Source: Naegleria gruberi | Taxonomy: Eukaryota | Reading direction: 5' to 3' (one strand) | DNA: 64,000 bases | Assembly: GCA_000004985.1 (NCBI GenBank) | Contig: GG738916.1 | Shown: positions 1 to 64,000 of the stretch, one piece after another | How positions within the stretch are numbered: position 1 is the first letter of the stretch | Layout: every line of letters starts with the position of its first letter | Notes under the pieces: generated by a model | What the model saw: the letters and a program-made list of their open reading frames with translations, nothing else | Told to the model about the DNA's origin: nothing | The model's database searches: none | Made by a program: the position numbers and the translations under genes

Positions 1-2
1 AT

Positions 3-449
3 ATTCCATGTTCAACAAGTAATGATTGTCCATTTAGAGAAGGTTGTGCCTGTGGAGGTAAAGGTAATTATTCAAATAGTTTTGGAAGATGTGCAAGCAA
101 TTTACAATGTTATGGACCCTATACTGATATGCTGTCTTGTGTGTTCAATTTGGGGATTACATTTAAAGAGTACTATTTTTTTGGTGGTTTTGGTTACAGT
201 CAATTTGTAGATGAAGAAAGTTCAGTATTTACCAGATGTAGAAATGCCTATTCGAGATTTTATTCTTGTTTCAGAAAAGTATTTATTTCTACTGGAATTC
301 CTACTAAGGGGGAAATGGAAGGAGTTGATTTGGATGCTTATTCAGTTTATGCTTCTCCAATTCTTCCAGGTAGAAGTGGAGCAAGTCAAAATCAATTAGT
401 TTTTGGATTAGCTTTGAGTATTATGATGTTGGTAACTTTGATTTTGTAA
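3..449 (+). CDS. 5'-truncated gene. Open frame runs from nt 3 to the stop at 447-449, encoding the C-terminal part of a Cys-rich secreted protein with a C-terminal hydrophobic tail (GPI-anchor-like signal).
   Basis: Frame 3 is open with no stop from nt 3 (IPCSTSNDCPFREGCACGGKG...) to TAA. The ORF track lists only the part from the first Met at 129. The Cys spacing looks like a small disulfide-rich module. The C-terminus GRSGASQNQLVFGLALSIMMLVTLIL has a small-residue omega site followed by a hydrophobic stretch. The N-terminus lies outside the window. Confidence 0.4.
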   Translation: MPCSTSNDCPFREGCACGGKGNYSNSFGRCASNLQCYGPYTDMLSCVFNLGITFKEYYFFGGFGYSQFVDEESSVFTRCRNAYSRFYSCFRKVFISTGIPTKGEMEGVDLDAYSVYASPILPGRSGASQNQLVFGLALSIMMLVTLIL

Positions 450-565
450 AATTTATTTCTTCTAATAGTTGAATTTTGTTGAAAATCAATTATTTTTACT
501 ATTTCTAAAAATGCTAAATTGGATTGATAATATTGATTTTGTAAATTTTTATTAATATTGTAAAT

Positions 566-622
566 CGGGTGTGGTATAGTGGTAGCATTCCAGACTGTCA
601 CTCTGGCGACCCGGGTTCAATT
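566..622 (+). pseudogene. tRNA-Asp(GUC)-like remnant, truncated after the T-loop
   Basis: TCGGGTGTGGTATAGTGGTAGCATTCCAGACTGTCACTCTGGCGACCCGGGTTCAATT has a D-arm, an anticodon stem CCAGA/TCTGG with loop CTGTCAC (anticodon GTC), a variable loop and a T-stem 5' half plus T-loop. The 3' T-stem strand and the acceptor 3' strand are missing; TGTTTTG follows instead of CCCGG. A weak CCCGGTACCCA lies about 64 nt downstream. Confidence 0.4.
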
Positions 623-864
623 TGTTTTGTTAGTGTGTGGGTAATAGTTGAATGATATCGGTCATTCCTTATTTGGAAATTTCATTCCCGGTACCCATGG
701 TATGAACGAGAGTTTTGGTTGTTAATCATTTCTCGAGTGGTTTGGATGAAGTTACAGTTATGAATAATTATCAAGGAATTGGAGACACAATACTACAATA
801 ATAATGTGTTTATTAAATGTTAATTTAGCGTCACGGTGATTACTCTGTGTTTTTATAATTTAAT

Positions 865-914
865 NNNNNNNNNNNNNNNNNNNNNNNNNNNNNNNNNNNN
901 NNNNNNNNNNNNNN
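865..914. other. Assembly gap (run of 50 N)
   Basis: Fifty consecutive N characters. This is a scaffold gap, not biological sequence. Confidence 0.99.
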
Positions 915-1195
915 TATTCCGGCACTCGAGAAGCAATTTTTATATTTTCTAGTTCAATATTCCTTATTTTTCGTTCAATTTTCATATAATGGTAGTTTAG
1001 ATATCCTGCTTGAATATAGCATTTTTTATTTTTTTAAAATTTTATGTATTTCCTTTTTTAGAAGCCTCAGTTTGAGCCCTATTTTTTTCTCCTTCAAAAA
1101 TGTCCTAAAGATATAATGCTTCTTCCTAGAATGAACAACATCATTCGAGCAATTTTGTGTCACATATTGAATGTGGACTTTCATCAGAAAGTGTT

Positions 1196-3100
1196 TTATT
1201 TCTTTTTCATGTTTTCAATCTTAATTCTTCCAAAACAACATCTGAAAGTTAGGAAAAGAAGTGAAAGAGCAATTGAGCTAACGAAAATCAATGGAATATT
1301 AAGTTGAATATACCAAGAAAGTTTGGTGGAAACATCTCTCAAATGTTCATCCAAATGATCAAAAGCAACATCAATGATAATTTCACCAGCAGTCAGCACA
1401 TTATTCGAAACTATTTCAGTGACATTCTTGAATGATTCTCCAAAACTTTGAATTGTTGAAATGCTCAACTTGGCAGCATTTTGATTAATTCTCATAATTT
1501 CTCTCATTCTCTTCTTAATTTCCATTCTATCTCTCAAAACTGTTTTCATGCTCTTGACAAATGACTTTTCATCTCGATTGTAAATATCTTCAGAAATGTC
1601 AAATCCAAATCCTAAATCTTCTGAACGAACAGAGTTGGAAAATTGATCGGCAAATATTGGGAATGTCAAAATTGGAACCTGATTATCAACTGCTTCAAAT
1701 AGTGAGTGAGCTCCTGCATGTGTTACAAAAACTGAAGTAGCCGAATGTGAAAGAATTAACTCCTGATTGACCCATGTTTGGAACAGAATCTTACTAGAAA
1801 CTGATTCAGACAAATTTAACTTGGCATGTCCTTCATGAACACAAATAACTCGAATATTCTCATCAGATTTTACAATAAAATTCAAAATTGTTGTAATGTG
1901 TTCATGAGAAATTTCCAATTTAGTTCCAAAGGCCACATAAACAATTGAGAATTTTCTTTCCAATTGATCATCCAACCATGCCACCATCTCATCATCCATT
2001 AAATTATCATTCTTCTCATTGAACATTGTAAAATTAGATTCTCCCAAATTGTCGAATAATTTTGGTTTTCCAACAAGTTTGTGATCCTTCTTTGATTTTG
2101 CCTTATAACCAACAAATCGATTATTATGTGAAATTGCATAACTATAATCCAAAACTCCAGGAGCTGTAAAGTGAATGAAAGTTTTTTCTGAGGTTGTGAA
2201 TAAAATTTCATTCTTTTCTGTCATGTTGTTTGCTCGCCTGTCAGAATTCAATTCTTGAATCGATTTAATTCCCTGGAGAATAATTTGACCTTGGATGTAA
2301 ACTTCTTCATAGAGACGTGTCAGTAAATATTTGAAAATTCCTTCTTCTCTGTAAATTCTTTCAAGTTTTGCAAGACTTGTTGTGGTGAAGGGAAATCTGC
2401 CAATATATTGAGGAGTGTGGTGATTGAAAATGACAGATGGCATAATGTTTACAATGACAAAATTAAAACCTTCTCTTTGGACGTAATCAACTGCTGAATG
2501 AGCTGTCATGTCAATCACAAATAAAATATCTTCTGGACGTTCTTCCTTAATTGACCTCATTTCAGAATCTTGTTCAAACATGTTATCAATTGTTTGAATG
2601 ATAGTTGAATAGGCAACTGACAAGATATCGATACCCATGACATATCTTTTCATTTTGGAAGTTTCACTCTTTCTAAAACCATCCATTTCTTTCAATTTAG
2701 CTTTAACTTTCGAATCCTTAATATCATACATCAAAGTTGGAGTGAAATATTGCTCATGTGGGAAATATTCACTCATTGAATTATTGGCAATTTCTTCCAA
2801 CACACTCTTCCATATAAAAACTGTCAAAACTTTAACTTGGGAAATATTAAATCCTTTACATTTGGCATTTAAAATCAAACTTGTAGCTTTTGCAACATCT
2901 GACATATCTCTAACATGAGAACTATCAGGTGTAGGTATAAAAACGAATTGTTTCCTAGTACAATCTTGTTCCGTGGTTGTTCTTGCTAAATTCTTCACAT
3001 CAAATTCCTTGGCGTGAATGTGAACAAAAATTAGCACGAGCGAAAAAGCAAGAAGGGCAAGAAGCGGGAGATAAATTCCAGACTTGTGGCGATGGAACAT
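1196..3100 (-). CDS. UDP-glycosyltransferase (GT1 / UGT family), ER type-I membrane topology
   Basis: True ATG at 3098-3100 (antisense). N-terminal signal/TM MFHRHKSGIYLPLLALLAFSLVLIFV. UGT signature WVNQELILSHSATSVFVTHAGAHSLFEAVDNQVPILTFPIFADQ. C-terminal TM helix followed by a KIENMKKK dilysine tail. 634 aa in one exon. Confidence 0.75.
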   Translation of the reverse strand: MFHRHKSGIYLPLLALLAFSLVLIFVHIHAKEFDVKNLARTTTEQDCTRKQFVFIPTPDSSHVRDMSDVAKATSLILNAKCKGFNISQVKVLTVFIWKSVLEEIANNSMSEYFPHEQYFTPTLMYDIKDSKVKAKLKEMDGFRKSETSKMKRYVMGIDILSVAYSTIIQTIDNMFEQDSEMRSIKEERPEDILFVIDMTAHSAVDYVQREGFNFVIVNIMPSVIFNHHTPQYIGRFPFTTTSLAKLERIYREEGIFKYLLTRLYEEVYIQGQIILQGIKSIQELNSDRRANNMTEKNEILFTTSEKTFIHFTAPGVLDYSYAISHNNRFVGYKAKSKKDHKLVGKPKLFDNLGESNFTMFNEKNDNLMDDEMVAWLDDQLERKFSIVYVAFGTKLEISHEHITTILNFIVKSDENIRVICVHEGHAKLNLSESVSSKILFQTWVNQELILSHSATSVFVTHAGAHSLFEAVDNQVPILTFPIFADQFSNSVRSEDLGFGFDISEDIYNRDEKSFVKSMKTVLRDRMEIKKRMREIMRINQNAAKLSISTIQSFGESFKNVTEIVSNNVLTAGEIIIDVAFDHLDEHLRDVSTKLSWYIQLNIPLIFVSSIALSLLFLTFRCCFGRIKIENMKKK

Positions 3101-3388
3101 CTTGTTGGGGATGTGATTTGTTTTTTTTCTTCAATCATTTCAATGTAAAAGTTGAAATGTGGAAAGTTAAAGTTCCAGATTAGAATAACCGTACATTGCG
3201 GCCTTAGAAAACCGCTCCAAATTAGTAAGATTCAATGATTGAACATGATTGAATGGCTTAGCACAGCATGTGTCTCCGCCAAGTTTTTAACTTGAGGAAA
3301 ACTAAGGAAGTCTTTGAATTTCAATGCTATTAAAAATAGCAGTGTTAAGAGAGAGCAGTACTTCAAAGAAAGAGATTAAAATGCTAAA

Positions 3389-3477
3389 AGGCGACTGAGG
3401 GAATTGAACCCTCGACCCTCAGTTATCTCAGCATTTCTGCCTACAAGACTGATGCACTGCCACTGTGCTAAGCCGCC
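3389..3477 (-). tRNA. tRNA-Thr (anticodon UGU) with a 17-nt intron between positions 37 and 38
   Basis: Antisense sequence GGCGGCTTAGCACAGTGGCAGTGCATCAGTCTTGTA[GGCAGAAATGCTGAGAT]AACTGAGGGTCGAGGGTTCAATTCCCTCAGTCGCCT. Acceptor 7 bp (GGCGGCT/AGTCGCC, one G-U). D-stem GCAC/GTGC. Anticodon stem TCAGT/ACTGA with loop CTTGTAA. T-arm GAGGG-TTCAATT-CCCTC. The insert sits exactly at the canonical nuclear intron position. Confidence 0.8.
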
Positions 3478-3610
3478 TTACGAAGATTTTATATACAACA
3501 TTTTATGTCGATGTTATGTTCTTTAGAAAATCTACAACCACCTTCATCAATCCACCAATAATTATTTTCAAATGTTGGTTGTAGTGGAATGACTTGTTGG
3601 ATAAAATTTA

Positions 3611-6600
3611 TTATTCATAAACCTCAGCAAATTCAGTAGCACTTCTTCCAAATATTTCAGGAGTGTACATTTCCTCTGCCTTTACACTAGGAATCACAAA
3701 TGAACCAATGGATGTTGCTCTGGCAATATATGTGAATTGATGAGTGCCTTCCCATAATAGTGAAGTAAATGCTTCGACTCTTTCATCTCTAATGTTGTGA
3801 TGTTCGTACCAGATTGGATTAATCCACCAACACCAAGAATTTGGTTTGTTGGTTTTACTTCCATTGAGAGAGGAAATCTCTGGAGTTCCTTTCAATTCTG
3901 GATTGATTGGTTCGAGACCAGCTGGTAAATAGTCAACTAAGGCAACATGATATCTACGACTGGTATTTGTCATGGTCAACTTGACACGAATCAATTCTCC
4001 AGCTTTAAATCTCCAAGTATTCTTTTCCTTATCAAATGAAACATGAGAAGAATCAGTAACATGTTCATAGGTTCTTTGAACTTCAAATCCATAATCCAAT
4101 GCATCAACAAGTAAATTCTTTGGTGCATATTCCATTCCAATTCTGTAATATAATCTTCCAGGACCTTGCTTTGAGATGGCAAGAGTCTTTTTTTCATATT
4201 CCAACAAACTCATTGGAATATTTAATTGATTTTCATCCTTGGATCTTCCCTTGAACACTTGTTCTCCACAATAATCTTCACCCAACCACATGTTGGCCAC
4301 AAAATCTGGTGTCACACCTTCGAAAACATTAAAATAGGTATTGAGAGCAAGAAGAATGAAAACGTTTTCTTGAGTATTTCCCCAACGACCCTTCTTTTTG
4401 TGAGCTAGCAATCCCTTAACAATCTTTGGAATGAGATAATTGTTAGGAGTAATATTAATAAGAGCTTCTAAACAAATTCCGTCAGTTCTTCTGTCACTAT
4501 GTAACATGACATGTTTAGTTGACAGTACATCACCATAACTTGTAATAAAGTTGGCAGTTTGTGCAGTTTCATTAACATGCTTATTCAAATGTTCAATGAT
4601 TTGATTGGCTGAGGCGGTAGCTCTATTATTATTAGATAAATACATGGCAGTGGCCAACCAAGCTAAATGTTCAAAGTTTCCATTCAATTTGTAGGTTTGG
4701 TAATGTTTTTCAGCTAAATTCTTGACCTGAGAATCACCCAACAAAGCCAAAGCATAATATGCATAAGCCTTGGTAGATTTAATAGATTCCTCAGAATAAT
4801 CAAGTTCAATACAATAATTTTCAATACTTCTCAATACTGGAATTAATTTTGAGAGGGTTCCTTCATTCACTGAATATCCTGCAATCTTGGCACGTCCAAG
4901 CATGTGGCCAACATGGCAGGTCACATATGGACTGATACGATAATTATTATTATAGGACCAGTATCCAAATCCACCATTTGGAAATTGTCTTGCTTCTAAG
5001 GCAGTAAGAGCATGTTTGATATTATTATCGATTGCTTCCTTACTAGGAATTTGTTGTGAATTGAATGCAAGAAGAATGTCTTTCAAAGAAATAATGGAAA
5101 GTAATCTGCTGGAAATTTGTTCACTGCATTCGTATGGATAATTGTACAAGTATAAGAAACTGTCAGTGAGTGAAGAAAGTGCAGTAGAGCTAGTAGAAAT
5201 CTTTAAGCCTCCAAATTGAGTGAAAACATTTGGAGGAGCCTTAACAGGTTGGAAAACAGAAGAATCTCCATCCATTTCACCATAAGTGGCAAATGCTTCA
5301 GTAGTGGCAGGTGTAAATACTCTAATTTCCTTTTCAATGGCATCAGAAAAGTTAATTCCGATTGTGGCAATCGACACACCAATTTGGAATCGTGCAATAC
5401 CAACTCTATCGGTTGACATTGGGAATCTCAATTCAGTTCTTCCTAAAGCTGGAATCCTAATCTTGAGGCCCTTCTTTGACTCATCCAACAAGTTCAAATT
5501 GGTAAAATTGATAGCTGCATTTACCTCCAAATTCAATTGAGTTTGATTTTGTAAAACACATGTAAATTCTACTCTATCACCAAAGTTCAAGAATCGAGGA
5601 AGAGATGGCCTAATTGACAATGGAAGTTGAGCTATCATGGAAGATTCATGAATTCCAAAATTCCAATCACCCTTAACAGCAACTGCTGTGATTCTATATT
5701 TTGTAAGATTGTCAGGTATCTTGAATTTTACACTTGTGAATCCTTCTGCATTTGTCTTACTAGATGGACTAAAGATTGCCAATGGATTGAAATTTGATCT
5801 CACTGCAATCATTGGTTGTTCAGGTACTGGCATACCAGCAAATGCTGCACTACCAAACGCAAAGCCACCATACGATTGGACTGAAGGAGAAAATGGATCA
5901 GATGCTGGCATTTGTTGCATTTGCATTTGCATCGGATAACTATGATGATTATGAGAAAATGAAAAACCTGAGTTAGTAAGAGAAGTTCCAAACAGGGAAT
6001 TGGTGGTGGTATAAGTTTGCTCCTCTTGGAATATTATTCCCTGATAGCTCTTTACAAATACATTATTTCTGAGAGAGTAAGGTTGATAAGTAGTGTTGTA
6101 TGGTGTAACAAAGGTATCTAGTGGATTACTGATGGAGTAGTTGGTGAGAGAGAGTACAGCTTCGTCCACAGCAATGATACACACTTCACATCCTTCTTGT
6201 GGAGCTCCAGTCATTGGATCCTTAACTAGTACACTGATACTGGTTTCACTTCCAGGTGTCAAATATTCTCTTTCAGGTTTAGATTCCACAGATAAGCTTC
6301 TTGAATTTTTTGAAACCTCAATATCACAAGAACCTGATGAAAAAGCAGGTTGCTTTGGTAAATCTAAAACAGTGCCCGTGGCATCTACTCTTGATTCAGA
6401 ACCTGAGAGTTCAACACTTACTTTAACATTTGGAATGTGATCTAGAGTAATTCCAAGCTCAAATTCTGTATAACCAAGATCAGCATCAATTTGAATTGGA
6501 TATTGACGATGAATTCCATGAAGTTGTGTAAACAGTACGCCTTCAGCTTTGGAATCAAATGGAGATTGAATCAGAATCTTGGCCTTTTCTCCAACTTGAT

Positions 6601-9521
6601 ATTCTTTCTTATCTGTAAGAAGAGTGAGTTGTTTCTTCCCTATCAAAACTTCTCTTGCAGAAAATCCAGTGATAAATAAACTTGTTGATGCTTTGTTTGT
6701 TTGTCCTGTAGCAGAATCAACAATACCAATAGAAAATGAATAGTTGCCACCTTTTTCAAATTTGACAGAATATTCAATTGGTTCATTTTCCGATATGAAA
6801 ACCTTATCAATAACTTCAACAGTTTCAGAAGCATATTTGTATCCTTTCTTGACATTCACTTGAGTAGTGACTTTCAATTGGATTGGTATTCCTGAAACCA
6901 AATTTCCGTCAATATCTGTAACAATCAAAGAGGCAGTTATAGGAACATTTTGTTTTGCAAATTCTCGACTCAACTTGATTCCACAATAATATTTGCAAGG
7001 GTGAACGAGGAAGGATGCTGATGATGTCATTGTTTGTCTATTGATATCTTGAACTGTAGATTCTACAGAAATGGTGATTGGAGCCTTCTTTACACGATTA
7101 CTCTCCTCAAATGCAATTGCAATTTGGTGTTCTCCATCACCATCTGTTGTACCTTCAAAGGTTGTAACACCAACATTTGAGTTGGCCGAGAAAAGTTGCT
7201 TTACAAAGTCGTTTCCAAAGAAATTGAGAGACGTTCCAAAAGTGTATGAGGATTGATTTGGAGGAGTGTAGCTGCTGGTAGTTTGTTTGATAGTGTATCT
7301 GCATTTGGCTCCTGAAATTCCACCTCCACTATAGTAATCTGCATTGGTTGTGCAGATGGCAGATCCACCAACAATGTAATTTCCAGGTGATACTGAAGAT
7401 TTTGATTTGAACTCTGGAGTTCTAAATTCTTGAACCTTGAATGCGTGATTTGATGAAAAATCAGAGAACATAATTGTGTGACTTCCCAAGTTGGCATTAT
7501 CTGGAACTTTGAATTGAATATTAAATGTACCATCAGAGCTTAATTGTACTTTGCCTGATTCGTATCGTTGTTGTCTGGCATCTAAAATTGTGTAAGTGGA
7601 AGAATTTGTTGGAATATCAATGCTAAAAACATTTCCTTTCAAATTAAATCTTCTTACGTAACCCTTAATAGAGACAGTCTCACCTGGCTTGTACAATCCT
7701 CTATCATTGAAAATATGGGCAGTTATTTGAGGAGTAAACGCATTTCTGGCATAATATACATCTGGAATGAAACATGTGTCATGTCCATGAGTTGCTATGG
7801 CATTCAAAGAGCAGGAACCATAACTATTTCCAGAAATATTTTTAATACAACCAATTCCAGTTTTTGCATCTGGTGAACTTGTTGTATGATTATTAAAGTG
7901 GAAGGTCACATTGTCCTTAATAATACTGCCATCAATTAAGGAATTTACCCAATAGTAGGCAATTGAAGAGTTATTATCAATAACGCAATCAACTGCAATC
8001 TTCGTTGTTTGAATCCATGAAACATAACCAGGTCGAGTGTTCCATGAAGCTTTCCAGCTATTCATTTCAGCTTCAACAACCACCAACAATTGGCCAATGC
8101 TCTCAGATGGATACTGAAGATATTCTTGAAGATTAATTTCAGTTTCGACTGGTTCGTCAACTTCTCCCTTTGTTGATATGATTCCATCATAAACTAGAGT
8201 GCCAGGATATTTAATGGTAGCGTCTGTTTGGAATCTGAGTACTGAATGATTGAACATCGTGGATGGATTGACCTGGTAAACCCTGCAACGTACAGCATCC
8301 AAATTTACAGTTACAATAGGATAAGATGGACTTGGATTCAATGTTGGATCCATAACAATAACACCGGTTTTGAATGCTTGGATTGATTGGCGTGCACCTT
8401 TAACTTGAAATTCTACAGTAAGGTCTTTAAGCACTTGCCCCCAAACATCGACAAGATTCTTTACGAAAACCTTGTATGTTGTTCTTCCTTTGATTTTACC
8501 TGAGATGCTAATACTATTTCCAAATGGATTTAATGACATCCGTTCAATTGGTGGTGAAACAGTGAACATATTTTCTGTCAATTTTTCCAAATCAATGCCA
8601 GTTGTGAATTGCAAACTAAAAGCTTGCATTGGGAGCTCTCCTCCATACTTTTTGATAAACTCGAACGCAGGATAATTATTTACAGTGGTGATATGAGAAT
8701 GTAGTGTTGGCAATGGTCCTTCTGTTCCTGTAACTCCGCTCATGATACTCACCTTTACAGAGTTTCCAAAAAGATAATTACTAACATGGAACCACAAATG
8801 TCGTTTCTCTGGAGCATTTTTGAGTTTTCGTTTGTAAGCTTCATAAGTATGATAATCCCTCTTCTCCAAGTCGAAATCTTTGAGTGCTTTGAGGATGAAC
8901 TCCTGTACGAGAGGATTTGAACTCTTGCCGTCATGAATTAAGGTGGCTAAATTACTATTCTCATTAATTGAAATGAATTTGATAACTTCACTTGGATCAA
9001 TGTCTTGATCGAATTCTAAATAGTAAATTGGAACTTCATTCAGAGGATGAATAGTGTGATCAGAAGGAAGGGAGCTGATTAAAGATAATCTTGGAGTTTC
9101 AAAACTAAATGTCAAATCTTCTTTCAAAATTCCTCCAATTTCTGATTTGGTTCCCTTCTTAACAGTGACTGTATACTTGGTGGACATGTCAAATCTGTAT
9201 TTGGCTGCGTAAACTAGAGTTTTTGTGCCCAACCATTTGAATTGACCTCCTTTTTTTGGAAGAGGAGAAACATCCACTGGAACTGTATCCATTACTTCAT
9301 CAATACTGCTGACAGGAACCATCGGTTGAGAGAAGGTAATAGTGATCGATGGCACTGAACGATCCAACACACCTTCAGGCGAATAACGAATCACACTCAA
9401 CTCTGATCCTAAAATCTTTTCCTCCTCTTCAATCAATTCTTTTGGTTTCTCCAAATTCATTTCCGGTGGAAAGGGTACATTATTGATCTCTGCAGTAATT
9501 GGTGCTTTCAACGATTTTTCT
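3611..9521 (-). CDS. Alpha-2-macroglobulin family thioester-containing protein of bacterial type. Intronless, about 1970 aa, with no ATG of its own.
   Basis: Thioester-region motif YNYPYECSEQ is CxEQ type, not the metazoan GCGEQ. The N-terminal Ig-like module has ITFSQPMVPV. The A2M_comp-like segment has ARQFPNGGFGYWS. The C-terminal module DERVEAF...YIARATSIGSFVIPSVKAEEMYTPEIFGRSATE resembles the last domain of bacterial A2Ms. The track's M at 9511 is actually TTG (plus strand 9509-9511 = caa). The frame is open upstream only to a TGA at about 9536. There is no ATG and no signal peptide. Confidence 0.6.
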
Positions 9522-9552
9522 CTTTGATTAATTCATAATATAAGATATTAAA

Positions 9553-11301
9553 TTATTTAAATTGTAAATTATTATTGTAAAAGAAAACAAACCTCATGAA
9601 GAAATCCTTGCAATCATCCACTTCAGATGCAATATTCGGAAGTCTATTCAATAATTGGCTAGTTTCATTTGCTGACAAACTTTCAATATTTGATGACACA
9701 TCACCACCACCTGATGATGATCCAATATTTACTTTTTCCATCATCATGATCAATGATCGGGTTGTGTCCTCTGCAGTAGGTTCTCTAACAGTCAACTTTA
9801 AGCCATTATTTATGTTGTTCATCATGGAAGAAGCACCACCAAACAAATTAACACCACCGAAAGGAGGAGTTGTTGGAGATAGTTGTGATGGATAGCCACC
9901 ACCAAATAAAACAGAATTTACAGAGGGTAGTTGTGAAAACATTTTTTTGGTATTTTGTTTTGTGAGATGGTGAACCTTTTGAAGGTAATGGTGAACTTGA
10001 AAGTGTACGAAATAGAAGATTAACAGAACATTTTTAATATCCTCTAACAATTGTTTCAATTCCTCACTGCCATCAAATGGTTCGTCTCTGTAGCCAAGTT
10101 GCAGGTCAAAGTTGCCCATTTTCATCAAGCCATGAAACCAACTGTTTGTGAAAAAGTACAATCTTGGAATAGAATATAAAATATTGAGATAGGTTTGGTG
10201 TCGTGTGAATGTAGTTTCGTCTGGAATGGTAACATTTATACCATTCTTTTCCCAAATTGGGACGATAATTTCTATTACTTTGGATCTGACTTGTTTATCA
10301 TCAAATGATGTTTCCATATCTGAAACGGGCATGTCCTTGTTCAGCATTTCTAAAAGACAGGCCCAATGAGCTAGAGTTTCACACTCCTTTACAACTGAAG
10401 TGAATCTGCTTTGTGGCCAATCAAGAACGGCAGATACCTTTGCTGTATCTAAGGATGCATTGCTTTTGATCATTATATTCGATGCATTCAAATCACAATG
10501 ACAAAATTGATAGACATTAGGATCTTCCACTCCATCATCTGTATGCAACAGTTTGGATTTCAAATCAAGAAGAGGTTCTGAATGAAGAGAAACAAAATCA
10601 AGATAATGAGGATAATGAACTTGTTCTCCAGTATTCGAAATTTGATTCAGAGTGAAATCTATTTGCTCAATGACCATTTCTTTCAAATTCTTGAAAGGTC
10701 CCAATGGAGCACAATCACCAACAATTACTCCAAGAGAACTCTTTTCACTTCCCAACAAGGATCCAACTTGATAATCATCCTTCTTATTCTCGGAATTTGT
10801 GTGTAATTTTCCAACAATAACGATCAACTCCTCAAGAAGCTGAACTTTCTGTTTGATTGAGAGAAATCTCCAAGAGTTTGCCAAAGTTTGTCCTTTTGCC
10901 CTCTCTTGCAAAATATATTCGCAACCAAGAGGGGACTCTTCAGCATTATCTGAATAGGAAACAATTTTAGGTGTTGGTATTCCAGCTTTCTCAGCAAATA
11001 GAATGCATTTGACTTCATTCCGAACAGAAATTCCTTTCCAGAAAGTGTGACAATTGGAAATTCGCAAAACCAGTTCAACACCTTCGAGAGTTCCCTCTCT
11101 AACAGCTCGGATCATGAATATTGAATTGATGACTCCTCCAGATTCTTCAAACTTATAAAATTCTTTGAAAATCAAATGGTGTTGTTGTAAGAGAAGAGGA
11201 AGAGTATGTGTGAAATTCTCCAACAAATTATTCATTATTTGATGGTATTTAGTTTCTTGTTCAGAGAAGGTGGGATGGTGGAGAGTAATGCGAGATGACA
11301 T
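9553..11301 (-). CDS. Protein with an APH/choline-kinase-like phosphotransferase domain and a low-complexity FG/Ser-rich tail. Possibly the 5' exon of the downstream A2M ORF.
   Basis: True ATG at 11299-11301. Kinase-like catalytic loop HCDLNASNIMI (HxDxxxxN) and VLDWPQS (D-x-W/F metal-binding-like motif). C-terminal 150 aa low complexity (LFGGGYPSQLSPTTPPFGGVNLFGGA...). A GTTTGT donor 10 codons before its stop is in frame with the A2M ORF (see findings). Confidence 0.5.
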   Translation of the reverse strand: MSSRITLHHPTFSEQETKYHQIMNNLLENFTHTLPLLLQQHHLIFKEFYKFEESGGVINSIFMIRAVREGTLEGVELVLRISNCHTFWKGISVRNEVKCILFAEKAGIPTPKIVSYSDNAEESPLGCEYILQERAKGQTLANSWRFLSIKQKVQLLEELIVIVGKLHTNSENKKDDYQVGSLLGSEKSSLGVIVGDCAPLGPFKNLKEMVIEQIDFTLNQISNTGEQVHYPHYLDFVSLHSEPLLDLKSKLLHTDDGVEDPNVYQFCHCDLNASNIMIKSNASLDTAKVSAVLDWPQSRFTSVVKECETLAHWACLLEMLNKDMPVSDMETSFDDKQVRSKVIEIIVPIWEKNGINVTIPDETTFTRHQTYLNILYSIPRLYFFTNSWFHGLMKMGNFDLQLGYRDEPFDGSEELKQLLEDIKNVLLIFYFVHFQVHHYLQKVHHLTKQNTKKMFSQLPSVNSVLFGGGYPSQLSPTTPPFGGVNLFGGASSMMNNINNGLKLTVREPTAEDTTRSLIMMMEKVNIGSSSGGGDVSSNIESLSANETSQLLNRLPNIASEVDDCKDFFMRFVFFYNNNLQFK

Positions 11302-11411
11302 TTTTTCTAGTGCAACTATTCAATACCCAAGTACTTTCTGGATTTGAAGGAGATTTTTGAGAATGCAAATATCTTATGCAAAGATGAATCACTTGGCATG
11401 TTGACAACAGT

Positions 11412-14400
11412 CTAATATACATCGAGATCATCATCATCACTAAATTCACTACTGTCATATCCAGCAAGCCTGTTTGTTGAAAACACTGGTTCGAAACCAA
11501 TTAGAGAATCCTCCAAGACAATAACCAAATGAACAGTAAATTGATAATAGGTATTGCCATTTTCTTTGGTGATGATTTTAGGTTTGTAAATACCTTGTTC
11601 GAATATGTTAGATTTGCCTCTTATAGCGATATTTTCATAACCAAATATCAAAAAGTTAAGATCGTGAGTTTCGTATAGTGGTTTGTTAATTTTGGAAATA
11701 GCAATTGATTCCTCATCCAAAGTTTCATTAGCAATGAGGTAACTCAATTTTAAATGTGGAGATGAGCTCAAATACGTTCCAAAGTCAATGTAAAAATATC
11801 CTTCAACATTTGGTCGTATGTATAGAATGTGCTTAGATCCAAATATATCCATTTCTTGGCTGGCAAATGCATGGTCTGATAGATCAGTGGTAGTAATAAC
11901 TCTAACGTTTTTGTACTGAACTAGCCTATTCTTGTGAATTTTTCTTGCAAGCCAAGCAGATTTTGTTATCAACGCTTTCACTTCAGGTTCTTGAATAGTT
12001 TTATCCCCCAATAAAGAGGTAATTTCTTCCACTGTGTAATACTTGCTCTCAACTATTTTCATACAAAGAATGAATGGCTCTTCTGGGAAGGAGACATGGT
12101 TATTGTAAGAATAGTCAGACTGTGGTATGAATTTGTTGGTAAACACATGGAAATTGGTCATTCCACTTGGGAAAATAATACAACAGTGGGCTATGGTATG
12201 ACCAAATAATATTCCAGATTCTAATTTTGGCTTAGAAAGTATTAGTTTGAAGGTAACTGATTCATCAATTGAAAGTAGCCATTCATGCCCTTCAATGGTG
12301 AATTTTTTAGTCTTGAACTCGTTAGGTGAAATGTTAATCCTAGTATATTCACTTTCTGCAAAATGAGGAGAAAATAATCTCACCAATTCATCAATAGATA
12401 ATTCCATTTGTTCAGATGAGGAAGAAGGAATAGCTACTCTTTGAACATAATTATCTACGTAATCATTTTCAATAGCCGGCTGGTGTTGTACTATATTATT
12501 TTGGATTTCATCCAACTTATCCAGGTCGTTAGCATTAGGAAATGAAGGAGTTTTGATCAAGTATGTTTGGACAACTAGTTGGAAGAATGATTCGAGCAAT
12601 CTTACATACTCAACGGATATTCCAGAACGGCAGAAAAGATCCATCACACGTTCGATAATTGATAAACTATAGTAATCCAATAGTCTTAATTTTCCCTCCA
12701 CAAATAACTTCATCACTTCTTGGCAAACAGGATTGAGTCTAATAAGACCAACAAATGGCAGATATTTCAAAACTTGTTCATAACGGTTATGATTCAACAA
12801 TATTATTGCCACATCTGAAAATCTGCTGAAAAATCGATGAAGATTTTTAGAAAGACAGTCCAAAATTTCCTCTCTATGCCCATCCATAAACTCATCTGAA
12901 ATTTGGTGAATAATTCTATCTATAAGATATCTTTGAGTATTTCTTTGAGTACTTCTGTCGTTTTGGTTTTCAGTATAGGTGTTAATAATGTGTTTGTAAA
13001 AGAACCATGTAGTTTTACAATCAGCACCACTCAAATAGCCTCTAGATATAAATTCAACAAGTGTGAAATACAACTCTGTCAGTTTCCCGGAAGATGTTAA
13101 TAATTCAATTTGAGATTTCATCTTTGTTATGATAGTTTCTGGTGTACCATCTAAATTTCCTAAATTATTCTTGACAAATAAATGTAAACGTTCAACTGGA
13201 GGTTGCTCAAACTCAGAATAGATAGATGAAAATACAAATCTCTTTTCATATTCGAGCAATGTAATTTCACCACAATCTCTAATTTTTGGACAGTCATCAA
13301 TAAGAACAGTTGTTAAATTGACCATCTTTCTTTCTAGGGGACCAATAATAGAATTTGTTAAATGCTCTGAATATCTGATGATAAGTGAGCTTATTGGAGG
13401 ATTGTCATCCATATTCTCAATCATTTCTATTAAATCTTCATCCCTAAGATTGTGTATAACTAAATTCAAAGTCTTTAGAAATGGAAGTCTAGCTATTTGT
13501 TTTAAAATATTAGAGGATGAATGAAGATTTTCTATTTTCAAATGTTGCAAAGAATTTGGGAGCTCTATTATCACATCCTCATCATGGTTATTCAATGTCA
13601 TTTTTCTCAAGTTGGAAAATTCTCTCAAATCCAAAGCTTCTACTATATTATTTGACGTTTCCAATTCTTCTACAGTGTGCTTATTGGGACACATATCGAT
13701 TAATTTTTCATCAAATGAATATCCCTTTAGAACTTTCAATTTCACTGTGTTTGATTCTTTGAAAAATTTAAATACGTCTAAAAGGTAACTAGAAGGTAAA
13801 TCTATAACCATTTTTTCAAGTAGTGGACAGTTCTTTAGGCATAATAATGGGCTCGACACTATATCGTCATAAATATATTCATCACATAGGGATATCTCCT
13901 TGAGAGAAGGACTGCATAGAAAGACAATTAAACTCATAATTGCCTTGCTCGATAAACAATTCTTAATTTTCAAAGTGTGTAATTTTGAAAACATTACAGG
14001 GGGAAAAGTCTTTTTAGATTCATAGTTGGTATCTTCGTCGAAAGTGAAATCAATACTCTTCAAGTTGGTCAATCCACTGAGTGCACTGTGCAGCAGATCA
14101 ATATTCTTGTCTCTAGAAAAATTAATAGTCAAGTTTTCTAAATATTTTAAACTTTGCAAAGGCTTCAAGTTGAACCTGCTTGCAGTAAATTGGAGAGTAT
14201 TAACATTTGTTAAAAATTGAGTAGATTCTTGGAGAGGGAAAGTTTGAGCATCTACACCTCTCATTATAATACTATTTAAATCCAAATGCTTTAACAGTTT
14301 TGAAATACTACTCCACGATATTATTTCTGGTAACACAATTTCTTTCAAATTCTTACATTGGCTCAATGGTTCTAATATTTGGTTATTGGCCGTGAATCCA

Positions 14401-14972
14401 AACATGAAATACTCCAATGAAGGTGGAAACTGTATACCAGCAATGCCAACAAAACCTTCATCAACACCCTTCACAAAGGATAATCGTTTCAACTTTTTAA
14501 AAGGGGTAAAGTCTAGATGGATAGGTTTTGCCCAAAATTGTGGCAAAACCAACTCGGTCACTGTGTTGGCCAAATCACCACCTTCTGCCAACTCTTCAAC
14601 AAATGATGGCTTTACCTTGATCAATTTATGACAATCCAAATATTCAATATTATTTAAATAACTCAAGCCTTTGATCAAACCATCACCTTCCAAGTCGTAG
14701 AACCTTTGGTTGGCCTCCTCTAAATTTTGTAGAGTGATGGACCGAAGTTTGGGAAGTTTACTCAGGTAGGTTTGTGCAATCCGAATGAATTGCTGATCAA
14801 ACATTCGGAAATGTATTAAATATGAAGTTTTTGTGCATTTCCAATAATCCCAAATAAAGTGATCAAATTCGGAACACACCAACCTAAGATGAATCAAGGA
14901 ATTGTGAGGAATAAATGCTAGAATACTGTGAGTGAGTACTTCCGGGGGTAAAAGATGAAGTAATCCACTCAT
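11412..14972 (-). CDS. F-box / leucine-rich-repeat protein (1186 aa)
   Basis: N-terminal F-box LLPPEVLTHSILAFIPHNSLIHLRLVCSEFDHFIW. Followed by many LxxLxLxxN/C-type LRRs, for example LKSIDFTFDED and LKEISLCDEY. Acidic C-terminus. Single long ORF. Confidence 0.5.
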   Translation of the reverse strand: MSGLLHLLPPEVLTHSILAFIPHNSLIHLRLVCSEFDHFIWDYWKCTKTSYLIHFRMFDQQFIRIAQTYLSKLPKLRSITLQNLEEANQRFYDLEGDGLIKGLSYLNNIEYLDCHKLIKVKPSFVEELAEGGDLANTVTELVLPQFWAKPIHLDFTPFKKLKRLSFVKGVDEGFVGIAGIQFPPSLEYFMFGFTANNQILEPLSQCKNLKEIVLPEIISWSSISKLLKHLDLNSIIMRGVDAQTFPLQESTQFLTNVNTLQFTASRFNLKPLQSLKYLENLTINFSRDKNIDLLHSALSGLTNLKSIDFTFDEDTNYESKKTFPPVMFSKLHTLKIKNCLSSKAIMSLIVFLCSPSLKEISLCDEYIYDDIVSSPLLCLKNCPLLEKMVIDLPSSYLLDVFKFFKESNTVKLKVLKGYSFDEKLIDMCPNKHTVEELETSNNIVEALDLREFSNLRKMTLNNHDEDVIIELPNSLQHLKIENLHSSSNILKQIARLPFLKTLNLVIHNLRDEDLIEMIENMDDNPPISSLIIRYSEHLTNSIIGPLERKMVNLTTVLIDDCPKIRDCGEITLLEYEKRFVFSSIYSEFEQPPVERLHLFVKNNLGNLDGTPETIITKMKSQIELLTSSGKLTELYFTLVEFISRGYLSGADCKTTWFFYKHIINTYTENQNDRSTQRNTQRYLIDRIIHQISDEFMDGHREEILDCLSKNLHRFFSRFSDVAIILLNHNRYEQVLKYLPFVGLIRLNPVCQEVMKLFVEGKLRLLDYYSLSIIERVMDLFCRSGISVEYVRLLESFFQLVVQTYLIKTPSFPNANDLDKLDEIQNNIVQHQPAIENDYVDNYVQRVAIPSSSSEQMELSIDELVRLFSPHFAESEYTRINISPNEFKTKKFTIEGHEWLLSIDESVTFKLILSKPKLESGILFGHTIAHCCIIFPSGMTNFHVFTNKFIPQSDYSYNNHVSFPEEPFILCMKIVESKYYTVEEITSLLGDKTIQEPEVKALITKSAWLARKIHKNRLVQYKNVRVITTTDLSDHAFASQEMDIFGSKHILYIRPNVEGYFYIDFGTYLSSSPHLKLSYLIANETLDEESIAISKINKPLYETHDLNFLIFGYENIAIRGKSNIFEQGIYKPKIITKENGNTYYQFTVHLVIVLEDSLIGFEPVFSTNRLAGYDSSEFSDDDDLDVY

Positions 14973-15165
14973 TTTTTTAGTGGGTTCCTATTCCGTTCAA
15001 TGGTTTGGAAACTTGAAAGAACTAATTCCGTTCTTTCCTGGTTTTCCAGTTTACAACATGTCATTCATGATGAAGCATTGCAGTGCAAATGTTGTTTTCA
15101 ATTCTATAACAATCTGAAATAAGCAAAAAAACAAAAGTGATGATGATTAGAATCTTTGTAAAATA

Positions 15166-15957
15166 TTATTGAATATCAATTCCAAACTGTTCTTTCAATT
15201 CCTCCTTACTGAGTTTCTTATAATTGGTCAAGTCATGAACAGAATTAACACAATAGAAAGAGCACTTGCTCAATAATAAATCATCTCGTAAAATAACACC
15301 CAAATCCCAATCCGTAAATCCAGGATATAAATCATTAGGGCAATTCATGATTGCTTTTTCTTCCTCCGTCCATTTTGTGTTAAACTTCAAGTGTGGAACG
15401 TGTCTATATCTACCAGATGTATTGTAATTTTTAACAAATTCATATTCTAACCATTTAACATTCTCATCATTTTCCATCAATGAAAAGTATCTATCCTTCA
15501 CTACTTGAATTCTCTCTTTCGAATAACCAGCCAAATTGAAATGGATTCCATCTTCAATACCACCAGTCAAGATCATCCTAGCAATGGCATCAGTCCACCA
15601 AGAAACGAATTTTCTGTAGAGCTCATAATTTTCATTCTCCTTGTTGTGCATTGCTTCAAACAAGATGGTACAATTTGCAAAGAGAGGAGCATTCGGACAA
15701 GGCTCTACAATGCCATATTCCTTTCCCTGAACATACAAATCATGATAACAAACAGCCTGAACACTCCTACAGAATGGAACCAAAAGATCATCAGAGGACC
15801 CAGTGAAGGCTTTGTGCTCTGATGGATGTTCTTTGGAAAAACCAACACTAAAAGGTTGTTGATCAGGTCTCACTAATCTGCCATCACTTTTGTTGTTAGG
15901 ATGATCAAGTTGTTGATCTGATGATGATGTTGTATTATCGGATGATAGTGCAGACAT
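15166..15957 (-). CDS. Hypothetical protein (263 aa), no recognisable domain
   Basis: Single ORF with a Ser/Asn-rich N-terminus and Cys/His/Trp-rich body (CYHDLYVQGKEYGIVEPCPNAPLFANCTILFEAMH..., FTDWDLGVILRDD). The coding call rests only on ORF length and codon usage. Confidence 0.35.
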   Translation of the reverse strand: MSALSSDNTTSSSDQQLDHPNNKSDGRLVRPDQQPFSVGFSKEHPSEHKAFTGSSDDLLVPFCRSVQAVCYHDLYVQGKEYGIVEPCPNAPLFANCTILFEAMHNKENENYELYRKFVSWWTDAIARMILTGGIEDGIHFNLAGYSKERIQVVKDRYFSLMENDENVKWLEYEFVKNYNTSGRYRHVPHLKFNTKWTEEEKAIMNCPNDLYPGFTDWDLGVILRDDLLLSKCSFYCVNSVHDLTNYKKLSKEELKEQFGIDIQ

Positions 15958-16389
15958 TTTTTGTTTTGATTAATAATTGTAACAAAGAGCAACAGATGCG
16001 ATAGATGATGAAAGTAAACTTTGAGATTGAATCATATGAATTTCGAAGATGTGCAATTACATGTTTGTGTACAATAAAATCTTTAAGGCCATGCGCAACT
16101 ACATGTACGCAGTGGCTTGTTTTTTTAGAGTTTGTTATTTCAAACTTTTAAAAATATTATTTTTATTCAAAAGATTTTTCTGAAGCTGTAACGGTAAGCT
16201 TGAAAAAATGGCGGCAAAAATTAAGATATTCTATCATTTTCATTGTAATCTCACACCAGTCAAACTCAACCTGAAATATCGTCCAAGAGACAATTTGTCC
16301 TTTGCATTACAACTAATTCACTAACCCGACGTCAGAGGAATTATGTGAAAAGTGTACGTCAATAATTGCGACAGATTGACTTGAAAAAA

Positions 16390-17901
16390 ATGTATCCAAA
16401 CCCGACAGGAAATCCTCCTCAATATGGACAACCCATGGATACTATTCAACAAGAGCAATATCCTCTTCAGCAGCCTCCTGTTGGCATGTTTCAACCTCCT
16501 GTGCAAATGGCTCAAGGTCAACCACCAGTGGGAAAACCTCTTCCTCAACCACCAATGATGTTGAATACTATGATGGCTACTACTCAGGTAACTTCTACTA
16601 CTATGGAACAGAAAGGTTCTTTCTATGGAAGTCAACAAAGTGTCGACATTGCTGTCGTTCCTCAACCAATGATGCAAAATCAACCTGTCATGATTAAACC
16701 TCTTCCTCAACCAATGGCTATGAATCCAGTTATGGTTCCTCAACCAATGGTAATTCCCCAACAACCAATTGCCTATCCTTCTATGAATCAACCCATGATG
16801 GTCACCAGCTCTCCAATGATGGTCAACCCAAACGTTGTTTATCCTCAACAAACATTCATTCCTTCAGTCAACCCATGTGATTTAAAAAACATTGACGATT
16901 ATGATCTATTGAACAACAACCTGAAATCATGTCGTTTTGCAGATGGTGAAACAATGCTCATGTTTCTCACCAAATTAATCATTGAATGTGCCTTCTTTCC
17001 AGGAATTGGAACTTTTCTTTGCATTAATTTCAGGAAAAGAAGAGAAGTTAAGGAAATGATGTTTGGGAATCGCATGCTAAGATACAAATCGAGAGGAAAC
17101 TACAAGTTGGCACTCTTGTATTTTGTAGATGCCATTTTGATTGTCTTTACTTTTGGTTTGTGGTATATTTTGGGTAAATCTCATGAATTCTTCTGGTCGC
17201 ACATAGACGAAAGGATTTACTGGGGAAAACCAGTTCAAATGAAGAAGAGAAAGAAGGCCACCTTTCAAGATTTCCTAGTTTGGGAGCCTGTCTGTGAGGG
17301 AAACGGCATGGGAACAATGAAGATCTATAATGTCTATCTGGGAGTAGTAGACGAATTGATCTATCTCATTCTGAAATTTGTTTCCACTTCAACATTTGGT
17401 TTATTCCAACCTTTCGTAGACTCTTTCTACTATCCAAAATACTTTGCCAAAGTTGATTTGGGAGTTGGCAGATTCTGCGTCATTCATCCTCAAATGGTTC
17501 CAGCCATCAATGAACATGCCAAAAAGAAGAAACTCAAAAAGGCACCTCCTCCAGAAGTTCCCCTCGATATCTATCCAAGTCCATATCCAGTTTATGGTTA
17601 TCCACATCGTCCAGAACATGATTTATACAAGTTACGTTTGAATTTCGATACGAAAGGTGGAAAAATGTGTAAATTAATCTCATACCACATGTGTGAAAGA
17701 ACCATTACTTGCATGACATGCACATTATTTCAAGTGACAGGTTTGAATGAACTCTATCAACACCATTTCAGAAATAAGTTTATTAGAATGTATGTTGAAA
17801 AGTGTGTCATTGAACAACAACCACCACCTGTCTATTACACACAGGCAAATGTTGCAACTGTAAACTCAACAACTGTCGTTACCGTCAACTCTCAAATATA
17901 A
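16390..17901 (+). CDS. Pro/Gln/Met-rich N-terminal repeat protein with predicted transmembrane segments
   Basis: First real ATG at 16390 (MYPNPTGNPPQYGQP); the track start at 16366 is TTG. About 160 aa of PQPM/QPPVG-type repeats. Hydrophobic helices at FLTKLIIECAFFPGIGTFLCINF and LALLYFVDAILIVFTFGLWYILG. Function unknown. Confidence 0.4.
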   Translation: MYPNPTGNPPQYGQPMDTIQQEQYPLQQPPVGMFQPPVQMAQGQPPVGKPLPQPPMMLNTMMATTQVTSTTMEQKGSFYGSQQSVDIAVVPQPMMQNQPVMIKPLPQPMAMNPVMVPQPMVIPQQPIAYPSMNQPMMVTSSPMMVNPNVVYPQQTFIPSVNPCDLKNIDDYDLLNNNLKSCRFADGETMLMFLTKLIIECAFFPGIGTFLCINFRKRREVKEMMFGNRMLRYKSRGNYKLALLYFVDAILIVFTFGLWYILGKSHEFFWSHIDERIYWGKPVQMKKRKKATFQDFLVWEPVCEGNGMGTMKIYNVYLGVVDELIYLILKFVSTSTFGLFQPFVDSFYYPKYFAKVDLGVGRFCVIHPQMVPAINEHAKKKKLKKAPPPEVPLDIYPSPYPVYGYPHRPEHDLYKLRLNFDTKGGKMCKLISYHMCERTITCMTCTLFQVTGLNELYQHHFRNKFIRMYVEKCVIEQQPPPVYYTQANVATVNSTTVVTVNSQI

Positions 17902-17911
17902 AACTATTCGA

Positions 17912-19018
17912 ATGATTCATTTATTTACGTTTTCCTTATTTAGCACAGTTCAACCCATTACAGTAGATTACGATTTGGATTATGCTCCCAAAAAAATGTT
18001 TCAACGTTCAACCTTAGTGTTCATCATGGTTGTGATGATGATAATGATGGTCGGTTCATCATTAGCTCTCGACGCATGTCAACTCTTGAAAACTAAACAA
18101 CAACAATATCAAGACCTTAATAACTCTATGGAGGAATTAAACTTGATGATTAAGGCACTCGGAGGATTATCCAAGAACAAGCAATCAAATTTTAGTAACG
18201 TTGCTGTGAATGATCAAATTGATAGCATGAATAGAAATGTTCAAGACCTGTTGGAAATTAAGAAGAATTTGGAAATGCATATTGCTGCATTGCAGTTGTT
18301 ATGTGCTTTTCCTTCATCATCTTCAAAAAGTGGAGAAAGTCAACCAACTGTATCAACAACAACAACCAAGATGAGTCCTTTGAGTACTCCTGTAACTACT
18401 CCAATCATCAATACTCCACCACCACCACCACCATTATCAGATACTAGTAAAATGGAAGAAGCAATTAGTATTGGAGATGGTTTGGCATCATGTCAAGAAT
18501 ATATGAAATCAATGACAAAGGCACCAAGTGGATTGTATTGGATTAAGCCAGATGAAAGTCAATCTAAATATATTGTATATTGTGATCAAGTGACTTCTGG
18601 TGGTGGTTGGATTTTAGTTTCCTCAAGAAAGAATGCACTTTCTCCTAAAGTTGCATCCATAATTGTCAAACCAAGTTTTAATGGCGATTCATTGAGTAAG
18701 GAAAAGTGGACTGTTCTCAGAAATATTGCAAAAGAACTTATGGTAAAGAGTATCGATAATAGAACTGCCATTGCTGATATGAGTGAGCTTAAAGCACCAA
18801 ATATTTGTAAGAGTTTGGCAAGTGACTTGACGGACTCTCTTCTCTACCATCGTGAAAATAGTGGTTGTCAAATGACTGGTCTTGATTATTGTTTATTAGG
18901 TGTTCAAGTGGGTAGAACTGCAGAAATCTATGGTCAATGTTCTCCAAATCCATGGAAAACTTATGGATTCCAAGGAAAATATGAACAATTGCCAGAATCA
19001 AACATTTTTGTTAGATAA
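17912..19018 (+). CDS. Membrane-anchored protein with a coiled-coil and a partial fibrinogen-related-domain (FReD)-like C-terminal region
   Basis: Hydrophobic anchor VFIMVVMMIMMVGSSLAL. Coiled-coil region. Then CQEYMKSMTKAPSGLYWIKPDESQSKYIVYCDQVTSGGGWILVSS, which matches the N-terminal half of the fibrinogen C-terminal domain consensus (C..Y.......GVY.I.P.....F.VYCDM.T.GGGWTV.Q.R). The distal half of a canonical FReD is not recognisable. Confidence 0.4.
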   Translation: MIHLFTFSLFSTVQPITVDYDLDYAPKKMFQRSTLVFIMVVMMIMMVGSSLALDACQLLKTKQQQYQDLNNSMEELNLMIKALGGLSKNKQSNFSNVAVNDQIDSMNRNVQDLLEIKKNLEMHIAALQLLCAFPSSSSKSGESQPTVSTTTTKMSPLSTPVTTPIINTPPPPPPLSDTSKMEEAISIGDGLASCQEYMKSMTKAPSGLYWIKPDESQSKYIVYCDQVTSGGGWILVSSRKNALSPKVASIIVKPSFNGDSLSKEKWTVLRNIAKELMVKSIDNRTAIADMSELKAPNICKSLASDLTDSLLYHRENSGCQMTGLDYCLLGVQVGRTAEIYGQCSPNPWKTYGFQGKYEQLPESNIFVR

Positions 19019-19301
19019 ACTGTTCAATTTCATAGTGAAACCTTCTTTGCATTCCGATGTATGTTGTTTCTTGATGTTTCGGAATTTTTTTCGTGTTAAA
19101 ATTGAGTGAAAATTCATTAAACACGTGTTATTACCAAAAATGTTTAAAAAGTTAAAAATAGAACTCTATAATTATTTCAAACACGTGTGGAGCTAATTGT
19201 CGAAACATTATAAAATGCAAGATAATTATCCTCAATTCTAAAAACAAGTCAAAAAGAAATTCAAAACATCAAATTATTAGAATAACAAATTACTCCGCAA
19301 A

Positions 19302-20279
19302 ATGTTAAAGTCAAATATCAAAGTATTGCTCATTGCTTGTTTGTTGGCAGCTCTAATGTTAGCAATGAATGTAAAGGCCATTGAAGAGGAAATTATTGTA
19401 GAGAAGGAAGGTGATACAGCATCTACTGATTCCACCACTCCACAAGTTGGGACTAAACCAAAAGAAACTAAACCAGCTCCAACCAAACAACAAAACGAAA
19501 CTCCACAAGCCCCACCACAACTCAAGAGAACACACGGTCGTAGAAACTTACATCAAGATCACTCTGAACAAAGAGCCTTAAGAGACTTGATGAGAGAAAT
19601 GAGAAACTACCAATTCGGTTCAGATTTATTCGATTTCCATCATCCAAGATCCAATTTCTTCCTCAATTCCTTCCTCCCAAGAACATCCCTCTTTGGAAAT
19701 AGCTTACTTGGTGATGATTTCAGTGACATGTTCCTCAATTTTGATAGTTCTTTTGAAATGATGAGAAGAAGAATGAATAACATGTGGAAGAGATCCTTCT
19801 TACCATCATTATTCGATGAAAATCATCAATTTTTGGAAAATTACTTGAATTCCCAAAGAATGAATCAATTGGATCAAGAAAAATCTCAAAAAGTTGAAAC
19901 TCCAATTAAGGAAGAACCAAAGCCAATTGTTGAAAAGAAGAAGAGAGAACCAATTTCATCTCTCATCAAAACTGAAACCTTGGAAGATGGTAAATTACAA
20001 TACGCCTTGGATATCAATAATATTCCAAGAGATGTCTTTGAAAAGAAGGATATTGAAATTAAGGTGAGTGAAAACTCAAATGGTGAGCTAGTCACTGTCA
20101 GAGCTGAAAAGAAAACTGAGAATGGACATTTTGAATTTTCCAAGTCTTTTAGATTTCCAAAGGGCTCTGTTGATTTTGAAAAGGTGAAAGCCTCTCTTTC
20201 AGATGCAGGAACTTTGAGTGTGAAAATTCCAAGAATTGACCCAGTTCCAGAAAGAATCAAATCAATTAATGTTGAATAA
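19302..20279 (+). CDS. Secreted or ER-targeted small heat-shock protein (alpha-crystallin / Hsp20 domain)
   Basis: Signal peptide MLKSNIKVLLIACLLAALMLAMNVKA. Alpha-crystallin-domain (ACD) pattern at the C-terminus: YALDINNIPRDVFEKKDIEIKVSENSNGELVTVRAEKKTENGHFEFSKSFRFPKGSVDFEKVKASLSDAGTLSVKIPR. Strong C-ending codon preference (ttc, ctc, tcc, aac). Confidence 0.6.
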   Translation: MLKSNIKVLLIACLLAALMLAMNVKAIEEEIIVEKEGDTASTDSTTPQVGTKPKETKPAPTKQQNETPQAPPQLKRTHGRRNLHQDHSEQRALRDLMREMRNYQFGSDLFDFHHPRSNFFLNSFLPRTSLFGNSLLGDDFSDMFLNFDSSFEMMRRRMNNMWKRSFLPSLFDENHQFLENYLNSQRMNQLDQEKSQKVETPIKEEPKPIVEKKKREPISSLIKTETLEDGKLQYALDINNIPRDVFEKKDIEIKVSENSNGELVTVRAEKKTENGHFEFSKSFRFPKGSVDFEKVKASLSDAGTLSVKIPRIDPVPERIKSINVE

Positions 20280-20324
20280 ATAATAATTTGATATACTCCT
20301 CGTCGACATGTTGAAAGAATGTTT

Positions 20325-21344
20325 CTACTCTTCAAAATCTACCAATTCTGCTTCAACACTTAATTTCTCTTTGTAGTGTAAATGGGCATACTCGAATACC
20401 AATCTTTCTTCTTCTTCACCTATATCGTCCTTGTTGAAATCTATCAAGTTTGGTGCATCATGTTTGACAACTTCGAAAACAATTTGCTTATCTTTTCTCA
20501 GTTGATTGGGTAAATAATAAAAAACCCTTCTACATTGTTTAACAGCTGCTAGGGCAACCTCTCTATCATTTAATAGTTCTTCAGAAGCAAAAATAATATT
20601 CATTCCATTTGATTTAACATATTCCAAAACTATTTCCTTATCATTTTTAACTAGAAATAAGAATTCTAAATTTGAGTTTTGACGAAGAGCTTCTAATATG
20701 AATTCTCTGTCGTTTTTTAGTTGATCAGAACAATATTGAAGTGCGTTTCCATTAATCTTGACAGCTTTCAGAGCTAGTTCTCTATCATTTCTCAATTCTT
20801 TAGAAGCATATGCGAATACGTTACTTCCATATTTCTCAACAAGTGGCAAAACAAATGATTTCCTTCTCCACAAGTCCAAAAACGTTGGAATTTTGTAAAA
20901 TCTTGAACAAGAGCAAGGATGAAAAATTGAACAGGTAGTGCAGAAATTATTTGGCGTAAATAAATCCATAAATCGTCTTGTAAAGTATTCGCCATCCCTC
21001 TCCCAATTCGAAACTAAACGAGAACTTTCATAATAATTAATCGAACAGTTCACCACCCCGACTACAGGAAAATACAATGTCGGTTGAATTAGTAATTCCC
21101 ACTTGTGTTTTGATGGTAAATCTCTAATTTGACAAATTAATAGATCGGAAGCAAAATTCAAATCCAAATACAACACCACCCCATCTGGTAAACAACAATT
21201 AATTTCATCATTATTCGCACCATCATCATTAGAAGAAGACATAATTTCATGATTGTACAGATGGTGATGATTTAAATTCCTCCGTTTTGAATCTGAATAA
21301 TAACCGGCAGAAGAATAAGAATTTTCAAAACAACTTCTTTTCAT
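20325..21344 (-). CDS. DUF4116 repeat-containing protein
   Basis: Tandem repeats of the form ASKELRNDRELALKAVKINGNALQYCSDQLKNDREFILEALRQN and ASEELLNDREVALAAVKQ match the DUF4116 repeat (LxxDxEvvlaAVkqnG.aL.yas). 339 aa in one exon. Confidence 0.6.
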   Translation of the reverse strand: MKRSCFENSYSSAGYYSDSKRRNLNHHHLYNHEIMSSSNDDGANNDEINCCLPDGVVLYLDLNFASDLLICQIRDLPSKHKWELLIQPTLYFPVVGVVNCSINYYESSRLVSNWERDGEYFTRRFMDLFTPNNFCTTCSIFHPCSCSRFYKIPTFLDLWRRKSFVLPLVEKYGSNVFAYASKELRNDRELALKAVKINGNALQYCSDQLKNDREFILEALRQNSNLEFLFLVKNDKEIVLEYVKSNGMNIIFASEELLNDREVALAAVKQCRRVFYYLPNQLRKDKQIVFEVVKHDAPNLIDFNKDDIGEEEERLVFEYAHLHYKEKLSVEAELVDFEE

Positions 21345-21395
21345 TTTTTTGTTATTTGTTACAATAATAAAATTGTGGCCATTGGACAGAGTATT
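21171..21395 (-). repeat. Copy 1 of a ~225-bp duplicated segment (promoter plus first ~58 codons of the DUF4116 gene)
   Basis: Roughly 85% identical, with two short indels, to 24351-24545. The shared block begins at CAACACCACCCCA and ends near AATAATAAA.TG.GGCCA. Confidence 0.8.
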
Positions 21396-22082
21396 CTCTC
21401 CAGATGAAATTTGGATGCAAGACTTTACCTGGTTTACTAATCGTGGAACATTTTCTCAATTACCAAATTTCTAGTCCTTTGGTCAACAATATCGAACACA
21501 ACCTCCAAACCAAAAGCAGTTTTGCATACTTACGAAATATTAATTAAGAATACTATTATTAATCATAGCGTGTATGATTTACGTTCCATAATCATGGCAT
21601 GTCTTGAAATCTACTCCGTGTAAAATTTGTAATTCATTCAGCATTTGACTTAGATGTTGTTCAACAGTTTCAGCATCTTTGTGCTTTATTGGATTGACCC
21701 AAAGATACTTTGTGAATGCTTCAATCACCAAAAGGTATCCAACATAACCTTTGATTTTGAAACAAGAGCTATATCCATGGAGAAGCATGGCCTTGTACCA
21801 CATGTCATTTCATATTTAAACTTAATTACAATCTCAAATCAATATATCAATGAAAATTAACGTTGGAATTTAACCGAACTAGATCATGCATGATGGTTGG
21901 CAACAATCAAAAATGTTATGTCCTTAGTTATGTCTTATAAACGTAACCGCAACTGCTTTGGAAATGACAATCATTTAAAGGAGGGCTAAATGGAAGGTAT
22001 GTCAAAATAAGTCAAGTAATCAATCTCTCACTAATTAACCGTGATAAATGATTCTAAAATACTATGAGACACGGCTAAATGG

Positions 22083-24305
22083 ATGAAAAGAAGTCTCGTG
22101 GCAGGTCTTTCAATAAGCACGTATTGTGAAAGATGTGCTACAAAAAAAATGAAATACTTAGTTCATCTATTGTTTCTAATAGTTTTGTTGCTTTCACTTG
22201 TTCGGTCAACTTGTTGTGTGGAAAGTAATGGGACTATGACTTCTATTCAAAGCTATTATAATCAAATAGATCCTTCATATACTGTTGTCTATCCTTCATC
22301 ATTTATCAAGGCAATCATGTGGAAGGATAATCCCAATCTCGTTTCATATAATTTAACAGACAAGAATAGTATTCTAAACATGCTAAAACAACATGCTATT
22401 ACACAAACTCTTCAAATAGGATTTGTTTCCTACGGTTTCGAAGGTAGTAATACCAAACAATTCTTAAAAGACTTCTTAACATTTCATCAACTGGAAAGTG
22501 TTGCTCCATTCATTTCACATAGATACTTTTTCCATGGTACATGTCAACCCAATTTATTTGATCTATTTGATGTCATCTTGATAAGTAGTGAATTATTTCC
22601 TTTGGCAATACGGTCTCATCGAAGTGGAAATAGAAAACATGGACTGTATTCAGCAAGTGACTTTGTGTCAGTTTATTTAGAACCATTTAGAGTATTTCAA
22701 TCTTCCTCTGGTGTTGCTTTGAATTTTCGTAATCATTCCCACGAAATATTCTGTAATGAAACTATTCCTTTAAACAGTATTTTGATAGCATATGAAGGGG
22801 AAATTGAAAGCTACTTTCGAATATTGAATGGTGAAAACAACACACTGTTTTCAGAAAGTGAAGTATTGTTTCTGAATCGTTTCAATTCTTTTGCAGTTCC
22901 ATATTTAATTTCTCAAAATATTTCAAATCAATTGAAAGAGAGCATTGTGAATTTCTATAATATTTCACCAAATTCCACTTATTTGTCTTTCCTTTTTCCT
23001 GAATGTACCGTCTGTCAAAAAGATTTTTGCGAAGATTTTTTTATTGAAGATTATTGGTTTATTCCAGTAGCAGTGCTAACAATCTTTCATTATCTTGTAT
23101 TATTCATTTCTGGAGCGTTTAAAAGTCCAGCTTTGAAAATTAGATTGTTAGTTCCATATTTGTTGCCTTTGGGATCTCTCTATTTTGAAACACAATACAG
23201 TCCTATGATAGCCAATGTTTGTCCATTTGTTAGAATTATATTTGTAGGGTATATAATTACATGGTTCACTATTACATATGGATTTACAATTTTCAGATTT
23301 TACTATTTGAGAAACTTATATCATATTATCTCAATTAAGAATGTGGAATCAACAAATAAGAAAATAGCCTTTCAAAGAAAGATTTCAAGACCCTTTTGGG
23401 GTATTTTATTGACTGTAGGAATGGCTTTGATTGCTACTTTAATTCTGGGTTCTCCTTTTCTTGTTATTGTTGATACTTCAATTTCAGCTGAATTTGGTTT
23501 TTTATCAAATCTATTATATGCAATAGTTATTGGAATAGGTTGTGTAATTGGTGGAATTGCCATCATTATTGACGTGATTTTTAATAGAAAAATATTGAAA
23601 GAGAAGGGACTGAATTATTATCTCTTTTTTGATGATCCATTCTTGATTCGTTTAGAATTATTCACTCTTTCCTTAACAATTATATTCATGGTAATTTGCT
23701 ATTTTGGAAACTATTATATCTTCAAGGTTTCCATATTAATAATCTATTGTTTGGTAATTATGAGCTCTGGCTTTCTAGCAAGTTTCAAACACATATTGAC
23801 CAAGTTCATGAATAGAAAGAAGAAAGAGATCTCAAATTTGGAAATTTATTTGAACAATGATTCTTTTAAACACATGTTAAGAGAATATTGTATTAAGGAA
23901 ATGTCACTTGAAAATTACAAATGTTACATGAGTTTGGAACAATTTAAAATGAAGAAAGACAAAGTGATTGATTTGGAATTAATGAAACAATTCGAAACGG
24001 ATTACATTTCGTTAAATTCAATTTATGAAGTCAATATTCCATCAAATGTGAGAAAATCATTTTATGAATTGATGAAACAAGTGGAAAGTTCGCATTCTCA
24101 ATTGTGTGAAATGGCTGAGGATGGAAATGATTTCCAACAAGCAACAAATTCTCAAAACATGCCAATCTATTCGAATCTTATAGAACTATTGAGTGTTCAT
24201 TTACTTACAAATTTGGGAGATACTCTTTCAAGATTAGAAACAACAAAAGAATATAAAGTTTGGCAACAACTTTATGAGATTCAATCCAAATCTGCTGTTA
24301 TTTAA
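22083..24305 (+). CDS. Seven-transmembrane receptor-like protein with a C-terminal RGS domain
   Basis: Signal peptide, Cys-containing N-terminal ectodomain of about 300 aa, a block of seven hydrophobic helices (about residues 320-560), then SFKHMLREYCIKEMSLENYKCYMSLEQFK...SFYELMKQ, which fits the RGS-domain N-terminal consensus (F..FL..EFS.ENL.FW...E.F). Confidence 0.5.
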   Translation: MKRSLVAGLSISTYCERCATKKMKYLVHLLFLIVLLLSLVRSTCCVESNGTMTSIQSYYNQIDPSYTVVYPSSFIKAIMWKDNPNLVSYNLTDKNSILNMLKQHAITQTLQIGFVSYGFEGSNTKQFLKDFLTFHQLESVAPFISHRYFFHGTCQPNLFDLFDVILISSELFPLAIRSHRSGNRKHGLYSASDFVSVYLEPFRVFQSSSGVALNFRNHSHEIFCNETIPLNSILIAYEGEIESYFRILNGENNTLFSESEVLFLNRFNSFAVPYLISQNISNQLKESIVNFYNISPNSTYLSFLFPECTVCQKDFCEDFFIEDYWFIPVAVLTIFHYLVLFISGAFKSPALKIRLLVPYLLPLGSLYFETQYSPMIANVCPFVRIIFVGYIITWFTITYGFTIFRFYYLRNLYHIISIKNVESTNKKIAFQRKISRPFWGILLTVGMALIATLILGSPFLVIVDTSISAEFGFLSNLLYAIVIGIGCVIGGIAIIIDVIFNRKILKEKGLNYYLFFDDPFLIRLELFTLSLTIIFMVICYFGNYYIFKVSILIIYCLVIMSSGFLASFKHILTKFMNRKKKEISNLEIYLNNDSFKHMLREYCIKEMSLENYKCYMSLEQFKMKKDKVIDLELMKQFETDYISLNSIYEVNIPSNVRKSFYELMKQVESSHSQLCEMAEDGNDFQQATNSQNMPIYSNLIELLSVHLLTNLGDTLSRLETTKEYKVWQQLYEIQSKSAVI

Positions 24306-24350
24306 TTCAAAATAAACTGTATTATGGCCTTTCACTATATTTATTATATA

Positions 24351-24545
24351 CAACACCACCCCAGCTTGTAAACAACAATTAATTTCGCGTCATCATCATT
24401 AGAAGAAGAAATAATTTCATGATTGTACGGATGGTGATGATTTAAATTCCTCCGTTTTTAATATGAATAATAGACGAATTTTCACAACTGCTTCTTTTCA
24501 TTTTTTTGTAATTTATTACAATAATAAACTGCGGCCACTATATAA
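24351..24545 (-). pseudogene. Degenerate duplicate of the DUF4116 gene 5' end (copy 2), non-coding
   Basis: Aligns to 21171-21395. Read on the minus strand it begins MKRS.. like the parent gene, then hits a stop within about 20 codons because of indels. It lies in the spacer between the 7TM-RGS gene and the PPPDE-like gene. Confidence 0.6.
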
Positions 24546-24647
24546 GAATACAATAATATTAATAGATTCCGTGATGAGGAAAATTATATTGATGATGATC
24601 ATCATGAAATTCTAAAAAAAAATATATTAAGGCACAAATATTTTTAT

Positions 24648-25976
24648 ATGAGTAGTTGTACTAAGAGCAGCAACAGCAGCGAGAATCAAATGATTGTCTA
24701 TGCAAAGATTAAAAAGAATAAGCACTTGAATAAGGCATGTACAAGAACAGATCCGGAAAAAGTAGAAGAGGTGATGAAGAATTTTGCCTCAATTCTCTCC
24801 GATCCTCAATTATTGAAAAAGGAGTACTTTCAGACAGATTGGGCACAGAGTGTTATTAATGCCATTCAGGACTATTCAAAGATGTGCCTCTCACCTTGTA
24901 CTAGAGGATCATCGTTGGCTATGAAAAGGAAAAAGGGAATTTTCGAGAGAATGTCATCGAGGAGTACGGAGGAAGATCAGGAACAAAAGGAGTACTACTC
25001 TATTAATTCTGTTAGTTCTATTGAATTAGACTTGGATGATGAAGAAGAGGAAGAAGAGGATGAGTTGAATACAATTGAACATTTGGAAATTCAAAAGTCG
25101 TTAATGAATAGAGACAAGTTGAGAGTCAAGATTATTGTAACAGAAATTACAGATTCTGCAGGAACTAAGGCTATTAGACAAATTCTCAGCCCTCTCTTAT
25201 CAAAAACCAAATTTTTACCTGATATGGGAATGTTTCACTCTGCAATAATGGTAGGTCCGTGGAAATTGGAATGGAACGACTCGGGTCTGTGTATTCCTAA
25301 ACAACTTGTATCAACAAATGCCTTAATTGCGTGCGACCTTACTGAAGACATGACTCTCACTGGATCGAATATAGATGAAATTGCTGGAAATCTTGTTGAT
25401 ATTATTATCAAGTGGAATACCACTGTAGAATATGAGAGTGTTGGAGGAGATGGAGTGAAAAGTGGAAACTGTCAACAATTTGTGGATGCTGTTTTAGAAA
25501 CTATTGGAATTAATAAGAGTAATATTTATAAAGGAGCTATGGGAAGTTATTTTGAAAGATTAAAAAAGAAAGGAAAGGGAAATATGAAATTTGTACTGGA
25601 GGAAGGTAAGTTTATTGAAACAATGAAAGTTTATCTGTGTTGTATCTTCGTTTTAGAATTTAAAAAGAGGTTTAACATTCCAACGACTCAAAAATCTGTT
25701 AAATTTAAAACTCACTGTGAATTGGATCAGTTTGTTTTACAGCTTTTAGATATTGATCCATTGGCAGATAAAAATTACCCAAATGAATTCAAATTACTGA
25801 AATCATTTGATCGTGCCTTTTGGTTGAGACACTTGTCAGGTAAAAAATCAATGGCTGATCCAAGGTGGCAACCCTATCGTGAAGAGGAACCATCTTTTGA
25901 TGGAGTTGCACTGGTATTGAAATGTCATTTTGGAGATCCAAGAGAAAGGTTCTCATTTGTATATGAATCAAAATAA
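24648..25976 (+). CDS. PPPDE/DeSI-like (DUF862) thiol-peptidase-fold protein, putative
   Basis: Candidate catalytic His context MFHSAIMVGPWKLEWNDSGLCIP and Cys context GVKSGNCQQFVDAVLETIG resemble the H...NCNHF pattern of permuted-papain-fold PPPDE peptidases. Acidic E-rich linker. True ATG at 24648. Confidence 0.35.
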   Translation: MSSCTKSSNSSENQMIVYAKIKKNKHLNKACTRTDPEKVEEVMKNFASILSDPQLLKKEYFQTDWAQSVINAIQDYSKMCLSPCTRGSSLAMKRKKGIFERMSSRSTEEDQEQKEYYSINSVSSIELDLDDEEEEEEDELNTIEHLEIQKSLMNRDKLRVKIIVTEITDSAGTKAIRQILSPLLSKTKFLPDMGMFHSAIMVGPWKLEWNDSGLCIPKQLVSTNALIACDLTEDMTLTGSNIDEIAGNLVDIIIKWNTTVEYESVGGDGVKSGNCQQFVDAVLETIGINKSNIYKGAMGSYFERLKKKGKGNMKFVLEEGKFIETMKVYLCCIFVLEFKKRFNIPTTQKSVKFKTHCELDQFVLQLLDIDPLADKNYPNEFKLLKSFDRAFWLRHLSGKKSMADPRWQPYREEEPSFDGVALVLKCHFGDPRERFSFVYESK

Positions 25977-26042
25977 AAACCAAATCTAACCTGGTCAAAA
26001 GAGATACAAATTTTTAGGTTTTTAATAAATTACACTAGCATA

Positions 26043-27352
26043 TTATTCTATTTTTTTCATTTCTCTTAATATTGGAACTTCAGATGTGGGAATGTTGATT
26101 ACTTCTATAAGAGGAAGAGTTGGAACGGCAGGAGCCTTATTCTCTGATCCAAAGCCCATAAATGTGAGAAGAGAGGTAGTATTAGATGCAGTGAAACCGG
26201 CAATACATTTGTTAGTAGAACCCTTGATACAGAAATACTTGGCAATTTGCCACCCAATAATTAAAAGAACCATAGCAATAATTACAATAATAAAGATAAT
26301 GACAACAGCCTTATCACATGCAGTACCTCTCATAAAGGCATTAAGTTCCTTCTTGGCTCTCTTTAAACCATCACCAAGATCATCCAAATCCTTTTGAATT
26401 GCATTCATTCTTTCAGTTTGTTGTCTAAGTTTTTCGGCAGCTGCAGCACCAACTTGAATCATTTCATCACCCATCTTGATCATATTGTTAAGCATGTCAT
26501 TATTCTTATCATAAATATCGAGTACCTCATCAACTCTAGAGTGACCTTTTTGCATTTGTTTTGGTCCTGAACCGCCTCCATTATCATCATCATCAAGATT
26601 GGTAATTTGAATTTCATCATGATCATCATTCCTCTTTGGTTGATTCTTTGTACCAGAACTTTTACCAGCTGATGGAACATCATTAGTTGATCCAGATGTC
26701 TTTGTTGGCTTTCTATTACCTGAAGAACTTGTTGTTGAATTAGCAGGTGAAGCACTTCCAGCAGCAGGTTCTCTATTTTCCTTGATTTGAGTCAAATCAG
26801 CATAATTCTTAGATACGGATTGTTCCAGCTTTTTCAATTCTTGTTGGAAAGTCCTCTTCTTATTTCCTGTATAATCATTCAAATCATCCTTTGCGAAGGA
26901 AATATTTTCCTTTGCTCCTTTATAGGCTGACTCTGCTTTTTTAATTAGAGTATCACGTTGTTCCTTTGATGAAGCCTTGGAAAGATTATAGACGGCATCA
27001 CGTAAGAGTTTGTCCTTCTCTTTGATTTCCTATTATTTTTTTGTTGTTGTATTTTAAATTTTACAAGTATTTGTTGTTGTTGTTGTTTTGTTATTAATGT
27101 TCATCATCAAATGTATCATCACGGAATGAATAATAAAATTCGTATGATGAAAATAAAAAATTAAAAAATCGTGATGAGCGGGAGTTTCAATTACCGAAAA
27201 GCAGTTAGTGATTTTGGCGGCAAAAAGAAATAGTTTGTGGTCGTATTAGAAAGTTTGTTGTTGTTGTTTGTGTGATGATGAAGAAAACCTACATCAAAGT
27301 AAACTTGAATACCATCTTCGGCTTCGTCAATACTCAAGCTGTCGTCACTCAT
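26043..27352 (-). CDS. Q-SNARE (t-SNARE coiled-coil homology plus TM anchor). Proposed two-exon model: complement(join(26043..27029,27293..27352)).
   Basis: SNARE heptad motif MLNNMIKMGDEMIQVGAAAAEKLRQQTERMNAIQKDLDDLGDGLKRAKKELNAFMR followed by TM AVVIIFIIVIIAMVLLIIG. The track 'M' at 26882 is TTG, and the frame stays open upstream to a TAG at 27030-27032. An upstream ATG at 27350-27352 opens MSDDSLSIDEAEDGIQVYFD, followed by a GTAGGT donor. The acceptor ..AATAATAG at 27030 is in phase 0. Confidence 0.5.
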
Positions 27353-27537
27353 ATTTTTTTCTGTTTATTTTTCCATCAGACAACTGACGTTTCTAACGTT
27401 CAATGTTTTAGAAATTGAAAGGAAGCCGAAAACAAGTGCTATCTCCTATTATCGCAATGGATTTTTTACAAATTTAATACAATTTAATACAATTTACAAC
27501 AGTAAATATTTAAAGATTATTTAAATATTTAAAAAAA

Positions 27538-29016
27538 ATGCAAGAAGAAGAATCGGAGGATGGCTTTTCATTGTATGAATTCTACATGAATCACAATAAA
27601 AAATCAAAAATTGCTGTTGAGGGAGTGAATAGAAAACCAAAGGAAGATTTTTGCTTTTGGAATAAACTTTGTTCCGATGTTGAAGATGTTTTTGATGAAG
27701 AAACAGGCTTTGCAACTCAACCCGAGAGGAGAATTGGTCATTCTGCTGTTTATTTGGCTGGAACTGATGGTAGGTTGATCAATTATTGAAAGAATATATT
27801 TGGAAATATTGTAAATATATTATTATTTACTGTAAATATATTGAATGGAAAATGATTTAAAAAAGAAATTTATATTTTTGGCGGAAGAGAATCTGAAGAT
27901 TTGTGTGATATGTGGAGTTTTCATATTCCTACGAGAGAGTGGACTGAATTTTATGCAAAGAGTCGAACAGAATGTTGGCCTTCCCCAATGTTTGATCATA
28001 CTGCAGTTTCGATTAGTTTATCCAGAAAGAGATTTGAAAAATTCTTGATGAGATATCCAGAAATTGGAAAATTGAGTGATTTGCAACAAGATGAAAACTG
28101 CTTTCCTTTTGTCGAAAAATTCTATAATCAAATGTACATATTTGGAGGGTACAATTCGAGCAAACACTTTTCCAATGATTTGTATTGTTATGATTTTACA
28201 TTTAAGAAATTTATCAAGATTGAGTATACTGGGAAGGAATCTGAAATGATTATGGAACGATCCAGACATTGCATGGTTTCAGTTAAGGATCAATATTTGT
28301 ACATTATTGGTGGAATGACTGACAAATCCAAAACATTGATGGATGTTTGGGAGTATGATATTGATAGAAATGTAATGAAATGCCTATCAAAACATTCAGA
28401 TCAATATTCTGAATCATTTCCCAACTCGAGAACTTATCACTCGTGTGTTTATTCAAAACTTAATCATTCCATTTACATGTTCGGAGGAATTAGAAATAAT
28501 GAAGCATTCCAAGATTTGTGGAGATTTGATTTGAGAGCTTTGCAATGGTTTCCCATAGATAACATGAAAGGTTTCGTTCCAGTGGAGAGGTTTAGACATA
28601 ATTGTTTTATTCCCAATGAGGAATCTGGATATTTCTTTGTGTATGGAGGTTACAATTTCAGACATTCATTTCTGGATTACATTTATCAATTTGATTTTTC
28701 AACATTGGAATGGACACGTTTACAGAATAGGAATTATACACAAGGTGGAGATTTTCAAAGTAAGGGATCTTTAATGTTTGTGGATTATGATGAAATTCCC
28801 TGTGCAAGATCAGGCATGACCAGTATCATTACAAAGTCTGGAGATTTGATAATATTTGGAGGCAAATCAGTGACTTGCTTGAATGACATGTTTTCATGTC
28901 GATTGCCAGGTTATTCCAAACTCAGAGCAGGAAGGCACAATTTACTCATGGAAAAGATGTATCAAAAATTGCATTCTGCTGATTCATTTGTGGACATTAC
29001 TTTTCAAATGAATTGA
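27538..29016 (+). CDS. Kelch-repeat beta-propeller protein: join(27538..27769,27866..29016)
   Basis: Kelch signatures IGHSAVYLAGTDG / EIYIFGGRE / MYIFGGYNSS / LYIIGGMTDK / IYMFGGIRNN / FFVYGGYNF / LIIFGGKS. The first ORF ends in a stop just after a GTAGGT donor at 27770. A 96-nt AT-rich intron ends ..AAAAAG at 27865. Exon 2 continues in phase 1 and restores the kelch repeat. Confidence 0.6.
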
Positions 29017-29339
29017 AATATAATACAAATAGCTTGCAAGCCATTCAAACTTGCGGAAAACAATCTTGGCAAGATCAATAAGCGAAATCTCCTCATATAT
29101 ATTGAAAAGATGCATTCGGGTTTGATCGAAACGCTCATAAGATTACGGTTATCTAGATTAGTACATCAATACCAAAGTTATTAGATACCGTAGTGTACTG
29201 TAAAAATCCTTTGAGATGCAATCCACGCTCTCTGTGGTATTTAATATCAACAACATCAGCTGATGCCATTATTAAGCAATAAGCAGGCGCACTGCTTGCA
29301 TCTCAACAACAACAACTGTAGTGTGATAGTAACAAAAAA

Positions 29340-30332
29340 ATGTATAGACAACAACCAAGCAGCAGCAAATTAACCTCAATTATTGGACTATTCATTGCGG
29401 TCTTTTCAATCCTTAGCATGCTTGCTACTTCGCCAATTTATGCAGCAGCAACGACATGTACTGATTCGTCTGATTGCACGGTTAGATCATGGCTTGCATC
29501 ACTGCAGGCAGAGGCATCATTATTGGATTGTGCTAGTGTGAAATTGCAAAAATCCATCACTGTGTTGAATGCCACGGCTAATGCCAACACAACTGACATG
29601 TTAACAATAATTAACAAGAGAGTGGTACAACTTAACAAACTCAAGTCAGCAATTTATTCGCTATCACTCGAAATTCAAGCTATCAATTCAACATGTACCA
29701 AGTTTGATGGACCAGATTGTAATCTTACTAAGGCAGCTACTACTACTACTACCACCACAACAACACCAAGTCCATTCTCCACTGCCGCGTTATTAAGCAT
29801 GGGTGATATGGCCAATTCCACAATTTTGAACATGACCCAAGCTGATAGATTTGTCAGGGAAATTGTAAATGGAACTTCATCGACTATTGCATTAAAATTG
29901 ATTTATAGGGGAAGTAGAGATGGCCTGTCAGTGGCTAGCTTCCATGCCAAATGTGATAATAAGGGAGCTACAGTAACTCTTATCAAATCAACTTCAGGAG
30001 CTGTGTTTGGAGGTTATACTTCATTGAGTTGGCGTTCAGAGGCCTCACTCACTGCTAATGCAGATGCTTCTGCCTTTATGTTTAGCGTCATTTCTGCGAC
30101 GAAAGAAGAACGTTTCGTTAAGGTTCTTCAGAATGCCAACAAGGCCTATGCCATGTACAATTATGTGACTTATGGTCCGACTTTTGGAGGAGGACACGAC
30201 ATGTGTGTAAAATTTAATACTTTAAGTTACTTTAATCCTAACACTTATGGTTATGGTATAATTACCAATGATTACTATTCGGGTGGACAATATTTCACAG
30301 AAGCAGAAATTGAAATTTACACAATTCAATAA
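29340..30332 (+). CDS. TLDc-domain protein with signal anchor and a poly-Thr linker
   Basis: N-terminal hydrophobic segment. A run of 9 Thr (ACT/ACC/ACA repeats). TLDc consensus LKLIYRGSRDGLSVASFHAKCDNKGATVTLIKSTSGAVFGGYTSLSW ... FTEAEIEIYTI. Confidence 0.55.
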   Translation: MYRQQPSSSKLTSIIGLFIAVFSILSMLATSPIYAAATTCTDSSDCTVRSWLASLQAEASLLDCASVKLQKSITVLNATANANTTDMLTIINKRVVQLNKLKSAIYSLSLEIQAINSTCTKFDGPDCNLTKAATTTTTTTTTPSPFSTAALLSMGDMANSTILNMTQADRFVREIVNGTSSTIALKLIYRGSRDGLSVASFHAKCDNKGATVTLIKSTSGAVFGGYTSLSWRSEASLTANADASAFMFSVISATKEERFVKVLQNANKAYAMYNYVTYGPTFGGGHDMCVKFNTLSYFNPNTYGYGIITNDYYSGGQYFTEAEIEIYTIQ

Positions 30333-30570
30333 AATCATAAAATCTGAATTTACAGAAATGAACTATTGAAGCAAAATAAAGGACGTTGTTTATAATGAAC
30401 AAATTTGAAAGGGTTGGTTTATTCGTCATCACGCCATCTCATTCCTTTGTTTTAAACAAGTTGTTAAAAGGAAATACATTCATGGTTACTAACCAATTCA
30501 ATAGATGTATCATTAGGAACTTCACAATATTTATTTTGCTGAATACGCTCACTATATAGAAAATACATGA

Positions 30571-31927
30571 CTATTCCATTTCGGCACTCTTTTTCAATTT
30601 ACCAAGAGCAGTCGAAATTAAATCCAAATTATTTTGAACAGTCTTGGTGAGGGCAATCAATTTGGCTTCACTATCCAAGACGTCAACTGTATTGGTATAT
30701 GGATTATACTTGACAACAAATTCCTTTTCCAAATTATTCATTGTGAAACCCTTAATGAGCTCTTTACAAGATTCTAAACTATCTACAACATAATACATTG
30801 GTTGGTAGTGAGTAATTGGATAGGATCTCTCAGCTGCCTCTGTCGGAACAAAGTTTCTATACTCTGGTGGAGGTACCTTACCATTTCTATCCTTTCCAGT
30901 GCAACTGAATTCCAATTCACCAAAAGAACTCAACAAGCCAGCTCCATAAGCTTTCAATTCATTATTCTCTTTCACCAAGCCAAATTCTAAACAGTACCAA
31001 TACAATCTAACGAGTCTATCAATGTCAGCATCTGAGGCACCCAGAGAGGCAAGACCAATTTGTTGGGAGAATTCAGCAAAATCTGGATCTGCCAACATGA
31101 TTGAATGTCCCAACAATTCATGAACTACATCAGGTTCTGGTGTGTAAAATGGAGAACTGTGATGTCTAATATATTGTGTGCTGTGAAAAACTCTAAAGGC
31201 CAATCCATTCAAGAAATCTCTAGCCGACAACAAGCCAGCAACTGGACGATATCTGAAACCAGTGACTTCTACAAGGAAATCATTGACATCTTGCAATTGA
31301 GGAATATTTTCAGCTCTAAATCCACAATTTTCCTGGAATAACGGAAACAAGTAATTGTACTGTTCACAGGCATACTTTGGATAGAGTTCTGTCAATTTTT
31401 CATAAACTACCTTCCATGTATTATTCTCATTTTGTGTGTATTGGATTCTTGGAATTGGTTCTCCGTGTTTGTAATTAATGGCAATGTCAGAAATCATTTT
31501 TCTACGATCTCTATATTCTTTATCATGGAAACCTGGATGATCACTTTCTAAATCACCTCCAGCTTCAAGTGTTTGTCTATATAATTGGTCAATATTTCCA
31601 AAAAATTCAACAAGAAACAAACCTTGTGAAAAAATCAATATCCGAAATCTTTCTTGGAAACCAAGGCAATTCCTCCCCACCAAGGAATTTCACCTTCTCT
31701 GCCTTTCCATTCTCAATCATATCCTTAATGGCACTATCAACATCCTCTTTACTTGCCTGTTCATCAATATCTACGTGGAAATTAAACACACGTGTGGAAA
31801 TCTTGGAAGGTTTCGACTCAATCTTGGTCAAATTAATATTATGCTTGGAAAAGGTATCGAGGGATGATTTGAGAGCACCAACTCGATGTGGTAAAGTAAT
31901 TAACAAGGAACGATACTTGGAGGACAT
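30571..31927 (-). CDS. pah: Phenylalanine-4-hydroxylase (biopterin-dependent aromatic amino-acid hydroxylase): complement(join(30571..31576,31623..31927))
   Basis: Exon 1 carries the ACT regulatory domain and PWFPRKISDID. Exon 2 carries DHPGFHDKEYRDRRKMISDIA, the Fe-ligand region HELLGH...EFGL, and YGAGLLSSFGE. A 46-nt intron GTTTGT..TATAG in phase 2 restores a gap-free alignment to animal PAH across the join (DIDFFTRQTLEAGGDLESDHPGF). Confidence 0.8.
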
Positions 31928-32217
31928 GTTTACAAAGTTTCTGCTATAATGAAATCAACTGCTGCTTGTTTTTAAAAGGGTAAAATAATGTAGTGATCGG
32001 AAAAAAGTGGATGGGAACAGGGTTACTGTTGGTTGTTGTTGTTTTTTTTTTGTGTTGAGTTTTTGCAAGCGTTCATAATTTTCACCACATTTGATTTGCA
32101 AAGCCTAATTTGGACATTTTTGTAAACTCAAGCTCAAACCGCCAATTCATTCATTACTGCAAACTTGGCTGTTGAATAAGGAATGAAGATTTTTGTGTAT
32201 TGAGGTGCACCTGTTCT

Positions 32218-33822
32218 TTATTTCTTCGCCTCAGTTGTTGCTGTATGGTCAGCAGGGTGTGAAATAATTTTCACATCACACAATGAATTGCAACTCAGGA
32301 CAGAGTGAAATAATCGACAATAGAATCGACCGATATTGTGTGCTCTCTTGAGGAGAATGAAGGAATTGTCGGCTGAGGAGGAGAGAAACAGCTTGACACT
32401 TGTTGTTCCACGAGAAATGTCCAACACGACTGATGGATCCAAGCTTAATGGAGTGCAATCTGCAGTGATGGTATTCTTACCTAAGCCAGTTTGTCCTAAT
32501 TCACTCCAGCCACACACATAGATATTTCCTGATGAGGTTGTGAGGGCAGTGTGGTAGGAACCAGCTGCCATATCACTAACTTGTTCATGGGTAGGTAATT
32601 GTAAGAGTTGTGGTTCTATTGTGCCAGTAATGACCTTACTGAATGGTAATTGCTTGTCATCGTTCATTCCTAGTCCATAGAATTGATTGGAAATTGTCTT
32701 TAAGAATAAATGCTTTCCTCCAGAGAATACTTGAACTAATGGTTCGAATAAGTTCAATTGGGTTGGTTCAAAAACATTGTACTTTTCAATCTTTCCCATA
32801 ATGTACACTGTATGATTGGATGTCAGAAATGCAGAATATCGATATCCTGCATTCACAGAAGTCAACTTGAAATCCTTATCATCAAAAAATGTCAATCGAT
32901 GTGGTGTGAAATATTCAGTATCATCGCCAAATGTAGTTCCCATACTGTACAATATATTATCCCTCTCAGAGTAACAAAGTGTATGAGAATAACTAGTTGA
33001 AATGTGAGATATTGGTGAATCTTGTTGAAATTCCACTTTAGTGAAACATTTCAAATGGTCAACCTCAATTCCCAATTGATGAAAACTATTATCACCAGTA
33101 ACCCAAATAGATCCATCACTATTCAATATAATAGAATGAAATGATCCACATGCTACTTTTGTAATCCTCCCCCTCTTTGATTGTTTAATCTTAATTTCAA
33201 ATAAAACTCCAAACTCTACATTGAATTCTCCCAATTGACCTTGAGTATTCGATCCAATTCCAAAGGCCTTTCCATCACTTGTCAAGAATATCGAATGATT
33301 ATCACCATTTGCAATATGAATCACATCATCCAAAGAGAATTTCAATTGTTGATCCAAATGACATGTAAAATCATAAATTACCTTCTCTCCAGCCACCAAT
33401 TGAAGATAATCATTCTTTCCAGTGACAAACATCATTGTCCGATCGTGTTTATATTGTGAATTCATATTCCATTGACAATCGGAAGGCAAAACATCAAAAA
33501 CTGATGATTGAGTTGTTGATGTTGTTGCTGTTGGCGAAGAAGGTGATGATGATGCAGAAAGTGGTGAATTTCTTTCCATCACAATTGGAGAAGATATGGA
33601 TAATGATGATGATAAATTATCATTAGCAGCAACAACTCCATTCGATTTAAATTCATTAATAATGATTTGATGAAGTAATAATTGCATTTTTCTTTTTTTA
33701 ATATTATTTTCGGAATGCTTATTTGATGCTGTGGGATAAATCATCATGCTGATGATGATGTAATATGGATGAATCACTCTGTGTGTATTTATTAATGTGA
33801 AGATGATGGACGTATCATCCAT
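32218..33822 (-). CDS. RCC1-repeat (regulator of chromosome condensation-like) beta-propeller protein
   Basis: Repeated GxGxxGQLG-type blades (IGSNTQGQLGEF, GDNSFHQLGIE, GMNDDKQLPF, GWSELGQTGLG) and the conserved ACGSFHSIIL / AAGSYHTALT hairpins. Ser-rich N-terminal extension. The C-terminal 60 aa are uncertain and may hide a small intron. Confidence 0.55.
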   Translation of the reverse strand: MDDTSIIFTLINTHRVIHPYYIIISMMIYPTASNKHSENNIKKRKMQLLLHQIIINEFKSNGVVAANDNLSSSLSISSPIVMERNSPLSASSSPSSPTATTSTTQSSVFDVLPSDCQWNMNSQYKHDRTMMFVTGKNDYLQLVAGEKVIYDFTCHLDQQLKFSLDDVIHIANGDNHSIFLTSDGKAFGIGSNTQGQLGEFNVEFGVLFEIKIKQSKRGRITKVACGSFHSIILNSDGSIWVTGDNSFHQLGIEVDHLKCFTKVEFQQDSPISHISTSYSHTLCYSERDNILYSMGTTFGDDTEYFTPHRLTFFDDKDFKLTSVNAGYRYSAFLTSNHTVYIMGKIEKYNVFEPTQLNLFEPLVQVFSGGKHLFLKTISNQFYGLGMNDDKQLPFSKVITGTIEPQLLQLPTHEQVSDMAAGSYHTALTTSSGNIYVCGWSELGQTGLGKNTITADCTPLSLDPSVVLDISRGTTSVKLFLSSSADNSFILLKRAHNIGRFYCRLFHSVLSCNSLCDVKIISHPADHTATTEAKK

Positions 33823-34259
33823 TGTAAATGTTCATAGAAAATCAAATTAACAGAACTAAAACAGTTGCCAAATCCCATGGATGCAAGCAACCTTGCAAAA
33901 CAGAGATCCTCTAAATCTTTGTTGATTTCTCGAGTAATTCCTTATTTAATTGAAGGTTTTCCTTCGTTATATCAAGGAATACCTCAGCTTGCTTCTTTGA
34001 TTGAATAACAAGTCGACCAATTCTCACTAGTATTGTTTTTGTCCACACTTGTGCTTTCGTTTATGTTCACCGCAATTGATTCTCTTGAGTTATGTCAACA
34101 ACATTATGTTTTATCTTTAAGGTTTGCAAAAACTTTGAAATAGTTTCAAATTGAACTAGTGCTGTAAGGGAAAATTAAAGAACATTAAACTTATAACTCC
34201 ACAAGTAACCTTGTATCTGAAACTCCTTTTTTTTATCCGATTCTTCGATCATCCAGTTC

Positions 34260-35655
34260 ATGAAATTGTTATCTGAAACCATTCGAAAAAAAATGGCTAA
34301 ACTTCAACATCCAACCACCTTGTTGGTGATGGCTGGCTATTTGATCGTATCCTTCTTGTGTAGTTTCTTGTTACTTTCGAATAGTGTCACTTGCATGTAC
34401 GATGATTTTCAACAAAATTCTTGGGATCAAGTTCCTGTTCAAACCAGAGAAATGATTTCGAATATTAATTCTCAACCATCAGCATCTTGGCAAGCCGTTG
34501 AATATCCTCAATTTAAAGGTAAAAGTTTGGCTGACATGACCAATGTAAGTTGTCAAAAAAATAATTTTTAATTCATTAAACAGTACTTTGACAGTTACTT
34601 GGTGCTTTGAACGTCAATGAAAACGATTTGAAAGGAGAGGTCATGGATAAAGATAATAGCACTAACACTCCTTTGAGCGATTCAAGATATTTAACAATTT
34701 TACGTTTGCGAGATTTTCCAACTCAATTCGATGCTAGAGAACAATGGCCACAATGTATTAGATCGATTAAAAATCAAAAGAATTGTGGATCTTGTTGGGC
34801 AGTAAGTTAATCTTGATGAATTTGTGTGGATAATTGGATCATGAATAGTTTTCTGTAAGTTGTTTTAATTGTGTGGTTGGTTGACTTGAATATCTCAATA
34901 GGCAAGTAGTGTTTTGGCTGATAGATTTTGTATTAAGAGTGGAGGAAAGGTTAATGTCGATCTTTCTCCTCAATTCATGGTTTCATGCAGTGGACAAAAC
35001 AATGGATGTAATGGTAAGTAGTTTACAATTTCACCAAAAAAATTGAATATTTGAAAATTAGGTGGTTTCTTTGATGCTACTTGGAGATTTTTAGTTTCTG
35101 TTGGAACAGTATCTGAAGCATGTGTTCCGTATGTTTCCTTTGGAGGCGCAGTCCCTGCATGTAATGTCAAATCTTGTGGTGTTCCAGGTCAAAAGTCACC
35201 ATTTTACAGAGCTGGTTCTGCAAGAAAACTTGAAGGAATGCTTGATATTATGGCAGATTTGAAGGCAAATGGACCTATACAAGTTGCCATGGGCGTATAC
35301 AGAGATTTCTACTCCTATAAGTCTGGTGTTTATCATCATGTGTCTGGAAGATATGTCGGTGGTCATGCTGTCAAAATTGTTGGGTAAGTTTTTGGATATT
35401 TTTCAAAGATTTTAACAGTAGCAGGTGGGGATATGATTCTGCCTCCAAGCTTCCTTATTGGATTTGTGCTAATTCTTGGGGAGAAGGTTTGTTTTTTCAT
35501 TCAGAATTAGAAAATTGTAATTTCAAAATAATTTCTAATAATTTCAATATAATTTTACAAAAGATTGGGGAATTAAAGGATATTTTTGGATCTTGAGAGG
35601 CCGTGGAGAATGTGGAATTGGAAAAATGGTTTGGTCTGGTAAGCCAGCTTTGTAA
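34260..35655 (+). CDS. Cathepsin B-like papain-family cysteine protease, six exons: join(34260..34544,34595..34801,34902..35013,35062..35383,35425..35486,35564..35655)
   Basis: Signal anchor. Active-site Cys context [20 protein letters not shown], His context [11 protein letters not shown], and Asn/Trp context [26 protein letters not shown]. Introns of 50, 100, 48, 41 and 77 nt with donors GTAAGT (x4) and GTTTGT (x1). All junction phases are consistent. Confidence 0.75.
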
Positions 35656-35823
35656 ATCTTTGCAAAATTATTTACAACTCAATTTGTGAATAAATTTCTT
35701 TACAATTTTTCACAAATGATTCGAATTGAATTGGAATGACTTGTTCATAGACTCCAGAGTACAAGAGATTCCAACTCGTTAGATAACTTGCTTTATTGTA
35801 GATCTTCAATTTTTAAGAGTTTA

Positions 35824-36069
35824 TTACAATTTTTCACTTCCTTCTCTTCCTTTTCTGACACCTTTTGCTGATTTTTCACCTCCGTGTTCTTCCTTTAGTT
35901 GATTAACTGTGTTTTTATTCATCTTTTCCACGTGGACTTCATCAGCCTCAACTGTGGATTCCATTGGAAGATCCATGTCTTGAGGTTTCGTTGGTTTTAC
36001 CTCGAGGGGGAGGATTAATCTGGTGTGGAAGGGTCTTTTCTGAATGGTTTGAATGAGGAAACGTTTCAT
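35824..36069 (-). CDS. Small hypothetical protein (81 aa), weak call
   Basis: Isolated ORF between the cathepsin B and amidohydrolase genes. Charged and Lys/Glu-rich. Called on ORF length only. Confidence 0.2.
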   Translation of the reverse strand: MKRFLIQTIQKRPFHTRLILPLEVKPTKPQDMDLPMESTVEADEVHVEKMNKNTVNQLKEEHGGEKSAKGVRKGREGSEKL

Positions 36070-36169
36070 TTTCTTTTTTTTTTGATTAATTTAATATCAA
36101 ATTTGTGTTTACAATATATTTCGAATCATTTTGGAATATTTCTAATAATGGAAATTATTTAAAATGTAT

Positions 36170-38284
36170 TTACTTTTTAACGAAGAGTTTTTGAAGGGAT
36201 TCTTCATTGTTTTGATACATGACTTTACCTCCAACAATGGTCATCAAAATTTTAGTTTCGCGTGTAATGGAATCTAATGCACTTTCGTCTGTTTCGTCCA
36301 ATTCCAAAATATTTCTCGAAAGTATGGTAATATCACCAAGATATCCCTTCTTTAAGGTTCCCACTTCATGTTCAGTAAAACCTGCATAGGCAGAATTTTG
36401 AGTATAGGCAATGAGTGTTTCCTCAATCGAAATCTTTTCTTCTGGAAGGAATGGTTTACAATTCTTTGGATTCTTTGCTTCATTTCTTCTTTCAACGTGT
36501 AATGGTGAAAGACATGGCTTTCTAGTGACAGCTGCATGGATATTATCGAGAATATCGAGAGGAGCAACAAACCAATCAGTTCCCAGAGCTACCTTAACTC
36601 CCTTATTCAGGAATTTTCTGACATTGTACAATTGTTTTTGTCTTTCTCTTATGATACTTTCAGCGTAGAGTGCATCATCCTTGAGATGGATTGGTTGCAT
36701 GGAGGCAATAATATTGTTCTTTTTGAATCTTTCAATATCTTCCTCTCTAATTTGTTGTGCATGTTCAACTCTGAATCTTCTATCTCTGGTCTTATCATTG
36801 GATTCATTAATGACTCTTTCATAGGTATCCAATAAAATCGAAATTGCTTTATCACCAATGGCATGAACAATCACTTGATGATGATTGGCATCAGCTTCTT
36901 TCACACGTTGATAGAAAACCTCTGGATCAACAACCAATAGACCAGTATTATTTTCAGTACCTTCGAATGGTTCAAACATGTAGGCTGTCTTTGAACCTAA
37001 TGAGCCATCCATAAATTCTTTGAGAGCTCCAATCTTGAACCATTCATCACCAGCTCTGCCTCCACTTTTCTCAGTCCAGCAGCAACTATAGTCGAATTCA
37101 TCATTGAGAATGACATGAGATGATTTTGGCTTACTATATTGATTCTTAATGTACTTTTTCAATTTTTGATGAGTTTCCAATTCAACAGAGGCATAAATTC
37201 TAACTTTGAGTTGTTTCTTTTCGTGAAGTTTTGTGAATGTTTTCACTTGATCCCAACTAGCCAAATTGAATACAGAACCCATGTCGTGCACGGAGGTAAT
37301 ACCATTTCTCAAGATTTCATCCATGGCAAGCTTGGCTGCCTGTTCGTTATCTGTTGGTGGAATAATCTTTTGAATAATGTCCAAAGCCCTATCTCTCAAA
37401 ATACCAGTTGGTTCACCTGTGATTGGATCCAAGTCTACAGAACCACCTGTAATTTGAGTATGTTTGGTAATATTTGCCAATTCCATTGCTTTACTATTCA
37501 CTAAACAGGAGTGACCATCCATTCTGGAAAGATAGACAGGATTACTCGATGTGAATGAATCAATCCAATTCTTGTTAGGTAACTTGGTGCCACCCTCAAT
37601 ATTCCACTCAGTTTCAGACCATTCAGCACCTGTAATCCATTCTCCTGCCTTGACACTTCTCTCCTCTATGAATTTCCTAACAGCACCAATAAATTCATCC
37701 TTACTCTTTGCATTTCTCAATTGAACTCCGAGCATTGATTTTCCACCCAAAATTACGTGTGCATGTGAATCGATAAATCCAGGAACTATCAATGGAGTAT
37801 TAACTTCATCACTCGATTTTTGTTTAAAATCCAAAACTGTTTCAGCCATTGATGTTGTAAATCGTGACAATATGTCACTATTACTTCCAATAGCAATAAT
37901 CCTTCCAGTATCCTTATGGACAGCAAGAGCTTCAGCCCACTTGATTGGAATATTCTTTTCTCCCTTTGTTCTTGATGCTTTTGGCACATTTTCCAATTTC
38001 ATTCGATCGCCTGTCCAAATTCTAGCATTTAATATCATGAGGGAAAGGGTTTTTTCATTGCCATTCTGCTGTGATTGACTACCAATCCAATTACTTTTAA
38101 ATACAACATAATACAAGGCAAAGGAAATGATGACGGAAACAATCGGACCGAAATTGTGTAGAAAGGTGGCAATCCTCTTTCTCTTATCACGAGTTTCTTC
38201 ATCAATTAATTCATCGTCCTGTTCTTGTTGCTTCTCCAAAGAAGATTTTTCCTCCTGCATTTTCTTATTTGTTGATTTGGACAT
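36170..38284 (-). CDS. Metal-dependent amidohydrolase (Amidohydro_3 / YtcJ-like) with N-terminal TM extension
   Basis: True ATG at 38282-38284. N-terminal TM FLHNFGPIVSVIISFALYYVVF. Metal-binding HxH block GFIDSHAHVILGG. Later conserved blocks VIVHAIGDKA, HAQQI and LGTDWFVAPLD are typical of the amidohydrolase TIM barrel. Confidence 0.6.
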   Translation of the reverse strand: MSKSTNKKMQEEKSSLEKQQEQDDELIDEETRDKRKRIATFLHNFGPIVSVIISFALYYVVFKSNWIGSQSQQNGNEKTLSLMILNARIWTGDRMKLENVPKASRTKGEKNIPIKWAEALAVHKDTGRIIAIGSNSDILSRFTTSMAETVLDFKQKSSDEVNTPLIVPGFIDSHAHVILGGKSMLGVQLRNAKSKDEFIGAVRKFIEERSVKAGEWITGAEWSETEWNIEGGTKLPNKNWIDSFTSSNPVYLSRMDGHSCLVNSKAMELANITKHTQITGGSVDLDPITGEPTGILRDRALDIIQKIIPPTDNEQAAKLAMDEILRNGITSVHDMGSVFNLASWDQVKTFTKLHEKKQLKVRIYASVELETHQKLKKYIKNQYSKPKSSHVILNDEFDYSCCWTEKSGGRAGDEWFKIGALKEFMDGSLGSKTAYMFEPFEGTENNTGLLVVDPEVFYQRVKEADANHHQVIVHAIGDKAISILLDTYERVINESNDKTRDRRFRVEHAQQIREEDIERFKKNNIIASMQPIHLKDDALYAESIIRERQKQLYNVRKFLNKGVKVALGTDWFVAPLDILDNIHAAVTRKPCLSPLHVERRNEAKNPKNCKPFLPEEKISIEETLIAYTQNSAYAGFTEHEVGTLKKGYLGDITILSRNILELDETDESALDSITRETKILMTIVGGKVMYQNNEESLQKLFVKK

Positions 38285-38472
38285 TTTTTTGGATTTTGAA
38301 AATAATTTATTTTAATGTTGGATGAAATTTTCAAGTCAATTATTAAACTGCGACCTAATATCTCCAACAGTCCGCAAATTAAACGACATGTGTTAATGTA
38401 CAAAATAGCTTCAGTTTCTGTTGTTTACCATGTGGACTACAGATGAGGACAAGAGAATAAATTGAAGGATGA

Positions 38473-40032
38473 TTAACAAAGATTGTGAAGAATTTGATTT
38501 TGATTCTGAGCTACCATTAGAATATCAGAATCATTGAAATCTCTAACAAATGTCTCAAACTCTACAACATGGAAAAAGTAAAAGTTTGCATTCCAAAAAG
38601 ATCTTGCCCAACCAGGGAATGAGGAAATAAACTTGCTGTGAAGGTTTCTTGGGTCTACCTCAATCATAATTTTTGAAACTCCAAACGAGTATTCATCAAA
38701 TCTAGGTTTCTCAATGATTTCATAACTGCAGTATGGCATGAATTTGTCTTCAGTATTTGGACCAACTCCAATCATGTTATTGAGTTCGTAATCATCGTCA
38801 AATGTTGACAATTTCTTTGGCTTTCTTCTGGTTCCTTTGAAGAGTTCAGTTTCCTTTCCACATAAAATTGCATAGCAGAACTGGAGAATAGAACAAGGAT
38901 GACTATCAGCTGTATCATATCCTATTTGGAAACTCGTGAGTATCTCAATATATGGAGTTCGAGGAAGTGCACCAACATCAGACCTTGTACACTCACTAAA
39001 ATTATAGTTTAGTACTCGCTTTTGATGTTCCTTGTATTCTTTAGTAATCTTATTGAGACATTCTTGATGAGATAAATTCTGTCCAAAATAGTTCAAAATT
39101 AATCCATGTCTATCAAACAAGCTGAGAATTATGCCCAACTTGTAAGTACTCAAATCGTATTCAAGAGCTGGAATCAATCGAGAGGCCAATGCAACATTTT
39201 CCATACTGTCTGTCATTTCCTGCAATCCCAAAGTAAAATAATAATAGTTGGAGGAAATCTTCTTCTCAAAATCACTATCATCATCGTCTTCAGAAAGAAC
39301 TCTATGAATTACATCTTTTTTCAAGTAGTCTTCCTCATCTGAATCCTTTTTTGGAGGAGCTTTCTTTTTCGTATTCTTTTTTGACTTCTTTTTCTTGGTT
39401 ATCTTTTTCTTAGTTCCCTTATTGAGTGGAATGACAATCTCATTTTCTGTAATGAGTTTTGGACATTGGATAGGTATAAAAGCAATAACCAATCTATATA
39501 ATGAATACCAAAACTTTCCCTTTCCAAAACCACTCTCCAAAATTTCTCTAATTTCACTCAAAGTCAACTTGTCAGCAGAAGGATTTGGAACTGGTCGATT
39601 TGGAACTTCTCTATCATCACAGTTAGAGTAATCATCATCTTCATCTTCATCATTTTCTTTTTCTTTCTTTGCTTTAATAGCAAAAGGTGCCATCAAATCA
39701 ACACTCAAATTATAATTAATTTTATCGACAAACCATTGAGCATCACCAAAATCTCTTCCAAAAACAGCACTAAAAACACCATCATTCAATACAGCCTGAT
39801 TCCAATCTCTACAAACAAGAGCCATCGACCTGACCAAATCAATCGTCTCAGCAAATGATCCAATCACCATCAAGACATCGAGAGAAAATAATTCTGTGGA
39901 AGTCTCCGATCTCTTAATCATCATCATCTCATCATCACCAACATCATCATTTGATTTCTTGGTCTTTTTACTTTGTGGTTCGAGATGTTTCGAAGAATTT
40001 TTGGGTGGTGCTGAGTTTTTCTTTTGCGCCAT
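38473..40032 (-). CDS. Hypothetical protein with N-terminal F-box-like segment and a Lys-rich patch
   Basis: LDVLMVIGSFAETIDLVRSMALVCRDWNQAV (F-box-like). KKKITKKKKSKKNTKKKAPPKK basic stretch. Acidic DEDEDDD runs. No other recognisable domain. Confidence 0.35.
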   Translation of the reverse strand: MAQKKNSAPPKNSSKHLEPQSKKTKKSNDDVGDDEMMMIKRSETSTELFSLDVLMVIGSFAETIDLVRSMALVCRDWNQAVLNDGVFSAVFGRDFGDAQWFVDKINYNLSVDLMAPFAIKAKKEKENDEDEDDDYSNCDDREVPNRPVPNPSADKLTLSEIREILESGFGKGKFWYSLYRLVIAFIPIQCPKLITENEIVIPLNKGTKKKITKKKKSKKNTKKKAPPKKDSDEEDYLKKDVIHRVLSEDDDDSDFEKKISSNYYYFTLGLQEMTDSMENVALASRLIPALEYDLSTYKLGIILSLFDRHGLILNYFGQNLSHQECLNKITKEYKEHQKRVLNYNFSECTRSDVGALPRTPYIEILTSFQIGYDTADSHPCSILQFCYAILCGKETELFKGTRRKPKKLSTFDDDYELNNMIGVGPNTEDKFMPYCSYEIIEKPRFDEYSFGVSKIMIEVDPRNLHSKFISSFPGWARSFWNANFYFFHVVEFETFVRDFNDSDILMVAQNQNQILHNLC

Positions 40033-40361
40033 TTTTTTTGGTTAGAGGGTTCTCTCTCGTTCGAAGTCAAAGATGTTGATGTGATATCTATTGGTTTGTC
40101 AAAATGACAATGACGGCTATTCAAGGAAATTGTAAAGTTGACTGGTTAAACTGTCACCCATTAGAATAACCATTAGTCTTAATCTTTTGTTTGAGATTAA
40201 GTTGTATATCGGTGCACCCGAGAGGATGTACAATCTAACCAAGATTATCCTTGTCATCTTATCTGCTGTGTTGGTTTTCAAGAAGAACATCGAAAAGTTT
40301 GTCTGAGTTTTCTTCAGCCGAAGTTGGTTTGAAGGAAATTTAATTTTAAATTTAAAAAAAA

Positions 40362-42464
40362 ATGAAAAATAATTCGCACGACCATCAACATCATCATCAC
40401 GAAGGATGCTCGCACGATCATCATCATCACCACGATGAGAATTGTACTCATGATCATGACCATCAACATCATCATCATGAAGGATGTTCGCATGATCATC
40501 ATCACCATGACGAAAATTGTTCTCATGAACATCATCATCATCACGATGAGAATTGTAGTCATGATCACGACCATGACCATCATCATCATGAAGGTTGCTC
40601 CCACGATCACGGACATCATCATCATCACCATCATGAAGGCTGTAATCATGATCACGATCATGGACATCACCATCATGAAATTCAAATTTTACCATACGCC
40701 AATGAAAAGAATAATAAGAAACATGTCAAAACCTTCTCCCCACTCATGTTGGCATGTTTACAGAATGATACAGCAACAGCATTGTCGCTTTCATCACCAG
40801 AAACAGTCAATGATAGATCAATTGATAATTTCACTGCTCTTCATTTTGCCATGATGAATGGTAATATCGCTCTAGTAGAAAGATTAGTAAAGGATGGTGC
40901 TAGACTTGATAAACGTACTATTACACATGATGGTATGACTCCTCTCATATTTGCTATCAAGGAAAGCCACTATGAATGTGTTAAAAAGTTTTTGGAATGT
41001 GCTAAATTAAAGTTGGAAGAAAATAGTGAATTACAAGAAGGTAAACTCACTATTCAAAAACTTGTCAACCAAGGAAACTTATTAGGAGAAACTCCACTTC
41101 ATCACGTCTGTAAATTGTTTATGCAAATCCCACATGCTCTCCATTTAGCTACCATTCTTATCGATTATGGAGCAAATGTAAATGCCACAGCTGTAGGTCT
41201 TTTAAAGGAGACTCCTCTTTTATATTTTGCTCGTTCCGTTCCTCCTGAAAGTGTCCTTCCAATGATGCAAAATGTTTCTCCCCACGTTTCTGCCCAATTT
41301 AAGAAATTTACTCAACTTTTCGAAACTCACAAGGCAACTTGTATCGAAGAACCAGCACCTGAAACTCCACTCTTACTTTTGGGAACTACTATACCGAAAG
41401 TTATTGTCCCTCCAGGTGTTCCTTCTCAATTATATGCCAACCATAGAGATAGTGCTAACAGAAAGTTGGAAACTGATTACGGAGGTGCCTATTGGAGTTA
41501 TGGCTGTATTGAACCATTCTACCATGGTAAGAAACCAAGAGTTAACATGGCTGTTGATGTCTACATTCCATTCACCAAACCACAAAAAGGTCTTACTGCT
41601 ACCACATTTAATGGATTCATTCATACTATTAATTATGCCAATCCAGAAAAGCCATCCAGAAGATATGAAGATATGGTTGATTTGGAAACTGGTAAGCGTT
41701 TGTCATTTGTTGCTACTTGTACTTTGAATATGAATCATGAGAAATTATCGGATATCTTCCCATCTCAAATGGAAGTCACTATTGAATGGAATCCAGAACA
41801 TAGCAGACATAATCCATGGGTTGTCACCAGAATTTTCGAACATTCTGATGAAAGTAACTCACTTCTTCAATTGGCTCAAGCTGCTTTTGTTTATGAACTT
41901 GAAAATGGTAGATCTGTACTTCCAAACTCAAAGCCACGTCGTTGTACCATGATCAAAGGATTGGAAGATCAACACGGCTCACATAACCACAAGATTCCTG
42001 CTCGTCTTCTTCTTGGAGTTGAAATGTTTAGTCCATATAAGTTTGTTGCTTTCAAATATGCTCCTGATGAATATGATAGTGAAGCTGATGTTCAGCTTAC
42101 TGATGAAACTGGTTTCAACAACATGTTAGGTCAATTAGTTCAAACAAGTGCCGAATTATTGAGACGAGGAAAACCACAATTGGATATCAAAATTGATGGA
42201 AAACTTTTGAATGTGAAAGAAATGATTGAAAATCAATTAAAGAAGAGAATGGAAAAAACTCTCAAAGCCACCCCACCAGCTGTCCAAGAAAAACCAAAAA
42301 CTCCAACTGTTGACAAGTGTGCCAACTGCAACAAGACAGGAACCAAGTCAGCACCTTTGAAGAGATGTTCAGGTTGCCAAAAAGTTTTCTATTGCTCTGG
42401 AAATTGTCAAAAGACACATTGGAGCTCCCACAAGACCGCATGTAAAAAATCAGTAACCAAATAA
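40362..42464 (+). CDS. His-rich / ankyrin-repeat / MYND zinc-finger protein
   Basis: N-terminal ~110 aa of (H)n-E-G/N-C-S/T-H-D-H repeats. Ankyrin repeats (TALHFAMMNGNIALVERLVKDGARLD, GMTPLIFAIKESHYECVKKFLE, GETPLHHVCK, ALHLATILIDYGANVNA). C-terminal MYND finger CANCNKTGTKSAPLKRCSGCQKVFYCSGNCQKTHWSSHKTAC. Confidence 0.6.
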   Translation: MKNNSHDHQHHHHEGCSHDHHHHHDENCTHDHDHQHHHHEGCSHDHHHHDENCSHEHHHHHDENCSHDHDHDHHHHEGCSHDHGHHHHHHHEGCNHDHDHGHHHHEIQILPYANEKNNKKHVKTFSPLMLACLQNDTATALSLSSPETVNDRSIDNFTALHFAMMNGNIALVERLVKDGARLDKRTITHDGMTPLIFAIKESHYECVKKFLECAKLKLEENSELQEGKLTIQKLVNQGNLLGETPLHHVCKLFMQIPHALHLATILIDYGANVNATAVGLLKETPLLYFARSVPPESVLPMMQNVSPHVSAQFKKFTQLFETHKATCIEEPAPETPLLLLGTTIPKVIVPPGVPSQLYANHRDSANRKLETDYGGAYWSYGCIEPFYHGKKPRVNMAVDVYIPFTKPQKGLTATTFNGFIHTINYANPEKPSRRYEDMVDLETGKRLSFVATCTLNMNHEKLSDIFPSQMEVTIEWNPEHSRHNPWVVTRIFEHSDESNSLLQLAQAAFVYELENGRSVLPNSKPRRCTMIKGLEDQHGSHNHKIPARLLLGVEMFSPYKFVAFKYAPDEYDSEADVQLTDETGFNNMLGQLVQTSAELLRRGKPQLDIKIDGKLLNVKEMIENQLKKRMEKTLKATPPAVQEKPKTPTVDKCANCNKTGTKSAPLKRCSGCQKVFYCSGNCQKTHWSSHKTACKKSVTK

Positions 42465-42557
42465 AGATCCAAAAAAACTTGGAGTCCATTTTAGTGATTG
42501 TTACTAATTAATATTTCAATTCAAATAAGAAATAATTAGAGATTAGAGAGAAAAAAA

Positions 42558-43451
42558 ATGGACGAAGATGTGGAATGGTTCTTGTCGTTGCAAAAATTGG
42601 GATTTTCCAACGAACAAATTGTGGACATGTGGAAGGAAAAGAATAAAGAAGCAATTAGCGAAAATCAAAACAAACAAAAGAAACGAAAAATTGAATTATG
42701 TTTGCACAGTTGTGAGGAAGAACAAATTGGACACAAATTTAATTTTCTGAGTGATGAAGCAATCGGAGTGGTGTTTGCGTTTGTGAATGAGAATTTCTGT
42801 GCATTCCGATTAATGTTGGTGAGTAAACAGTTCGAAAGAGTGGTTGTTTCGTCCATTAAAATATTAAATCTCAATAAGAAGGCAATTCCCAAGATTCCCC
42901 AATTGATAAATTCAAATTTGTGTGAGCCAATTGAGAGATTAATTGTCCACACAGAATTGGAACATTCATTACTGCAACAATTAGTTCACAAATGTGTAAA
43001 TATCAAACATTTAACTGCATCTATTCGAAAGCCACCATTTAACATTTCATTTACGAGTCCAACCATTCAGGAAATTAACATAATAGATGTGCGAGAAACC
43101 AAACCAAAGGTACATTTCGCAAGTGAGAATCTGGAATATTATCCACAACCACAGATACCAAATCCACAACCTAAACCATTGATTCGAACAGATTTATCAG
43201 AATCTAAGATTTTATTGATAAAAAAGTTTGTGGATAATACAATTTTGAAGGATTGCAATCTTGCAAATGAGGAAAACAAAGCTAGAATTCTCAGATGCAT
43301 GATGACCATACCAAATGAGCTAGACGAAACAGAAGAAACATTTCTAATTCATGAGGAAAGAGTTGGAAATGAACTGCATCAAATTTACTTTAATTTCAAA
43401 TATAGCAATTGCAAATGGACTAAAATTTTACAGAAAGAACACATGATTTAA
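42558..43451 (+). CDS. Hypothetical F-box-like protein (297 aa)
   Basis: F-box-like LSDEAIGVVFAFVNENFCAFRLMLVSKQFERVV. No other domains recognised. Confidence 0.3.
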   Translation: MDEDVEWFLSLQKLGFSNEQIVDMWKEKNKEAISENQNKQKKRKIELCLHSCEEEQIGHKFNFLSDEAIGVVFAFVNENFCAFRLMLVSKQFERVVVSSIKILNLNKKAIPKIPQLINSNLCEPIERLIVHTELEHSLLQQLVHKCVNIKHLTASIRKPPFNISFTSPTIQEINIIDVRETKPKVHFASENLEYYPQPQIPNPQPKPLIRTDLSESKILLIKKFVDNTILKDCNLANEENKARILRCMMTIPNELDETEETFLIHEERVGNELHQIYFNFKYSNCKWTKILQKEHMI

Positions 43452-43540
43452 ATAAACAACTAAACTTTCCTTGTAAAATTTGATCTTTGCAACAAACCAA
43501 ATGTTTTTGAAAATGAATTTCTCAAAATGACACTTGAAGT

Positions 43541-46500
43541 TTATTGAGTCTGCTTAAACATGGCCAGTTGTTTGTAAACTTTGAGCTTTGTTTGCTCATT
43601 TTCAATTAAACCAACAATCCAAGAAGAAACAGGAATGCTAAAAGCTCTCAAAATTCTTCTAGTCAACAATGCGATATTCAACACTGTAAATCTCTTAATG
43701 AGTCTTCTTGTTGGAGAAACAATTAACAACATTTCAAAGCAATAACCAATAGCCAAATGTGACAATGAATAAATTACTATCCTCAACTTGTAATAGAGTG
43801 GAAAATTAATCAAGCTTATTGCCTGTTTCAATAAATCAGTAGGTATGAAAAGTAAATAAGCTGTTGCCAAATAAATAATGATAATGAAAAGTGTAAAGGT
43901 AACTAATTGGAAATATTAACATCAAACTATTCTTATAATAAACTTACAATTGTTTGTAATGATTGGCAACTTGAATGGTTTTGAAATACTCATACAAATA
44001 GAAATATTGATAATACAGAATGTACACACAAAGAACATTATTGTCGTCTCATAGGAACGCAATAAATCATTCTTATAGTACATAAAGTTTGTGTTAATGG
44101 TTGGAGAGAACCATGGCTCACGCATAATTTCAGTCCAAACATGGAAAATGAAAGCAGAAGCAAGGAGAACGTGACCACCAAGGGAAAGGAAAATAAATCT
44201 GGAAATGAGGGTTGTTGGTGGTTTTTCTCTTTTCAGAGCTAAACTTGCATCAGTTCTCGTCATTAACAAGGTTGTTGGCATGACTACAATTAAATCAATA
44301 AATAAAAATTGAAAATCCACAAAATTACAATTTCTAGAGAGTAAGACAACAATTGTCATGATTTGAACAATAGAATAGAGGGCAATGAATTTGAAAATTT
44401 GGAAAAAGGTAAGTAAGCTTGCTCTACCTTCACGAATAACTGTAACCATTGAACCGACAGTTGGTTTCAAACTAGTGAATGGTGCTGCGACTGATATTTC
44501 TTCTGAAAGGGAAATACCAACATGGGCCGATCTGAGAGCACCCAAATCGTTGGCACCATCTCCAATCATACCTACGTCATATCCCATTTTTTGAAGTTCT
44601 GTCACTAGGGTTTTCTTATGATTAGGCGAAAATCTGGCATAAATATTGCATGATGTAAGAATGATATGAAGTAGAGAAGGTCTCTTAGTGTTAATGTATG
44701 GCTCTCTTCTGGTTTTCTTTACGAATAATCGATGTTCATTGTGTACATATTCAAACACCTCCCCAACAACTACAATGTCAATATTACGCAACTTGAGCAG
44801 CTCTTCTGTAGTAATTACTTGTCCACTCTCTGTTTGTCTCCACATGATATTCTGAATATAATCCACATTGGAGACTATTTCTCTCTTCAATTCACTCAAG
44901 TAACAATCCTTCTTTTTTTCAATAACTTTTGACTTTCTGGCAACATTTATGGAAGTGTATGCATTGTCACCACTACAAATGATGCACTTGATATTACAGT
45001 CCAATAATGTTTTGATGGATTTTGAAGTTCCTTTCTTTACCTTGTTTTCTACCAAGAGTAGACCAATAAATTCCATTTCTGATTCTACATATTCTCTTGG
45101 AAGGGTTTCCAACTCGGATAAAGTGAGATTGCTTGGTAATGTTTTACTGGCCAGTGCCATAACTCGATAGCCCTTCTGAGCATAACATTTCAACATGTCA
45201 GAGTAATTTGGAGGAATTGAGGATGGTTTAGAAATGGACTTGACAGATTCAGCACTACCTTTAGCAAATGCGTGTAAATTTCCAGTTGCATTATTCTTAA
45301 TTACTACAGACATTCTCTGAACTGAGCTCTTGAAATCAAAAACATTCAATTTAGAATAGGATTTCTCAACCTTCTGATCTGTTGACTCAAAGAATATTGT
45401 ATGACCATAAGCTGACTCGGAAATATCTTGCATGGACCACTTGCTAGTCTGGAATAATTTAGAATCCAAAGGATCACCAATAAAAGTTGTACCAACTCTA
45501 CTAAGATTGTTACAACATGCCAAACATTGAACCAATGTGCTATTAGAAGCAAATAATTTCGAAATGTTAGTTCCCTTGACATATGGATGAAAGAGACCTT
45601 CAACGGATGGGAAAATTCCATGAACATCTATTTCATTCTCGGTTATTGTGTTGGTCTTGTCAAAAACTGCAATTTTGACATATCCAGGAAGGTTAACTCG
45701 TAATGGTGAAGTACACAAAATCTTCCTCTTTCCCAATCTTCTCATAGTAAATGTTATTGTTGTTGTCATGGCCAATGGCAGGGTAGGAGGCACACTAATA
45801 GTGATAATATCTAGAATGTGTAAAAAGACATTTCCAGCTGGTGCTCCCAATTTGAATAGATTTGCAGCTGTTCCAATAATTCCAATAAATCCAGTCACTA
45901 CTAATACAATTAAGAATTTGAGAGAATCTCTATAAACATTAAACTCTGCAGTCTTTGGGAATAGAATTGATAAGAGTAATTTTCCTTTCAGAGTATTGAA
46001 TCCTGTTTGACTCACAATACCAAAGCATTTGTTTGCGAATAGACTGTTAGGAGAAGGTTTGGCTGTCAAAACTTGCGTTCCAGAAAATATTGTGTGATTA
46101 TTCTCTCTAGAAGGGTAATATAACTTGGCGTCATCATAGGGCAGTGGCCTCTTCTTGACTGGAATACTGTCACCTGTTAATTTTGATTCATTAACAATAA
46201 CTTGACCACCCAACAAAATAACATCACAAGGCAATGTCATACCATCAGTAATTTCAATAATATCTCCAGGGAATAAATCGAGAGAGTCCATTTCTTCCTC
46301 CTCTTCATTTCTCTTACTAGCATTCTCTTCTGAATAGATTGTTCTATTATATTTAGATGGTGCTCTCAGTGCAAGTCTATTTACAAAGCAATGATTCGAA
46401 GTCAAGTCCTTCAATTTTTTCAAATTATCATATGTTCTCCAAAAACTGAATGATATAACTATCAGAGTAACTATTGCTATTGAAATGCAATAAGTGTAAT

Positions 46501-47875
46501 ATTGTTCCAAAAACCAAAGCACAAGGATGAATACTTGGAAAAGGTAGAATGGATGTAAAATTTCATCTAATAGAATTTGTACTCCTGATTTCATTGGAAT
46601 TTCCGTAGAATTTTTACCAAATAGTAACTCTCTCAATTCTCTTTCATTTTCTGCTTCCTTTTCAGCCATTTTGTGAATTTTAGAAAATGGAATACATGTG
46701 TTAAATCTAACCCTGTGAAAACTATCCGTCACAGGATCATATATAAATACTAGAAATCTATATACAAAATATCGCACCATGATAGGTTCAAACGAAACTC
46801 TCAAATCCGAATCAAAATTCCTCACAAATCCTTTCTTAATTTTTACAATCGTCCACTGGTTTGTCTCCTTCGCCTTGATTAATACCTTTGAAGCATCAGC
46901 AAAGGAGTGACCATTGTTACTACTATACGAATAGGTCATGTATGATTTGAGCCATTTTAGCCACCGACAGCAAACCAACAATGAACCAGCACTCGCAACT
47001 ACACACAACCAAAACAATACTTCCAAGTAGAATTGATGCCTCAGTCCTTTTATCGAGGCAATTTCATGAACATACTTGCTTTGATTATCCAAATATTCTT
47101 CCTCTGGAGCATGTGAAAAATCCGAATCATCGTCAGGATCTTCAAAATGGAGTGAGAGGGAAGTTCTATGGAAGTGTGTATTTGGTTGAGTGGAAAATGA
47201 GAGTGGTGAGGAAGGATTTTGTTCGTCGTCATCAGAATGTGCAACAATTGGCTCATCCACATGTAACTGTTGTTGATGAGAAGCAGCTGCTCCTGGTGGC
47301 ACTGTAGCTTGTTGATGATGTGGTTTTTGCCTACTAGTAAGTGTGGAACTTCCCGATGATGTATACTCATTCAAAATTGCTTGCAAACTTGTTGATTGTT
47401 GCTTCTTGATGTGATGATGATGACTAAACTTATTCAATGAATAACTACTATTACTCGGACTAATTGGTGTTGGAGGATTTAAAGTGGGTGGAGAGTAGGA
47501 AACATTATAGTCTTCAATGAGAACCTCCTCCATATTACTACTACTATTATCATTGTCCACATGTTGGCGATGATTTGAATTATTAGTGAAGGAAGATAGT
47601 GAGTGAGGAATGATAACACTCACACTCTCCAAATCATCCAGACTACCACTACTACTACCCATATTCATATTCATATTATTATTTTGTTCTTCATCATTAT
47701 GAAACCTTTCATCTTCATCTATTGTTGATAATGTCGATTCATTCATCATTGCACTCTCGGAATCTACTCTAAATAAATTATTGTTGTTATTATTATTATC
47801 TTTGTTGTCGTTGTTATTATCAATGGCCAATTGATGAAGAGAATCATCCGAGCCTACAACATTACTATTCTTCAT
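43541..47875 (-). CDS. P5-type (P5B-like) P-type ATPase: complement(join(43541..43902,43948..47875))
   Basis: Actuator motif LTGDSIPV. M4 motif VPPTLPLAMT (PPxxP). Phosphorylation-site block FDKTNTITENE (DKTGT variant). Hinge MIGDGANDLGALRSAHVGISL. About 290-aa Asn/Ser/Gln-rich N-terminal extension. A 45-nt GTAAGT..TTAG intron in phase 1 joins the main ORF to the downstream 109-aa ORF, which encodes the last TM helices. Confidence 0.65.
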
Positions 47876-48232
47876 ATCTCTAAAAAGTAAAAATTAATGT
47901 ATTTGAAAGCCAACACCACAAGCAAGAAAAAAAGAATCACCAGCAAGCAAATGACTTGTGCGTTTTTTTGTTGTTTTTTCTTGTTCTTTGTTGTTTTCGA
48001 TTTTTTTACTTTTTTAACGTTAAAATTTGTACAAATTAGATAAGTGATAAACTTTACTGTAATGATCAAAGTGTCGAAATGGATGTTCTTTGCATTTCAT
48101 TGTTTTGGAGAGGTGCTTTGGTGCTGAGAGGGAAAATGGGTGGATTGAACTTTGGAGAAAGAGGGAATGATTTTCACATCGAGTGTGAAATTTGATTTTG
48201 TTTGAATGAGGATTTAAGGATTTGCAAAATAT

Positions 48233-48859
48233 TTATTGATTTTGACAAGTGGATTCTGGAACTGGGAATGAAAAATCAGAGGCACTTGATTGTCCCATAA
48301 TATTAAAAGTAGTAATTAAAGTTGGTTGACCATCTCCAATAATCTTGTACATTTGGAGTGGAAGTTGGAAAGCTCCAGTATGATTAGTATTGATATAATA
48401 ATCGATCACCATATTGGTAACAACTTTGTTATCATATCTATCACAAGTTCCAATTTTTTGAGTCATGATATTCAAGCAATTATTAACAATTCCAGTATAT
48501 TGCATTCCAGAAATAATGGCAGATCTCAATGGATCCATAGCCAAATTATGCATTCCAGCATTTTTACGTCTAGTACAAGTCCACTTTCCATTTGAATATT
48601 CAGTAAAGGCATAGAAAGTATCAACAGATTGAACATAGAAATAGGATTCATGGAAACCTTGTGGAGTAACAACTTTATGAGAGAAGAGACCCTTGTTATG
48701 ATTGGCAGCAACTTGAGTTTGGAAAATCTTGTTCTTTACATAATCATTTTGGATCATGGTGTAATCGTCAGGTAAATACAAAGATGGATCGGAGGAAACT
48801 ACTCCGATGATGATCATCAGTGTGATGAAGAGAATGATGGAAGCTTTGCTTGTTTGCAT
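48233..48859 (-). CDS. Hypothetical secreted protein (208 aa)
   Basis: Clear signal peptide MQTSKASIILFITLMIIIGVVSS. Four Cys. No recognised domain. Confidence 0.35.
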   Translation of the reverse strand: MQTSKASIILFITLMIIIGVVSSDPSLYLPDDYTMIQNDYVKNKIFQTQVAANHNKGLFSHKVVTPQGFHESYFYVQSVDTFYAFTEYSNGKWTCTRRKNAGMHNLAMDPLRSAIISGMQYTGIVNNCLNIMTQKIGTCDRYDNKVVTNMVIDYYINTNHTGAFQLPLQMYKIIGDGQPTLITTFNIMGQSSASDFSFPVPESTCQNQ

Positions 48860-49136
48860 TTTTTTTTAATTTCGTTTTTTATTAAAATTGTGAAATGTTT
48901 GCGGAGTTACTTCTCCGAAATAGTAATCCATTACAGTTTTCCATAAAGCAAACAAATAATTGATATATAATTGTTCAATATTCAATATACAATATATCTT
49001 TGAAATTCAAAATATTTTACAAAAATTGAAAGATAAGGAACTTGTGAACTTGCTTCCCTTTCTCTTTTCCTTATTTAAATGGAGAGGACAAAGCAAAACT
49101 TGATAAATTTAATAAAAAACAAAGATAAAAGAAAGA

Positions 49137-49496
49137 ATGGGCAACGTACAAGAGCCAGCTAAACCAGCAACCAAATTTGATAATCTTTTGGAAGATTGTC
49201 CACATCCAAAAGGATGTTTGGCTTCATTTATGAAAACTGTTCCTGTAGAGGTGAAATTACACACCTTTTCATACGTTCCAATGAAGGATTTACCTAATTT
49301 ATTGTTAATTTCTAAACGATTGAAAAATTCCATTCTTGGATTTGATAATTTATTTGAAATTTATTATTCTGAATTTAGAAAGACGGCATTCGATGAAAGA
49401 AAACAACTTTCAAGAGGAAGGTGGAATTATGACCTAGATGAAAGTTATTATCCACAGATTATTCCAGAAAATATGAAAGAAATTCAAACAAAATAG
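49137..49496 (+). CDS. Hypothetical small protein (119 aa), possible N-myristoylation (MGN..)
   Basis: ORF with ATG context AAAGAATGG. Begins MGNVQEP. No recognised domain. Confidence 0.25.
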   Translation: MGNVQEPAKPATKFDNLLEDCPHPKGCLASFMKTVPVEVKLHTFSYVPMKDLPNLLLISKRLKNSILGFDNLFEIYYSEFRKTAFDERKQLSRGRWNYDLDESYYPQIIPENMKEIQTK

Positions 49497-49683
49497 AACA
49501 GCAAGAAAATTTCACAAAATTACAAAAGATTGAAAAAGGTAGCTCTGGATCATATTAGAGAAAAAGCTAGTCGTCAACAATCTGCCATGCAAAGATGCGC
49601 TGAATGAAACTCATTTGTTTTGAAGAAATTGTTTAAAACAATTCCAATTTCACAATTGATATACCTAGTGAAGTATTGTAGTT

Positions 49684-51384
49684 CTAATTCTGATTTTCTC
49701 TCAAGAATCTTGAAATATCCGAATTGGCTTGAGTCAAACGATGCATTACATCAGATAAATCCTGAATACAATGCAATTCCAATCCATCAAATAGAGTGGA
49801 GGGTAAATTCTCATCTCCACACTTTTCAATTTCAATCATTAGGTCAGAACGTGCTTTCTCAATGGATGCCATATTCAATTCAAGAGGAGAATTCAAAGAA
49901 ATATAATTATCAATAATAAATTTGGCAATTTCCTTTCGATTTTTGACTTGTTGTGGAGATTTGTATCTTTGAATATCTTGCCAACAAAGTACAGGTTCAG
50001 GACAATAGGATCTTCTCGCAAAATCCAATAAAATATTGAATGTCTTTCTGTTTTTCAGAACTAGCTCTGCACCACTTATCACTTCCTTTTTTGATTCCTC
50101 TACTGAAACTGATTTCAAATTATTCCAAGCAATTTTCAATTCCTGATTGAGTTCATAACAAACAGGCAATAGTACACACACAACAGTCTCCAAAGAAAGT
50201 GCTGTGCACATAAAGAGCAAATAGGGCACATAATAATCGATCAATGATCCAACAATTGGTATAAAACCAGCTACAATAAAAGCTCCCATTCCAATCGATT
50301 GAATCACCACATAAATCAATGATTCCTTCTTAATATTCCATGTATCTCTATCTGATCTGATACATAAAATCAATGTAAATACCTCCATGGCAATATAAAT
50401 AATTGCCTCTGTCAAGATTATTCCAAGAATACTACTAGTCATGATACATCCATAACCAGACTCAAAGAAACCAGCTGGAATGAGAGCTCTTTTTGCTGAA
50501 GGATCTGTTTTCTTATTGATTGTGTAGACAATTTCATCAATTCCACCAACAATGGCCCATAAAATAGTTTGAAATACGAAAACTCCCAAATAAACCAAAA
50601 TGACGAAAGAGTGACTGCCCATAAATTGGAAGAATTTCATTTTCCTCAGTTCTTTCATTGGAATTTCAATCTCACGATTGGAAATGGATTCTTTTGCATC
50701 TATGAAAACAACTTCATTAGTACTGGTTGAGGATTGTAAACTTGTTGGTGTGTCCAGTGGTGTATCCACAGGTGTGGCTGATTTTGGAGATGAAGAAGTG
50801 GTTGAAATTGAAGAATGAAACAATTCTTGATGTGGCATTCTAATAGTTGATGGTAATTCCTTTTCGTCTACATTACTCTGCTCATCCAAATGTCCATAAA
50901 GTTTCGTCTTTTGTAAATTAAACTTGTACATGAAATACAACTTTAAACATCGACAAATTGTCGGCAAACAAATCACAGGTCCAGTTACAAAGAAACACCA
51001 AGAATAAAGCGAACAAGGAAATTGCTTTCGTCCAATAATTATTCGAAGGCAAAATATTGCCACAAAGAATAAACCTGAAAACATGGTCAAGAAGAGATGT
51101 GATAAATTTCTCGCAACAACATGTCCTGAATTTCTCTTCCACAAAATCAATATCGAAGTGACAACCAATAAGCTTACATATAATATTAGAAAGGTCAACA
51201 CGACACCAAACGAAACTGTTGTATCAGGACAAATATCGTAATCTTGATTGGGATTGGCTTCTCGGCTGTATGGTGTTGTGAAGAGTGTTGGATCGCAAAA
51301 AGTTGAATTATTGCTGCTCGACGAGTTATTCGATTGTGATTCGTATAGAATGTGAAGAATCGAATAAAAGAGTTGATCTGTCAT
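49684..51384 (-). CDS. Seven-transmembrane receptor-like protein with C-terminal RGS domain (second in window)
   Basis: N-terminal glycosylation-rich segment, seven hydrophobic helices, then KTFNILLDFARRSYCPEPVLCWQDIQRYK...AKFIIDNYISLNSPLELNMASIEKARSDLM, which matches the RGS fold consensus. Confidence 0.5.
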   Translation of the reverse strand: MTDQLFYSILHILYESQSNNSSSSNNSTFCDPTLFTTPYSREANPNQDYDICPDTTVSFGVVLTFLILYVSLLVVTSILILWKRNSGHVVARNLSHLFLTMFSGLFFVAIFCLRIIIGRKQFPCSLYSWCFFVTGPVICLPTICRCLKLYFMYKFNLQKTKLYGHLDEQSNVDEKELPSTIRMPHQELFHSSISTTSSSPKSATPVDTPLDTPTSLQSSTSTNEVVFIDAKESISNREIEIPMKELRKMKFFQFMGSHSFVILVYLGVFVFQTILWAIVGGIDEIVYTINKKTDPSAKRALIPAGFFESGYGCIMTSSILGIILTEAIIYIAMEVFTLILCIRSDRDTWNIKKESLIYVVIQSIGMGAFIVAGFIPIVGSLIDYYVPYLLFMCTALSLETVVCVLLPVCYELNQELKIAWNNLKSVSVEESKKEVISGAELVLKNRKTFNILLDFARRSYCPEPVLCWQDIQRYKSPQQVKNRKEIAKFIIDNYISLNSPLELNMASIEKARSDLMIEIEKCGDENLPSTLFDGLELHCIQDLSDVMHRLTQANSDISRFLRENQN

Positions 51385-51746
51385 GTTGTGAGTAAAGAGA
51401 CAATTTTTTGTATACAGCTTGTTAAGAAACTTTTCTGCAATTGATGTGCCTTTTCACATTTTGATGTTTCTAAATCATTCAATGATGTCTGACTTGATGT
51501 CCGTAAACAGAATTTTTGTAATGATTCACATGCATTATTTAGACCAACTCGTTCTTTTAGCTTTTTTAGGATTCTCACCATACTAACCTGTAAAAAATTA
51601 TTTTCACAACCTTTCTTTGTAAACTCTATTGTAAAATGGCTCAATAATTATGGAGGAGAAATAAACTGGATCAATTTCGCCGCATTCTCAAATCCTTAAT
51701 AAGCTTCCCGCCAAACTAGGATATACAAAAAAACAATTAAAAAAAA

Positions 51747-52204
51747 ATGTTCAAACAAAAAACTGCCGTCGCTGAAAAGCCGACTGTTGTGATTGAGTTC
51801 GGAGTAAGTTATTTGATGAGAATCATCAATTTTTTATATTAAGGAACAAATAATCATCATCTTCTCGCGATGTAAAATTGATAATGATGCGTTCGTATTT
51901 AATATAGTTAACAGCTTGCTGAGGTTCGCCACCTATGCACAAAACTTCCAAATTAACTGGATTTGTGGATAGGTTAAAGGAACTTGGATTGGCTGTTGTA
52001 TTGAAACCTGTTGATGATTTTGGAACTGTTGAAGTTTATTTTGTTGTGGAGGGAGAATTGATTTTGCCATCCTCTGAGAATAAGGTATTCGAAGGAAGAT
52101 TGTATCAGTTCTATGCCTCTGGAGAGAGTGATTCTGAGAAGAGAGCTAGAATGGCAATTCAGAAAAAGATGGCTCAATTGAAAGAACCAACTCTTTTGAA
52201 ATGA
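51747..52204 (+). CDS. Small hypothetical gene. A candidate 5' exon (51747..51803, MFKQKTAVAEKPTVVIEFG followed by a GTAAGT donor) plus ORF 51935..52204. The exon join is unresolved.
   Basis: The short ORF ends exactly at a canonical GTAAGT donor. The downstream ORF frame is open only from 51923, and I could not find an in-phase AG acceptor. The model is incomplete. Confidence 0.25.
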
Positions 52205-52562
52205 GCTGTTAATGGTTATTGAGAGAGAAGTTTGTTGGTGGATTGAGTGACGAATTGATTGGTGTAAACTTTACTCCATATCCATCCTTTAGATGATTGG
52301 AGTTATCACTGCAAATCTGAGAGAATTCATCAATAAAGTACTCGAACAAGACCCTAATTATTCCTTTATATTTTCATCATTATAATACATTATCCTATTA
52401 TCCAAAGAGCATATTCTAGATGCAACACAAGAAGGGGAAGTTTTATTATTTACAGAGAGGCATATTGTCTTGTGACTTGATAATAATAACTACATTATTT
52501 AGAATATATAGAGTGAATTGAAGTGAGATGTAAAGTTGAAAACAACCAATAATAATAATCAT

Positions 52563-52850
52563 TTAAAATGGCCAGCCAGTCAAATAAAACTTGACACCAG
52601 CAACAGCACCTGCAACAGTAACACCAACAGCAACACCAACTGGTCCACCAATGGCACCAGTGGCAGCTGCAGCTTGCATTGTAGAAACGGCACTTCCTGC
52701 AGCTACACCACCACCTGAAGCAATTGCAGTTGAGCTCATCCAAGCTGCTGCACAAGAACCAGCAGCAATGCCAGCTTTAGTAAATCCAAACCAAGAAACG
52801 GCTTGAGTAAATCCTAGGTATGTTAATGTTCCTGCAACAATGGAGGTCAT
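52563..52850 (-). CDS. IFI6/IFI27 (Ifi-6-16)-like small Gly/Ala-rich membrane protein
   Basis: 95 aa with two hydrophobic helices separated by a G/A-rich stretch (GIAAGSCAAAWMSSTAIASGGGVAAGSAVSTMQAAAATGAIGG), typical of the Ifi-6-16 family. GC-richer codons (gca/gct/ggt runs). Confidence 0.5.
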   Translation of the reverse strand: MTSIVAGTLTYLGFTQAVSWFGFTKAGIAAGSCAAAWMSSTAIASGGGVAAGSAVSTMQAAAATGAIGGPVGVAVGVTVAGAVAGVKFYLTGWPF

Positions 52851-53258
52851 TCTTTTTTTTTTATTTGAAAATTGATGGTTATTTGAGAATATGTGTGGGA
52901 ATTTAAAGGATTTTCAATGCTAAGATATTTTTGGAAAGAGTTGGGAATTCCCAACCTTTAGTTGGGTTTAAAGTGTAATATTGATTGGCACTATGCAGAA
53001 TCAACGATACTACAGTAATGACCAATCAGTTTACAAGAGAGTACTGTATCATTTTCAGTCTAATTTGCTTGTTCGGAGCAGTAAAAAAGCCATTCAATCT
53101 ACTACTAACATCTACTATTGAAAAATATAGAGGGTTACTGTTTAAGTCTCAAGCCAACAACAAACACCCTACCTAAACTTTATAACCAAGTAACAACCAT
53201 ATAAAAACTCCGTTGCTACTTTTTAACATGTTGACAATCAAAAAAAACAAGAGAAAAC

Positions 53259-54389
53259 ATGCAAACTGTATTCAAAACTGTGGCATTTGCTGTCATCCTT
53301 CTTACATTTCTCATCACCTCTTGTGCTGCCTCTGTAAAGATTTTAACATCAACAACAAGAATCAAGCCAGATCAAATCATGGAGATTGATATTAATCGTT
53401 CTGGCTATGTTGATCAAGTCATTCCATTCAGTATGAAACAACAGGAAGGTTACTTTATTGTTGCAAGTGGTCCGAATCAAATTCACAGTGTAGATTCGTC
53501 CAATCATGTGGATTCCTTCATGTTGAATATTGCAATGAGCTCTAAATGGATGACAATGGGAGTTGTTGAGACATGTGTTGGTGGTTTATTCACACCACAA
53601 TACAATTTGTTGAATCTTGTTTATTCTGGTGAGGAATTGGGCAAATCATATATTGTTCAAGTCAACTTGAAGAATTTAACACAAATTGTTGAGGTGATTT
53701 CACTTGGAGCTAACAGTCAAGTAATTGATGTTCACGAAAATCGTGAATTAAGTGTTTTGCACATTCTTGTAAAGAAGGCTCAATCTCTTTCACTTTTCAC
53801 ATTCGATCCAAAGAATAATTTACTGAGAGAGCAAGGTTATCCATTGATGACCACTGGAAAAGTAGCATTCATGAAAGATACAGGTATTTTTGTTGGTATT
53901 GGAAACTCAACCTATTCACATTTGTTGTTGGTTGACCCGTATTCATTGAAAATCATTGATGGACAAGATTTGGATTCTTTTGGAATTTTCAATATCCAAT
54001 CATTGAGCTGCTTCAATTCAATGATTAGTATTGTCTACTCCAAGTTTGCAACTCGTAATATCGTTTATCGTTATGAAGCTGCCTCAAAAGCTCTCTACTC
54101 CATGGGTGGATTATTCTATGCAACAATTAAGAGATTTTCCAATTGTGAAATGTTCAGCGATCAAGCAAAGGTTGTTTGTGTGAATAATAATAGAGAAATT
54201 GTGAAAGTTCCAATATCGTCGAATGAGGAAACAAATTATTATCCAATAGAATCTGCTGAGAATGATTTGTCTAAGGCTTTTACTCAGATGGATGATGAAG
54301 GTCAATTGTTGCTCTATATTCCACAAAATTATGCAACTGATGATGGCTCATTTAGAATTGCTGTTTATAATTATGCTAAATTTGAATAA
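53259..54389 (+). CDS. Hypothetical secreted protein (376 aa)
   Basis: Signal peptide MQTVFKTVAFAVILLTFLITSCAAS. No recognised domain. Confidence 0.35.
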   Translation: MQTVFKTVAFAVILLTFLITSCAASVKILTSTTRIKPDQIMEIDINRSGYVDQVIPFSMKQQEGYFIVASGPNQIHSVDSSNHVDSFMLNIAMSSKWMTMGVVETCVGGLFTPQYNLLNLVYSGEELGKSYIVQVNLKNLTQIVEVISLGANSQVIDVHENRELSVLHILVKKAQSLSLFTFDPKNNLLREQGYPLMTTGKVAFMKDTGIFVGIGNSTYSHLLLVDPYSLKIIDGQDLDSFGIFNIQSLSCFNSMISIVYSKFATRNIVYRYEAASKALYSMGGLFYATIKRFSNCEMFSDQAKVVCVNNNREIVKVPISSNEETNYYPIESAENDLSKAFTQMDDEGQLLLYIPQNYATDDGSFRIAVYNYAKFE

Positions 54390-54437
54390 ACTTATTTTCC
54401 CCAAGCAATTTAAATAAATAATTTAATCAAAATTCCT

Positions 54438-57400
54438 TTAAAAGAGAGGATAATTTAGAAGGTTCGATCTCTCGCAAACAATCTCGGGAGGTGTCTTATT
54501 CATTCTAGATCTGTAGACCTCCCTTAGATCGTCAATACTTGAAACACCTGTAAAAGTTGTTGTAACTCTAGGTACAAAATACAATCTCAATCGTTTTAGT
54601 TTTTGAAGTTGAATGACAAAATTGAGTAGACTTTGATAGGACAAGTCTTTTGTTCCTCTTCCAAAAATTTCAACATCTCTCAATTCTGTACATTTTTCTT
54701 CCAATCTTTCGAAAAAGTCTCTGGTTGGATTGTTACCATCCAATTCAATGTAGAGTGAATTCAATTTGTGATAACATCGCAAGGTATCCAATAATTCTGG
54801 AATTTCTTCATTGGAAAATTTGTAGTTGTGAATGTGGAAAGATTTGAGGTTGTGACATAACCTCTCGCTTGCGGTAAATTCATTCTTCCAATCCAAAGCT
54901 TTGATATTTACAGGTTTGTCAATTATTAAACATGTTAAACTGTGGGAATGATACTCGTAAATGGTCTTTAAAATAGAAAGACTGAAGAATTGAGAATTGT
55001 TCTTCAGAATAATATGGGAAAGTGAGGGAGGGAAAAATAGGGTAGTTCTAGGTTTTCTGGAGGATAGAGAAGTGTCGGAACGAGATTTTGGTATGATATT
55101 AATTTCACTCGTGCTAATGCTGGAATCGGATGATTTCTTGGAAAGTGTTGGGTTGTTAAATTTTCCACTGGCTGCTTTAAATAATTTGATAAAACTTGCC
55201 TCGATTTCATCTATTGGAACAGCATCATTCTTTTGGTTGGAAACAGTAATGGATCTCAAACTAGGGAAGGAAAAGAGTGTAAACAGGATATTGAATATAG
55301 TGGCCGAAGTTTTGTTAAATGTCAAACTCTGAACTTTGAAACATCTCAAAAGCTTTTCATTATTAATTAATGTAAAGTCATTAGATTGAACTTGATTAAT
55401 TTCGGAAGACTCGACAAGTGTCATGAAGGTATGTACTGATGGAGTTCCACTGGAAATGTGATCAGACAATGAAAAACTCTTCAACGATTTCCTAAATAAA
55501 TATAAAATTTGTGCAATTAAAGTATCAGATATGGAGCAGTTAGAAATCTCCAAATATTCCAAAATATGGGAACTGGTGAGTAAGTTGAAACATTTTGGAT
55601 TGAGAGTGTTATCTATTTTTTTGGTTGTAATATTTGTCATTTTCAGATTTCTTAGAGAAGGACAAATGGCCAATGTTTCAATCAGAGTGGTTTCATCGCT
55701 GATCATGTAGTGGTCAATTGTCAATTTGGATAATTTTTCGAATTTTCCTTGAGGGAACCCTAAGAATGCATAGTCTAGTATGGCCTTTTCACAAGTTGAC
55801 AATAGATAAACCTCTCTCAATGATTTGGTATGATGTCGTAAGATCTTTAGCACACCAGATGTGACATCAACTGAGCCGTTCTGAGTGTGACGGAAGTATT
55901 GGAGAGTATTTTTACATCCCAGCACGAAAGATTGATCAGCCAATCCTCCAGAAAGTATAAATGACCAATCAGTTGCTGCTCCATGATCTACAGTGGAAAG
56001 TCGTGTTAACATTGGAAATAGTACAATAGGATTAGAGCACGTCTGCTTCTTGAGATACTGCAACAATTGTTGGAATAGTGTATCAGATTCAGTACTGGCC
56101 TTATGTTGATAAAAATCTATTGATTGAAGATGAGAACTCTTGAGCCTGTTCAAGAATTTTTCAATGACTTGACTTTCGTTGGAGAGGGAGTGAAAAAGCT
56201 TGGAAGCAAGTTTGGATGTATTTCCAACCACAACGCCACTACTCAGGTTCATAGGTAGTGTGGATATTGCTCCGTTAAATGAAATTGATTTGAGTTTTGG
56301 AAAGTCTTGAATAATATCTACTTGATCCAAAAATCCATGTGGCACCAATCCTCCAATTGTGAGATGAGTCAATCCCTTTTTCAAATGCTCCAAAGGTTGC
56401 AGAGAGTCAATTGTATTACTTCCAGTAGTTACTCCATCAAATACTACCTTTAAGGAAACCAGTGAGGTTGTTAATTTCAATAGAGAATTTAGCTCTCCTT
56501 TCTTTTTTGGTAAGTAATTGAGAAGATTCAGCTCTCTAATTCTAGGAAGTAAGCTTTCAAAGTTTAAAAGATTCAGATTTTGATCTTCAACATTTGGGCT
56601 GGTATTGATGGTTATCTCTGGGTCCTGACCTGTTGCCATTAGTTTGGAAAAAAAGCTACTCGATGCTGTTTTCAAATTTGGGAAAATCGAGTCAAAAGCA
56701 AAGGTTTTCGTAAAAGTCAAACTTAAACGAGTAATATTCTTAAAAATTCCAATTTGAATCAAACTCTTTCTAAAGCTACTAATAACACTATCCACTAGAA
56801 TTTCATCTCCAAAATATCTCAAATCAAAAGTATTAAAATCAATCAAATATTGTTGAATTCCGAGTTCATTAGCCATATCCATATCCAAAGAAATTTTCTT
56901 ATCCATGAAATCAAACTTTGAAAGGTACTGTGTGAATTCATTGTGTGCAGAGTTTGTTCTGACCATTCTTGGAGTATTCGCTTCTGACCTTGGCGTGGTT
57001 ACACTAGTTGGAGTATCTCTACCTCTTGGTGTGATGGTTTGAGAACGAGATTGTTTAGTCGGTGTGGAGGGAACTGACTTTTTCTTATCTTCCCCATTCC
57101 TAGCCATTTCCACAAGTGTTTGAATCAGGAATTGAAATGTTGATTTTTTCAATCGGTTCTTTAATGATTTTCCATCACTCATACCATTGATTATACTCGT
57201 ATTGTTACTATTGTGTTGATGATTACTAGGTGTATTGGATGATGATGACAATGACGAAGATGACACATTAATAGAATTATCAATAGCATATTCCAATCCA
57301 CCTCCCACAATGTACAAAGTTACCAGAACTGATAACCACTTACTCGACAAGATCTCCTTCATCAATGTCTTATCATCCATGAATGACATGATTTGATAGT

Positions 57401-57686
57401 GAATTTCCAGAGGAAGTTTGGAAAATAAATTTCTAAACCTAACAACGGCCTGGCTCGCATTGATATTAACCAATCCAGGTGTATGTTCTCTACTCGATGG
57501 TAGAATCTTCCGAATTGGAGAATCAGCATTAAAATCCCTGAAAAAGTCATCATATAAATTTTGTAGTGAATTGTTGAAAATTATGGTTTTTGATGAGGAG
57601 TCATCTTGATGATTCGGATGTTGATGACCATTCTTTTGATCTATTGTAGAAGATAAATCTTTCCTATTATTATTATTATTTTGCAT
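54438..57686 (-). CDS. F-box / LRR protein with Asn-rich N-terminus (1082 aa)
   Basis: F-box LPLEIHYQIMSFMDDKTLMKEILSSKWLSV. LRR-type repeats throughout (LRNLKMTNI, LEYLEISNCSISD, LRSITVSN). Confidence 0.45.
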   Translation of the reverse strand: MQNNNNNRKDLSSTIDQKNGHQHPNHQDDSSSKTIIFNNSLQNLYDDFFRDFNADSPIRKILPSSREHTPGLVNINASQAVVRFRNLFSKLPLEIHYQIMSFMDDKTLMKEILSSKWLSVLVTLYIVGGGLEYAIDNSINVSSSSLSSSSNTPSNHQHNSNNTSIINGMSDGKSLKNRLKKSTFQFLIQTLVEMARNGEDKKKSVPSTPTKQSRSQTITPRGRDTPTSVTTPRSEANTPRMVRTNSAHNEFTQYLSKFDFMDKKISLDMDMANELGIQQYLIDFNTFDLRYFGDEILVDSVISSFRKSLIQIGIFKNITRLSLTFTKTFAFDSIFPNLKTASSSFFSKLMATGQDPEITINTSPNVEDQNLNLLNFESLLPRIRELNLLNYLPKKKGELNSLLKLTTSLVSLKVVFDGVTTGSNTIDSLQPLEHLKKGLTHLTIGGLVPHGFLDQVDIIQDFPKLKSISFNGAISTLPMNLSSGVVVGNTSKLASKLFHSLSNESQVIEKFLNRLKSSHLQSIDFYQHKASTESDTLFQQLLQYLKKQTCSNPIVLFPMLTRLSTVDHGAATDWSFILSGGLADQSFVLGCKNTLQYFRHTQNGSVDVTSGVLKILRHHTKSLREVYLLSTCEKAILDYAFLGFPQGKFEKLSKLTIDHYMISDETTLIETLAICPSLRNLKMTNITTKKIDNTLNPKCFNLLTSSHILEYLEISNCSISDTLIAQILYLFRKSLKSFSLSDHISSGTPSVHTFMTLVESSEINQVQSNDFTLINNEKLLRCFKVQSLTFNKTSATIFNILFTLFSFPSLRSITVSNQKNDAVPIDEIEASFIKLFKAASGKFNNPTLSKKSSDSSISTSEINIIPKSRSDTSLSSRKPRTTLFFPPSLSHIILKNNSQFFSLSILKTIYEYHSHSLTCLIIDKPVNIKALDWKNEFTASERLCHNLKSFHIHNYKFSNEEIPELLDTLRCYHKLNSLYIELDGNNPTRDFFERLEEKCTELRDVEIFGRGTKDLSYQSLLNFVIQLQKLKRLRLYFVPRVTTTFTGVSSIDDLREVYRSRMNKTPPEIVCERSNLLNYPLF

Positions 57687-58201
57687 CTGTTTAAAACCAA
57701 ATTTTGATGATGATGAAAATTATTACAGCAGCATAAGCAGCAGTTAATTGTAATTACTATAATACTATTATTCTTTAGGAGTGTTTATATTAACAAGGCC
57801 ATCAATAGCGCATAAAGAACACAACTGGTTGCCTATTTCCTTTTTTCGTGAAGTGTTCTTTTATGTTGTCAATGCTGACGATCAATAAATTGCTTTTCCA
57901 AATAATCAAATTTTTTTGTCAATTATCGAATATCGTTCTACGTGATGATAACAAGGCTGGTATTATTGTTTTGAAGCTTTCAGTGAAATTGGATAACGAT
58001 GACGAATTCATAAGGAGTTGGTTGGCTTTTGGGTGGTGTTATAATCGTGTGTTACAACATTGGGAGTTACAACCAATAATTTATTAATAAATCAACCTTG
58101 AAATTGAAAGAACTTGTTGCCTCTACTTGAACAAGATCAAAAAAAACAACTCCTGTATCTGTTAGTGTTTGCACAAGAGAGCCAAGTTATTGTTATTCAT
58201 C

Positions 58202-59080
58202 ATGAGTCAAGTTGAATTTAAAGAAATTAAACCTGGTATTTTCCACTTTAGAAATTTGTTGAGCAAGGAAGAGTGTGAGGAGATTATCCAACACGGAGAG
58301 AAGACTTCCTACAAGCAAGTACCTACAACTGGTGGCAGACAATTGGTTTGGTGTGGAGTGGAGGCTTCCGAGGTTAGAAATAATCAGAGAATTATTGAAG
58401 AGTGCACTGAATTTACTAGAAGATATAGTGCCACCATCTTTGAAAGAGTGGCCAAGCATCTTCCAAAAGATTTGGAATTTAGATTCAAGAGTTTGCCAAC
58501 TGAAGTTAATCGTGCTGATGTTTGTCCTACTTTGGAGAAGGCAAAGGAATGGAAATTATTCAGTGTGAGCGATAAGTTTAGAATGTACAAGTATGAGAAG
58601 AAGCAACATTTCCTCAAGCATTTTGATGGCACCAATAAGAGAATTCTCTCCTTGACTGAAGGTAAAAAACCTGTCAAGCAATTTACTGAACAAAGCTTTA
58701 TGACATTCCTTGTCTATTTGAATGATGTTGAAAAGGGAGGTGAAACTCAATTCTTTGATACCTATTCCAAGGAAGAAACCTTTGATATCAAGCCAGAAAT
58801 GGGTAGTGGTGTTGTTTTCTTGCACGAATTGCTTCATCAAGGTAATGATGTCTTGGGTGGCGTCAAGTACTTGTTGAGAACTGATATTTGCTACATGAAA
58901 CAAAAGGAAATTGTTGAGGATGGTCAAAAGAATATCAATTATACCATGAAGGTTTCTGCAGATCAAAAGAAGAATAAGAATTCACAAAACAACATCTTGG
59001 AGCTTTTACCACAAGGAGACTATGCCATTTCAGAATGGCAAAAGATTTTCCATCCAAGTTGTCAACACTATACTGACTAG
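58202..59080 (+). CDS. Prolyl-4-hydroxylase-like 2-oxoglutarate/Fe(II)-dependent oxygenase
   Basis: The track start 58169 is TTG; the first ATG is 58202 (MSQVEFKEIKPG). P4Hc core KHFDGTNKR...FMTFLVYLNDVEKGGETQFFD...PEMGSGVVFLHELLHQGNDVLGGVKYLLRTD contains the His-x-Asp...His iron triad and the distal Arg/Lys. Confidence 0.6.
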   Translation: MSQVEFKEIKPGIFHFRNLLSKEECEEIIQHGEKTSYKQVPTTGGRQLVWCGVEASEVRNNQRIIEECTEFTRRYSATIFERVAKHLPKDLEFRFKSLPTEVNRADVCPTLEKAKEWKLFSVSDKFRMYKYEKKQHFLKHFDGTNKRILSLTEGKKPVKQFTEQSFMTFLVYLNDVEKGGETQFFDTYSKEETFDIKPEMGSGVVFLHELLHQGNDVLGGVKYLLRTDICYMKQKEIVEDGQKNINYTMKVSADQKKNKNSQNNILELLPQGDYAISEWQKIFHPSCQHYTD

Positions 59081-59514
59081 ATGCATTCACAAGCATTACA
59101 CACAATGATGACAGAAACTGAGTGTGGACCAATTTTTCAATCCATGATTAATAACGAATCAGTGTTGATTAGTCGAAAGGATTGAATAATTTCATACACT
59201 TTGAAAATCTCTTTCACACTCTTGGAAAGAGACCTACTGAGAGCTCTGCACAATTCAAAACAATGTACATTAGGAATAGAGCTTATTCTGCCAATTATTG
59301 GTGAAGATACATTTCAAATAAATGAACTGTTTGAAAATCACACAACGCCTAAAATCAGACCATAAAATCAATTTTCAAATTGAACATACACCTATATTTC
59401 CACCTTTACAATGAAAATTCCCCTTAATGGCTTTTAAGCCTAAAAACAGGTTCATAAAAGGCGAATTTTAAAAATATCCGTAAAGGTGCCGAGAACCCAA
59501 ACAAACAAAAAAAA

Positions 59515-59646
59515 ATGTCTTTGAACGTTGATACTAAATCATTCGCTTGTGGTGTTGCTACTGGTATTCTCATCTCTGTCGTCGGTCTCTTGGTCTGCAA
59601 GAAGTGTTGTTGCAAGAAGGACGGATGTTGCAAGAAGCAAGAATAA
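59515..59646 (+). CDS. Small single-pass membrane protein (43 aa) with Cys/Lys-rich tail. Below the ORF-track size cutoff.
   Basis: ATG in A-rich context (AAAAAAAATGTCT). MSLNVDTKSFACGVATGILISVVGLLVCKKCCCKKDGCCKKQE. Strongly C-ending codon choice (ctc, atc, gtc, tgc, aag, gac) against an AT-rich background, as seen in highly expressed genes. Confidence 0.35.
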   Translation: MSLNVDTKSFACGVATGILISVVGLLVCKKCCCKKDGCCKKQE

Positions 59647-59881
59647 GTCTGTTGTGGTCTACCTTGATATCACTTAATAAAGTTCTTTTTGGATTTCATC
59701 TAATATTTATCGTAAGATGACACCCTTTTTGGAGTATTTTGAAGAAGTCTTAGATTAACATTAAAATCTATCATAGCCATCATGAAAGGCAAGCAGGAAG
59801 GTTGGTTTCAAAATCAGAAAGGTTGCAATAAGGCATGGTAATTTGAGCAAGAATTATTTAATCATTGGTTGGTGACCGCGA

Positions 59882-59954
59882 TCCCCCTTAGCTCAGTCGG
59901 TAGAGCGTCAGACTGTTAATCTGCAGGTCGGTGGTTCGAGCCCACCAGGGGGAG
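59882..59954 (+). tRNA. tRNA-Asn (anticodon GUU)
   Basis: TCCCCCTTAGCTCAGTCGGTAGAGCGTCAGACTGTTAATCTGCAGGTCGGTGGTTCGAGCCCACCAGGGGGAG. Acceptor 7 bp TCCCCCT/AGGGGGA. D-stem GCTC/GAGC. Anticodon loop CTGTTAA. T-arm GGTGG-TTCGAGC-CCACC. One 27-43 mismatch. No intron. Confidence 0.85.
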
Positions 59955-60117
59955 ATAATTATTTTGTTGAGTCTGTTCAATTTTTTCTATTTCATGTTGC
60001 ACAATTTACTTGCACTTATTTTATATGTTAATTGAAATAAATAATAAACAATTGTAATTTCATTTAACAAAGGAATTTCCAATTTTTACTAAGACTCGAA
60101 CAGGATGCAGAGAATGA

Positions 60118-61473
60118 ATGATGAAGATTTACAAAAAAATGTCAGACTTGTTGATGTTTCACAGCCACGATTTAACTGATCAATTACCAACAGAAATGTT
60201 GTTAGAAATATTTTCCTTCCTCCATTCAAAATTCCGCCTCCTAACGCTTTCTCTCGTTTGTAAAAAGTGGAAGTTTCTATCGCTCACCAAAACGAAATTT
60301 AATGTTGAATTTAAAGGTGCAAAATCATCAACATTTATTAATAATGCACTATTTGAAATTGATCGGCAGCAGCTACTTGTAGATAAATTGGAATTTGGTG
60401 AAAACCCAGTTTCTCAAGCAACATTGGAAATTGTTGAAAATTTAAGAACAAGTTTACAATATTTAAAATGTCTTGTTCCTATTGATGAATTGCGGTTTAT
60501 TATTAATCAATTTTCAAATTTAAAATCTCTTGATATCAGAAGATCTAAATTATCTGATAATTCAATTTGTCATGAATTAATGAATAGCAAATTGTCATTA
60601 CCTAATTTAGTAGAATTGAAAATTGAAAATGAATTTAATAATGCAAAAACAGGTGATCATTCAATTAAAGCACAGCTTGTTTCCTTGACGATTGATGGTC
60701 CTAAAACGTATGGACGTATGTTCAAAATTAGGAAACCAGTTGTTGCTAATTTAGAATATCCAAATTTGAAAAAATTGGAACTAATTGACGTTGTTATTGA
60801 AAGTAGAACCTTGCCAATCGGTTTGAAATCACTTGCATTGATTGGATGCGATGTGAATTTCATAGAATTTGAAAGAGTTTCTGAAAGTTTAGAAAAATTA
60901 GAAATTAACCTTGTTACTACTGATGATGTTAATTTTTTACAAAAATCTAATTTAAAGAATTTAAAGAAATTAAAGATTACTAATCAGGATTTAACATTTT
61001 GGGAGAAATTAGAGAAGGTTTATCAAGATGAGTGGAAAGCTTTTACTTTAACAAGTTTTACCTTTGATAGAAATTATTCCAAAACGGTAAAAAAATTATG
61101 TAACTTGGATCTGTTAACAAGTTTAGACATTAGCAATGGCAAAATTTCATCCAATGATGTTATTGATCTTCTTAATGAATGTGAAATGAAAAATTTAACA
61201 AAATTGAAAGCTCAAAATTGTTCACTTTCTCAAGAAGTAATTCCAATTATAGAGAAAATGAAATCATTGAAATATTTGGACTTGAGTTTAAATTCATCAA
61301 TGAAAGATTCTGAAAGAGAGATTATTTGTGGAATGGAAATTGATTATATTGATTGTGGTGGAAAAAACTTCGATGAAATGAAAGAAACTAATGTTGAATT
61401 TTTAGATTCACTTTCGAATATTTCAATTTTTGAACCTAGAAAGAGCATTGAAATTTTGGAAACCAAAAATTAA
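60118..61473 (+). CDS. F-box / LRR protein (451 aa)
   Basis: F-box LPTEMLLEIFSFLHSKFRLLTLSLVCKKWKFL. LRRs include LKSLDIRRSKLSDNS, LEKLEINLVT, LKKLKITNQDL and LKYLDLSLN. Confidence 0.5.
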   Translation: MMKIYKKMSDLLMFHSHDLTDQLPTEMLLEIFSFLHSKFRLLTLSLVCKKWKFLSLTKTKFNVEFKGAKSSTFINNALFEIDRQQLLVDKLEFGENPVSQATLEIVENLRTSLQYLKCLVPIDELRFIINQFSNLKSLDIRRSKLSDNSICHELMNSKLSLPNLVELKIENEFNNAKTGDHSIKAQLVSLTIDGPKTYGRMFKIRKPVVANLEYPNLKKLELIDVVIESRTLPIGLKSLALIGCDVNFIEFERVSESLEKLEINLVTTDDVNFLQKSNLKNLKKLKITNQDLTFWEKLEKVYQDEWKAFTLTSFTFDRNYSKTVKKLCNLDLLTSLDISNGKISSNDVIDLLNECEMKNLTKLKAQNCSLSQEVIPIIEKMKSLKYLDLSLNSSMKDSEREIICGMEIDYIDCGGKNFDEMKETNVEFLDSLSNISIFEPRKSIEILETKN

Positions 61474-61500
61474 TTTGATATTGATAAGAAATTCAGTTTA

Positions 61501-63216
61501 TTGATTAAGGAAATTCATGGAATTACAAACAGACACAATCAATTCAAATCAAGGAAATATTTTTCCTATTCAGTAGAATGTTCAATAGTTTCCAATAGGA
61601 AAAGTTCAGAAATTCACTCGACAAGAATGATTCCATTCACAGAAAACTTACACTGGAACGAAGAAATTACATTTAATTCATTGATTTCTGAAATTTCATG
61701 TGACTATTGCATTCAAATTTCACTCATACGTTTCGATTTGGATTCAATGACAGGTACACTTTCCAGAAGGGAATTTCTTAAATGTAAATGTCCAGTATTC
61801 GATTCAAGCTTTCAATTATACCAAGGAGATTTAAATTTGCATTTGGACTCGGATATTTACCTAAATGTTGAGTTTCAAAATCATGGTTTTAATATCAAAT
61901 ATGAATTGGACAGGCCTATTGAACGACCATTTTTAGAGACTTTTGATATGGAAACAGGAATTGACTTGAGCGATTCCTCATTACTTGTTCCATTCCTTCG
62001 AAGAATTTCGTTTGAAAATCAATGGGTTATTTATGAATCTAGAAAATTAATTTCACAATGGGAAAAACCAGAAATTCATGAAATTGTAATATTACTCAGT
62101 GGAAATATTGGATTATTTGTAAAATCATTAATTATTCAATTATTGGAGCAAGTAGATCATGGTTTATTAACAAGTTTGTTACCATTTCTCATTCATTGTG
62201 TCAAATTTGATTCAGTGAATGGTGTACTAGTTGAATATTTATTGAAGTTATCGGTGAAATCAAAATCTATTGGAAATCAATTGTTTTGGCTTTTAAAAAC
62301 AGAATCAATTTATCATCAAGTGTGTAAATTAACGATTTCAAAATATTTGAAAATGATAGATAATGATGATATTGAAATTATTAGAAACCAATGTTTATTT
62401 TTCGATTCTATTGAGGAACGTAAAACATTCGAATTGAACTATCAAGTATTAATGCCTTTTACCATGTCCAAAATTAAAACTATTCACAAATTTATCTATC
62501 CTGAAACCAAGATTCAAAATCCACAACTTCACTTGGAGCTTGACAATGGAACATTCCTTGAATTGATTTACTATTCAAATTCTCCTGATATTTATTCAAC
62601 TTTTGCAATCAATAATTTTATAAATATTATTGGAAGAGATGTAAATAACACTACTATTGGACATTTTGTAATTGGATATAGGAGAGGATTTGTGATCATT
62701 CCAGATTCATTGAAACTTGTCCAAATTAATGAAACTGGTTTTCAAATATTTAGTGAACTTTGCAAAAACCAAAAAGCTCAAACATTTGCAGAGAATTTCA
62801 CAACAAGTTTAATATTAGAAATGTTTATAGCAGTATACTTTAATTCCAATTCTATTGATGAATTTTACATTAATGAAGAAGGTGGCATAATGTTGAAACT
62901 GTATTCTCTTTCATACACGAAAGAATTCGCATCTAAAAGAAACCAGAATAAGTTTGATGGATGGCTTACAAAATATCATGATGATTTCATTGAAAAGTTA
63001 AAGAATTTGATTCAAAAATTGGTGGACTATTTGAAGAAAACTGGATTGGCTTTTGGATTTTTTACTGCATTCACTCTTCCATCTCAATCTTGTGGATTTA
63101 GTAATCAGATTCATTTACAATACTTTACAAAATTTTTGAATGAAGATGTGAATATTGTGAGCGAGAAAATTCTACCAACATTTTTCTCCTCAGATCACTA
63201 TTCTAAAACCAACTAA
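61501..63216 (+). CDS. PI3K/PI4K-like protein with degenerate catalytic motifs (putative pseudokinase). Start uncertain.
   Basis: The track start 61501 is TTG; the first in-frame ATG is 61623 (MIPFTENLHW). C2-like N-terminal region, helical middle domain, and a C-terminal lipid-kinase-like domain. The catalytic-loop position reads AVYFNSNSID instead of GDRHxxN, and the DFG position reads KLYSLS. Confidence 0.4.
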   Translation: MIKEIHGITNRHNQFKSRKYFSYSVECSIVSNRKSSEIHSTRMIPFTENLHWNEEITFNSLISEISCDYCIQISLIRFDLDSMTGTLSRREFLKCKCPVFDSSFQLYQGDLNLHLDSDIYLNVEFQNHGFNIKYELDRPIERPFLETFDMETGIDLSDSSLLVPFLRRISFENQWVIYESRKLISQWEKPEIHEIVILLSGNIGLFVKSLIIQLLEQVDHGLLTSLLPFLIHCVKFDSVNGVLVEYLLKLSVKSKSIGNQLFWLLKTESIYHQVCKLTISKYLKMIDNDDIEIIRNQCLFFDSIEERKTFELNYQVLMPFTMSKIKTIHKFIYPETKIQNPQLHLELDNGTFLELIYYSNSPDIYSTFAINNFINIIGRDVNNTTIGHFVIGYRRGFVIIPDSLKLVQINETGFQIFSELCKNQKAQTFAENFTTSLILEMFIAVYFNSNSIDEFYINEEGGIMLKLYSLSYTKEFASKRNQNKFDGWLTKYHDDFIEKLKNLIQKLVDYLKKTGLAFGFFTAFTLPSQSCGFSNQIHLQYFTKFLNEDVNIVSEKILPTFFSSDHYSKTN

Positions 63217-63368
63217 ACCCACGTATTAGTAGTAACACAACAAATGAATATTCTTTACAAAAAGAACTTTGAACATTGGAATCAAAACGTCAAATCACTC
63301 ATCACAAAACATTTCATGAAATTTGATTTTTCTTCCATTTTGCAATCTGATTTCCTGTATGTAAAAAA

Positions 63369-64000
63369 ATGTTATCTACATCTAGTTCTTCATTGCCCCT
63401 CAACCAATTAACCTCTCGTATTGGTCACAGTGGTATCTTTCATAAGGATCAGGTCTACCTTTTCGGAGGCTTTGTCAATTCCAACACTCTAGACAAACCT
63501 CTTGTTTATGTAAATGATCTGATTCAGGTGGATGTTTCTACTAGAAAGTGGGTAAACAAGACAACACACAATATCGGACCAAGTGCTCGTAACTTCCACT
63601 CATCATGTCTTTTGAAAGGAAAAGAAAATGATGATCGTAGTGGTGATGGTGCTGAGAGATGATTATTTTTGGCGGGAAATCAAATGGTTTTCATAATGAC
63701 GTTTGGTCGTATCGATTTGATACTTCTGAGTGGAGATTATTGGAACCTAGTAGTGGTGTTAGTGGTGTTAGTGGTGGTAATCAGATGATTAGTCCACGTT
63801 ATGGTCAATCGGCAACTATTTATGGTGATTATTTGGTTGTGTTTGGTGGTTATGATAACAATAGTTTCACATCGAATGAATTGTTTATTTTCAATTTGGA
63901 GAGTAGAGAATGGAAATTGATAGAATTGAGTGTTGAAATTAAGGGAAGATATTATCATGCTAGTGTTTTGGATGAAGAAACTGGTGATTGGTATATTTTG
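63369..64000 (+). CDS. Second kelch-repeat gene (paralog of the gene at 27538). Apparent frame break near 63655. 3' end outside the window.
   Basis: Exon ORF 63369-63662 (RIGHSGIFHKDQVYLFGGF...FHSSCLL). The kelch repeats continue from about 63659 in the -1 frame (MIIFGGKSNGFHNDVWSYRFD...LVVFGGYDNNS...) to the window edge. I could not find a GT..AG intron to reconcile the two frames. Confidence 0.45.

What the first reader, a model, noticed from the sequence alone, without database searches (positions are those of the whole stretch)
30571..31927. Phenylalanine hydroxylase interrupted by a 46-nt GTTTGT...TATAG micro-intron; local 8-bp direct repeat mimics a frameshift
Read unspliced, the gene breaks into two ORFs offset by one base. 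Removing 31577-31622 (minus-strand GTTTGTTTCTTG...TATAG) restores an alignment to animal PAH with exactly 15 residues between the DID and DHPGF anchors. The intron is near the lower size limit for spliceosomal introns and uses a GTTTGT donor. A near-repeat (GATATTGAT / AATATTGAC) flanks it and could mislead gene callers.
Basis: partly seen in the sequence, partly recalled or inferred. Interest (0 to 1): 0.5.

Follow-up and report, generated by a model that had tools for sequence, protein, structure and literature searches.

The report
Annotated short intron in Naegleria PAH
The two offset reading frames are one ordinary phenylalanine hydroxylase gene of the amoeba Naegleria gruberi, split by a real 46-base spliceosomal intron that the public gene model already removes in exactly this way.

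Summary
On the minus strand, exon 1 (31927..31623), a 46-nt GT...AG segment (31622..31577) and exon 2 (31576..30571) give a 436-aa ACT + Biopterin_H protein. That protein is 100% identical over its full length to the deposited 'phenylalanine 4-monooxygenase [Naegleria gruberi]', so the intron is already annotated.

I found no RNA evidence, but the comparative evidence is strong:
- N. lovaniensis (56 nt) and two Willaertia magna genes (84 and 129 nt) have an intron in the same Arg codon and phase, with unrelated sequence.
- Seven intron-less homologous loci all have 78 nt between PWFP and DHPG. The window has 78+46 and N. lovaniensis 78+56.
- An environmental relative (83% identity) reads straight through the site.
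- Only this 46-nt deletion has GT-AG ends.

The side claims fail. Supported introns in this window are 41-100 nt, so 46 nt is typical. GTTTGTTT is a recurrent local donor (3 of about 8-10 introns). The 'repeat' is a 7-nt match whose second copy lies inside the intron. A deletion guided by it would replace FFT with QLY and destroy an invariant Phe.

Verdict: ordinary and already known. The one mildly interesting by-product is a mixed GTAAGT / GTTTGTTT donor usage in this window.

The parts
31623..31927 (-). PAH exon 1 (ATG at 31927; 305 nt; ends in phase 2 inside Arg102, AG|A). It encodes the ACT domain and the first 14 residues of the catalytic domain.
   Evidence: Pfam ACT matches residues 7-60 at 25.5 bits, which is below the curated cutoff of 27. 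The product is identical to deposited P0001.
31577..31622 (-). 46-nt spliceosomal intron, GTTTGTTT...TATAG, 24% GC. If retained, the exon-1 frame reads FVSC and then stops at the TGA at 31609..31607.
   Evidence: The same codon and phase carry an intron in N. lovaniensis and in two Willaertia genes. It is the only 46-nt deletion with GT-AG ends.
30571..31576 (-). PAH exon 2 (1006 nt including the TAG stop at 30573..30571). It encodes the rest of the catalytic domain and the C-terminal helix.
   Evidence: The iron ligands H254, H259 and E299 are present.
31615..31622 (-). 5' splice site AAG|GTTTGTTT.
   Evidence: The same octamer, also preceded by AG, starts two other homology-supported introns in the window (at 9592 and 35487). 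Only 8 GTTTGTTT octamers occur in the whole window.
31588..31594 (-). TATTGAC, a candidate branch-site motif (it fits YNYURAY; the A is followed by 12 intron bases before the 3' junction).
   Evidence: This is inference only. A motif scan found the same heptamer at a similar distance in the N. fowleri PAH intron, but several other introns lack any YNYTRAY match.
31635..31641 (-). Exonic copy of ATATTGA, inside the codons GAT ATT GAT (Asp-Ile-Asp 96-98).
   Evidence: The sequence is constrained by coding: D98 is invariant in the alignment.
30604..31666 (-). Span that encodes the Biopterin_H catalytic domain (residues 88-426). The intron interrupts it.
   Evidence: Pfam PF00351, 518 bits, E = 8.8e-156.

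Best explanation
The window is Naegleria gruberi nuclear DNA. Positions 31927..30571 on the minus strand are a two-exon gene for a biopterin-dependent aromatic amino acid hydroxylase of the PAH type, with an N-terminal ACT regulatory domain, a catalytic domain carrying the 2-His-1-carboxylate iron site, and a C-terminal helix. A 46-nt U2-type GT-AG intron (31622..31577) sits in phase 2 of codon Arg102. The spliceosome removes it to give a 436-aa protein. If the intron were retained, translation would stop after four extra codons and yield a 106-aa ACT-only fragment. The intron position is old within the Naegleria/Willaertia clade of this gene. It was lost precisely in at least one close relative, and it is absent from the paralog clade, Acrasis and Dictyostelium. 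Shown here: the gene structure, the identity to the deposited model, the conservation of the position, and the fact that the size and donor are ordinary for this genome. Inferred: actual splicing in vivo, the branch site, and Phe as the substrate.
For: The spliced product equals deposited P0001, 'phenylalanine 4-monooxygenase [Naegleria gruberi]', at 436/436 residues. Pfam Biopterin_H scores 518 bits, and ACT is also detected. The alignment to PDB chain 5jk5 and to rat PAH 5den is gap-free across the junction. Exact splice mapping places an intron at the same alignment column (174) and phase (2) in N. lovaniensis (56 nt, GTAGGT) and in Willaertia magna P0003 (84 nt) and P0007 (129 nt), with unrelated intron sequences. 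The PWFP-to-DHPG spacing is 78 nt in 7 intron-less loci, 124 (78+46) in the window and 134 (78+56) in N. lovaniensis. The environmental relative L005 (83% identity) reads ...TTTACAAGACAGACC... uninterrupted through the site. Only the deletion at offset 0 has GT-AG ends. Other supported introns in the window are 41-100 nt, and two of them share the AG|GTTTGTTT donor. The iron ligands H254, H259 and E299 are intact. In N. fowleri a PAH protein is detected by proteomics and falls under iron starvation (PMC7326272).
Against: I obtained no transcript evidence. The deposited protein is a predicted gene model, the gene-position index had no record for P0001, and a scan of environmental contigs for the exon-1 end returned only unrelated chance matches. 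GTTTGT departs at positions +3 and +4 from the GTRAGT-type donors of all 17 mapped introns of PAH-family genes in other species. No clear polypyrimidine tract or consensus branch site is defined for this genome.
Confidence: 0.95

Rival explanations
1. There is a genuine frameshift, either an assembly or sequencing error or a pseudogene, rather than an intron. The 46 nt would then be coding or degenerate sequence, with a 1-nt indel somewhere in the 80-nt overlap of the two open frames.
For: Read unspliced, the two ORFs overlap and are offset by one base. No RNA data were available.
Against: Repairing a 1-nt indel would leave a 15-residue insertion in a segment whose length is fixed at 78 nt in every intron-less homolog and in the aligned solved structures. 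The segment has exact GT...AG ends, is 24% GC against 34% for the window, and has an early stop in the exon-1 frame. Orthologs carry introns of different lengths (56, 84 and 129 nt) at the identical codon and phase. The rest of the gene is fully conserved, including the iron ligands.
Confidence: 0.02
2. The 46 nt removed are defined by the direct repeat ATATTGA (copies exactly 46 nt apart). That would mean excision or slippage between the repeats, removing for example 31641..31596, rather than GT-AG splicing.
For: The two copies are in register with the intron length. A run of at least 7 in-register matches occurs at only 0.4% of random positions, although this test was chosen after seeing the repeat. 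Such a deletion also restores the frame.
Against: The resulting protein would read KISDIDQLYRQTLE in place of KISDIDFFTRQTLE, which removes F100, an invariant residue in the 12-sequence alignment. The removed segment would begin AT and end AA, with no splice signals. The deposited model and every ortholog support FFTR/YFTR. Orthologous introns and other introns in the window show no in-register repeat (longest run 4 or less). Ignoring register, 44% of random positions show a shared 7-mer in at least one of the three comparisons among upstream flank, 46-nt segment and downstream flank.
Confidence: 0.01
3. The intron is real but is a regulated retention switch. A weak, non-consensus donor would favour retention, producing either a 106-aa ACT-only protein or a transcript destroyed by nonsense-mediated decay, and so tuning PAH levels.
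For: Retention gives an in-frame stop after 4 codons, right after a complete ACT domain. The donor differs from GTRAGT. Intron retention is reported as the dominant form of alternative splicing across eukaryotes, including N. gruberi (PMC6142364).
Against: GTTTGTTT recurs in unrelated genes in the window, so it is probably not a weak site in this organism. Every orthologous intron also has an immediate in-frame stop, which is the usual state of short introns. There is no evidence for an ACT-only product.
Confidence: 0.08

Closest known systems
Deposited N. gruberi gene model 'phenylalanine 4-monooxygenase' (P0001; sources NCBI, UniRef and EukProt)
   Same: It is identical to the spliced product over all 436 residues, so the start, splice junction and stop are the same.
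   Different: Nothing differs. This is the same gene with the same exon-intron structure.
Orthologous PAH genes of Naegleria lovaniensis (P0002/L001) and Willaertia magna (P0003/L003, P0007/L009)
   Same: They carry an intron in the same Arg codon, in phase 2, with the same exon edges (..ACAAG|..|ACAAAC in N. lovaniensis). Protein identity is 67-78%.
   Different: Intron lengths are 56, 84 and 129 nt against 46 nt here. Donors are GTAGGT, GTGAGT and GTAAGT against GTTTGT here. These genes carry additional introns that N. gruberi lacks.
Dictyostelium discoideum PAH (protein P0080, locus L022). PDB chain 5jk5 is the best solved match to the window protein; that 5jk5 is the Dictyostelium enzyme is my recollection and was not shown by the tools.
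   Same: It has the same ACT + Biopterin_H architecture. Chain 5jk5 matches at 458 bits and aligns gap-free over the junction.
   Different: Protein identity of P0080 is about 50%. Its three introns lie at other positions (alignment columns 159, 211 and 365) and none is at column 174.
Entamoeba GUUUGU(U) introns with a co-evolved U1 snRNA (bioRxiv 10.1101/2022.06.08.495308)
   Same: The extended donor GUUUGUU is the same, the introns are short, and the genome is AT-rich and intron-poor.
   Different: In Entamoeba, 88-90% of introns use this donor. In this window it is a minority class (3 of about 8-10) alongside GTAAGT. The lineages are unrelated, and no U1 snRNA could be examined here.

Membership tests
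U2-type (GT-AG) spliceosomal intron | GT at the 5' end and AG at the 3' end | tested here: met
   The intron reads GTTTGT...TATAG. It is the only 46-nt frame-restoring deletion with GT-AG ends.
U2-type (GT-AG) spliceosomal intron | Removal restores a continuous ORF that is colinear with homologs, with no residues gained or lost | tested here: met
   The alignment to PDB PAH chains is gap-free. The 78-nt anchor spacing is restored. The product is identical to the deposited model.
U2-type (GT-AG) spliceosomal intron | Position and phase conserved in orthologs while intron sequence and length diverge | tested here: met
   Alignment column 174, phase 2, carries an intron in N. lovaniensis and in two Willaertia genes, with lengths of 56, 84 and 129 nt. 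Similarity between these introns is no better than between non-orthologous intron pairs.
U2-type (GT-AG) spliceosomal intron | Branch-site motif upstream of the 3' splice site | tested here: inconclusive
   TATTGAC fits YNYURAY, and its A is followed by 12 intron bases before the 3' junction. However, several other local introns have no such match.
U2-type (GT-AG) spliceosomal intron | Spliced junction observed in RNA | not testable with these tools
   No N. gruberi transcript data could be reached. There was no record in the gene-position index, and the metagenome scan gave only unrelated hits.
U12-type intron | Highly conserved /RTATCCTT donor (from established knowledge of U12 introns) | tested here: not met
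   The donor is GTTTGTTT.
Biopterin-dependent aromatic amino acid hydroxylase, PAH type | Full-length Biopterin_H catalytic domain scoring above the curated cutoff | tested here: met
   PF00351 scores 518.4 bits against a cutoff of 22.7 and covers model positions 1-330 of 331.
Biopterin-dependent aromatic amino acid hydroxylase, PAH type | 2-His-1-carboxylate iron ligands (human H285, H290 and E330; numbering from established knowledge) | tested here: met
   H254, H259 and E299 are present. H254 and H259 are invariant and E299 nearly invariant in the alignment.
Biopterin-dependent aromatic amino acid hydroxylase, PAH type | N-terminal ACT regulatory domain | tested here: inconclusive
   Pfam ACT scores 25.5 bits, just under the cutoff of 27. 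Residues 7-86 nevertheless align to the regulatory domain of rat PAH.
Biopterin-dependent aromatic amino acid hydroxylase, PAH type | Phenylalanine as the substrate, rather than Trp or Tyr | not testable with these tools
   PAH chains score best (458-424 bits), ahead of TPH1 (405) and TH (371). Specificity needs a biochemical assay.
Entamoeba-type GUUUGUU splicing system | Near-universal use of the GUUUGU donor in the genome | tested here: not met
   In this window there are 3 GTTTGTTT donors against 4-5 GTAAGT donors, plus unverified GTATGT and GTAGGT candidates.
Entamoeba-type GUUUGUU splicing system | U1 snRNA with an ACAAAC 5' end | not tested
   The Rfam scan of the window found only two tRNAs and no snRNA gene.
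Introner or duplication-derived intron | Extended sequence similarity among introns, or between the intron's 3' part and the upstream exon | tested here: not met
   The three GTTTGTTT introns share only the donor and a T-rich tail. Apart from one 7-mer, in-register similarity to the exon is weak, and it is absent in the orthologs. The intron position predates the Naegleria/Willaertia split.

The most novel reading that the evidence does not exclude
N. gruberi may use two distinct classes of 5' splice site side by side. One is the common GUAAGU. The other is an Entamoeba-like AG|GUUUGUUU class, making up roughly a third of the introns in this window. The second class is not seen in any of 17 mapped PAH-family introns from N. 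lovaniensis, N. fowleri, Willaertia, Acrasis and Dictyostelium. At the PAH intron the donor changed in place, from GTRAGT-like in the relatives to GTTTGT here. If this holds genome-wide, it implies unusual 5' splice-site recognition, such as a variant U1 snRNA or reliance on U6/U5 contacts. I found no paper in the held library that reports it.
Probability: 0.3. Interest if true: 0.4.

Novelty: already known. Interest (0 to 1): 0.1.

Why it matters
The finding matters little. The intron and the spliced protein are already in the public N. gruberi annotation, and both the size and the donor are ordinary for this genome. The work has some practical value. It shows that ORF-only gene calling splits this gene, and it exposes two imperfect or missing neighbouring gene models. 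It also gives a clean example of an intron position that is conserved across Naegleria and Willaertia but precisely lost in a close relative. The only point that might interest a splicing specialist is the apparent coexistence of GTAAGT and GTTTGTTT donors, which needs a genome-wide check supported by RNA-seq.

Tried and rejected
- Gene-position look-ups for P0001 and for the N. gruberi paralog P0012 found nothing on record. I therefore got no N. gruberi locus beyond the window and no transcript contigs.
- A 2700-aa chimeric query built from 100-aa pieces of the long window ORFs, meant to retrieve all deposited models in one search, returned only 3 proteins.
- The search for the deposited cathepsin-B-like model returned no identical protein.
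- The metagenome scan for the 20-mer at the end of exon 1 gave 11 loci, all unrelated chance matches.
- The unbiased scan for 'unreadable GT..AG bridges between open frames' was too noisy to yield a donor-hexamer signal.
- Apparent conservation between the N. gruberi and N. lovaniensis introns (local score 20, shuffle P = 0.004) was rejected, because non-orthologous intron pairs score up to 21.
- The N. gruberi genome paper (Cell 2010) is not held. Intron statistics were taken from a table in PMC8296547 instead.
- The frameshift hypothesis and the repeat-mediated deletion hypothesis were considered and rejected.
- U12-type and introner origins were considered and rejected.

Full report
**1. 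What is in the sequence.**
On the minus strand an ATG at 31927 opens a 106-codon ORF. A second ORF, one base out of frame, runs from 31683 to a TAG at 30573..30571. Between the conserved parts lies GTTTGTTTCTTGTTGAATTTTTTGGAAATATTGACCAATTATATAG (31622..31577). It is 46 nt long and 24% GC, against 34% for the window. Removing it joins 305 nt of exon 1 (phase 2, inside an AG|A Arg codon) to 1006 nt of exon 2. The result is a 1311-nt CDS encoding 436 aa.

**2. What the gene is.**
- The spliced protein has a full Biopterin_H domain (PF00351, 518 bits, residues 88-426). It also has an N-terminal ACT match at 25.5 bits, just under the Pfam cutoff of 27.
- Against solved structures, PAH chains score best: 5jk5 at 458 bits and rat PAH 5den at 435 bits. 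TPH1 (405) and TH (371) come next.
- The alignments cross the proposed junction without any gap.
- The iron ligands H254, H259 and E299 are present.
- By the rat PAH alignment, the split Arg102 corresponds to position 133. The intron therefore sits 14 residues inside the catalytic-domain match, not in the ACT-catalytic linker proper.

**3. Whose gene it is, and whether this is new.**
The first database hit is 'phenylalanine 4-monooxygenase [Naegleria gruberi]', 436 aa, at 100% identity and coverage. A string comparison shows it is exactly the spliced product. So the window is N. gruberi nuclear DNA, and the public gene model already removes exactly these 46 nt. The neighbours are unrelated eukaryotic genes: an RCC1-like protein, a TLDc protein, a Kelch protein, a papain-family protease and an amidohydrolase. 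The antisense 126-aa ORF over exon 1 has no family match.

**4. Independent evidence that the intron is real.**
I could reach no transcript data, so I used comparative evidence.
- **Conserved position.** Exact splice mapping of annotated orthologs onto their own loci puts an intron at the same alignment column (174) and phase (2) in three genes: N. lovaniensis (56 nt, CACAAG|GTAGGT...CAATAG|ACAAAC) and Willaertia magna P0003 (84 nt) and P0007 (129 nt). The intron sequences are not meaningfully alignable. This is the expected pattern for a conserved intron position.
- **Anchor spacing.** Seven homologous loci lack an intron here: N. fowleri, a Willaertia paralog, and environmental contigs L005, L006 and L007, among others. 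All have exactly 78 nt between the PWFP and DHPG codons. The window has 124 (78+46) and N. lovaniensis has 134 (78+56).
- **Natural control.** Contig L005 comes from an environmental Naegleria relative whose PAH is 83% identical. It reads TTTACAAGACAGACC straight through the site and encodes YFTRQTLEAGG. It is a natural intron-less allele that validates the junction to the base.
- **Uniqueness.** Sliding a 46-nt deletion across the region shows that only offset 0 has GT...AG ends.
- **Retention.** If retained, the intron stops translation after FVSC, giving a 106-aa product. The orthologous introns also carry immediate in-frame stops.

**5. Age and distribution of the intron.**
The position is absent from the N. 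lovaniensis paralog P0009 (three other introns) and from Acrasis kona P0016 (two other introns). It is also absent from Dictyostelium P0080, which has three introns at columns 159, 211 and 365. It is thus specific to one Naegleria/Willaertia PAH clade. By parsimony it was lost precisely in the L005 lineage.

The two Acrasis introns coincide in position and phase with the first two Dictyostelium introns. From my memory of the human PAH exon boundaries (c.352/353 and c.509/510), they also coincide with human introns 3 and 5. I did not test that last point here.

**6. Are the size and the donor unusual?**
Published N. gruberi figures are 1.7 exons per gene and a mean intron length of 203 bp (PMC8296547). 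The mean hides the short mode, so I built a local sample of introns supported by homology.
- **A2M-like gene.** A 71-nt intron at 9592..9522 (GAG|GTTTGTTT...ATCAAAG|A) joins a 5' exon to the alpha-2-macroglobulin-like ORF. The junction KDFFM|REKSLKAP matches the paralog P0122 and N. fowleri P0123.
- **Cathepsin-B-like gene (34293..35655, plus strand).** It resolves into six exons, with introns of 50, 100, 48, 41 and 77 nt. The first four begin GTAAGT and the last begins AAG|GTTTGTTT. The assembled product scores 188 bits on Peptidase_C1.
- **Unverified candidates.** These are a 45-nt GTAAGT intron at 43947..43903, a 154-nt GTATGT candidate at 17790..17943 and a 96-nt GTAGGT candidate at 27770..27865.
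- **Conclusion.** A length of 46 nt sits in the middle of the local range of 41-100 nt. Relatives have introns of 38-43 nt, and the N. fowleri authors set a minimum intron length of 30 bp when mapping reads. GTTTGTTT is a recurrent donor: 3 of the 8 GTTTGTTT octamers in the window lie exactly at supported exon-intron boundaries, each preceded by AG. Neither feature is special to the PAH gene.

**7. The 'repeat'.**
- The exact shared core is ATATTGA. One copy is at 31641..31635, inside the Asp-Ile-Asp codons of exon 1. The other is at 31595..31589, inside the intron rather than beyond it.
- A shared 7-mer between a 40-nt flank and the next 46 nt occurs at 19% of random positions in the window.
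- The copies are, however, exactly 46 nt apart. An in-register run of at least 7 matches occurs at only 0.4% of random positions, although I chose this test after seeing the repeat.
- A deletion guided by the repeat would also restore the frame, so I tested it. It gives KISDIDQLYRQTLE, which loses the invariant F100. It has no splice signals and contradicts every ortholog.
- Orthologous introns and the other local introns show no such in-register repeat. I treat the match as chance.
- The intronic copy overlaps TATTGAC, a plausible branch-site motif whose A is followed by 12 intron bases before the 3' junction. That reading is inference only.

**8. Comparison with known systems.**
The intron meets every testable criterion of a U2-type GT-AG intron and fails the U12 donor criterion. 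The donor resembles the Entamoeba GUUUGUU site, which is used by 88-90% of Entamoeba introns and is paired with a co-evolved U1 snRNA (bioRxiv 10.1101/2022.06.08.495308). Here it is instead a minority class beside GTAAGT. No paper in the held library links Naegleria with GTTTGT or GUUUGU. All 17 mapped PAH-family introns in other species use other donors: GTAAGT, GTATGT, GTAGGT, GTGAGT or GTAACT. A two-class donor usage in N. gruberi is the most novel reading my data allow. It rests on about ten introns from one window.

**9. Verdict.**
The feature is an ordinary intron that is already annotated. The claims that it is near the size limit, that its donor is peculiar to it, and that a flanking 8-bp repeat is significant are not supported. 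Interest is low.

Noticed in passing
window 9522..9592 (-) and 9460..9747: A 71-nt intron (GAG|GTTTGTTT...ATCAAAG|A) joins a 5' exon (ATG at 9747, 9744 or 9741) to the alpha-2-macroglobulin-like ORF that ends at 3614. The junction KDFFM|REKSLKAP matches a paralog and the N. fowleri homolog. The deposited model P0121 starts at an internal Met (9460), so it looks N-terminally truncated by about 70 residues. It is named 'ras GTPase domain-containing' even though its Pfam hits are A2M domains.
   Followed up: partly
window 34293..35655 (+): This is a cathepsin-B-like cysteine protease gene with six exons and five short introns (50, 100, 48, 41 and 77 nt). The database search returned no identical deposited model. 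The closest hit is a partial N. gruberi protein (P0124) from a 1211-nt contig that is 95-100% identical over exons 1-3, possibly an allelic or duplicated contig.
   Followed up: partly
window 34795..34910 (+): Cathepsin intron 2 is odd. Splicing at the GTAAGT donor (34802) gives CGSCWA|ASSV, which lacks the conserved Phe-Ser that follows the catalytic Cys in all homologs. Reading GTAAGT as Val-Ser would require a non-GT donor at 34808. This could be a 6-nt deletion, a pseudogene or a non-canonical splice.
   Followed up: no
window 31622, 9592 and 35487 (donors): Three of about 8-10 supported or candidate introns in the window begin AG|GTTTGTTT, and the rest are mostly GTAAGT. None of 17 mapped PAH-family introns in other heteroloboseans or Dictyostelium uses GTTTGT. 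The three introns share nothing beyond the donor and a T-rich tail.
   Followed up: partly
L005 600..1710 (JGI metagenome 3300002220 contig): An environmental Naegleria relative (PAH 83% identical) lacks the codon-102 intron, but its ORF breaks at the site of N. lovaniensis intron 2 (codon 299). Intron presence and absence therefore vary among close relatives.
   Followed up: partly
L010 (Acrasis kona) and L022 (Dictyostelium discoideum) PAH genes: Acrasis and Dictyostelium share two intron positions and phases (alignment column 159 phase 1 and column 211 phase 2). From my memory of the human PAH exon boundaries, these also match human introns 3 and 5, which would make them ancient positions. 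The Naegleria/Willaertia intron is not among them.
   Followed up: partly
window 3388..3478 (-) and 59882..59954 (+): There are two tRNA genes, tRNA-Thr(TGT) and tRNA-Asn(GTT). The Thr gene spans 91 nt, which is longer than a standard tRNA and suggests a tRNA intron or an extended call.
   Followed up: no
window 43903..43947 (-), 17790..17943 (+), 27770..27865 (+): These are further intron candidates that bridge long open frames: 45 nt with GTAAGT...CCAATTAG, 154 nt with GTATGT...TTATTTAG, and 96 nt with GTAGGT. None was verified by homology.
   Followed up: no
window 31569..31949 (+): A 126-aa ORF lies antisense to PAH exon 1 and the intron. It has no Pfam match and is most likely a shadow ORF.
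   Followed up: yes

Follow-up and report, generated by a model that had tools for sequence, protein, structure and literature searches.

On the minus strand of the 64,000-nt stretch of Naegleria gruberi DNA analysed here (the window), positions 43541-47875 hold a transport-ATPase gene of two exons separated by a 45-nt GT..AG intron and encoding 1429 aa. Exon 1 (43948..47875, minus strand), an open reading frame, supplies codons 1-1309 and the first base of codon 1310, and its splice model is that of the NCBI protein. The phase 1 intron (43903..43947, minus strand; GTAAG...TTAG) contains an in-frame TGA, and exon 2 (43541..43902, minus strand) contributes the last ~120 codons, with M9, M10, the C-terminal tail and the TAA stop. 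Unspliced, the minus-strand ORF spans 43922-47875 and encodes 1317 aa. The gene is real and was annotated before: its spliced 1429-aa product is identical to the N. gruberi protein XP_002670383.1 / EFC37639.1 / UniProt D2VZW0, which bears the database name “cation translocating P-type ATPase.” That a 45-nt intron is needed to capture the last ~120 codons, as the original prediction held, is confirmed by this identity and by the intron position common to the orthologues; indeed, the intron lies at the identical codon and in the identical phase in two of them, one from N. fowleri (69 nt) and one, here called L002, from a metagenome (40 nt). Across the exon junction the spliced C-terminus keeps aligning through M9 of ATP13A2, the M9 and M10 segments of exon 2 are visible in hydropathy, and exon 2 is kept in the orthologues. 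Scanning the locus for tandem repeats and tRNAs returned only a short (AAT)n run, and examination of the adjoining genes revealed no functional link.

Judged by its sequence and its predicted fold, the protein is a P5B ATPase and thus, by homology, a member of the polyamine-pump class, which makes the earlier assignment to the P5 type more exact. Over the A, P, N, and M domains it matches human ATP13A2 at an E-value of 1e-151, vs. 2e-71 for the P5A pump Spf1, and in an NJ tree it nests among heterolobosean P5Bs. The AF2 model (pLDDT 83, pTM 0.82) is matched by Foldseek with a probability of 1.00 to P5B, P5A, and P2 pumps; ATP13A2 is the best match (TM 0.80/0.90), P5A and P2 pumps rank lower, and the top 16 are all P5B. 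Matches to the Pfam families E1-E2_ATPase, Cation_ATPase, and Hydrolase exceed their cut-offs, and the match to P5-ATPase (PF12409) reaches 17 bits, under the cut-off of 22.7. Hydropathy predicts 10 TM segments and an N-terminal hairpin; a hydrophobic segment occupies aa 284-302, and a beta-rich NTD is confidently modelled by AF2 and superposes on that of ATP13A2. The protein shares full-length homology, its best fold match and the predicted arrangement of 10 TM segments plus a putative hairpin with ATP13A2/ATP13A3 and fungal Ypk9 (PDB 7N70, 7M5V, 7VPI, 7OP1). It has in common with ATP13A2 and Ypk9 the phospho-Asp, the KGxxE Lys, the TGDN Asp, GDGxND and spermine contacts that are conserved or conservatively changed; it differs from them in DKTNT for DKTGT, TGDS for TGES, PPTLP for PPALP, KGSAE for KGS- or KGAPE, SGDN for TGDN, a 268-aa low-complexity N-terminal extension and an identity of only ~29-37%.

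This N-terminal extension (aa 1-268; 47072..47875, minus strand) is probably disordered, judging from its composition and the orthologue alignment, and neither its length nor its sequence is conserved among orthologues. It had been described as about 290 N/S/Q-rich residues before the first TM segment. A long extension is indeed present, of ~268-283 aa upstream of the first hydrophobic segment, but it is rich in Ser (17%), Asn (12%), Asp (8.5%), and His (7%) rather than strongly Gln-rich, and a single Asn-rich run, DNNNDNKDNNNNNNN (aa 19-33; 47777..47821, minus strand), occurs in it. Two conserved islands emerge within it from the orthologue alignment, PPTPISP (aa 134-140; 47456..47476, minus strand) and KKQQSTSLQAILNEY (aa 157-171; 47363..47407, minus strand), the latter with an LQxIxxxY pattern that is also found in the consensus of the wider group of relatives described below.

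In the alignment with ATP13A2, the motifs TGDS, DKTNTIT, and GDGAND fall exactly opposite TGES, DKTGTLT, and GDGAND, which excludes a canonical DKTGT at another place in the protein and leaves the phosphorylation site as first named. DKTNTIT (aa 739-745, GACAAGACCAACACAATAACC; 45641-45661, minus strand) holds the predicted phospho-Asp, D739, and N742 sits where the invariant Gly stands; its codon (45650-45652) is AAC and not AAT, as had been reported. The strict P-type signature D-K-T-G-T-[LIVM]-[TIS] fails at this one position, with the Asp, the Lys and both Thr present. The Ile that follows, which had also been considered non-canonical, is ordinary: the PROSITE P-type pattern permits [LIVM] after DKTGT, and the canonical N. 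gruberi paralogue reads DKTGTIT. The A-domain dephosphorylation motif TGDS (canonical TGES; aa 567-570, ACAGGTGACAGT; 46166-46177, minus strand) carries Asp (D569, codon GAC) instead of the A-domain Glu. Both departures can be read directly in the protein, just as first described, and so can the intact phospho-Asp and hinge; the latter, GDGAND (aa 1105-1110; 44546..44563, minus strand), retains both Asp and is followed by LGALR (canonical CGALK). Sequence comparison also places the N-domain ATP-binding motif KGSAE (canonical KGSPE/KGAPE; 45248..45262, minus strand), in which the change of Pro to Ala/Ser is common to all members of the DKTNT clade, and the P-domain motif SGDN (canonical TGDN; 44963..44974, minus strand), in which the Asp is kept. 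GDGAND, the SGDN Asp, K872 in KGSAE and K1087 are thus all present, and D739, K740, T741, T743, K872, D970, K1087, D1106, and D1110 are invariant in 9/9 members of the DKTNT clade. Among the columns conserved at ≥95% in 71 canonical P5Bs, 90/98 are kept, and the motif changes are all chemically conservative (E to D, T to S, N to S). In the AF2 model, a one-turn helix (K740-I744) follows the strand that ends at D739; the idea that the Gly adopts a left-handed (positive-phi) conformation for which Asn would be a natural substitute is unsupported by this modelled helix. According to a 2023 review, DKTGT is the signature motif and the A-domain carries a “glutamate in all pumps” (PMC10654040).

The Asn marks an entire subfamily that, on the sequences compared, is specific to Naegleria and Willaertia and comprises at least three paralogue lineages. 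The 319 P5B proteins retrieved include 302 with DKTGT, 10 with DKTNT, and 7 fragments; the canonical comparison set of 71 diverse P5Bs carries the DKTGT Gly without exception (71/71), and likewise the TGES Glu (71/71). DKTNT occurs in 9/9 proteins of the clade, whose monophyly is recovered in 200/200 bootstrap replicates, as is each of its three paralogue lineages in Naegleria and Willaertia. Whether orthologues share the change was a question raised at the outset, and they do: the N. fowleri orthologue FDP41_006673, which is syntenic and shares the intron, reads DKTNTLT and TGDS, and the metagenomic Naegleria-like orthologue L002 reads DKTNTLT and NGDS. The sister paralogues EFC43379.1 of N. 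gruberi, XP_044541831.1 and XP_044546425.1 of N. lovaniensis, and KAL9656868.1, KAL9641557.1, and KAL9655984.1 of Willaertia magna share the invariant DKTNT and KGS(A/S)E, as does the orthologue XP_044558776.1 of N. fowleri. (T/N)GDS, on the other hand, is restricted to the Naegleria lineage of the D2VZW0 gene, whereas the other DKTNT lineages and Willaertia keep TGES. Two apparent further variants in N. gruberi, “DKTHT” (P0126) and “DKTTT” (P0261), are regex artefacts whose true sites are DKTNT and DKTGT. Because word-indexed search is lossy, clade membership rests on an exhaustive representative search and cluster look-ups: a profile search with the untrimmed clade alignment gave 6 proteins and was swamped by low-complexity words, and the trimmed profile added no clade members and missed some known ones. 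A literature search covering the DKTNT variant, the accessions, Naegleria P5B and SERCA loop-Gly mutagenesis returned nothing on the variant.

Outside the clade, a Gly to Asn change, which is independent in origin according to the tree, is found in the P5B KAJ2779084.1 of Coemansia javaensis (DKTNTLT). This protein differs in grouping with fungal P5Bs at 200/200 and in its TGEC, KGAPE, and TGDS motifs, and so far represents one species. Within N. gruberi, the canonical P5B EFC46951.1 / XP_002679695.1 (P0266) belongs to the same genome and family as the DKTNT gene but reads DKTGTIT, TGES, KGSPE, and TGDN and groups with heterolobosean canonical P5Bs outside the clade; since the species keeps this DKTGT/TGES pump, the DKTNT gene is a paralogue, as had been suggested. 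The core of the DKTNT gene is, on the evidence of its codons, under purifying selection: core dN is 0.27-0.32, synonymous sites are saturated (pS ~0.75), and DKTNT is encoded by synonymously different codons in different species. Divergence from outgroup P5Bs amounts to 1.36 for the lineage of the DKTNT gene vs. 1.04 for EFC46951.1; this ~30% greater divergence than the canonical paralogue counts against a working pump, and so does the PPTLP reading of the PPALP signature. The D2VZW0 lineage also drifts at T567 (T567N in L002), TGDN (to SGDN/SGDS) and the GALK Lys (to R or Q), which is also the pattern expected of early relaxed catalytic constraint.

The membrane segments expected to bind the substrate were compared with the spermine-contact residues of ATP13A2, namely W251, D254, D463, D960, F963, and D967 (PMC8564547). 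In the M2 segment LVLWFLEQYY (46496..46525, minus strand), W454 and E457 correspond to W251 and D254; D689, just upstream of the M4 motif PPTLP (45776..45790, minus strand), corresponds to D463; and in the M6 segment VDFQFLFIDL (44291..44320, minus strand), D1187, F1190, and D1194 correspond to D960, F963, and D967. The predicted polyamine pocket would thus consist of W, E, D, D, F, and D, all within the range of canonical P5Bs. The M4 signature PPALP is called “invariant” in one source (PMC5856429) and is given as VPPALP in another (PMC8233418). The motif is VPPTLP in N. gruberi, PPSLP in N. fowleri and PPALP in L002 and in the Willaertia orthologues and paralogues, and PPTLP, PPSLP, PPELP, and PPGLP are present among further P5B matches too.

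Three other proteins bear on what the two substitutions may do. In the P2A Ca2+ pump SERCA1a, the engineered single mutant E183D makes the same A-domain Glu to Asp change (TGDS): E2P is formed and hydrolysed at ~1/3 of the wild-type rate, the E1P to E2P transition falls to <10%, and there is no significant Ca2+ uptake (PMC2268108). The natural TGDS protein differs from this mutant in that long co-evolution was available for compensation. In the P1B copper pump ATP7B, the variants G1030S and G1030D of the DKTGT Gly are given as pathogenic in Wilson disease (PMC11536366, PMC9262453); a path of single steps from Gly (GGY) to Asn (AAY) must pass through either Ser or Asp, and the end-state in the DKTNT gene is, by contrast, an Asn that is fixed and conserved. 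Taken together, these data indicate that both changes are damaging in other P-type pumps, and the lack of significant uptake by SERCA E183D and the pathogenic ATP7B Gly variants count against a working pump. The sucrose-phosphatase of Synechocystis (PDB 1S2O), an active HAD-fold phosphatase, reads DLDNT at the equivalent motif. It shares the P-domain fold core and an Asn three residues after the nucleophilic Asp, and differs in being a soluble phosphatase and no pump, with a second Asp where P-type ATPases carry Thr; given its DLDNT, HAD-fold aspartyl-phosphate chemistry tolerates Asn at D+3.

That the Asn is an artefact, whether of sequencing or assembly at the Gly codon, of a wrong gene model or of a decaying pseudogene, is scarcely credible, with nothing but the rarity of the motif in its favor. 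The Asn is inherited, to judge from the genomes compared, because the step from Gly (GGN) to Asn (AAY) takes two base changes and orthologues also read DKTNT. The motif likewise stands in the separately assembled genomes of N. fowleri, N. lovaniensis, and Willaertia magna and in a metagenome. A sequencing error or a hidden canonical motif is ruled out by the ATP13A2 alignment, with DKTNT on DKTGT, and by the orthologues; a pseudogene is ruled out by the intact 1429-codon ORF, the conserved intron and a dN far under the saturated dS. A more serious contender, to which we grant a minor though real chance, is that the DKTNT paralogues are pseudo-pumps without productive turnover, e.g., trapped in one phospho-state or unphosphorylatable, and retained for a non-transport role such as sensing polyamines or lipids, scaffolding, or regulating the canonical P5B. 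Two residues that are invariant in 71/71 canonical P5Bs have changed, the corresponding SERCA mutant does not transport and the ATP7B variants are listed as disease variants, the canonical paralogue is available for the housekeeping function, and the extra drift in TGES, TGDN, and GALK accompanies a moderately faster evolution; moreover, trypanosomatid polyamine metabolism is known to have catalytically dead regulatory paralogues (PMC3663545, PMC5201418). However, all phosphate, Mg, and ATP ligands are invariant across three paralogue lineages, whereas in a pseudoenzyme it is usually the nucleophile or the metal ligands that are missing, the great majority of near-invariant columns (90/98) are kept, and the predicted membrane substrate pocket is intact. 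Because P5B pumps work as monomers, a prozyme-like partner role would have no known precedent among them, which also weighs against this reading.

Rather improbable, in our judgment, is a normally cycling pump that has exchanged spermine/spermidine for a different organic cation or a lipid-like substrate as its cargo, the motif changes being neutral passengers. The PPTLP/PPSLP of M4, the adjacent change of AMTVG to AMTTT in the clade, the Glu at the D254 equivalent in 7/8 members covering the position (Ile in the other), the Asn at the D960 equivalent in three members, and the retention of three paralogue lineages, which suggests sub-functionalisation, are all in keeping with such a shift. Yet each pocket variant also occurs in canonical P5Bs (E in 17/71, N in 6/71, Y in 18/71), the Trp, D689, and D1194 are kept, and neutral passengers would leave the 9/9 invariance of the Asn unexplained. 

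We favor, as the fairly probable reading, a working P5B pump with altered kinetics in a Naegleria/Willaertia-specific paralogue subfamily. That catalysis is altered at all is what we infer from the motifs; the invariance of the nucleophile, the Mg/phosphate ligands and the ATP Lys in 9/9 clade members points to a phospho-enzyme chemistry that is retained rather than lost. The subfamily would have arisen by duplication of a canonical P5B, which these amoebae still keep; the Gly of the DKTGT loop would then have changed to Asn once, in the common ancestor of the subfamily, and the catalytic Glu of the TGES loop would later have been shortened to Asp in the Naegleria lineage of the D2VZW0 gene. 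The protein presumably still binds ATP and phosphorylates D739, and its E1/E2 cycle would continue and remain linked to a polyamine-like cation pocket formed by M2/M4/M6. The kinetic change is most plausibly a delay in passing from E1P to E2P, in dephosphorylation, or in both, so that the phosphoenzyme would persist longer. The N-terminal extension would be a disordered tail, whose two short conserved islands may be regulatory.

A broader proposal, which we hold to be a long shot, is that the DKTNT proteins form a natural class of P5Bs with a re-tuned cycle, whether through a long-lived or conditionally trapped phosphoenzyme or as non-cycling pseudo-pumps that act as polyamine/lipid sensors or regulators. 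If so, they would constitute the first conserved P-type lineage to work in the absence of the DKTGT Gly, and in Naegleria of the TGES Glu as well, and would provide a natural system for asking what two “invariant” residues do. Three paralogue families in at least four species have kept Asn for Gly, and Naegleria has kept Asp for Glu, while the other catalytic and substrate-pocket residues remain under purifying selection, which amounts to a ready natural mutagenesis experiment. It predicts that the chemistry does not require the loop Gly, and the lineage would provide backgrounds that compensate for E to D, which is crippling in SERCA. For now, little practical value attaches to the finding; the gene was annotated already and no mechanism is overturned. 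One orthologue is encoded by the lethal pathogen N. fowleri, in which polyamine handling is a plausible vulnerability.

The product of the minus-strand gene at 43541-47875 matches P5B pumps in sequence, fold and phylogeny, and the gene therefore encodes a P5B-type ATPase, in agreement with the P5-type assignment of the original prediction. In a search against the whole PDB, the protein scores highest with human ATP13A2 (E 1e-151) and the fungal P5B Ypk9; P5A pumps score lower (~1e-71), and SERCA lower still (~1e-27). The E1-E2_ATPase, Cation_ATPase and HAD hydrolase domains exceed their Pfam thresholds and the P5-ATPase N-terminal domain stays below its own; hydropathy reveals, besides a hydrophobic hairpin segment at the N-terminus, ten transmembrane segments. 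Residues 268-1429 were modeled with AlphaFold2 from a 37-sequence alignment (mean pLDDT 83, pTM 0.82); the model superposes best on E1-ATP-like structures of ATP13A2 (TM 0.80/0.90), and its top 16 fold matches are all P5B.

The window DNA is AT-rich and eukaryotic (GC about 0.30-0.37). A 1317-codon ORF (43922-47875, minus strand) ends at an in-frame stop just past ...PIITNN; removal of the predicted 45-nt intron, located at 43903-43947 (minus strand, GTAAG...TTAG, phase 1), joins it to exon 2 (43541-43902, minus strand) and yields 1429 aa. Every residue matches N. gruberi EFC37639.1 / XP_002670383.1 / UniProt D2VZW0, named “cation translocating P-type ATPase,” so both gene and model were already in databases, annotated only generically. 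At the sequence level, the splice model is independently supported by introns of 69 nt and 40 nt at the identical codon and phase in two orthologous loci, and by the alignment to human ATP13A2 M9, which continues over the junction into the spliced C-terminus.

Six motifs were read straight from the minus strand of the window: TGDS (residues 567-570, ACA GGT GAC AGT; canonical TGES), VPPTLP (695-700; canonical VPPALP), DKTNTIT (739-745, GAC AAG ACC AAC ACA ATA ACC; canonical DKTGTLT), KGSAE (872-876; canonical KGSPE/KGAPE), SGDN (968-971; canonical TGDN) and GDGAND (1105-1110), which is identical to the canonical form. The original prediction had proposed alignment to the ATP13A family as a check; in the HMMER alignment to ATP13A2, the six pair exactly with TGES, VPPALP, DKTGTLT, KGSPE, TGDN and GDGAND, and the canonical DKTGT position is the DKTNT site, not elsewhere. 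The predicted replacements of DKTGT and TGES, as well as the intact Asp (D739) and GDGxND hinge, are thus present as described. Two details need correction: the Asn codon, given as aat, reads AAC, and the Ile in place of Leu, listed there as a replacement, is unremarkable since DKTGTIT also occurs in the canonical N. gruberi paralogue.

The Asn is genuine. Replacing Gly (GGN) by Asn (AAY) requires two substitutions and orthologues share DKTNT, which rules out a sequencing error at this codon. The closest relative (64% identity), whose contig gives a spliced product identical at 1315/1316 residues to N. fowleri FDP41_006673 / XP_044558776.1, has DKTNTLT and TGDS, and a metagenomic Naegleria-like orthologue (60% identity) has DKTNTLT and NGDS. 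The DKTNT codons of the three orthologues are GAC AAG ACC AAC ACA, GAC AAA ACA AAC ACC and GAT AAG ACA AAT ACT; across the whole comparison, synonymous sites have reached saturation (pS about 0.75), with core dN at 0.27-0.32. Judged from these coding sequences, purifying selection acts on the protein, Asn included. Artefact and pseudogene are both excluded.

Further DKTNT proteins (N. gruberi EFC43379.1, two N. lovaniensis genes and three Willaertia magna genes) came to light when 1.84 billion cluster representatives were searched exhaustively with HMMER and the clusters were then looked up. A word-indexed protein search, whose candidate list can be swamped by low-complexity segments of the query alignment, missed several of them (P0121-P0130) that score above its listed matches. 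All nine proteins carry Asn at the Gly column, and in a neighbor-joining tree (951 trimmed columns, 200 bootstrap replicates) they form a clade in 200/200 replicates. Equal support (200/200 each) is given to lineage A (the gene studied, N. fowleri and the metagenomic orthologue), lineage B (N. lovaniensis and Willaertia) and lineage C (N. gruberi, N. lovaniensis and Willaertia); a further Willaertia protein is placed with lineage A in just 103/200. The paralogue status originally proposed holds, as EFC46951.1 is a canonical P5B of N. gruberi (DKTGTIT, TGES, KGSPE, TGDN); it clusters with the canonical P5Bs of other Heterolobosea (Percolomonas, Acrasis and environmental sequences). The P5B genes of N. 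gruberi thus number at least three, with DKTNT/TGDS (the gene studied), DKTNT/TGES (EFC43379.1) and DKTGT/TGES (EFC46951.1). The latter two, both elsewhere in the genome, are annotated merely as “predicted protein, partial.”

The simplest history would begin with duplication of a canonical P5B, followed by a single Gly to Asn change in the Naegleria/Willaertia ancestor, more duplications, and afterwards the Glu to Asp change in TGES, restricted to lineage A's Naegleria branch. The 319 P5B proteins retrieved comprise 302 with DKTGT, 10 with DKTNT and 7 fragments; an apparent DKTHT variant was a regular-expression artefact, the actual residue being Asn. The tenth DKTNT protein, Coemansia javaensis KAJ2779084.1, groups with fungal P5Bs in 200/200 replicates and therefore represents an independent origin. 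Its motifs are DKTNTLT, TGEC (vs. TGES) and TGDS (vs. TGDN).

Among 71 diverse canonical P5Bs (pairwise identity < 50%), conservation reaches 95% or more at 98 columns, of which the DKTNT clade retains 90. All nine members keep the phospho-Asp, the loop's Lys and two Thr, the ATP-site residue K872, D970 (TGDN), K1087 and D1106/D1110 (GDGxND). Clade-wide derived states are G742N (Gly in 71/71 canonical P5Bs), P875A/S (KGSPE to KGSAE), and changes of the Gly following AMTV in M4, of the Cys after GDGAND and of the ARMSP Met (to Phe). Lineage A adds E569D (Glu in 71/71), T567N in one member, TGDN to SGDN/SGDS, and GALK Lys to R or Q.

Nucleophile and all phosphate, Mg and ATP ligands have been kept across three old paralogue lineages, because of which the product would be expected still to form an aspartyl-phosphate and cycle; dead enzymes usually show the opposite pattern. 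A non-cycling pseudo-pump is the less likely reading; in its favor are the harm that either substitution does in other pumps, the presence of a canonical paralogue and the extra drift in the catalytic motifs of lineage A. The P domain of P-type ATPases has the HAD fold, and Synechocystis sucrose-phosphatase, an active HAD phosphatase of solved structure, has DLDNT at the equivalent motif, so Asn three residues past the nucleophile is compatible with the chemistry. The engineered TGDS of SERCA E183D still makes E2P and hydrolyzes it at ~1/3 of the wild-type rate, with the E1P to E2P transition at < 10% and no appreciable transport (PMC2268108). At the same Gly of the copper pump ATP7B, G1030S and G1030D are catalogued as Wilson-disease variants (PMC11536366, PMC9262453). 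Since a route from Gly to Asn by single steps must pass through either Ser or Asp, a canonical back-up copy probably opened this mutational path.

Taken together, these analogies suggest intact chemistry with altered kinetics: the pump may turn over more slowly and its phosphoenzyme may persist longer, with possible compensation by co-evolved changes, KGSAE for example. A left-handed backbone favoring Asn is not supported, as K-T-N-T-I forms a one-turn helix directly after the strand ending at D739 in the AlphaFold2 model; packing against the A-domain loop or nucleotide is the more likely putative constraint at residue 742. The pump might instead carry another cargo, but the pocket residues give no indication of it: the spermine contacts of ATP13A2 (W251, D254, D463, D960, F963, D967; PMC8564547) map to W454, E457, D689, D1187, F1190 and D1194, states each also present among canonical P5Bs. 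Distance to outgroup P5Bs is ~30% greater for lineage A than for the canonical N. gruberi paralogue.

A current review gives DKTGT as the signature and, for “all pumps,” a Glu within the phosphatase motif (PMC10654040). Full-text literature searches returned no paper on DKTNT in any P-type ATPase, on the accessions of this gene or on Naegleria P5B pumps. What appears new is a P5B subfamily, specific to one lineage, in which the phosphorylation-loop Gly has become fixed as Asn and, in Naegleria, the dephosphorylation-loop Glu has also changed to Asp. It overturns no mechanism and offers a neat case of natural mutagenesis with a pathogen orthologue, known here from sequence.

The N-terminal extension (residues 1-268) has a high content of Ser, Asn, Asp and His and contains a short Asn run coded by an (AAT)n-like tract. 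Neither length nor sequence is conserved among the three Naegleria orthologues, except for two islands, PPTP[IL]SP and KKQxxTxLQAI[LI]NEY, present here on the minus strand as PPTPISP (47456-47476, aa 134-140) and KKQQSTSLQAILNEY (47363-47407, aa 157-171). Speculatively, and by analogy with the Ypk9 N-terminus, these might be regulatory or auto-inhibitory.

Flanking genes common to the window and the N. fowleri contig encode an amidohydrolase (36170-38284), an Ank/zf-MYND protein (40362-42464) and a 1082-aa ORF (54438-57686). Between them, N. gruberi has extra ORFs at 42558-43451, 48233-48859 and 49684-51384 (minus strand); the last, of 566 aa, carries an RGS domain, and its weak similarity to the diphtheria-toxin T domain (22.5 bits, below the cut-off of 27) is probably spurious.
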